Part shown: piece after piece, positions 1 to 64,000 of the stretch
How the letters are laid out: every line of letters begins with the position of its first letter
How positions within the stretch are numbered: position 1 is the first letter of the stretch
NCBI RefSeq assembly: GCF_022045235.1
Contig: NW_027266270.1
Location: 868,001-932,000, forward strand
Direction of reading: 5' to 3'
DNA: 64,000 bases
Source of the DNA: Haliotis cracherodii
Taxonomy: Eukaryota
Position numbers and translations under genes: made by a program
Notes under the pieces: model-generated
Database searches by the model: none
What the model was told of the DNA's origin: nothing
The model's input: only the letters and a program-made list of their open reading frames with translations

Positions 1-247
1 CTCGTCCCACCGCTCCCATAGGGCTGTGGGGTAGCCTTGTGGTTACAGCGTTCGCTGCTAGCCACGTCCAAGGACCTGGTTCAATTCCCCACATGGGTAC
101 AATGTGTCAAACCCATTTCTGGGGTCCCCGCCGGGATATTGCTGGAGTATTGCGGCATAAAACCATACTTACTCACTCTTCGGCTGCCACACAGACGCAG
201 CAGTACACCGACCCGATCCGACCAGTTCTTGTTTTAGCCCCTTAATG

Positions 248-714
248 CCCCCGACCTTCAGCTCTCCCGCATTACTCTACCACTAGACAAGGAGGCGGTC
301 CCCCGACCTTCAGCTCTCTCGCATTACTCTACCACTAGACAAGGAGGCGGTCCCCCGACCTTCAGCTCTCCCGCATTACTCTACCACTAGACAAGGAGGC
401 GGTCCCCCGACCTTCCGCTCTCCCGCATTACTCTACCACTAGACAAGGAGGCGGTCCCCCGACCTTCCGCTCTCCCGCATTACTCTACCACTAGACAAGG
501 AGGCGGTCCCCGACCTTCCGCTCTCTCGCATTACTCTACCACTAGACAAGGAGGCGGTCCCCCGACCTTCCGCTCTCTCGTATTACTCTACCACTAGACA
601 AGGAGGCGGTCCCCCGACCTTCAGCTCTCTCGCATTACTCTACCACTAGACAAGGAGGCGGTCCACCGACCTTTCGCTCTCTCGCATTACTCTACCACTA
701 GACAAGGAGACGGT
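248..714 (-). repeat. 52-bp minisatellite (about 9 units) derived from the SINE-B 5' head
   Basis: Units start at 248, 300, 352, 404...; the reverse complement matches the head of the element at 61486. Confidence 0.9.
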
Positions 715-2154
715 CTGCATGGTTGTGAGAGAGGAATCAGCGGTCATGAGATCACCTTTGTATCAGGTATCCTAAGGTAGTGTATTAACAGTTTTCCAAC
801 CAATTGGCTAAGGTGGTGGAAATAAAAAAGAATATTTGTGAAGCTCGGAAGTTTATAATTGTATTTGGCATGAAAATGTTTGGGTGGGTGACAGATCTCA
901 ACATTGAGTGATGTACATGATGTTAAGAAAAGGTCATAGATTCTTTAATTTAGTATGAATTTTGTTGATGTATGTTGTCATTTTTCTTATTGATTTGTTT
1001 GTTTGTTGTTTAACGCCGCACTCAACAATATTCCAGCTATATGACGTTTTTTCTTATGCAATAATATTGAGAAAGATGGTGGGGCCAAAAAATATAATAA
1101 TAATTTTTATTTCTGATTGTGTTTTTTTGTGTGTGCATGAGTGCATGTGAAAAGTGTGCTACCATTGTGTCAGAATATAAATATTTGTCCAAAATCCGAC
1201 CAAATTTAGTTTGTTTAATTGTTAAAGGACTAATCATAGCCAAGTGGAAATGATTAATAACAATTTCCTTGCAAACTGGTGTTTATCTACCATTATCCAC
1301 TCCAACTTTTAATTTGTACATTCAAATATTTATAGCTCATGGTCAAAGTATACATCAAAGCTATAAATCTCCATGGCAACTGTATTTAGAGTATTTAGAC
1401 CCCCACAGTCAGTGTCCCTGCCATAATGTATTCAATACAACAAAATCTCCAGATTCTTACATATCTAGTCATGTGAAGCCAGCCGCAGGCAGTTGGTCAG
1501 TGAAGCGTGACAATATACTCTCTCCACATGAAATACAGCGTTTATCTACCACTTGATATGAGGATATAATCCCTGCTTCCCCAGACTCACTACCTGGGGC
1601 GTTCCCTCTCAGTGCACAGCAGTTAATGCTGGATTAAAACAGGATAGTTACCCATGAAGCACTGTGAATAGAGCATTTGTTGTTCGTTCATGTAATGTCA
1701 GTTAGAAAACGATTGTGAGTGAATCAGGCATTATGATGCTCACTGTTCAACAACTAATTCAATTTTGAAATATCACTGTATTTTGAAAGACCAATTCTTG
1801 TATTGTTTTACGGATGAGTGACCCATTAGTTTGGAAAAGCAATAAAAGAGGAAAAATGCTGTGGTTAAAAGTAATGTATTTTCCCAAACCTCGTTTTGCT
1901 TATATTATTTCTAATACTTTAATTTCACACACAAAAATTCAACTGGCATTTTGAAAGTAACATTTTGATTTCTCAGGGTTATAATTATTTAAATTTGAAG
2001 ATATCGGCAGTAGAAGACTGTGATTGACTTGAAGTGAAGTAAGGACAGGCTGTGGAATAAAGATCCCATTCTACACTGTAGGCCACAAGTTGAACACAAG
2101 ACATAATAAATATTTTAGAAAAAAATATGTTTAATAAATAAAATGTTGTATACA

Positions 2155-2255
2155 TCACAATGTCATGAGTCGGATGAGGAGGGACACGACGTGGACGTTG
2201 AGACTGTTCCCCAGGCTCCGGTACATCTGGATCCTCGACAACTCGGTCGGTAACT
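2155..2255 (-). CDS. TRDMT1: TRDMT1 exon 8, terminal (motif X)
   Basis: gttttccag acceptor; (E)LPTELSRIQMYRSLGNSLNVHVVSLLIRLMTL-TGA; the eight exons sum to 1227 nt = 408 aa + stop. Confidence 0.94.
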
Positions 2256-3109
2256 CTGGAAAACACAGGAGCAAAAGTTGTACATGCCAAAGGTGAAAAT
2301 ACAAGGCTGTCGAGACAAGCTTAACCAACACTTGGGAGACACTGCAAAAATTTTCAGATAACAAAGGATACCTTTCAGATGAAAAAATACCCCAGAAATA
2401 TTTTATTCTATCCTCCACCTTGTGACTAAACTTTTGCACTAATAAATCTGAAAATCAATCAGTGAAAAAAGTCTAGCCCCGGGGGTAATTCTACATGACA
2501 TAAACATGGCAAAGAGTGCTTTGGCAGTTGGTTGTCAGAGCAATATAAACTCAGGTCATTGAACACAACCTTCTTGTTTTATAGTCGAGATCAATGTAGC
2601 AATGACTGATAACCCTAGTTACAGGGCATGTCAAGCGATGCAGGAGTAGCGACTGTCTGGACCTGGCTTCAACTCTTGGAGCATGTAAGGGAGGAAGAGT
2701 TGTCTCCCTTCAAGACACTTTCTTGCACTCTCATCAATTAGAATACAGCTCAACATGTATTTCCTGTCTCTTCATAACGAAATTTTGCAAACTGACAAAA
2801 CAAAAATATTTCACATTATTTGGGGAGAAAGTTGCTATGCAACAATTGTCACAGGCCAAATGTCAATCATGTTAACTTATTTAGATTCGTCATGGTAACA
2901 AAGAAATGAAGGAAAAGAAAACAAATTCCTGTTTCTTTAACACCAATGAATTTTGTCCTTAAAGTTAAATTGTCAAATTGAATTCAAATAGGTGTGTCTT
3001 AACTTTTAACATTTCTCAATATTTGCTAATTTGAAATGTGGTGGGTGAAATATGAAGCTTCAGCATCTATGACATAACGACAAGAGGATTAGTGGATTGT
3101 TGTACAGAC

Positions 3110-3266
3110 CGAACTGCGGAGGGAAGCACAGCAGATTGGCAATTTCCCGGGGGGTGAAGTATCGCAGTTGTAGACCACGGAGGAGGTCCATTTCTTCCTC
3201 TCCCAGTAGGGGGCGCTCCGGCAGATCAACCACCCGAGACTTCAACTTGCTGACTGCTCGAACTGC
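3110..3266 (-). CDS. TRDMT1: TRDMT1 exon 7 (motif IX)
   Basis: ttccctccag acceptor; AVRAVSKLKS...LQLRYFTPREIANLLCFPPQF; G|GTCTGT donor, phase 1. Confidence 0.92.
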
Positions 3267-3309
3267 CTGGAGGGAAATAAATCTAACTATGACAAACATG
3301 TTACACTAG

Positions 3310-6210
3310 CAGGGTGTGCGGGGTAGACTGGAGTGTGCGGGGTGTACTGGGGTGTGCGGGATGTACTGGGGTGTATGGGGTGTACTGGGGTGTGAAGGAT
3401 GTACTGGGGTGTGCGGGGTGTACTGGGGTGTATGGGGTGTACTGGGGTGTGCAAGGTGGACTGGGGTGTGCGAGTTGGACTGGGGTGTGCGGGGTGGACT
3501 GGGGTGTGCGGGATGGACTGGGGTGTGCGGGGTGGACTGGGGTGTGCGGGATGTACTGGGGTGTGCGGGGTGGACTGGGGTGTGCGTGGTGTATGGGGTG
3601 GACTGGGTTGTGAGAGGTGGACTGGGGTGGACTGGGTTGTGAGAGGTGGACTGGGATGTACTGGGGTGTACTGGGATGTACTGGGGTGTGCGGGGTGTAC
3701 TGGGGTGTATGGGGTGTACTGGGGTGTGCAGGGTGGACTGGGGTGTGCGGGGTGGACTGGGTGGACTGGGGTGTACTGGGGTGTGCAGGGTGGACTGGGG
3801 TGTGCGGGATGGACTGAGGTGTGCAGGGTGGACTGGGGTGTGCGGGGTGGACTGGGGTGTGCGGGGTGGACTGGGGTGTGCAGGGTGGCCTGGAGTGTGA
3901 GAGGTGGACTGGGTTGTGCGGGTTGGACGGGTGTGAGAGGTGGACTGGGGGCTGCGGGGTGGACTGGGGTGTGCGGGGTGGACTGGGGTGTGCAGGGTGT
4001 ATGGGGTGGACTGGGTTGTGAGAGGTGGACTGGGGTGGACTGGGTTGTGAGAGGTGGACTGGGGTGTGCGAGGTGGACTGGGATGTACTGGGGTGTGCGG
4101 GGGGGACTGGGGTGTGCGGGGTGGACTGGGGTGTACGGGGTGGACTGGGGTGTGCGGGGTGGACTGGGGTGTGCGGGGTTGACTGGGGTGTACGGGGTGG
4201 ACTGGGGTGTACGGGGTGGACTGGGGTGTACGGGGTGGACTGGGGTGTGCGGGATGTACTGGGGTGTACGGGGTGGACTGGGGTGTGCGGGGTGGACTGG
4301 GGTGTACGGGGTGGACTGGGGTGTACGGGGTGTACGGGGTGGACTGGGGTGTACGGGGTGGACTGGGGTGTGCGGGATGTACTGGGGTGTGCGGGATGTA
4401 CTGGGGTGTGCGGGGTGGACTGGGGTGTGCGTGGTGTATGGGGTGGACTGGGTTGTGAGAGGTGGACTGGGATGTACTGGGGTGGACTGGGTTGCGAGAG
4501 GTGGACTGGGATGTACTGGGGTGTACTGGGATGTTCTGGGATGTACTGGGGTGTGCGGGGTGTACTGGGGTGTATGGGGTGCACTGGGGTGTACTGGGGT
4601 GTGCAGGGTGTGCGGGATGGACTGCGGTGTGTGGGGTGGACTGGAGTGTGCGAGGTGGACTGGGGTGTGAGAGGTTGACTGGGGTTTGCGGGGTGGACTG
4701 GGGTGTGCGGGGTGGACTGGGGTGTGCGGGGTGGACTGGGGTGTGCGGGGTGGACTGGGGTGTGCGGGGTGGACTGGGGTGTGTGGGGTGGACTGGGGTG
4801 TGCGGGGTGCACTGGGGTGTGCGGGGTGGACTGGGGTGTGCGGGGTGGACTGGGGTGTGCGGGGTGGACTGGGGTGTGCGGGGTGGACTGGGGTGGACTG
4901 GGGTGTGCGGGGTGGACTGGGGTGTGCGGGGTGGACTGGGGTGTGAGAGGTTGACTGGGGTGTACGGGGTGGACTGGGGTGTGTGGGGTGGACTGGAGTG
5001 TGCGAGGTGGACTGGGGTGTGCGGGTGGACTGGGGTGTGCGGGGTGGACTGGGGTGTGCGGGGTGGACTGGGGTGTGCGGGGTGGACTGGGGTGGACTGG
5101 GTGGACTGGGGTGTGCGGGGTGGACTGGGGTGTGAGAGGTTGACTGGGGTGTACGGGGTGGACTGGGGTGTGTGGGGTGGACTGGGGTGTGCGGGGTGGA
5201 CTGGGGTGTGAGGGGTGTGCGGGGTGGACTGGGGTGTGAGAGGTTGACTGGGGTGTACGGGGTGGACTGGGGTGTGCGGCGTGGACTGGGGTGTGCGGGG
5301 TGGACTGGGGTGTGCGGGGTGGACTGGGGTGTGCAGGGTGTATGGGGTGGACTGGGTTGTGAGAGGTGGACTGGGGTGGACTGGGTTGTGAGAGGTGGAC
5401 TGGGGTGTGCGAGGTGGAATGGGATGTACTGGGGTGTGCGGGGGGGACTGGGGTGTGCGGGGGGACTGGGGTGTGCGGGTTTGACTGGGGTGTGAGAGGT
5501 GGACTGGGTGGATTGGGGTGTGTGGGGTGGACTGGGGTGTGCGGGGTGGACTGGGGTGTGCGGGGTGGACTGGGGTGTGCGGGGTTGACTGGGGTGTACG
5601 GGGTGGACTGGGGTGTACGGGGTGTACGGGGTGGACTGGGGTGTACGGGGTGGACTGGGGTGTACGGGGTGTACGGGTGGACTGGGGTGTACGGGGTGGA
5701 CTGGGGTGTACGGGGTGGACTGGGGTGTACGGGGTGTGCGGGGTGGACTGGGGTGTACGGGGTGGACTGGGGTGTGCGGGTGGACTGGGGTGTGCGGGGT
5801 GGACTGGGGTGTACGGGGTGGACTGGGGTGTGAGAGGTGTACTGGGGTGTGAGAGGTGGACTGGGGTGTGCGGGGTGGACTGGGGTGTGAGGGGTGTGAG
5901 AGGTGGACTGGGGTGTGCGGGGGGGACTGGGGTGTACGGGGTGGACTGGGGTGTGCGGGTGGACTGGGGTGTGCGGGGTGTGCGGGGTGGACTGGGGTGT
6001 GAGAGGTGGACTGGGATGTACTGGGGTGTGAGAGGTGGACTGGGGTGTGCGGGGTGGACTGGGGTGTGAGGGGTGTGAGAGGTGGACTGGGGTGTGCGGG
6101 GTGGACTGGGGTGTGAGAGGTGGACTGGGGTGTGCGGGGTGGACTGGGGTGTGCGGGGTGGACTGGGGTGTGCGGGGTGGACTGGGGTGTGTGGGGTGGA
6201 CTGGGGTGTA
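3310..6210. repeat. About 2.9-kb G-rich minisatellite, basic unit GGGGTGGACTGGGGTGTGC (19 bp) with variants
   Basis: Directly visible; lies in TRDMT1 intron 6 and ends about 40 bp from the exon 7 acceptor. Confidence 0.95.
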
Positions 6211-6828
6211 CAATGTATATATAAATACTGCTGAACATGTTTCACTAATGCTGTTACAGGCTACGTGGGCAGATGACTGGCGTAACAGGCTTCACATCAC
6301 CAGACAAGCGTGTACAGCTTCCCATGGTACAAACCTGGACACCCTGCTTATCATGACACGCCGACAAAGATACATGGTTTTGCTGATACAAGTGTGTGAC
6401 ATCAGGTCTGCCTGACAACCTGCCAGGGGTTACGGAATAGTTCTACATATGTGAACAGGTTCAATCATGATGTGACAATCAGATGATGTCATATAATTCA
6501 CCATCATGTCACAATGTCTGTACAAGCCAACAGACCACTTTGAAATGTTTTTTATAAGACAGCAACTGGCTAATCAGAGAGCTGTAATAAAATGATCTTG
6601 AATGATCTTGGGACTTTGTGTATATTGCTGAAAACTGTTAAGAAAAAACCCTTCATTATCTATTCCTAACACTTCCATGAATCTTTACAAAATATCTACA
6701 TGTGACCTTGACCTCATTTGATAAATACCGAAGATGCCCCTGACGTGACTGTTGGTACAAGGACATGATTGTCTCGGGTTTATTTAGGTCAAGTCTGTAA
6801 ACAGATGGAGAAACTATGTGTTGCTTAC

Positions 6829-6886
6829 ATCTCCATCACTCGTCATCTGGACAATCGAGCCGGCACCTTCTACAAAATGTCCGTAC
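6829..6886 (-). CDS. TRDMT1: TRDMT1 exon 6
   Basis: ttctgttgtag acceptor, GTAAGC donor; (R)YGHFVEGAGSIVQMTSDGD completes the DNMT2 CFTxxYxxxxEGxGS signature. Confidence 0.93.
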
Positions 6887-6958
6887 CTACAACAGAAAAT
6901 ATTGGAAATAACCATGATATGACACCTACCAATTCAGAAAACACCTGAACACTAGTTT

Positions 6959-7504
6959 GACAAGTGACAAGGATGGCATTCCAATAATAAGCTGGTCCTG
7001 ACAGGTGACAAGGATGTGATTCCAGTAATAAGCTGGTCCTGACAGGTAACAAGGATGTGATTCCAGTAATAAGCTGGTCCTGACAGGTGACAAGGATGTG
7101 ATTCCAGTTATAAGCTGGTCCTGACAGGTAACAAGGATGAGATTCCAGTAATAAGCTGGTCCTGACAGGTAACAAGGATGTGATTCCAGTAATAAGCTGG
7201 TCCTGACAGGTGACAAGGATGTGATTCCAGTAATAAGCTGGTCCTGACAGATGACAAGGATGTGATTCCAGTAATAAGCTGGTCCTGACGGGTGACAAGG
7301 ATGTGATTCCAGTAATAAGCTGGTCCTGACAGGTGACAAGGATGTGATTCCAGTAATAAGCTGGTCCTGACAGGTAACAAGGATGTGATTCCAGTAATAA
7401 GCTGGTCCTGACAGGCTACAAGGATGTGATTCCAGTAATAAGCTGGTCCTGACAGGTAACGATGTGATTCCAGTAATAAGCTGGTCCTGACAGGTGACAA
7501 GGAT
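6959..7504. repeat. 41-bp minisatellite (about 13 units)
   Basis: gacaggtgacaaggatgtgattccagtaataagctggtcct at 7000, 7041, 7082... Confidence 0.95.
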
Positions 7505-7686
7505 CAGTCAGGGCCGGTGACTTGGTAGGCTGTGTGTCATCATGCCTCAGTGATGTTGATCGTTGCTGGGGCTCTCAATCAGTGGATTGCCTGTCAAGGG
7601 TTGCCTAGTTACAGTTCGCAGTGGTACGGCTGGAATATTGCAGACTCTGGTGTATAACCCTCAGATTGACATGGACAGGACATGTG

Positions 7687-9750
7687 ATAAACGATCTATT
7701 CGAGGGTCTATCCCCTAAAGTAAACACATCAAAATTCGCGGATGATGGAGCCATCTGGATCCGCACTAAAAGCATGAAAATGGCCACAAATCTACTCCAA
7801 AAATCTCTTAATAAAATACAACAATGGGCTGACAAATGGGGCTTCTCCCTTAACTCAGAAAAAACAACAGGAATAGTATTAAACATAAAAACATGAAACC
7901 CGCCTCCCCAATCCTCCAGCTAAACAACCAAACAATCAAATTTCAAAAACAAACCAAATTCTTAGGACTTATTTTCGATGAACATCTCACCTGGGATGCT
8001 CACATCCAAAACCTAACAACTAAATGCAGTAAAGACCTAAACACCCTAAGATGCCTAACTGGCTCTAACTGGGGAGCCTCCAAAGATACTCTCCTCTCTC
8101 TCTACATATCCCTAATTAGATCAAAACTAGACTACGGCTGCGCCATATACAACACCCTAAACAACTCTCTATCCAAAAAACTTGACTCAATACAATATCA
8201 GGCTCTCAAACTCATTACACGCACCCAACATGGCACCTCCTACACCTCACTTCAGGCCTTAACAGGAGAAATGCCACTAAGTCTACGCAGGGAACAGCTA
8301 AGCTTAAATTTCTGGGCCGCGTCCCAATCAAACCCTCTCATCCAAAACTTAATAAACCAAAACATCAGCCCTAAAAACCAAGCTCTAGCTCGTAAACACC
8401 CCTTACTTACCCCAATATCCCAAAGAATAACAAACTACCTAAATGAACACCAAATTAAAAATCTTAAACAAAACTGCAAACAATCAAATATCTTCACCCC
8501 TAAACTTAAAATACCCAAAATAGACACAACACTAGCTAGCCAAATAAATAAACAAACCGACCCAAACATAGCTAAAACTACCACACTAGCATACATACAC
8601 AAAAATTGGCCAAATTGGTGTCACATTTACACGGACGGATCCTCAGATCCGACCTCCAAACACACGGGTTTCGGAGTCCATACCACACAACCAACTAAAA
8701 CCACACAATCCTTCCGACTCCCAAATAACCAATCAATATTCACGGCCGAACTAATGGGCATGGCCTCAGCCCTCCACAATCAAGAATCCAAAAACAACCA
8801 AAAAATCCTAATACTTACTGACTCCCTAAGTGGACTACAAGCCCTCCAAAACAAAAATACCAAAAACCGACCTAAATTAATAAATCAAATACTTAAAAGC
8901 TCCAACGACCTAACAAAAGCAGGCAAACAAATAACCTTCTTGTGGATACCCGCCCACGTAGGAATATACGGTAATGAAAACGCCGATAAAGCAGCTAAAC
9001 TATCCCTTAAAATCCCAGAAATAAGCTTAAACTTACCCATCTCAAAATCAGAAATTAAAAGTGTAAACAAACAAAAAATCACAAAAAAATGGCATAACCT
9101 ATATCTAAACTCAAATAGCAAAATCAAAAGAGTGCTCAGCAAACCACTAACCAAACCAAAAATTCTCCATCCATCAAAAAAAATCGACAGAGTAATCACT
9201 AAACTCCAAACAGGACACACCAACCTAAATAACCACCTAAAAAAATTTAAAAAACACACTACAGGTAACTGCCCACACTGCAAACAACCAGAAACCCCAG
9301 AACACGCACTCATCCACTGCACACACTACCTAACACATCGAACCGCATTACAAACCACCCTCAATCTAAACAAGGCTCTCACTCTAGAAGCAATACTAAA
9401 CCCACAAAATAAACTAGAAAACTTCAAGGCCTTAGGCGTATTCTTAATAAAAACGGAACTAATAAAACGCATCTAAAACCATAATAACCTACCAAATCAA
9501 AATCACATAAACAAACAATCATCCACCATACCCAGCTCCCTTAGTTCTCCTCCCCAACCCCATCAGCATCTATTCCAAATCTCAAAATTCCCAAATTCTA
9601 TATAAGCAACCCCTAAAGCCCCCTCTTGGGTTGCACAGACCACCCTCGCCCCTTTCGGAAACACATTAAATGGCCTGGCCGGGCCCGTGTGCGAAATACG
9701 CATCAGTCGGAAAGCGCACGTTAAATCTCCAAAGTAAGTAAGTAAGTAAG
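7687..9750 (+). mobile_element. 5'-truncated non-LTR retrotransposon with RT, RNase H and C-terminal zinc finger (I/Nimb/Loa-type LINE), antisense in TRDMT1 intron 5
   Basis: FADD RT motif; KFLGLIFD..LTW; RNase H motifs IYTDGS, SIFTAEL, ILTDSLS, WIPAHVGIYGNENAD; CPHC..H..C; (GTAA)n tail; target-site duplication ACAGGACATGTG at 7675-7686 and 9751-9762; one frameshift near 7890. Confidence 0.93.
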
Positions 9751-10947
9751 ACAGGACATGTGCAGAAACTCACCCTCAGATTGACTACATCACAAAGCTA
9801 CAGGACATGTACACAAACACACCCTCAGATTGACTACATCACAAAGCTACAGGACATGTGCACAAACACACCCTCAGATTGACTACATCACAAAGCTACA
9901 GGACATGTGCACAAACACACCCTCAGATTGACTACATCACAAAGCTACAGGTCATGTGCACAAACTCACCCTCAGACTGACTACATCACAAAGCTACAGG
10001 ACATGTACACAAACACACCCTCAGATTGACTACATCACAAAGCTACAGGACATGTACACAAACTCACCCTCAGATTGACTACATCACAAAGCTACAGGAC
10101 ATGTACACAAACTCACCCTCAGACTGACTACATCACAAAGCTACAGGACATGTGCACAAAACAAACTCACCCTCAGATTGACTACATCACGAGGCTACAG
10201 GACATGTACACAAACTCACCCTCAGATTGACTACATCACAAAGCTACAGGACATGTGCACAAACTCACCCTCAGATTGACTACATCACAAAGCTACAGGA
10301 CATGTGCACAAACTCACCCTCAGATTGACTACATCACAAAGCTACAGGACATGTGCACAAACTCACCCTCAGATTGACTACATCACGAGGCTACAGGACA
10401 TGTACACAAACTCACCCTCAGATTGACTACATCACAAAGCTACAGGACATGTACACAAACTCACCCTCAGATTGACTACATCACAAAGCTACAGGACATG
10501 TGCACAAACTCACCCTCAGATTGACTACATCACAAAGCTACAGGACATGTACACAAACTCACCCTCAGACTGACTACATCACAAAGCTACAGGACATGTA
10601 CACAAACTCACCCTCAGACTGACTACATCACGAGGCTACAGGACATGTACACAAACTCACCCTCAGATTGACTACATCACAAAGCTACAGGACATGTACA
10701 CAAACTCACCCTCAGACTGACTACATCACAAAGCTACAGGACATGTACACAAACTCACCCTCAGACTGACTACATCACGAGGCTACAGGACATGTACACA
10801 AACTCACCCTCAGATTGACTACATCACAAAGCTACAGGACATGTACACAAACTCACCCTCAGATTGACTACATCACAAAGCTACAGGACATGTACACAAA
10901 CTCACCCTCAGATTGACTACATCACAAAGCTACAGGACATGTACACG
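9751..10947. repeat. 49-bp minisatellite (about 24 units)
   Basis: acaggacatgtacacaaactcaccctcagattgactacatcacaaagct at 9751, 9800... Confidence 0.95.
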
Positions 10948-11379
10948 AATTCAGTTCTAGCTCTTGTAAGAGGCTCTAAAAGTTAAAATTTCTGGGTATT
11001 GAATAACTCTCACATATCTCACAGTTTCAATAGCAGTGTTGTCCACACACAGGTGCCACGCAGACATAATGTCACCATACAATGAATCATGGCCCATGTT
11101 TCCATGGCAACCTGAACACCACACCATGAATCACATCCAATGTTTTCATGGCAAGCTGAACATGTGGTTAGAAGCACACACAGCAAACTAGTCTGTCACA
11201 TTGTACACGAAATGACTACAATATCCAGTCGCAGGCCAAAGAACATTTTTTGAAATGTGGTATGTTCCATGACGAGTATTCACACCCTGAGAAAGGTTTG
11301 AGTTTTGAACCCCATTTAACAACACGCAGTGAGACTACAACAAAATGAAACTTGGTATACAGTTTGAAAAGAAACGTAC

Positions 11380-11846
11380 CTTCTCGTAAAGCAAGCTGAC
11401 TTTTTCAGGGAAGGTTGGACGATGTCCATGATGACGAACCGAGTCAGCTCCTTGTCATCCAGTAAAAACTCCTGGAAATATTCACATGACTGTTTCTCTA
11501 TAAAATGTTTCAATCTCTGACAGCCACTGTATTCCTGGTGAGTTTCATCAGCAATTTGCCGCAAGTTTTCCCCTGCATCCTCTAGAGTCTTTTCATTAGC
11601 ATCACAAACACCGCCATTTTGTCCTGGAGTTGTCCCTGAATCACATGACTGATCACATGACTGTAGGTCAGCAGTATCACAGATAAGTGTTTTGTAAGTC
11701 AGCCAATCAGAAGCCTCCGCTGGTAACTCCTCGAGAATGGATTCTGAAGCCGGAAATGTGAATCCATCTTGTGCGAGGGTGGCTATGAGATAGTATCGCA
11801 GACGACAGTTTGGGACACCCGTCTGTAGTGGGGTCAACAGGAACTC
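11380..11846 (-). CDS. TRDMT1: TRDMT1 exon 5 (motif VIII, variable region, CFT motif)
   Basis: cattgcag acceptor; EFLLTPLQTGVPNCRLRYYLIA...KKSACFTR; AG|GTACGT donor; 467 nt, phase 2; lies within ORF 11316..11972. Confidence 0.93.
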
Positions 11847-12438
11847 CTGCAATGAGATGCTGCAGCCATTAATATGACACAAACAAAAGGGACAGCTAGC
11901 GTCTGTTTTACAGTGAGTCAAGTGGATTAGCAGTCCGCAATATTCCATTTTGACAAGACAGCAATCCACCATTCACTATGACAGCAGAAGGTAACTATTG
12001 TCTCAAAAGTCACCAGACTGCCCTGGCCCGATCATTGATTGACCCTTGACAGAAAACCATGACACTCTCTTATAGAAATATGTCCAAATAATGATTAGGT
12101 TTCTATTTACACTTAATTTGAAAACTGAGTCAGTATTTCTTTTAGAATATCTATCTCAGCATCCTTTGGGTAAATTACAAATGATACCTCACTACATACT
12201 TAATGTCTTTAGAAGCGATAGGGTAGCCGAGTGGTTCAAGAGTTCACTTGTGCCAACTGAGGCCTGGGTTCAATCCCCACATGGGTACAATGTGTAAAGC
12301 CTATTCCCTGTGTCCCCCTAACAAGATATTGATGGAATAATGCTGAAAGAAACTTCAATTTAAAACACTGCTTGCTAATAATCACTCACTCACTCGTCAT
12401 GGTCACAATACCCTAATTAACTCCTTCACTCACTTTCC

Positions 12439-12762
12439 GACCACCTCCATGGTCTAGTGGTAGAGCGTTCACCCGCGTTCGATACCCGGCCGCATCATAC
12501 CAAATGACGTTAAAAGATGGTACTTGTTGTTACCCTGTCTGGCGCTCGGTAAAAAGGGGCTAAAACAAGAGCTGGTCGGCTCAGAGTCAGTATACTAAGT
12601 CTAAGTGAGGTATTCATATTAAATGGTGGCATGGTACCTCAGTGGGCTAGCACTATAAATCAGCATCAGTCCTGACTAGTACAAGCAGCCACACACATAT
12701 ACACATGTGCATGCATGTCGCTATGATCTTGGACGTGACGTTAAACCTGATTTCATCTCACC
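12439..12762 (+). mobile_element. tRNA-derived SINE, family B (head partly deleted)
   Basis: A box TGGTCTAGTGG, B-box-like GTTCGATAC, body similar to the 61486 copy; TSD tcactcactttcc. Confidence 0.85.
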
Positions 12763-12935
12763 TCACTCACTTTCCATGAAACACATTGCATTGAAAATAA
12801 TCGATCACAGATTTTATGGTTGACTTCTTGGTTTGAAAAGTGAATAAACCGACTATCAAGGAAATTGAATATAGCATCATCATTGCTCCATGAGATGAAA
12901 TAATTATGTAAAATCTACAGATGAAGACGCAGTAC

Positions 12936-13047
12936 CTGCGAACTGTAGCTGCACTGTCTCAACGTTTCCACCAACTTCTGCCGCGCCGCCGACGTCTCGA
13001 ACCCCTTCACATTCTCTACCAGAATATATCGAGGCTTGTTCTCTACT
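12936..13047 (-). CDS. TRDMT1: TRDMT1 exon 4 (motif VI)
   Basis: ttatccag acceptor, CAG|GTACTG donor; VENKPRYILVENVKGFETSAARQKLVETLRQCSYSSQ with the ENV motif. Confidence 0.95.
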
Positions 13048-13719
13048 CTGGATAAATCAAATACAAATCTCTGTGTTCTTTACCATAGACAAAACAAAGA
13101 CAAATCTCTGTATTCTTTACTCTAGAAAATACAAACAATAAATCTATATGTTTATCTAAATAGCTTTTGCCAAGGTTCCGGTGAAACAGTTCCAAATCAG
13201 ACATATTGTACCCAACTCTTTAGACCTACAGTGGGTACCCAGTAGAGGTGTAACAATACAGTGGGGTTGTGTTACGATACGCATCCTGATACTATGGGGT
13301 GATATGATTCGTATCCTGATACAACACTTTTCTTTCACAAGTTGATATTCTTTCTTTCACCACCCTGAATCATTTGTTATTAAATTTCAGAGATCAAAGA
13401 CGGGATAATGTAGGGAAAAAACATATCGGTAGTGGGCACAGTGAATACTGCACTATCTATGTCCAACCAGGAAACTACAGAATCTGTGTAAGCTGCTTGA
13501 ATCATTTCTGTTATTATTCACATGTTTTTACAGCAACATAACTTGTAACGAAATGAATTGTATGTATAGCGATATAGGGATCATATGAATGTGTTGTGTC
13601 GATGGCCTTGTATCGTGATACAAGGCTGTATTGCCATTGGTATCCATGGAGATAGATCCCTGTATAGAAGAAAGGGACATGTCATCAGTCTATTCTTCCA
13701 GTGTCCACAGTCTACCTAC

Positions 13720-13868
13720 ACTGAGATGAGATGGAGGACATGCATGAAGGACTTGGTCCTGATGTCCTCCACGTCTCGCTTCTTCCCCATCCTCGTGAAC
13801 GGCTGGCACGGCGGACTCATCAGCACCGCGTCGATGTTCCACGCTTCAAACTGAGCAACTGTCAGTTT
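13720..13868 (-). CDS. TRDMT1: TRDMT1 exon 3 (catalytic motif IV)
   Basis: KLTVAQFEAWNIDAVLMSPPCQPFTRMGKKRDVEDIRTKSFMHVLHLIS; contains PPCQ; the phase-2 donor GT|GTAGGT is required to join exon 4 in frame. Confidence 0.92.
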
Positions 13869-14677
13869 CTGATGAAATAAAAAGTGTTTCATGAAGGTTA
13901 ATGTGTGTGAGTGAAAGTTGCTGTATTTCTGATTAAATAAAAGTGTTTCATGATTAAATAAATGAAGAACAATGCGAGTGAATGTTGTTTTATGTCACAA
14001 TCAGGAGCAGCCTGTGCAGGATCAAGTCTGGACCAGAGAAACCAACGTCAATCAGGCCCTGGGGACTCCTGAGAACCTTATGTCACTACATCTCAGAGTT
14101 TGTAGATAGTTCTGCTTCAACAAAACAATAACGCTTGCTCTTGTTACATTTTCAGTCAGTTTTATTCAGTTCAAATTTGCAGTAATATTGTAGCATTAAC
14201 AACAGGTTAAGAGTGAGTGAGTGAGTTTAATTCTAATGTCACATCTGCATTATTTCAGCCATATGGCGACAAGAACAAATTAATATATCTACATGCAGGG
14301 TATGTATGTCAACCACACTGAGATTTGTCTCTATACAGTCTGATGGACACTCCCCTTCTTGGGGTATTTGTCTAAATCAGGACTCTGTCCTTCGAACTGG
14401 TTCCCATCACTTGACGTAAGAGCGAAGTCGCTATGGATCACATGGTCAGGCTCAGAGTTCTGGCAGGCATGTCATTGTAAACAGTCGTCCTTGGATGTTG
14501 TCAGATCAAACTTGATTATTTATTTATTTACCATGTTCACAGGCCACCGTGATATACCGTAGTTGGAATACTGCTGAGGCAGCACAAACACACAATATTT
14601 GAGATCATTCAAGATGCAGCCTGACTTTGTTGGATGGTAACTGAACTATCCTGACCTGCAGGCTCAACAATACATAC

Positions 14678-14787
14678 GTCAATGCTGGACGGCAGAAGTC
14701 TGACATCAGGGAAGTTGTGTCTGTAGATCTGATTTGCTGTGGTGTTGATGTCGATGGCTGCAACAACTTCAAAGGACAGCCCACTTT
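14678..14787 (-). CDS. TRDMT1: TRDMT1 exon 2
   Basis: ttttcag acceptor, GTATGT donor; (E)SGLSFEVVAAIDINTTANQIYRHNFPDVRLLPSSID (motifs II-III); phase fits exon 1. Confidence 0.95.
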
Positions 14788-15837
14788 CTGAAACACATGA
14801 GGATGATGAACAATTTTATATACATACAAGCAGGGAGCCCCTCTATAATTATGTTCGCCACTATTTTCATTCGCAGAGCAAGGACTCAGGATAAGGATCA
14901 ACCTTTACCCTAACACAACTAAACCTAAGTATCGTTCGTGAATATGTATTATCTTTCAGAGGCCATATTTTTCTGGTATTATGTATACATACAGAGCTCC
15001 AGATAACTTTTTGAGCAAATGAGTTTTTTTTACTCCTAGGTTTCTATTTTAATTGGGTTATTACATTTTTCAATTGGTAACCCAATATTTTTTCACTCAT
15101 CTATTCATCACTCTATTGAGGTTTTCACAAAATTAGTGAAAATTTTAAGATTTTAAAAATAAAATAATGTTTTAGATTATATGGCTGTTCTTAATAAATA
15201 CATGATAAAGGTTTGACTTGGAAAGTAAATTAGCTCATAATTATGTTTTGGAAATTTGCTCATTTATACACATGTTGAAAGAGCTTCATTGGGTATTTAC
15301 GCAGGCTGTTTTTATACATTTGAGTTTTTCATTTAATGCATGCTTTTCTGTACATGCAAGTTCATTTAAAGTAATTGGATTTTGAAGGGGGGGAAGAGTG
15401 TATTTTACGCAAATACGCTGCTTGTCTGTACATAATACGTTAAACAGATTCTATAATCAGACCATAAGCAGTCCCTGTTTCTAATGTTATTTTTTTTAAA
15501 AACACGTATTCAAATTTACGTTTTTCCTCTTCCCTGTGTTTCGTATAGATCTAGGCCTGAATAAATACCTCAGGTTTATAGCTTTATTTGAAAAATGTTT
15601 CAAATTTATATTTGTACTCTGCTTGTTGCTTGTCATTAGAAGTTCAGACATGGTTTAGTCTCCTGTCTGAAACTAGTACAACCAGCTGTTGTCAAAGTTG
15701 ACGATGTGTGTTGTCACGAAAACAGGTGATTTTTGGCTGTGTCGCGTTGTGATTGAAAAGAACAACATGGAAACAGGTGCTACATATAATGTTACACAAA
15801 CCTTGGCATTTCCATGGTAACTTAAAATACTACCAAC

Positions 15838-15910
15838 CTTGGAGAGCCCAGTGCATGCCTCCAATCCCGCTGTACAGCTCCAACACACGGACCTTCCTGG
15901 GGGCTGCCAT
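15838..15910 (-). CDS. TRDMT1: tRNA (cytosine-38-C5)-methyltransferase DNMT2/TRDMT1, exon 1 of 8
   Basis: ATG at 15910 in AAGATGG context; translates MAAPRKVRVLELYSGIGGMHWALQ (DNMT2 motif I); donor G|GTTGGT, phase 1. Confidence 0.95.
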
Positions 15911-16296
15911 CTTGGAAAGTGACGTCACGACCAAGACAAGTTGCACAGCTAGCGACGTGCCACTAGAAATCTACTCCAAAACTCTGAACTCCTATGGTTT
16001 TCTCTGATACAAATTCGACTTAAACCGCTAAATCTACTTTTGTATATAAAATTCAATAAAGTATACTTATATAATATATTGGCATCTTGCTGGTTACATG
16101 AATATGGGCAATGAATGGTCTAGATGACTAATTTGGTCAAACAACATTAATGTCATTTAGTTAATTGTTTCTGTTAAACTTTAATCTTTCACTTTTTTAA
16201 TCACCCAAAAATGGCGAACCTCTCTTCATGATCGTTTGTGGCCATGTTGCGAAAACGCACCCTGGACATATGCCCCCCGTTTGTTCAATGACGTCA
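15902..16296. promoter_or_regulatory. Putative TRDMT1 proximal promoter elements
   Basis: Perfect CRE palindromes TGACGTCA at 15920-15927 and 16289-16296; YY1-like AAGATGGC over the ATG and AAAATGGCG at about 16208. Motif matches only. Confidence 0.4.
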
Positions 16297-16800
16297 TGTT
16301 ATTCTACTAAGACATAAAGATGACGTGATTGAACAATTTCAAATTAACTGTTATTACACCAGTGAAAATAACATTGTTATGGCACCCGATAACCCAACGA
16401 GGATGTTTGCACAGTTTGTTAACGTGTGCCAGGCAAAACTTGCCATTAGTTGTCATGAATGAAAATGTTCAAATTTATATTATTGGGTTACGAGATGAGG
16501 TAAACAGGTTTTTTGACACGAAAAGCAAGATGTTCTCATCGTGTATTTTCTAACAGATCTCACCGGATTTTGGGAAGCAATGATATCACTGAGGGTTCAG
16601 GTAGTACCGGCATAGACTTGCACAAGTCTCTAAGGCAATAACTATTAGTTTAAATCCTAATTTCTAGATTAGGTAAATAATCAGAACAAGTTGTTCCTGT
16701 ACTGTCCATATCTAGATTTGCATATTAGGAGGACAGAATTACTACACATCCATGAACTTATCTTTCAGTACAGCCTTGGAGCAAGTCTAGTTCCGGCATG

Positions 16801-17070
16801 AGTGAGTGAGTTGGGTTTAACGCCGCATTATTCCAGATATATCGCGGCGTGTCAGCTTAATGTTGGAGGAAAGCCCGAAGTGATGCAGGTCTCAGACGTT
16901 TACCACTTCGGTGAAACCCACGAGCACGGGTATGGTGCTGACAAACCTAGAAACATAATCGATGCGAACCGGGATTCGAACCCACAATCATAGGTTTCTG
17001 GCGTGTCCAAGGGACGCAACTCTGGACAGCGAATCGCCGCGCCTTAGACGACTGGGCCACCCGTGCTCCC
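16801..17070 (-). mobile_element. tRNA-derived SINE, family D (other copies at about 48375-48680 and 55257-55535; degraded at 18556-18790 and 23535-23800)
   Basis: Minus-strand TGGCCCAGTCGTCTAAGG A box, GGTTCGAATCC B box, (cact)n tail; multiple collinear copies. Confidence 0.85.
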
Positions 17071-17249
17071 TGTTCCGACATGAAGTGTTCCGTGTTGTAA
17101 CCCTCGGGTAAATGATATTATTCCCTGCAGTGATGTATCAATTATCATGAAATAAATCAACTATATTCCCTCTGACGTATGTGTACTGTGCATCATCACA
17201 CGTGTTACTTTACTCTCTCAAAGGAGAAGCGTTTGTATGAACAGACATA

Positions 17250-17586
17250 CCGTATTCGACGTAATAAGCGCCTAGGGTCCTCTCAAAATTAGAATAGGGG
17301 GTTCTTATTAGAATATAATTTTGGTGAGATTAAAAATGAGGTTGAAAGATTGTACATTTTGTGGTTTATGCTGACAGCCTGAAATGATATAGATTAAGAT
17401 TCTGTGCATATTATCCATGATAGATATATTTTCGAAAATATAATTGCCCATAATTAAGGGTTCATATAACACACGAGTGCGTATTATACACGAATAAATA
17501 AGTCGGAAAGGGTGCTAACTGGGATTGTTCACTAGGTAATATATATTAGCAAATATTGCCTTGGGCGCTTATTACGTCGAATACGG
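17250..17586. mobile_element. Tc1/mariner-pogo-type MITE (337 bp)
   Basis: Terminal inverted repeats CCGTATTCGACGTAATAAGCGCC, TA on both sides. Confidence 0.9.
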
Positions 17587-19389
17587 TATGCAGCTTTCAT
17601 TACTCGCTGCCTAACACTAAGAATTCAACTGTGGAGATATGATGAAACAAAATGGAGCACCTGCTACATGACGCTAACGCCGATATTCTATCAGCTGTCG
17701 ATGACCACGTGTCACTGGCTAAAGTACAGTATAATCTCATATAATCTGTTCGTAGTTCCAGTTATACATAGAGCTTGTAATAACGTTCTGATAAACTATT
17801 TCATACCCGGATGTTGAGGGGGTCTCTTCCATCGCCAAATAACAAAATACACCCTCCTTTACCCAAGCAGCTTACCCGCGCTTCACTCTGCAGCTGGCTT
17901 CACAACCTCAAGTAGTTTATAGTTTATAATCCCCAAATAACCTGTTATAGAAAATGTTGTCACTTAAACCTTCAGGTATCACCAGTACTTCATCTATTTT
18001 CCAACTATGAAGTTCCACTTTATAGCCGGTTGATTAACTGTTGACATCACAGCTGTCTTATCTATTAATAATCGTCATTAAGTTGGCGACGTGATCGACA
18101 AATACTCCATCATCGTCAGCATTATTGCCACACGGGACCACAGCGAGGGTAACCGGTCCATAATTCATTTATTTAGTTTCGCTAACTTTTGACACGATCA
18201 ATAACTAATTAACGTTATCTCTTGCAGAAAAAGGGGACATAATTGCGTCATGGTCGCCATGGATCCGTTGGCTGAACAACGAGGTAATCGTTATTTATGG
18301 TTTTTTTATAGTCCTGGAAAACGGCTTTAGTCAAGTTAAGGTGGTTGGAAACTTGTATGTACAGCGCAGGGCTGAACGCGCACAGTGACATTACCTATTA
18401 TTGACCGGGTAGGAATTGATGGTTAATTCAAACTTGATTCTCAGACCATTTGGAGCAGACAACCCATGTTTTGACGTTAGCCTTTCAGGTTTGATATGCA
18501 GGTTTAAGAGTAGAGACGACAAATCTGTGTCATTCGTAAACTCACCAATTATAGCGTCAGTGGGTTACATCGCTTATAACAGTATTCCAGTTATATCACG
18601 GCGTGTCAGATTGATGTGGGAGGAAAGTCCGAAGTGATGCAGGTCTTGGACGTTCCCCACATTGGGGAAAACCTCAAGCGCGAATATACCCAAACATACC
18701 CAAGGCGAATCTTGGATCCGTGACGCGGCTAAGGGAGGCAACTCTGCAAGTAAACAACGCCACCTTCGACTACTAGGTCAGCGTGTCGCCTTAAAAGGAA
18801 GCGGGGATATTAGTCCGGGAGATTGGTTGCTGCCAGATATAAACTGACGTGATGGATGGCACGACACATGGCGGTGTAGAAACCCTTAATCATAATTCTC
18901 CACGAAGACGCGTCTGCCAAGTGTGTACACATTCCCTGTCGGAGGCCTGTGTATGACAGCGGCCTTTGACAGAGTACAGTGGTGGATATTATGAGCAACA
19001 TCCCGCATCGTCACCGAGTCTGAGACCCCATTAATGTTGTCATGTTGTACGGCAAGCGTCTAGGTTGCAAAGCCCCAATCTCTATGGGGAGAAATTTACT
19101 GTGAAATTACATGTTTGTCAGCGAGTCTGACCACCCGATCCGGTTAGTCGTCTCTTACGACAAGCATAGTCGCCTTTTTACGGCAAGCAGGGTTTGCTGA
19201 AGACTCTGAATTTCACGGGTAGTAAAATTGCATGTACAGGGCTGGGCACTCCACACACTGGGACATCACTTATTTTCATCAGAATTCTCAAGCAAGACGC
19301 ATTCAGGAAGATTTTACATAGCGCCAAAGTCGGGGGTAGGACAGTCTGACATGGGGGAATGTGGGGGAGGCTCCTCCTACCCACAAGAA

Positions 19390-19550
19390 GGGCGGTCGGG
19401 TAGCCTAGTGGTTAAAGCGTTCGCTCGTCACGCCGAAGACCCGGGTTCGATTCCCGACATGGGTACCATGTGTGAAGCCCATTTCTGGTGTCCCCCGCCG
19501 TGATATTGCTGGAATATTGCTAAAAGCGGCGTAAAACCATACTCACTCAC
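19390..19550 (+). mobile_element. Short tRNA-derived SINE, family A (other copies at about 21-178 +, 12215-12395 +, 22107-22235 -)
   Basis: TAGCCTAGTGG A box, GGTTCGATTCC B box, (cact)n tail, near-perfect TSD ctcctacccacRag. Confidence 0.88.
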
Positions 19551-20224
19551 TCCTACCCACGAGTCGTGGTAGTTGTAACGTTATATTTTTAATATCAGAA
19601 GCACGGTGTCATTTTTGTCACTGACTTCCATGTTCAGAAAGGCGATGTACGATGATTATAAGGGCGCATCAAATGAATAAAAAACCAGTGATTTCATCAC
19701 ATTGTAGTTGATGAACCAGACATTGTTAAAAAACAAAGAGTTAATTCACTGTAAAACAAAAAGTTTTACTTCTTAACACCAGACAGGACACATGGATGTA
19801 ACACTTTCAGGCGGGGACTCTGGATCCGCCTGTGTATAATCCTAGTATCTTCCCAAGTATGCATAAATGTGATGGAAGGACCAGTGTTTCACCACAGAAG
19901 ACAAGTATGCTCATGGAAACTACAAAACGGGATCTGATGAACATGGATTGAAATATCAACGGTCATGAACAGGTTGCGTCCCGTGGAAGGACTGATGTAA
20001 CACTCCAGTGATGCAGGTCAGCTGGCAGACATGACGTGGACCAATCACTAGACGTGGGCATGAGATCATCAGCCACATGTTGGGGTGAGTTCCACAACCT
20101 AAACTGAAGTAGCCTAACTGCGAGTTCATTTTCATGGTATTCCGTGTGTTGACACATTATCGGCCTGTAGAAGGATAGCCACTTTAACTACCCAACCTGG
20201 TGGGTGCTTTTCTGCGACCTGTAT

Positions 20225-20496
20225 GTTGGTTGGTTGGTTGTTTTACGCCGCACTCAGCAATATTCCAGCTATATGACGGCGATCTGTAAACAATCGGGTC
20301 TGGACCAGACAATCCAGTGATTGATATCATGAGCATCGATCCACGCAATTGGGATTGATGACATTCTTCAACCAAGTCAGCGAGCCTGACCACCCATGCA
20401 ATTCCGTAAATCGCCTCTGACGTCAAGCCTAGTCGCCTTTTACGGCAAGCATGGGTTGCTGAAAACCTATTCTACCCCGGATCTTAACGGGTCACG
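20225..20496 (-). mobile_element. SINE-like interspersed repeat, family C (other copies at about 37765-37992, 21455-21700, 24200-24390, 19115-19220, 22315-22608)
   Basis: Recurrent block catgcttg..aaggcgactaacgggatcgggtggtcaggctcgctgacttggttg...gctggaatattgctgagtgcggcgt. Confidence 0.8.
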
Positions 20497-20634
20497 AGCT
20501 GTATGTACATCTAGGGGGTCTCTATAGAGAAATCCAAGTTTGATGACATAATGTTCATGCGTCTTTACTGCTATTAAGTTTGAATGAAAGTTGTACCAAT
20601 TTGAAAGTCTTTCTTTGGAAAGATTGTAACTGAA

Positions 20635-21320
20635 ATGCCTAAGCGTACTTTCCCAGAAAATCAAAGATGGCAAATCAATGACATGCGCCAAACTGGCAGG
20701 TCATGTCGGGCTATTGAACACTGAACATTAATCATACTGTAACCAGTCGACTCATTAGAGAACACACACTGACTGGACATGTGGCGGACTTGCCGAGATC
20801 AGGACGTCCACGGAGGACCAGTGCCAGGGAGGACAGGGTCCTTGTACGCTGTTCTTCGTCATCACCGGCATACCCATAACAGTGTCCCTTAGCGCCACCT
20901 GGCGTCGACTGAAGGCAGCACGAAGGGCCAGAAGACCAACAAGACGTCCACACCTCTCCCTCCAACACCTCTCCCCCCAACACACGCAGGGCCGGGTAGC
21001 CTGGTGTCAGGTCGAGCACACTGGAACTTGAGGTCATGGAGTTGACGAGAGTTAGTTGTACAGCACCAACATCCAGGAAACAGTGGGATGTGGTGGCGGT
21101 CCAGTGATGGTATGGGAATATTGCTCCTTTGATTGTAAACTTGATTTGGCCACCACAGTTCAGGGAACATTAAATTGACAGAGGTACCAATATATCGCAT
21201 TGGAGGTTTTGTTGTGCCTCATTTTTAATAACCATGCACTTGCTACACGTCCTGTCTTCATGGACGACAATGCCAGACCCCAACGAACACGAGCTGTGAC
21301 TGACCATCTCCAGAGTAACG
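20635..21320 (+). pseudogene. Fossil Tc1-like transposase
   Basis: Fragments MPKRTFPENQRWQINDMRQTGRSCRAI (HTH), RSGRPRRTSAREDR, GGGPVMVW and VFMDDNARP; frameshifted. Confidence 0.8.
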
Positions 21321-24300
21321 CCACTCACCCACTCACTCACTCACTGATATAGACTCACGCTGTCGATCATTTAACTGTGGCATGGGTACAACGTCACTAA
21401 GAAATGTCCGCGTTGATCTGTCCATCTCATTCCTGACAGTTACCATACTTATACTGGTTGGTTTGTTGGTTGTTTCACGCCACAGTCAACAATATTCCAG
21501 CTATATGACGGCGGACTGTAAATAATCGAGTTTGGACCAGACAATCCAGAGATCCAGATCGTGAGCATCGATCCACGCAATTGCGATCGATGACATGTTT
21601 CAACCAAGTCAGCGAGCCTGACCACCCGATCCCTTTAGTCGCCTTTGTCGCCGTAAAAGGCGACTATGCTTGTCGTAAGAGGCGACAGACGGGATCCCTA
21701 ATTACAGTCCTTGTTGTCGCTGGCGAATAAATTTACTCATTTTCTTTGCAAATGTTCACTTTCCCTATTATTAACATCTTATTTGACTTAACCAGTACCA
21801 TCTTTGATTGCCTGAAAACCCAGGCTGTTAAGAAACATTCCACTGTTCCCCACCCCCTTGCGGACATACATGGTGCGACTAACAAAAATCCCAATTTTGA
21901 TCATACTTTGTCATTAATCTGAGGGGGTTGAGGGTTGTCGGATGGTTAAAGTGTTTAAAGAAACACATACTCTACTGTGATGGGTCAGCAATGTTAAAAG
22001 TGCTATTAAGACAGACCCTATTACCATTTTATTAAACTGCATCATAATTACTGAATATTTTTTTTGGAAAACATTTATAGTGAGTGAATGAAGTTTAATG
22101 CCTTTGAGTGAGTGAGTGAATATGGTTTTAAGCCGCTTTTAGCAATATTCCAGCAATATCACGGCGGGCTTCACACATTGTACCCATGTCGGGAATCGAA
22201 CATGGGTCTTCGGAGTGACGAGTGACTAGGCTACCTGCTTGGTCCCCTGAAGATATCAATGCTTGGTCCCCTGGAGATATCAAGGTGGTACCCTGGACTC
22301 GAATCTCCCGCCGAAAGAGGCGACTAACGGGATCGGATGGTCGGGGTGGCTGACTTGGTTGATGCATCTCATCAATCAAAATTGGCACAACTTTCATTCA
22401 AACTTAATAGCAGTTAAGACGCATGAACATTATGTCATCAAACTTGGATTTCTCTATAGAGACCCCCTAGATGTATATACAGCTCGCGACCTGTGAAGAT
22501 CCGGGGTAGAATATGTCTTCACTAACCCATGCTTGCCGTAAAAGGCGACTATGCTTGACGTCAGAGGCGATTAACGGAATTGGGTGGTCAGGGTCGCAGA
22601 CTTGGTTGTCTACAACAAACCAATCCCCTCTATACCAACACAACAATGGTATTTTGCATCTGTGATAAAATAAACACATAAAGGGACATTGCATAAAAAG
22701 TTTATTTCCTTATGTTTGTGATCACTGGAGAATAATGATTTACAGTGTGGGCACTGCATAAATATACAACGTATGATACAGTGAATCGAGCCGACAACAC
22801 TGCTGACAGACAGACAGATAGACAGACAGACACGGAGAAGGACACTGGTCAACATTATGCAAAGCTGGCAAATCAAAATACCGTTACCACGGGAACTGTA
22901 CACAAATAGTGGTGAAGAATACAGTATGACCTAACCATGTTATTCAAGTCTGCTTCAGAGCCTGGATTGCTAATGGTTGCTATTTCTGTATTCTTACCAA
23001 AATTAGCAAAAATTACCTCATGGTGTCACATTTCTTTTAAACCCTCAGCATCTTTATCAAGCAAGTGTCAAATCAGCCTTGGATAAATATACATGATACA
23101 AGACTATTTATATTCAAATGCATCAATTGTTCTTGGCAAGACACCTGAAACATCAAACTATTGCTAATTCATATGTGGGAGCACTGAGTAATATCAGCAC
23201 CAACTTTGATAGAGTACTTCTGTGGAATACGTATTTGAAGTACTCACCGAAAAATAGGTCTGATTGGAAACAATAATTTTTTACGTTACCATGTACCCTG
23301 GTAGAAAGCTGTTTTCCTCACAACCACAGTAACGGGTTCTGAATGCCACAGCAGCTACAGTCCATCTCAGCAGCAGACAAGCTGAATATGCTGGCAGTGT
23401 GGAAGTGTTGTCAGGATAATTGTATCAGCAAATCTAAATGTTGACTACAACACGTGCAGACCATTCCACAATTACATTATGGAACCTTGAGTTCTGCATA
23501 AAATCTTTACAGTGTACCAGTTGGAGTTACTTGAGATTGGGATTAATGCCTCTTTGAACAATACTCAGTAATATCACTGGCTGGTGGCCTAATGTGGGAG
23601 AAAAGCTAAAAGTGATGCAGGTATTAGACATTCCCCACTGAGCTGACCACATGTACACACAGAGCCAAATAACTAAAGACCATATTCAGAGCAAATCTGG
23701 AGTTCCGACCCACAATCATAGGATCCTCATATTCCTAAGGGATGTAACTCTGTACAAAGAAATGCAGCACCTTAGATGACTGTGCTAACAGGTGTCCCCA
23801 GTCAACACCTTAACAACCGAGAACTGTACCCATAAAATACTGAGTCCTAAGGGTTGATACCAGAGGAAAGGTGTCAGCAAGCAGAGGAACTAGACATGTT
23901 ACACAAACTGAACACTTGAGTTTCGTTCCCTTAAGTACAAGAGTCCTACTACTCCTGGCATTGCTTCCTACCAGGGCACCTTACTGCATCAGGCAACTGA
24001 ACTTCTGTTACAAAGGTTTTCCTCACATATTCTTTAACCGAAGGAAAATCAATGACAAACCTTCTCCACAATGATATCTTAGTCTGTAACACGAGTGAGT
24101 GAGTTAGGTGGATATGTCAGTGGGTCCTGTCAGCTAAGGGAGGCAACTCTGCATTTGGAGACCACCTTGGCTTTCAAATAGGCGATTCCAACAACTAAAT
24201 CCTTAACGCACTCAGCAGTATTCCAGCTATATGACAGTGGTCTGTGAATAATTGAGTCTGGACCAGACAATCCAGTGATCAGCATCATGAGCATCAATCA

Positions 24301-25254
24301 TTATAATTGGGATACGATGACAAGCATTAACCAAGCCAACGAGCCTGATCACCCGATCCTGTTAGTCGCCTCTTACGACAAGCATAGTCGACTCTAACAA
24401 GAAGAAATCCTTAACACTAACATAGAAAGATATTGCTTTTAAGCAATGATTAAAAAATTCTGCAACTAATATTATTTTCATAAGTGTGAAAAAGATTGTC
24501 TGAGGTTCAAATGTTTTATTTTACTTAAGTCAGTAATTATTTACTTAGTCCAAAACTGCTTTAAGAAGGACAGTGGTTGATAATTATAACAAATATATAA
24601 CTATTAGGTTAATCATTACACTAAATAAACCAATAGTCTTTTCCGATCTTTCCTGTCATTAAAAAATAAATGTTGGAAAGGAGACAAGAAGCTTCCAATG
24701 AGCTGACCCCTGACCCCTGACTGGCTATGTACAACTGTCATAAGGGGAGGTAATACTGTGTCTTCGTGAATGACCCACCTCTAACAAGGAATAACACACA
24801 AGCACATTCAGGCAATTCTTGACATCACAAACATACCATCAACCGTGTTAAGTGATCACACTTTCTCCATTCTCAATTTGAGGGACCAGATTCTATTCAC
24901 CATTTCCTGGCTATCCAATGCATTATTCACAATGGTGTTGTCACATTGAACATCGCCACACTGCCAACAAACATGGATCTATCACAAGGGAAGACAATCC
25001 ATGTTATGCCAATCTGAAGAACGTGATGCAAAACAATAATAACCCCGATATATATGCTACAAGGTGTGCCATGGTTTGCAGGGCGTTGTAACCAGGCATT
25101 TCAGCAGCTTTGGTCATTGATATAAAACCAGCTAAAACATAACACTTTACAACTTTTCCACGACTATGAAGCACAAACTGTGCAAACCTAAACAACAAAG
25201 ATTCCATAATACTTCCTCAATTATTATTATTATTATTATTAACAGTCACAAATA

Positions 25255-25384
25255 TACTACTCAAAAGAAGTCAAAGAACATCTAATAAATTCATATTACT
25301 ATGGTTAATCTGTCATTGTATGACACCCGATTAACTATAGCAACATGAAAGAATTGGGTGTTCCTTAAATTCTTTTGAGTAGTA
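25255..25384. mobile_element. Mini-MITE (about 130 bp)
   Basis: TIRs tactactcaaaagaa / ttcttttgagtagta flanked by TA. Confidence 0.7.
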
Positions 25385-26811
25385 TACAACATACTTCTTA
25401 CCCAATCTCAGAACCAGTTGGAAACCATACAGAATAGACATTCCTCATACATAATGATACAATCTATTATCTATCAAGAAAACTCTAAAATGGCAGAAAA
25501 ATCAAAATGAACAAAATTGAAGCTGGCTGTTTGTTTAAAGGAAGTGTTTCACTGGTTTTCACAACTGAAATATGTCACATTGACTGTTTCAGGCACATAC
25601 TTATCCTATGGCAATTGTCAGAGTATTTCAAGGGCAATGGCATAATACAAAAGACAAAATATGAAAATCTTTTTAGCTTAATATTTAACAATAAGGTGCG
25701 GCAGAAGTTAGTATAGCATCATATGATCCTGGCCCACCTAAGGGACACAACTCTGCACAGCAAACTGTGTTTCCTTAGACAAGTGGGCCCCATTTCTGTT
25801 CTACTTACAACTACATCAGCACTTAATAACATGGAGGTAGAATGATGTTAATGTAAGTGTATTCATGTAGAAATCTTGCTACAAATGCCTGTTTAAGCCC
25901 CGCCAGTGGGCACACATTGCTCTGTGCACGATGACCTCACATGGAAACAAGGAACTAAAAGCTAACAGTCCCGCCTAAGTCCGAAGCTAGGCAACGTAAC
26001 ACACAATAACCAGGAGAAACAGACAGACAGTGTGTAAACCCAAACATCGACCACACAGAGATCAAGTATTCACATGAAGCACATCAAACTGGAAACATTA
26101 AATATGCAGAACGTTTCTTGTCAGAACTAACAGCTGGACACAGACAGGAACACAGCAACAAGCTGGACAAGATGTGTTCAAAGAGCTGGAGTATAACAAT
26201 CTTCAAAATAACATCCTACTTATCAGGATTCTTTCCAAATTTGGGTTTGAACTACAAAAATAGTTGATTCAGATTTGCATCCAACATATATTAGTTGGTA
26301 CACGTCCCTCCTCTTGCAATGAAGTCATCAAAGTGACCTTAAGATTCTTATTATGTCTCCATCGACCAGGCAGTTGAACCGGACTTGTCTAATGGTGACA
26401 TTAACGACATTAATCACATGGCATGTTATAGTCCCCCGAGTCCTGATAGTGTGTTCGTATGCATGTTCACATGCACAGTTCAGTGCTACGGTACTCCTAC
26501 ATAGATTAATGACAGTCATTGCATCTTATTGCTCTGTGCAGAGTTACCTGATCAACTTCAACTTCAGTTATGTTCCTTTTAAAATACCAAGGTGAATACA
26601 TGAGTCACAAGTCTTGATACAATATATATAAACAGCAACTGTGTCTTGGTGGAACTGCCTTCTGTAAATACATGGTTACCCGGTCAGTGTAACTGTTAAC
26701 ACTTCACCTGCTAATAATACATGTGATACTTCAGTACTTTAGGTGTACTCATATAAGGGTGTGGGTGGGGAGGTATGTGTCAATAAGATTCATGGGTGTG
26801 TGTGTGTATGC

Positions 26812-27246
26812 GTGTAGGTAGGGTGGTTGGGATAGATGGGGTGTGGGGTGGTGTAGACAGGGGTGGGGGTGTAGGTAGGGTGGTTGGTATAGATGGGGTG
26901 TGGGGTGGTGTAGACAGGAGCGGGGGTGTAGGTAGGGTGGTTGGTATAGATGGGGTGTGGGGTGGTGTAGACAGGGGTGGGCGTGTAGGTAGGGTGGTTG
27001 GGATAGATGGGGTGTGGGGTGGTGTAGACAGGAGCGGGGGTGTAGGTAGGGTGGTTGGTATAGATGGGGTGTGGGGTGGTGTAGACAGGGGTGGGGGTGT
27101 AGGTAGGGTGTGTGGTATAGATGGGGTGTGGGGTGGTGTAGACAGGGGCGGGGGTGTAGGTAGGGTGGTTGGTACAGATGGGGTGTGGGGTGGTGTAGAC
27201 AGGGGCGGGGGTGTAGGTAGGGTGGTTGGGATAGATGGGGTGTGGG
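26812..27246. repeat. 57-bp G-rich minisatellite (about 7.5 units)
   Basis: Units at 26812, 26869... Confidence 0.93.
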
Positions 27247-29136
27247 GAGGGGAACTGTTGAGAGAGGGTGAGAGAGGGTGATAGATGGGTGGGTGGGGTG
27301 GGTTTGGAGAAAGACTGGGGTGGATAGGGGATAGAAGTTGGCGGGTGGAAAAGTATAACTGTGGCTGTGTGTCAACAATAGTTTCCATGGTTACCTAGCA
27401 GTAACAATACTTATAAATACAGTTACAGTCGGTTGATTCGAACAACCCTAGACTAGAGTACCACAATCTTTAAAAAAATTACATCTTTACAAAATAATCA
27501 ACTACGTGGTGGGTTTTGACAGCGTCTACTTTAGTGTAAAAGTATAAAAATACTTTATTATTGTCGATCAGTGCACAACCTTGGGTACAAAAATAAAGGT
27601 GACTGGTCACAGTGTTGAGCACTTGAACTTGGCGAGGACAATTCCTCATACATACAACAGGCAAAACCCCGCCATGGAGACCTCGCTACGCAGTGCGACA
27701 CATGCCACTAAGTAATAACATCATTTCAATATACACAAACCCACGAAGTTAAACAATGTTGACTTACTCAATATTCACCATATTCGGATGCATTTAGATT
27801 TCCCATTCTGTGAAGAAAGTATCATTAGAAGGACACTAACAGTTCATGCATAGACATATTGTTATTGTCTTTGGTTTGTTTCAATGTGACTCACGGGAAG
27901 TGCTCACAATTACACAGTCAATACTTCACAGGTGTGGTCCCACATCCCTGCATCCTCCGTCAATACAAACTGCCAAGTTGGGATGAAGTCAGTGTTTTTG
28001 ACTCATGAATCAAGCCACTGATTGGTTCAGAAGGAAGCCAATGAGCACTCAGATTACATCGCAACCAGCATGTGCAGCATCAACACACTGCTTCAATATG
28101 AGGCAATGGTAGCGTTTCCACAAAGTTCACTTGCGTTCCAGGAGTACAAAAGGTCTCACTTCATCAGTCAACTAGACACACATCACAACAACACCGCAAC
28201 TCGGCCGATGTATTCGGAGGTGATGGAGAAACTTGGTGTAGACAAAACGTGTGAAGTATTGACGATGTCACAATTATTGCTATGGAGTCGCCTGTGAAGA
28301 ACCTGGCGACACTGGCCTACGGCTGTCATACACGGACAGTGATACACGAGGAAGGCTCACTCACTCACTCACTCACTCACTCTCCATCACATGCATTACA
28401 TATTCACAAAGTAAATTTGGGGTACTAAAATATAGTTGTTTTCTTCAAAAGATCTGTACAATCTACTTGTACACTAAAGGTGGGAGATATATTTTCAAAT
28501 TGATCCAGACCAGTTTGTTTACTTGTTTTACAGATAAATCTGCCTCAATGTCAAACATGGTGTGTCTGTTTTCAGTCCATGTTGCGACATTGTAGCCAGC
28601 GTTACTCTTAAACACGATGAATGTTTTCAGCAAAGAAAATCAGAAACAATTGACATGTTGTCAGCTGTGACTGAAACTTCCTGGCGCCATCTCCCCTATT
28701 GCTGCACTGCAGATATATCTGTCTTACATTACCCATCAGCACTCTGGGCATCCGTGCCTCATCTTAGCTCAGATAATCCATGAAACAAGAAATAAACTGG
28801 TCCAGACTACAAAATACTGTATGCTTAGTTCCAAGTCAGTTACCATGGTTACTAAACATTGCTCGTTTCAGCACCACTTTCTCACAGGTTCAAATGTGTC
28901 TCCGACATCACATCGCAGTGGATAACATCAACGTCCGAGTGACGCTCATGATGATGACTATGTACACAATTTCTAATAATGAACAAAATTCATGAATATT
29001 GTTATAGGTAAGAATACACTGTGACACACTTCTGTACAACTAGCCAACCAAAATGATTACGAAATATGTTAATTATGGTAATTTAAGACAATCTATTGTA
29101 ACATAAAATGACAGATTGTCTTGTCATAGTAAAGAT

Positions 29137-29568
29137 CAGAGCTCCAGATATCTTTTTGAGCAATTGAGTTTTTATTCTGGGGTTTCTATTTTAATTGGGT
29201 TATGACATTTTTCATTGGGCAACCAATATTTTTTCACTCATCAATTCATCACTCTATTGGGTTTTCCAAAATTAGTGAACATTTTAAGATTTAAAAAAAA
29301 TATGAAACAATGCTTTAGATGTATATAACTGTTCTAAATATATAGGCTTGACTCGGAAAGTAAGTTAGCTCGTAATTGTGTTTTGGAAATTAGCTTCTTT
29401 GTACGGATGCTGGAAGAGCTTCATTGGGTTTTCACGTGGGCTGTTTTTATACATTGGAGTTTTTCATTTAATGCATGTGTTTCTGTACGCAAGTTGATTA
29501 AAAATAATTAGGTTTTGAATAATTTGGGGGGGTATTTTAGGTAAATATGCTGCTTATCTGTAGCTCTG
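29137..29568. mobile_element. About 430-bp MITE family with CAGAGCT(C/A)CAGATA termini (other copies at 14992-15430 and 34313-34708 inverted)
   Basis: Three collinear copies; imperfect TIRs cagagctccagata / tatctgtagctctg; no clear TSD. Confidence 0.75.
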
Positions 29569-30661
29569 ATTTGATCACAAAGATAATTAGAGACTGAAAG
29601 AAATTAAGACAAATTTGGTAGTAATGAGAAAATGTTTAATATTTGAAACAAAATGAACAAATCTGACATTTTATTCTTGGGTCGATCCCCAAACACCTTG
29701 TGTCAGTCCAATACAGACAATTGAGCACTAAAAGGGGAGATAACTTCATACAGAAACTCGGTAAGAGAGACTAACGTCCCATCAGTCAACCCATAACATA
29801 GGGGCTCTGGATTAAAAAAACATTTCATTTTACACATGAATTATTTTGATTATCCACATCTACCTATCTCATTACACATTGATCTAGAGTCTATAGGCTC
29901 ATATTCCCTACAGTATTTACACTGGTAAACAGGTGTGTAGATATATATATTATACAATATAAGCATAACATCAGAAATTACAAATCACATAATTTCACAA
30001 ATTCAGAAAATTAACAAGTCAATCTGGGTTAGTGACAAACCCAGGAAAACAACTCACTGATGTAAATTAATCTAATGTAATGATTAACTGATGATTTGTG
30101 TTCTGAAAGAATTCTGTACACAACATAGCTGACATGTTGAAACAAATGACGGGTGCTACAGAAGATCCTAAACAGGCGTGGAACTGAGTATTCTACTGAA
30201 TATATTTGTATTCATGCCTGACTCAGACAATCTTAAAAAATAAACCATGATCATATCGTTGAAACATTTTTCATATCCTTTGAATTTTTTTCAAATACAA
30301 AAACACATTTCAATAGTTCTACCCAAATATTCAAATCAATGAAACTCAGAACCAACACCTTAATATTCTTCGACTTAATGGGGATAATAGTTGACTAACC
30401 AAATCAGCAAGGAAGCACGACTCTTGTCACCAATAAGAGTTGTCTCCCTTTGACACATACACTGAGACGTCCGGACATATCGACTGCCTGGCTTGACGCA
30501 CATGCTCGAACTACCCTGGGGTTCAGCTCCCTGGGCAGTATCCCTGCACGATGCTGCTAAACTGGTTACAGTGTTTGCTGGTGTGTGACGAGTCGTCCCT
30601 TTGTGGTGTTGATGCTGGGTGTCCAGTGGAAACCCCCTCTACACATTATCTACAGCAGAGT

Positions 30662-30799
30662 TCATTGATTTAGCCTCTCCAGTTCTTCGGGGGATAAAAA
30701 TCGGACGTGCGTAAAGGGGAATATTCCAGTTCTTCCGTTCACCTCCCCTTCCCACTGTCCGTTAACATTCATTGCTGTGACTGTGATTATCTCCCCTTT
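30662..30799 (-). CDS. CRK: CRK exon 8, terminal (C-terminal SH3)
   Basis: [48 protein letters not shown]; the eight exons sum to 768 nt = 255 aa + stop. Confidence 0.96.
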   Translation of the reverse strand, partial: [45 protein letters not shown]

Positions 30800-31274
30800 C
30801 TGAAACAAAAAAAGTGTATCTAAATTGTGACTTTTACACTGCTTTTAACAATACATTGTTTATAGTATTACATCGCTTTTAGTATGACACTACTTTAGTA
30901 TAACTTCTTGTATCAAGCACAGCAAGGCAGGGGACATTGAGAATGGGGATCTTCAATATTGCCACAAATTGGAACTGAATAAAACTGACAGAAAATGAAA
31001 ACATAGCAAACATTTGTGTCTCGTTCCAGCAGGACTTGCTACAAACTCTGAGGACTAGGAGTCAAAGTTTAGACTCGTCCTCTTGAATGGTCTTATAGAA
31101 AAGACTTCTTTGCCTGTGGACGTGGAGTTGACAAACCAAGGTTCATAACTAGGGTTTGGCTTCAAACCCTAAGATCTTGGCATGCATAGGTGATGCACCT
31201 CAGCAGAGTGAATTACGGTGCCTTGAATGACTGGTGCACCAGAAAACTGGGGCCACTATCGCTAGCCAACCTAC

Positions 31275-31352
31275 CAATAGCTTCAGCTGTGTTTTATCGT
31301 AAGCATTGGGTATCCTCTGGGTGATCACAGTAGCCTTGGCTGGCAGGGTAAC
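31275..31352 (-). CDS. CRK: CRK exon 7 (C-terminal SH3, first part)
   Basis: VTLPAKATVITQRIPNAYDKTQLKLL contains the Crk-specific PNAYDKT motif; ttgtttcag acceptor, GTAGGT donor. Confidence 0.95.
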
Positions 31353-31519
31353 CTGAAACAAGGAAGGCAGATCATACATAACAAACACATCATTCATCTC
31401 TCTATCAACAACATACTCAGTCAGTCATCACATCCATCTCACATCTATCTGTACTTGACATATATGTAACATACTTGTATTTTATTCGTCAGTGATGTTT
31501 TGATAAACTTCCAGGTACC

Positions 31520-32870
31520 GTTAACATTGGTGGCATTGGCATTTAGGTCTGTTAATATCTGTGGTATTGGCATTTAGGTCTGTTAACATCAGTGGTATTG
31601 GCATTTAGGTCTGTTAACATCAGTGGTATTGGCATTTAGGTCTGTTAACATCGGTGGTATTGGCATTTAGGTCTGTTAACATCGGTGGTATTGGCATTTA
31701 GGTCTGTTAACATCGGTGGTATTGGCATTTAGGGTCTGTTAACATCGGTGGTATTGGCATTTAGGTCTGTTAACATTGGTGATATTGGCATTTAGGTCTG
31801 TTAACATCAGTGGTATAGGCATTTCTGTCTGTTAACATCTGTGGTATTGGCATTTAGGTCTGTTAACATCGGTGGTATTGGCATTTAGGTCTGTTAACAT
31901 CAGTGGTATTGGCATTTAGGTCTGTTAACATCGGTGGTATTGGCATTAAGGTCTGTTAACATCGGTGGTATTGGCATTTATGTCTGTTAACATCGGTGGT
32001 ATTGGCATTTAGGTCTGTTAACATCAGTGGTATAGGCATTTCTGTCTGTTAACATCGGTGGTATTGGCATTAAGGTCTGTTAACATCAGGGGTATTGGCA
32101 TTTAGGTCTGTTAACATCAGTGGTATTGGCATTTAGGTCTGTTAACATCGGTGGTATTGGCATTTAGGTCTGTTAACATCGGTGGTATTGGCATTTAGGT
32201 CTGTTAACATCGGTGGTATTGGCATTTATGCCAGTTTACATCAGTGGTATTGGCATTTATGTCTGTTAACATCAGTGGTATTGGCATTTATGTCTGTTAA
32301 CATCAGTGGTATAGGCATTTATGTCTGTTAACATCAATGGTATTGACATTTAAGTCTGTTAACATCAGTGGTATTGGCATTTATGCCTGTTAACATCACT
32401 GGTATTGGCATTTCTGTCTGTTAACATCGATGGTATTGACATTTATGTCTGTTAACATCAGAAGTATTGGCATTTATGCCTGTTAACAACGGTGGTATTG
32501 GCATTTATGTCTGTTAACATCGGTGGTATTGGTATTTATGCCTGTTAACATCTGTGGTATTGGCATTTATGTCTGTTAACATCAGTGGTATTGGCATTAA
32601 TGCCTGTTAACATCAGTGCTATTTGCATTTACGCCTGTTAACATTGTTGTCGTCAGTGTTAACATTAGTGGTCTGTTAACATCGTGGTATCTGTACTTAC
32701 ATCTATTAACATCCTGGTATCTGTACTTATGTATGTTAACATCAGTGGTATTGACATTTATGTCTGTAAACATCAGTGGAATTGGCATTAATGCCTGTTA
32801 ACATCAGTGGTATTGGCATTTATGCCTGTTAATATCAGTGGTATTGGCATTTATGCCTGTTAACATCGTT
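31520..32870. repeat. 31-bp minisatellite in CRK intron 6, related to the end of exon 6
   Basis: gtggtattggcatttaggtctgttaacatca, about 40 units. Confidence 0.93.
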
Positions 32871-32894
32871 GGTGTCAGTGTTAACATTAGTGGT

Positions 32895-33710
32895 CTGTTA
32901 ACATGATGGTATCTGTACTTACGTCTGTTAACATCGTGGTATCTGTACTTATGTATGTTAACATCGTGGTATCTGTACTTATGTATGTTAACATCGTGGT
33001 ATCTGTACTTACGTCTGTTAACATCGTGGTATCTGTACTTATGTATGTTAACATCGTGGTATCTGTACTTACGTCTGTTAACATCGTGGTATCTGTACTT
33101 ATGTATGTTAACATCATTGTATCTGTACTTATGTATGTTAACATCGTGGTATCTGTACTTATGTATGTTAACATCGTGGTATCTGTACTTATGTATGTTA
33201 ACATCGTGGTATCTGTACTTATGTATGTTAACATCGTGGTATCTGTACTTACGTCTGTTAACATCGTGGTATCTGTACTTACGTCTGTTAACATCGTGGT
33301 ATCTGTACTTATGTATGTTAACATCGTGGTATCTGTACTTATGTATGTTAACATGGTGGTATCTGTACTTATGTATGTTAACATCGAGGTATCTGTACTT
33401 ACGTCTGTTAACATCGTGGTATCTGTACTTATGTATGTTAACATCATTGTATCTGTACTTATGTATGTTAACATCATGGTATCTGTACTTATGTATGTTA
33501 ACATCGTGGTATCTGTACTTATGTATGTTAACATCGTGGTATCTGTACTTATGTATGTTAACATCGTGGTATCTGTACTTATGTATGTTAACATCGTGGT
33601 ATCTGTACTTACGTCTGTTAACATCGTGGTATCTGTACTTATGTATGTTAACATCGTGGTATCTGTACTTATGTATGTTAACATCGTGGTATCTGTACTT
33701 ACGTCTGTTA
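32895..33710. repeat. 30-bp minisatellite (27 units) spanning the CRK exon 6 donor
   Basis: atctgtactta(cgtc/tgta)tgttaacatcgtggt in perfect 30-bp register. Confidence 0.96.
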
Positions 33711-33768
33711 TCATTGGTGGTATTGGACTCTGGTAGTCTGGTCTGGGTGGGCTCGTTACTTCCTGATA
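33703..33768 (-). CDS. CRK: CRK exon 6 (inter-SH3 linker with YxxP motif)
   Basis: ctttccttgcag acceptor, GAC|GTAAGT donor, phase 0/0; YQEVTSPPRPDYQSPIPPMITD, with YQSP positioned like CrkII Y221 (YAQP). Confidence 0.82.
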
Positions 33769-34009
33769 CTGCAAGGAAAGTCGATACATTCAACTTGTTT
33801 GTTGTTTAACACCACCCCCAGCAATACTGCAGCTGTAAATACCCAAGTCTTGTCCAGACACTACATTGTGAGCAGAAGACTCTGTGATTTACCTTTCTTT
33901 GTGAGTCAAGAACATCGCACTCACACATCAATCAGCCGCCACAAGGACGAAACCACCCTTCAAATACTTCACAACAAAAGTGACACTGACGGAATTTAAC
34001 AGTTTTTAA

Positions 34010-34197
34010 AATGAAATCTATTTTTTCCTTAAGTGACAAATGTTATATTTGGGATAACACTTTCTTGTTGAAGTACAGATTCTGGTACTTCGTGGGGTTG
34101 AGTCCCGTCCGGGATTGGAACCCACACTGCCAGAGTGAGGCACCTCATCACCAGCACACAAGTCAGCAATCTAACCAACTCAGCCGCCAAGGCTTCC
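34010..34197 (-). mobile_element. Probable further tRNA-headed SINE, degraded
   Basis: Minus strand GGCTGAGTTGGTTAGA...GGGTTCCAATCCC, A/B-box-like; single copy here. Confidence 0.45.
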
Positions 34198-34943
34198 ACA
34201 AAAATGAAAGTCCGACAACTGGTTGTCTAGATCACGCACTTTGTGCACCCCTCTGACAAAGTGTAAATTGGCACTGCTCCCATGGCATTGTGTATTCATA
34301 TTGTTCATTAAACAGAGCTACGGATAAGCTGTGTATTAGCGTAATATATTCCCCCCCTCCCAAATATTGAAAACCCAATCACTTTCAATTACCTTGCGTT
34401 AAAACGCATGCAAATAATGAACAAATGTATAAAAACAGCACGCGTAAATACACAATGAAGCTTTTTTAGCATGCGTACAAAGGAGCTAATTTCCGAAACA
34501 CAATTACAAGCTAAGTTACTTTACGAGTCAAGCCTATATTTAGAACCATTGTATACATCTAAAAACATAATTTTTTTGGATAAATCCAATAGAGTGATGA
34601 ATAGATTAGTGAAAAAATATTGCTTACGCAATGAAAAATGTAATAGCCCAATTAAATCAAAACCATCAAGTAAAAACTCAATTGCACAAAAAGTTATCTG
34701 GAACTCTCTTAAAGTTTTAAAACAGGCTGTACATTTCTCACCATTAAATGGAATCCTGGGGTCTTTGAGGTTAGTTCCTATGGTAAAGATATGAAGACTA
34801 ATTGTCTTCTCCAAACATGGAGTTATTTTACATAAACCACGAGCCCTAAACAAGCTGAGGATTAGTTGAATCTGACCAATGTTGTCTACCCCGGACAAGC
34901 ATGAGATATGGAAGGTCTTTTCAACTCTGATGACACAGCATAC

Positions 34944-35072
34944 CTTGCCAAAGTACGGCACGGGGATCTGTCCAACCCGACCTTGGTTGTTGCGGGCTGT
35001 CCACCAGCTCTCCTCGTCCTTGGAGATCACTTCCAACACTTCCCCCTTCAGGAACGGGAGATCCTCGGGGTC
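34944..35072 (-). CDS. CRK: CRK exon 5 (N-terminal SH3)
   Basis: DPEDLPFLKGEVLEVISKDEESWWTARNNQGRVGQIPVPYFGK; ttgcag acceptor, AAG|GTATGC donor. Confidence 0.96.
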
Positions 35073-35112
35073 CTGCAACAGCATCAACACTGAGTCATTC
35101 CACGTGATCACA

Positions 35113-35263
35113 ACTACTACTACTACTACTCCTGCCACTACCGCTACTGCTACTACTACAACTCCTACATTACTGCTTGTACTACTGCTACAACTGCTAC
35201 TACTGCTACTATTACTGCTACTACTACTGCTACTACCACTACAACTCCTACTACTGCTGCTAC
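35113..35263. repeat. (CTA/CTG)n microsatellite
   Basis: Directly visible, about 40 bp upstream of the CRK exon 5 acceptor. Confidence 0.9.
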
Positions 35264-36384
35264 AATGGTCAATGATCAGTGTGTACTCAACAATCCTTCT
35301 CATTACATGTTTGACATCAAATGACTCAAGCATATGATTCAGTCAGTAATCAGTAACAACCAGTGTCAGAAGTAAAACTGACCAGCAGAGAGATTAGTCA
35401 TGTCACTTGATTGTGATGTCATGGTATCTAATGATGTCACAATGGTCTGCAAAGCTTTGTGATGAAATTTCAGTGCTGAGATATCCTGTGAAGGCCAGTT
35501 TTGGAAGATTAATAGAATATCGCCCTTGTGTCTATTAAGCCTCTATCGACTCGTGCTGACATATTTGATATCAAAAGACGCTTGCGCGAGATTCCCTAGA
35601 TCTTCAGTTTCATGGATAACAAAGAACAATCCCCACCTCAAGTAATTCTGACATCATCAACATGTGTTTATTCCAGGCAGCGATATTGAATTTCAACAGA
35701 CTTGAACCCTACTGGCCTGCCACACTTAGATTCAGCTCAAATTTCCTCCATGACATTGACAACATGACTTCCCCAGCAGATGCAGGACATCCCATTGGAC
35801 CAGATGGGATACAATTAGACGTCCTAATTGCATAGGAAGAGGTACTTAAACATCAGTTTTTTTTGTCTATCCTGAAGAGCACTTCATAGATACTATCTCT
35901 CAAACTCAAGCACTTGTAACTTTCTCAACAACTCTTGCAACAGTTTTCTTTCATAAACATTTAAACAGTAGCTTGTGTTTGCCTTAGCCCTATATATCAA
36001 GGTTTCAGCTATTATAGCTTCTAAATTTCCACTCAATCAAATGACGGTGTCCGTTACATTGCATACATAATATCTGATAAAACAAATGTGTTCCAAGGTT
36101 TTGAGACATGCCCTGTCGACATCTCCCTGTCACACTGACATACTTAGGTACAGCGTGAGTGTGACAAATTCCTGGTGCACTCGTTACAACAATAGCCAGT
36201 CAGGCATGGGGACCAGGAAGTGTTCTCACAGTAACAGTTGGTGCTGGACAAAGTTTCTCCCCCACAATATATTGAACAATGAACAATATCAAAATCATAC
36301 CAAAATATACATCAAAAGGCCTTACATTTGGGGGGAAAGTGACAAAAGTTGTTGAGTAACAAATGATAGATTATTAATTGACTA

Positions 36385-36900
36385 ATGTGATGTGATGTCT
36401 GTGTGGCGTGGCGTGGCGTGGGCGTGGCGTGACGTGACGTGACGTGACGTGACGTGGCGTAGTGCCTGTGTGGCGTGGCGTGGCGTGGCGTGGCGTGGCG
36501 TGACGTGACGTGATGTGGCGTAGTGCCTGTGTGGCGTGGCGTGGCGTGGCGTGGCGTGGCGTGGTGTCTGTGTGGTGTGATGTCTGTGTAGTCTCTGTGT
36601 GGTGTCTGTGTGATGTGATGTGATGTGGCGTAGTGCCTGTGTGGTGTGGTGTGGCATGGCATGGCGTGGCGTGGCGTGGCGTGGCGTGGCGTGGCGTGGC
36701 GTGACGTGGCGTAGTGCCTGTGTGGTGTGGTGTGGTGTGGCGTGGCGTGGTGTCTGTGTGGTGTCTGTGTGATGTGATGTGATGTGATGTGATGTGATGT
36801 GATGTGATGTGATGTGGCGTAGTGCCTGTGTGGTGTGGTGTGGTGTGGTGTGGTGTGGTGCGGTGTGGTGTGGTGTGGTGTTATGGTGTTGTCTGTGTGG
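36385..36900. repeat. Compound pentanucleotide repeat (GTGGC/GTGAC/GTGAT/GTGGT)
   Basis: Directly visible. Confidence 0.92.
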
Positions 36901-36987
36901 TATTATGAGGTGTGGGTGGACGTCACATCTAAGTAATCAAATGCAAACACCTTCACTATGAAGAATACCATAAAAAAAGAAACTTAC

Positions 36988-37032
36988 CCTTCCAGGAAAA
37001 TCATATTTGGCTACAATCTTAATCCTTGGCGC
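36988..37032 (-). CDS. CRK: CRK exon 4 (start of N-terminal SH3)
   Basis: attttcag acceptor, GTAAGT donor; APRIKIVAKYDFPGR (SH3 ALYDF-type motif). Confidence 0.92.
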
Positions 37033-37159
37033 CTGAAAATCAATACAAAACAGGATCAGAAAATGTTAATTGTGGACTTCATGACACATATAGTCTAATA
37101 CACATGCAAACTACCGAACAGCATATCTACTTTCAAGTTTAAAATTGATACATGATACA

Positions 37160-37651
<492 letters not shown>

Positions 37652-38394
37652 TCACATGCCGTCACTAGCAAGTACTTGGGATACACACTCAGAGATTTAC
37701 TGTGGGGATCCAGGGAACTAAAGGCCTTTAACTGTAGCAGGCATAGATTGTTTCTTGTTTTGTTTTGGCTGTTGTTTAACGCCGCACTCAGCAATATTCC
37801 AGCTGTATGATGGCGGTGTGTAAATAATCGAGTCTGGACCGGATAATCCCTTGATTGACATCGTAAGCATTGATCCATGCAATTGGGATACCATGACATG
37901 CATCAAAGAAGTCAGCGAGCCTGACCACCCGATCCCGTTAGTCGCCTCTTATGGCAAGCATGGGTTGCTGAAGACCCCGGATCTTCACTGGTAGATTGTA
38001 CAACAAATTTGCATGTAGCCAGCAGGGCCTGCTCCTTTTATACGTTACTGGCCCTTTTCCAAACTGGCCTACAACTAAGTGGTAGAGGCCACAACCTGGC
38101 TAAGTCTGAGATCACGTAGCCACCTAGCGGGGCTCTGAAAATTTTACAACTTCTCACCCGTAAAACGTTTTTGCATGCATCTTGGCTTCCATTTGCCTCA
38201 TTTGTGTTGATTTATGAGCAAAAGAAGTTGCTGTACACAACATTACAAAATGGAGGCCGGTTCTTATTTACCGACATGATCCAATTAAAACAAGCTTATA
38301 GTCGACGAAGTCATCTATATCCCCTGCATGTTTTAACACGTTATGGTCCCAAACCAAGTAACTGACCCAATATTCCTCTTAGCCCATGTCAAAA

Positions 38395-38960
38395 TAGCTG
38401 CAATGGAAATTTTAAAATAAACATTTCTTAAACTCCTTAATATCAAATGGCACCAGTTCAGTATGTGTTTTATATATAGACATGCAATGTTCAGTGAGGA
38501 AATATTTAAAGGTTTATTTGTATTTAACGGTTTTTGAGTTACGCTCCGGAAACGAACACCACCCTTGTAGACCCTTAGTCCAATTTGTTGCCATGGAAAC
38601 ATAAAAAATAAAAATTTATAAAATTCCTAAATAGCAAAAGACACCAGTTCAGTATGTGCCTGGTAGACATGTAAAGTTTTGAAAGAAAGTAATTAACAGT
38701 TTTTGAGTTACCCTGAGGAAATGAACACCACCTTTAAAGAACCTAAGTCCAAATTGTTGCCATGGAAACATAAAAAATAAAAATTTATAAAAATCCTAAA
38801 TAGGCACCAGTTTAGCATGAGTCTGATAGCCTTGTAGAGAAATATTTAACTGTTTCTGCGTTATGCTCCGGAAACTATTTCGGGCCGCACGCACGCACAC
38901 ACGGAGGGACGGACGGACGGAACCCATTTCAATATCCCCCACCAACTTTGTTGGGCAAGA
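38395..38960. repeat. Interspersed element with about 169-bp internal tandem cores followed by a (cgga)n microsatellite
   Basis: ccatggaaacataaaaaataaaaattt at 38591 and 38760, partial copy near 38400. The core-plus-microsatellite layout recalls non-autonomous Helentron/pearl-like elements (inference). Confidence 0.5.
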
Positions 38961-53461: not shown

Positions 53462-56400
53462 GGTCATTACAACACAAAGTGGAAGTCTTTGAATAAAAAC
53501 AAATCCGAACATATTGTCGTTGTGATGAGTCAGAGGTGTGACAGTACTAATGTCGTGTAATTCAATATTAGGCATGTGCTTATGGCATCCGGTGCATGAA
53601 CATCACCAGTGAAGATGTTGTAGGCCCCAAAATGTCAGCTGTCTTTGACATTCACCAACAGCAAGGAAAAATGACCAACTTTTTCTACCACCATCAGAAC
53701 AACGATACTAGACAAACTATGTTATAAAATAGACAAAATACTTTCCACTCGTCCTTGTAATTATTTGACCAAAACAACAAAAAACCACTAGACAAGTACT
53801 ATTTGTATTCTTGCACCAACTGCATACTTACCTATTCACCGTACACAAAATGCTAAACAGCCAACAATGCACACATGCCAACACAATCAAATAACATCTC
53901 CACTGTTTGAATCTGAAATGACTGTTTCTATTTTCCCACCCTAGACCAGGATCTCTTCCCAATACAATCCCCATACCAAGAAACAGCCTGTCTCACAGTC
54001 CCTTATCCATATTATTTTCCCATCTGTCCTGCATTACTGTTATGCTATGGCTCTAAATGAAGCAAGCCTAGATTTTCCGCAAGCTCAGGTTCTGAATATC
54101 CCATCTTACTGGGGCTCCATTTCGATTTTAATGTAATTATTGTTTCTAAATAATATATATAGACTAAGCGTTAGTCTAACCAAGAAACAAAATAATCTGG
54201 CTTGATGATTACTTTAACACAGAGCTTATTGCTTTGAGTGAGTGAGTAGTCAGGTATAAATAACAGAATTTGCTGTTATTGGGAGGTCAAATCCTTTACC
54301 TTTCTTTGTTTAGCATTTGTAGGACTCAACATGTCAACTGCCTGTCGTCTGCGGCTACAATTACAACTAACATATACAAGCAAAATCATTCCTCAGAAAT
54401 TAACAAACGCAGTTTATTATTTGCCATTGCTATGATCATAACGTATACATACGTAAATTTGTACAGTTAGGAGATGAACATACTGTGTTTTCAATGTAGA
54501 GCAAGGTTACCTGTAGATTTAACATCGCTAAATTGAATTTGGAACCAAACGTGCACGTGTCATAGCACTCATTGTGACGCAAAAGATACGACGTCACAGT
54601 CGTATACAGAGAAGCGCCAAATTCCAAGCTGTTGGCCCCAAAACTTAAAATACATTCTCTTTAAAGATTTCTATCATGTTTCCTGCACATTGTGTATTGC
54701 CACACATCCTCTGAGTATTGTAGTAACTGCAACTTTGCGTTTTGTAACCTAGAATTGTAGATATTACTTATCTAAATAATTATACCTACCGACAATGACT
54801 GAAAAAAGTACTATTTTGGATATTAACGTTCGCAGTGATGCAGACGTTAAACCAGCTGTTTCAATCAGAGGGGGTTTATTGTGATTTAATAGTCTCTGAT
54901 TGACCAATCAGAATCAAGTAATTTCCAAATTCGTGGTAGAATTGCTATTCAAATGTACATGTACAATAAAACCAGGTTATCACTGCTGTCCCTATTTATT
55001 GGCACAAAATCAAGCTTCAAATACCAAGATACCCAATATGGGATCTGTATTTGAAAATAATTGTCATCAAACTTTTAATTGTAATCAATATGATTGAATT
55101 ACTGCCAATGTCAGTTGAAATATTAACTCACTCATTCCTACAAGAAGAGAACCACATGAGAATTTATGGTTCATCATAGAGGAGACAGGTCCTAGATGTG
55201 CTCAACTGGTCCACATGAATAGTGACACTGGATGCATTACATTAGGCAGGATTCGTGAGTGAGTGAGTTGTGTTTTAACGCCACTTTTAACAGTATTCCA
55301 GTTATATCACGCCGTGTCAGCTGAATGTGAGAGGAAAGCCCCAAGTGATGCAGGTCTCAGGCGTTTACCACTTCGATGAAACCCACGAGCACGAGTATGG
55401 AGCTGACAAACCTAGAAATATTATTCGGGCAAATTGGGATTCGAACCCGCAATCATAGGTTTCTGGCGTGCCCAAGGGACGCAACTCTGCACAGCGAATT
55501 GCAGCACCTCAGAGGACTGAGCCACCAGTGCCCCCAATTCATGATTAAGTGTTTTCTTGGCATTCTAGAAGTTGGTGAGTAAATAAGAAAACAAAAAGCT
55601 GTAAGGACAACAACTCGGTCAACAGACTCTGTCATAAGTAGGGCTGGCTAAAAACATCGATAATCCGAATTATCGTCGATGGGAAGAAATATTACCGATA
55701 ATCGATATGAAAATTGTGTCATCGATAATATCTCACAAAAACTATTGTGATGAATAAAGTTTTAAGTTACTGAAGATTGAAAGCAACTGATTTTGTTAGA
55801 CCTTAAATATACACAAAATTATCCATGTATAAATGTGTCACCACTCACCAGTGATATGAAACGTGATGTTTTGTCTCCGAGCTTTTTGTATATTTGCTGA
55901 AAGTTACTTATCTGATATTTATCGATTATTGATTGATATCCTCACAAACAGAATAAAATACCACACTAACAGCCCAAAACATCAAGAAATTATAATTTGT
56001 ACCACTCCTCAGGGTGCCAATTACACCGACTACGGTACAGCCTCTTCGTCCATATACAGGTGAATCTGGACACTGTATTTACACATCACAATAACGAAGC
56101 AAAAGTGTAAACTCCAATGAATAACTTATTCATCAAAAATAGGTCATAGTGACCCGATACTCTTTCATCGATCAATAGTCAAAACAAGCGTATTGATCAT
56201 GTCAACACAAATGTGCCACCCACGGACCAGATACAGTGTTGTATAAGCAGAATAAAACAGCAGATGTTCACCAACTCTCCTGGTGTATAAATCAAGTATA
56301 CTACATAAGCTGCTGGGTCTGTGAGACTTTATCAGTATTTATCGATATATATTCAGTCATGTTATAACACAATAACAAGGAGCAAACATGTGAGGCAGTT

Positions 56401-58890
56401 ACTGTAAGCCGGTGCTTCTCTAGAAATTCCTGTTATCATTATCTTAATATGTGTCTAAAAGATTGCCATATTTACCAGTATTTGACAGTGTTTACAACAT
56501 AAATTTATGGTAAGAATCTTAATATGTAGCAGAATAGTCATGATGAAATTGCAAAATTAATATAATTATGTGATTTGGTCACATTGCTGCTCATAACTAC
56601 TCCGTAAGGTAGAAAATCTGAAGTGAAGGCATCAGCCACAGCAAAGATTTTGACAGCTGTACACACACAAAAAGTAGACCTACTAATAAAATCAAAGAAT
56701 GTAGGTTACATAAATGCAAAGAAAAGAAAGACAACCATATATAGTGTGGTGTGACACTTTTGTATCAGTAATGTTGACACATTCAGGAACAAAAGAGATG
56801 TCACTCTACACAAAAAATTCTCAAAATAAGAGTCACTCATATTCATGATTCAATGAATCATCTGTATTACAAGTTTCAGGAAAAAGAATCATGATGTTTA
56901 AAACCAATGACTCATAACAGTGATACATGTTTTAACATGGCGATGGAACATGGATATCATGGTTGTATGGATATAATAATAATAATAATAATAATACCCT
57001 TAGCAATGGATCAGTGTTGATTTTCATTGTGAAGGTAAACTGTCACATTACCATCTCATCCTACCGGGTACCCATTCAGTGCTGGGTCAACAAAGTCAAA
57101 CTTGGAGCAAAGTGACTTGCCAGGAGACACCTCATTTAACATGTGCTTCAGTGTGGGTCAGAATAGAAGCCCAACAAACTCTCAAGTGTCAAGCTGCCAA
57201 ACATGTTTACCCACTGGCCCACTATCCGCGACCAATGTTACTTAGTTTTGCCTGATTTGTGACCTGAGCACTGTGCACGGTTGGTCTGGGACGAGACCTC
57301 ATGCTTTACGGGGGTAACTGTTCCCCAATTACCCGACCCGCTCTAGGTCTCGAGTTGAGTACAAAATGTCTGTTTGTGAACTGTTTTACCAGAACCCTGG
57401 CAAAACTACCCACAGATACACACATAAAATGACCTTGTCATGAATACACTGAAGTTGACAGAAGCTTTATCTTTACACAAACAGATAAAAGTCAGATGAA
57501 GTGCATGCATTGTCAGGAAGAAATGCCAACATTTAGCAACTTGTAGTGTAACCATGGAGTTTGATTCTTATTGTCATTAAACGATATATATCACATGTGA
57601 CTAACCAACTAACAGGTCCACGAAGTCCTGCGTTTTAATACCGACCTCTGTATGTTCTAAGTAGTATCTCATATCTGGCAATATAAATCAATTTGGATTT
57701 CATCACAGAACAGTAGTGATTATCAGTTCATAACCCAACAATAATCAGTTATATTATATATGCATTGTGTATTTCCATAATTACAACACATGGGTCCAAG
57801 TACCTATTGTTGTGATGATTTTAAATATGAAATTTTTTATTTCTTAACTGAAAATTTGTTGAAAATGCCTAATTTACAACCTCAGTGTTCAGACCACAAT
57901 CCACCATAAATTGTTTGATAGGCACTACTTAGAAGTTGACAGATGACAAAGTAGACACAATTTATGGATAACAAATTAAAGAAGTTGTCATCCATAAATT
58001 GTGTCTACTTTATCTCCACCATAGTATGTAGGCAGTTGCAACTTATCTGTGCAGAAGTAGATCTAGGGCCAAGTACAGGGCACCCAAACTGTCATTACAG
58101 CGTTAGAAATTGGCACTAGTCCTGTAGTCCTTACCAAACTGCCCAATAGTAAAGGTATCCTCAGGACTATTAGAATTTGGCCCATTTTAAGGATTTTGCT
58201 ACATGTTATCATTATAAGGACTAGTGGACAAAAATTGTTAATTTCTAACCCTGCATTATATTAATACCAACACACTATCTGACAACATAGGAACGTCATT
58301 TATATGATGTAATGTCATCAAAACAACTTCCGAATACAATCACAACATATTTTCCAACAGTTACCCAGTATGTGGTAACATCTCTGACAGAGTAAGCCTG
58401 ATGCCTCCCTAACACAACATGTTTATGTCCCAGGCAAGAGGGGTCCAAATATACTCTGAGTTACAAACTAGACCCATGAATACATCCATCTTCTATATGG
58501 AGCAAACACCGAGCTTTACTTATTACATTAATATATTTTCCATTTGCCGGTGTTACATATGTAGTGTTGTAGCGAGCAGTAAGTTCGTGGGCTACTGGTT
58601 TGTCCGATATATCCTCAACTTGGTGGAGTTCAGAGTGACACATAGGACGTTATTGTTGGACCAGGTCGTCCCGTTTGTGTGGTGTTCGGACGCATGTAAT
58701 AAGCAAGTTGGACGCTCGTGACTCACGACAATGTAAACTGATACTGTCATTTCACACCAGACACGATTCGTCTTCATTTTGAACTTGTTATCTCAACTTC
58801 TACGAATAACCCCAGACTAACGAGCTCATCTCCGCCATTTCTGTCCGATTTTCACAGGCGATCATCCCCTTTAAACCCCAAAATACCAAC

Positions 58891-58925
58891 CTTAGTTTGT
58901 CGTGCGGATCAAAATCTGCCGCCAT
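58891..58925 (-). CDS. CRK: Crk-family adaptor, coding exon 1 of 8
   Basis: MAADFDPHDKL(S) resembles the Crk N-terminus (MAGNFD...SWY); the phase-2 donor AG|GTTGGT matches exon 2. Confidence 0.8.
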
Positions 58926-59929
58926 AGTGTCATCAAGAGACAAAACTGTCAATAGTAGTCTTCACATTGATGTAAATTCTTTCCAGGAAGTTTAGATCGA
59001 TAAATATGGCGACTAGTGGACGACAACTTCTGCGACAAGTTACGGCTTCCTATGGAATCCCTGCTGGGTCATACATACGAGTTACTTCCCTTGGCGACAG
59101 GTGCTCGATGGAGCCGAGAGGTGAAGATACGATATAATATAAACAGGTTCGCCGAGGAAGTAGTGATGGGACCTGGCCTATCATCCTAACAGCAACACAA
59201 GTAAACACTAATCCCTTTCAATTAAATGTTGAAATCCCGTGGCAGGTGATTGTTTTCACAGTTCGCAAAAGTCTTATTCGTGAGTGATTAAAAGAGCCCT
59301 TAATGAGGTAATAAACACCTCAAGCTTTAAAATATTGTCTTTTAGTTTCCTAATGCCTCACACTTCGTAATTAAATTCTTGGTCACTCGGCCATAGCGTT
59401 AGTTTGGCAAACAAAAGACAGTCGATAATTCCTTGAGTCGATAACTACTTGGGGAAATTAAACTTGTCTTGCATGAACAATACACCAAGGATTACGCATA
59501 TTTCTGCAGGTGTATCTACAAAGGATACAGATAACCCCAACAGCATACATGCCGCGGGGAGAGCTGGTTCACATCACAATCACAAGTACACAGACCCCGG
59601 ATTACACTCACGTATACAAATGTACCCAAATGATACGAATTCTGCTTTTATAGTTTATATATACACATGCTAATAGTTTGTGTCACCCCTAGATATATGC
59701 GTGTTTGTTGAGAGGGGTTACTATAATTATGAGTATATGTTTACACGATTTAATCTTGCACGGTTAAAACGTTCATACTCCAGTAAACCACCATAATGTA
59801 AAATTCATTTCTTAAATAAACACCTACGTGTTATCTAAATTATACGGATCAGCTTGTATAGTTTGCAATATATATGTTTACACAGACACATAAACACATG
59901 TGTGTGTGCCTTTAATTGAATATAAACAG

Positions 59930-60126
59930 CCATGTGTCTTGGTATAAACACGTCTATTGACCATCTGTATTGTATCTGACAATGTGTCTTGGTGTAAACA
60001 CCTATGTGGTATTTGTCTTGGTATAAACACCTGTATTGACAATGTATCTTGATATAACACCTGTATTGACAATGTATCTTGATATAACACCTGTATTGAC
60101 AATGTATCTTGATATAACACATGTAT
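59930..60126. repeat. 30-bp degenerate tandem repeat
   Basis: ctgtattgacaatgtatcttgatataacac. Confidence 0.85.
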
Positions 60127-60909
60127 TTCTCCATGACTCTTGTGATGGGATATGTATCTTTGTCGTGGCTTAAGCACATATACTTGACGACGTGTATCGA
60201 TGGATCCCCAGCATGCCAACTCCGCTACCTGCACAACATTCCCACTCACACCCACTCAGAACACCTCGGAACACCTTCCTGCGTGAGTGGACACTGATTA
60301 AGTAATTACCTGTCGAACGGGACTCTTCTCCCGTCAATCAACTCCAAGCCACACGCTCCATCAGCACTGACAGCAGCACTGGGCGCGGGCTCAACCAGTC
60401 ATGCGTATTGGAATGTTTGTTGCATAATCGCTACGCCATATCTCGATATACAAACTGTTACATATGTAATCGGGAGCAGACTTACCCGACAGTTAGAACC
60501 ACCCGACCCGTTACGGCTCTACAGATTAAAAACACACTATTTATCTGGTATGTTGTAAAAATGTGAAACCCCGTTTTATACAAGGTAGACACAATTTTAT
60601 GGAAGTTGTTATCCATACCTTGTCCCCCGTCAACTTGTAAGTAATGCCTATCAAACAAGTCAGCTTTATACGTTGGGGAGTCGGAGGTAGAACATTTACT
60701 AGTGGGTTGGGTTTAACGCCTGGGAGCTGAGCCCGTTATCACAGGAGCCTGCATCACATAAGGGACGTAACTCTGCACAGTGCATGGCTGTATCATAGAC
60801 GACTGGGCCTAGGAGGCCTCGCGTGTTTTATGGTTCGAAATAAGTGCATTTTAGTTATGCAACCGAAAATTGCTGATGGTGGCATAAAACAACACCCACT
60901 CACTCGTTA

Positions 60910-61440
60910 NNNNNNNNNNNNNNNNNNNNNNNNNNNNNNNNNNNNNNNNNNNNNNNNNNNNNNNNNNNNNNNNNNNNNNNNNNNNNNNNNNNNNNNNNNN
61001 NNNNNNNNNNNNNNNNNNNNNNNNNNNNNNNNNNNNNNNNNNNNNNNNNNNNNNNNNNNNNNNNNNNNNNNNNNNNNNNNNNNNNNNNNNNNNNNNNNNN
61101 NNNNNNNNNNNNNNNNNNNNNNNNNNNNNNNNNNNNNNNNNNNNNNNNNNNNNNNNNNNNNNNNNNNNNNNNNNNNNNNNNNNNNNNNNNNNNNNNNNNN
61201 NNNNNNNNNNNNNNNNNNNNNNNNNNNNNNNNNNNNNNNNNNNNNNNNNNNNNNNNNNNNNNNNNNNNNNNNNNNNNNNNNNNNNNNNNNNNNNNNNNNN
61301 NNNNNNNNNNNNNNNNNNNNNNNNNNNNNNNNNNNNNNNNNNNNNNNNNNNNNNNNNNNNNNNNNNNNNNNNNNNNNNNNNNNNNNNNNNNNNNNNNNNN
61401 NNNNNNNNNNNNNNNNNNNNNNNNNNNNNNNNNNNNNNNN
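60910..61440. other. Assembly gap (531 N)
   Basis: Run of N. Confidence 1.
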
Positions 61441-61485
61441 GTTGATTTTGAATTTATACTTTCAATTTCCATTTCATAATTGTCC

Positions 61486-61843
61486 GACCGCCTCCGTGGT
61501 CTAGTGGTAGAGCGTCCGCCCGGAGAGCGGAAGGTCCGGGGTTCGATCCCCGACCGCGTCATACCAAAAGACGTTAAAAAGATGGTACTTGTTGTTACCC
61601 TGTCTGGCGCTCGGCATGAAGGGGCTAAAACAAGGACTGGTCGGCTCGGAGTCAGTATAGTGTGTCTGAGTGGGGTATTCATGTTAAACTGCGGCATGGT
61701 ATCTCAGTGTGCTAGCACTATAAATCGGCATCAGTCCGGACTAGTACAAGCAGCCACACAAACACACACACGTACATGCACGTCGCTATATAAGTGCAAT
61801 AATCTTGGACGCGACGTTAAACCGCATTTCACCTCGCCTCACC
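61486..61843 (+). mobile_element. tRNA-derived SINE, family B, intact copy
   Basis: A box TGGTCTAGTGG, B box GGTTCGATCCC, (cacct)n tail, 12-bp TSD tcataattgtcc (61474-61485 / 61844-61855). Confidence 0.9.
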
Positions 61844-62452
61844 TCATAATTGTCCATATATTTATTTTATTATTGTTTCGCAGTTCACCCACTCACTAAC
61901 AAATTAACAATCTAAGGCGTTATTAAACGGTTGGGTCCCTTTGGTAAAATAAAACATACATTGCAAGCGATCACAGAGAATTGCGCCCAAAATCTAATTC
62001 CACGTCGTTTGATACGGAAGTATTATAATTTATGCTGTACCTTAATTCTGTACAACAGCAACAAATTCAGTGGTGCTATTTCCTTAAAATATTTTGATTC
62101 TTGACGCCCTTAATTAACCAGAATAGGCCAAGCTCTGTGTATCGTGATAACATGTTGATGTTTCATGTCACACGTCAGTGTGAGTAAATAATCTGTTCAT
62201 CGCGAAAACTCGAAATCTTGTGGCAAAACAATCGACCGTAGAAAAATATATCCTATGACTCATATCAATCATGAGTCAAAACATTAGATGCAACGTTAAA
62301 GATCTAGTCTATTAACTTACGTGTTAAATTAGTTGTGAATGAATATGCATTAATTGTAGTGTTATCCTTCAAGCGTCATTTAGGGGAACTAGCATTGCAT
62401 AGAAGAAAAACACTTTGGTTTGAGAGTCACTCACATGGCTGCCAAAGGGAAA

Positions 62453-62646
62453 ATGGCGGCAACTTCTACACCTTTTGTTTTATTTTTGTTGGCTTTGCTA
62501 ATCGTACTTTTAATTGACTCTTCTCAGTCAGCCAAGTTAAATGCACCGAAAGTTCTGCTTCCTTATTATAGTTCAGTAATCGCCAATTTTACGTTAGAAG
62601 TGGAGTTTTCTCCCGAAGAGGCACAGGGAGCCAGTTGTTATCGATG
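62453..62646 (+). CDS. NUP210: Nuclear pore membrane glycoprotein 210 (gp210), first coding exon; gene continues beyond the window
   Basis: AAAATGGCG start (alternative in-frame ATG at 62435); hydrophobic signal peptide, then AKLNAPKVLLPY...NFTLE...CYRW matching the gp210 N-terminus; TG|GTAAGA donor. Confidence 0.9.
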
Positions 62647-64000
62647 GTAAGATTAATTGTTCGGATTTCGATCACACCAAAATGAAACTGCATCCAGCTT
62701 ACTCACATTGAAAACGTTGTCGGTCCACAACTGAAAATGTAAAGTGATGAGAAAATGGCAACTGAAGTGTCCTATATGGCTGTCTTACGTCATAATAAGT
62801 GATTAGTTATGTTTGACAATAATGCATCATCCATCATCAGTTACTAATTTCAATTCAGCTTTGTATTTGTAGCCAAATTTGAATGTTTTTTTAAACAGTT
62901 GACTTGTTTAAGCAATTTCTACTCGTCTTATGCGTACCTTTACCAGGTTCAACACACTACCAATGTCTCCCAATTTGGAAAATGATAATTCTTTGAAACA
63001 GCTAAAAAACGTCAAATAATCAGAGCAAATAGTGGTGTCACTGTACACCGACCTAACATATCTTCATATTCCATGGGTTCCGCTCCCTGTATAAAAACGC
63101 ACTCATCCTAGTCCTACTAGCAGCTATAAGCATTTTTTGTCAATAAAGTAAAGCTATTGCCCCAGTGGTTGTCAAGTAACAAACATTTTATTTCCCATGT
63201 CATAATCAAGTCACAATCAAGTCAATCATGTCCAAGTTGATAATGGTATTATAGTACATAGTGTGTGTCGGTTGTATCTTCACATTTCTGATCTTTTTAT
63301 GAACTAAACTCAATAGGGATGATACACCTGATATGGGAAGTTACGTATCTGTGTTGTGTTGACCAATTATATACCTTATCCATAACAAGAATGTCTACTG
63401 GTCCAAATAGTGATAACACACATCAATACAATACTGACCAAAATGTTTTCTTTCAGGATACCTTTAACATCAACATAATTGATGCCTGCTTGGCCTTGTG
63501 GGCTAGTGCTAGTTTCCGTCCCCGGTTTTTATATCAGGTTTAGTAAACCTCTAACAGTCAATTGAGACCCGCTATCTATGGGAAGAAATCACAAGGACAC
63601 AAGCATCAATTATATTCAGTGGAAGAAAACTATTTATGAAGTTAACTTTGGTAAAGTGACAACATGGACACCAGTGCCCTCACAGAATATGTGAGTCTGT
63701 AATGACAGTATCAGTATAGAACTTTAGACACAGTATCTAGTATTTTCAATATCATGTGATGATCTAAACTGATCTTCTAAAAGTGCCAGTCATTCACCCT
63801 TTAGATGACAAACATGGTACTTTGTTCAGTCATGAAGTCATGTATCCATACCAAATGATGCATGTTCCACTAAGTGGAGTAGGGTACATGGCTCCAAGAT
63901 GAACTCTACAGTCTGTGACTTCAGCAGCTGCCCGGTAGTTCCAATCCTGGGTTTAGTGAAAGTTTCTTTGTTCTAGTTCACTAAACTAAAAATACTCCAT

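Follow-up and report, generated by a model that had tools for sequence, protein, structure and literature searches.

The window analysed here is a 64-kb stretch of genomic DNA from the abalone Haliotis cracherodii (C7:868001-932000), taken from a single-haplotype assembly of 1.18 Gb in 80 contigs. It contains a Crk-like gene on the minus strand. When the SH3-N exon was used as a protein query, the 'adapter molecule Crk-like' of H. cracherodii (XP_071099778.1, 255 aa) was retrieved with 100% identity. The Pfam content of this protein, PF00017 (SH2) together with PF00018/PF14604/PF07653 (SH3), corresponds to the SH2-SH3-SH3 architecture of Crk/CrkL. Exon placement was carried out by tblastn of XP_071099778.1 against the 64-kb window, and all eight exons were recovered there with 100% identity (Table 1). 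Exon 5, for instance, accounts for residues 120-162 of the protein without a single mismatch. The exon matches and the SH2 and SH3 domains agree with the assignment of the gene to Crk in a preliminary description of this DNA.

Table 1. Coordinates of the Crk-like gene, of the intron 6 array and of a second donor-spanning array in the assembly.
Feature	Position	Strand	Basis or remark
Crk exon 1	near 58925	-	tblastn
Crk exon 2	46664-46536	-	tblastn
Crk exon 3	about 37627-37472	-	tblastn; donor ACCG|GTGAGT
Crk exon 4	about 37035-36988	-	tblastn
Crk exon 5, second half of SH3-N, DPEDLPF...PVPYFGK	34944..35072	-	phase 0-0; donor AAG|GTATGC
Crk exon 6, linker exon, 66 nt, 22 codons, encodes YQEVTSPPRPDYQSPIPPMITD	33703..33768	-	phase 0-0
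Native GT of the exon 6 donor, GAC|GTAAGT	33701..33702	-	donor in four Haliotis RefSeq models
30-bp sub-array, 26 units, homogeneous, young	32917..33696	-	95.6% mean pairwise identity
First in-frame stop (TAA), exon 6 frame read into the intron	32887..32889	-	frame walk
Transition zone from the 30-bp to the 31-bp family	32626..32916	-	segmentation
31-bp sub-array, older, consensus CCAATACCACYGATGTTAACAGACMTAAATG	31509..32625	-	all donors inactivated
Sole non-repetitive part of intron 6, 156 nt	31353..31508	-	pyrimidine tract and acceptor ...ccttccttgtttcag
Crk exon 7, start of SH3-C, VTLPAKATVITQRIPNAYDKTQLKLL	31275..31352	-	phase 0-0
Crk exon 8, last exon, coding part, KGEIITV...PEELERLNQ	30665..30799	-	tblastn
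EXT-family donor-spanning array	G000:C1:26971543-26972983	-	period 34 bp, not a multiple of 3

Exon 6 is preceded by the acceptor ...ccttgcag (minus-strand reading) and encodes the sequence DYQSP, a YxxP motif within the inter-SH3 linker. The inter-SH3 linker of CrkII carries a regulatory tyrosine in such a motif. In an alignment, the Y-x-x-P of exon 6 was matched by a Y-x-x-P in 7 of 10 mollusc Crk proteins, and the exon 6 motif would fit a link to the regulatory tyrosine of CrkII. The 90% cluster of XP_071099778.1 includes the RefSeq models of H. cracherodii, H. rufescens, H. rubra and H. asinina. XP_ entries are predicted gene models; the Crk models of the four species are each 255 aa long, and none is labelled as an isoform. 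All four read ...PYFGK|YQEVTSPPRPDYQSPIPPM[I/L]TD|VTLPAK..., which corresponds to the first donor of exon 6 joined to exon 7 (beginning GTTACCCTG in nucleotides). Since the four models read through PPM[I/L]TD|VTLPAK, the annotated mRNA includes exon 6 and connects its first donor with exon 7. Exon 6 had been taken for a linker exon with a YxxP motif, and both its presence in the four models and the DYQSP that it encodes confirm this.

Intron 6 has a length of 2350 nt, of which 2194 nt (93%) are filled by a tandem array. TRF placed the array at 31520-33726, with a period of 31, 71.6 copies, 89% matches and a score of 2282. Segmentation on the conserved GTTAAC core yielded about 74 units between 33726 and 31509, with 27 units of 30 bp and about 45 of 31 bp. 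The array had previously been described as comprising 27 units; these are present as the units of 30 bp, but the whole array, by TRF and segmentation, amounts to about 74 units. The first unit (33726-33697) reaches over the exon boundary, with about 24-25 of its nucleotides in exon 6. The consensus of the 31-bp family, CCAATACCACYGATGTTAACAGACMTAAATG, represents the last 25 nt of exon 6 followed by the first 6 nt of the intron. Of its 31 positions, 25 agree with the first unit, and thus with the native junction; when translated, it reads PIPPMLTD.

Along the array the state of the donor changes. In the 30-bp sub-array seven units are donor-intact and identical to each other, and the other nineteen are donor-dead (TACATAAGT). 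The order of units in the 30-bp block is ABBABBBBBBABBBAABBBBBABABBA, where A denotes a donor-intact unit and B one with TACATAAGT. The transition zone contains two copies of a boundary segment ~222 nt apart, at 32916-32848 and at 32694-32626, together with a short island of units of the 30-bp type. The 40 exact 31-bp units of intron 6, a few of which fall in the transition zone, show an average pairwise identity of 87%. Position +1 of the donor is the most variable column of these units (A 19, C 19, G 1, T 1), and position +5 is A in 39 of the 40. The donors of the 31-bp family are doubly dead, with both +1 and +5 changed.

The native end of exon 6 reads ATAACAGAC, and its counterpart at the repeat donors is TTAACAGAC. 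The motif GACGTAAGT, the same as at the native site, occurs with its G at 33702 (native), 33612, 33402, 33282, 33252, 33072, 33012 and 32922. As the units share this motif with the native junction, the 30-bp repeat is indeed a copy of the exon 6/intron junction, as had been stated in the preliminary description. The seven extra donors are located 90 to 780 nt (30 to 260 codons) downstream of the native donor, are identical to it from -8 to beyond +20 and are in phase 0. The sites, the number and the extension lengths (+30 to +260 codons) reported earlier were all reproduced. A walk along the exon 6 frame found TAA at 32889-32887, in line with the earlier statement that the extra donors are in phase 0 and that the frame stays open until 32887. 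The open frame itself carries no weight: no stop interrupts 4 of the 6 frames within the 780-nt homogeneous block, with long ORFs on both strands, which makes openness a trivial property of the 30-bp unit. Past the stop, two more units contain a GT, namely GATGTAAGT at 32700, within the island of the transition zone, and GGCGTAAAT near 32632. The exon 6 donor does not have the usual G at -1, which is found in the other six donors of the Crk gene.

Tandem repeats constitute a large share of the 64-kb window, and the long stop-free frames within them are artefacts of periodicity. Intron 3 of the Crk gene contains a 42-bp minisatellite of 7 units (37160-37452, minus strand), starting ~20 nt after the exon 3 donor. 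In intron 4, a complex pentanucleotide array (36403-36881, minus strand) lies ~60 nt after the exon 4 donor; it is composed of CCACG/CCACA/TCACA blocks with CACAGGCACTACG between them. Both were considered as junction-spanning arrays and rejected, as they start ~20 and ~60 nt past the donors and exclude them. Directly upstream of the exon 5 acceptor (35090-35340, minus strand), runs of AGT/AGC/GTA translate as poly-Ser and poly-Val. Further minisatellites are located at 3290-6290, 6873-7507, 26783-27394, 39946-41344, 44134-45677, 50042-51134 and 52353-53462; these have periods of 16 to 100 bp and lengths of up to 3 kb. Elsewhere in the window, a 540-aa stop-free frame (7854-9473, plus strand) resembles, by eye, the reverse transcriptase of a non-LTR retrotransposon, and positions 60910-61440 are a run of 531 N (gap or masked).

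The native 31-mer was searched for with up to 7 mismatches (<=7). It gave 28 further matches, and intron 6 contains every one of them; the rest of the 64-kb window is free of matches on both strands. When ten units were used to search the whole assembly, this locus and two weak matches were returned. The latter were rejected as members of the family, being unrelated 26-bp and 16-bp arrays, and an origin from a dispersed repeat family or a transposon was dismissed on the same result. As the matches to the 31-mer and in the assembly are confined in this way, the family is locus-specific and appears to have arisen in place from the junction; we infer a history of duplication in place. At residue 182, near the end of exon 6, H. 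rubra and H. asinina have Leu (PPMLTD), and H. cracherodii and H. rufescens have Ile (PPMITD). Nearly all repeat units carry TTA (Leu) at this position versus ATA (Ile) in the native exon. Because the units keep TTA and two of the species have Leu, the array was probably seeded while the junction still read TTA, before the Leu-to-Ile change in the exon.

A comparable array was found at an unrelated gene of the same assembly. An EXT-family (Glyco_transf_64) exon at G000:C1:26972972-26973139 ends with ...TVYHR|GTAGGT and is followed by about 43 tandem units of 34 bp, each reading CCATAG|GTAGGTGGAGGATAA with an intact GTAGGT donor. With 34 bp, the period of this array does not divide by three, and the phenomenon is thus tied neither to Crk nor to the preservation of a reading frame. 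The recurrence argues for a general mutational process and not for a Crk-specific device. Being general in the abalone genome, the phenomenon lowers the odds of a function specific to Crk.

The preliminary description proposed the array as an allele-specific tuner of linker length: the seven in-frame pseudo-donors would be used as alternative 5' splice sites, and copy number would tune isoform ratios between alleles. In the resulting isoforms the inter-SH3 linker would be longer by 30 to 260 residues rich in Thr, Ser and Asp. Nothing intrinsic silences the pseudo-donors, which match the native site over the whole U1-binding region and cannot be told from it by donor-scoring schemes. Moreover, nonsense-mediated decay would not hide the extensions, since they are in frame and stop-free. 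Further support comes from isoform X1 of the Pecten maximus Crk-like protein, where a 26-aa Pro-rich insert is located between the end of the linker exon and the V[KT]LPA start of SH3-C (alignment columns 210-235), that is, at the same linker junction. This insert indicates that the junction tolerates length variation. However, extended isoforms were found neither among the RefSeq models of the four Haliotis species nor in the protein libraries searched. The 300-aa read-through ORF, compared with 5.8 billion clusters, retrieved XP_071099778.1 alone, via its exon 6 part. A 52-aa piece consisting of exon 6 and three units gave no candidate in the same 5.8 billion clusters. A full HMMER pass over 1.84 billion representatives resulted in 348 low-identity matches; the inspected ones were translations of other 10-residue periodic repeats, and no Crk was among them. 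STDTTMLT-repeat peptides, which had been suggested as a test in proteomes, were thus found in none of these three protein-library searches. Coding selection on the repeat was also considered and was rejected, as 4 of 6 frames are open and the library matches inspected are unrelated periodic low-complexity proteins.

Known arrays of this type bear on the proposal in both directions. IFI6 and CBS splice constitutively from their nearest pseudo-sites (PMC1557585), which would favour the use of pseudo-sites in abalone; however, only units adjoining the real donor are used in these genes, and the two nearest units of the abalone array are donor-dead. This position beside the real donor does not demonstrate selection for dead units: as 19 of the 26 units are dead, both first units would be dead by chance with a probability of ~0.53, so that their status carries no weight. 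Use of the pseudo-donors would further produce exons of 156 to 846 nt, compared with the native 66 nt, and the open frame that makes the extensions conceivable is trivial. Wherever members of the known class have been studied, the upstream-most donor dominates (PMC1557585, PMC3087553). The first donor is also the one taken in the four RefSeq models, which come without isoforms. The like array in the unrelated EXT-family gene, with its period outside the multiples of 3, again favours a general mutational process over a tuner specific to Crk. We consider it unlikely that the pseudo-donors serve as alternative 5' splice sites through which copy number sets isoform ratios. It also seems very unlikely that some of the seven are used to a measurable extent, giving (T[D/Y][V/I]STDTTML)n linkers with 30 to 260 extra residues after the YxxP motif and isoform sets that differ between alleles. 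Because the gene models of four abalone species splice from the first copy, the array is probably neutral, a curiosity and not an isoform-tuning device. The fallback of the preliminary description, that the array could be neutral if the first donor alone is used, is the better reading than linker tuning.

Downstream U1 sites can enhance the definition of an upstream exon. The intact pseudo-donors might therefore be intronic U1 snRNP binding sites which remain unspliced and define the short exon 6, or protect the intron from premature processing. Such a role would suit an exon of 66 nt that is followed within 780 nt by eight strong U1-complementary sites (GTAAGTA) and whose donor, unlike the other six of the gene, is without the usual G at -1. 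The loss of the site in 19 of 26 young units and in all older ones is, however, unlike maintenance. In addition, no differences exist among the intact units, which is the pattern that recent amplification, and not conservation, would leave. The chance that the pseudo-donors act in this way is accordingly slim. Assemblies are prone to errors in tandem arrays, and an amphioxus globin mirage was mis-assembled in the draft genome (PMC3087553), so the array, or its length and unit order, might be an artefact of assembly. Against this, the structured sub-families, the private variants and the duplicated boundary segment are typical of a real minisatellite. The 1.18 Gb are contained in only 80 contigs, a 2.2-kb array is shorter than typical long reads, and a similar array is present at another locus of the assembly. 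We regard an artefact as extremely improbable.

Taken together, intron 6 was quite probably inflated by a junction-spanning minisatellite of the mirage or F7 type, with splicing from the first donor and copies that decay with age. In this scenario, a segment of ~31 bp over the exon 6/intron 6 junction (25 exon nt and GTAAGT) would have been tandemly duplicated in place. Unequal exchange or slippage may then have expanded it to about 74 units, enlarging a formerly short intron 6 to 2.35 kb. The spliceosome would take the first, authentic donor, and the copies would leave with the intron. The older 31-bp units would have lost the GT wholly. In the youngest 30-bp block beside the exon, 19 donor-dead units would stand together with seven intact pseudo-donors that are presumably silent or nearly so, and the array would be neutral.

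The Crk locus offers a natural setting in which eight identical 5' splice sites face a single acceptor and compete for it. Any extension would keep the frame and escape nonsense-mediated decay, so the locus could serve to test donor choice, and with it the rule from F7 that the upstream-most donor wins could be examined in a mollusc. Minisatellites that span a donor seem to occur often in the abalone genome, the Crk and the EXT-family arrays being the verified ones. Such frequency points to a mutational process by which exon-intron junctions become the seeds of tandem arrays and introns are inflated, as has been proposed for the amphioxus 'mirages'. The genome-wide pattern is of greater interest than the single Crk intron. 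In annotation, donor-spanning arrays give rise to spurious alternative-donor calls and to spurious long open reading frames.

In vertebrates, the CrkI and CrkII isoforms result from alternative 5' splice sites downstream of SH3-N. A likeness to abalone would lie in donor choice after SH3-N altering the Crk output and in a linker with a regulatory YxxP motif. The vertebrate CrkI donor differs in that it is located inside an exon, truncates the protein before SH3-C and is free of repeats. The class to which the abalone array belongs has already been described, with F7 IVS7, IFI6, CBS, LMNB2, PDGFA and the amphioxus 'mirages' as members. Like these, the abalone array is arranged head to tail with units in the range of ~10 to 160 bp, as seen by TRF and in the 74-unit segmentation, and its first monomer holds the real exon end and 5' splice site, with the donor reiterated in the intron. 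It is possibly the first of its class in a Crk gene and in a gastropod.

A close parallel is the 37-bp VNTR in intron 7 of human F7 (Borensztajn et al. 2006, PMC1557585), whose first monomer reaches across the exon-intron boundary. The pseudo-sites of F7 IVS7 are functional and identical to the authentic site, and the upstream-most one alone is used (PMC1557585). Both arrays have the first monomer over the boundary and identical pseudo-donors after the authentic one; the upstream-most site is the one used in F7 and, in abalone, the one predicted by the gene models. In F7 the units number 5 to 9, measure 37 bp, include 4 exon nt each and are all intact; the abalone units number about 74, measure 30 or 31 bp and include 25 exon nt each, and most of their donors have decayed. 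The abalone array further differs in its period, a multiple of 3 with an open frame, and in its mollusc host, and it is known here from DNA and gene models. In LMNB2 and PDGFA, as listed in the same work, the authentic donor alone is used, and in IFI6 (6-16) and CBS the two nearest pseudo-sites are used as well (PMC1557585). The 12-nt minisatellite in intron 2 of IFI6 and the VNTR in intron 13 of CBS reiterate the donor as the abalone array does (PMC1557585), and the period of IFI6 is likewise in frame, so that use of a pseudo-site adds whole codons. The pseudo-sites used constitutively in IFI6 and CBS are the two nearest to the real donor, whereas in abalone the two nearest are dead and the first intact copy is 90 nt away. 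The amphioxus mirages in Adh3 and in the globin genes BflGb6 and BflGb9 leave regular splicing undisturbed (PMC3087553). They resemble the abalone arrays in being boundary-spanning duplications in several genes with local homogenisation. They differ in their cephalochordate host, in units that range from 10 to 160 bp, in the position of some of them at acceptors and in the allelic and somatic length instability that has been shown for them (PMC3087553).
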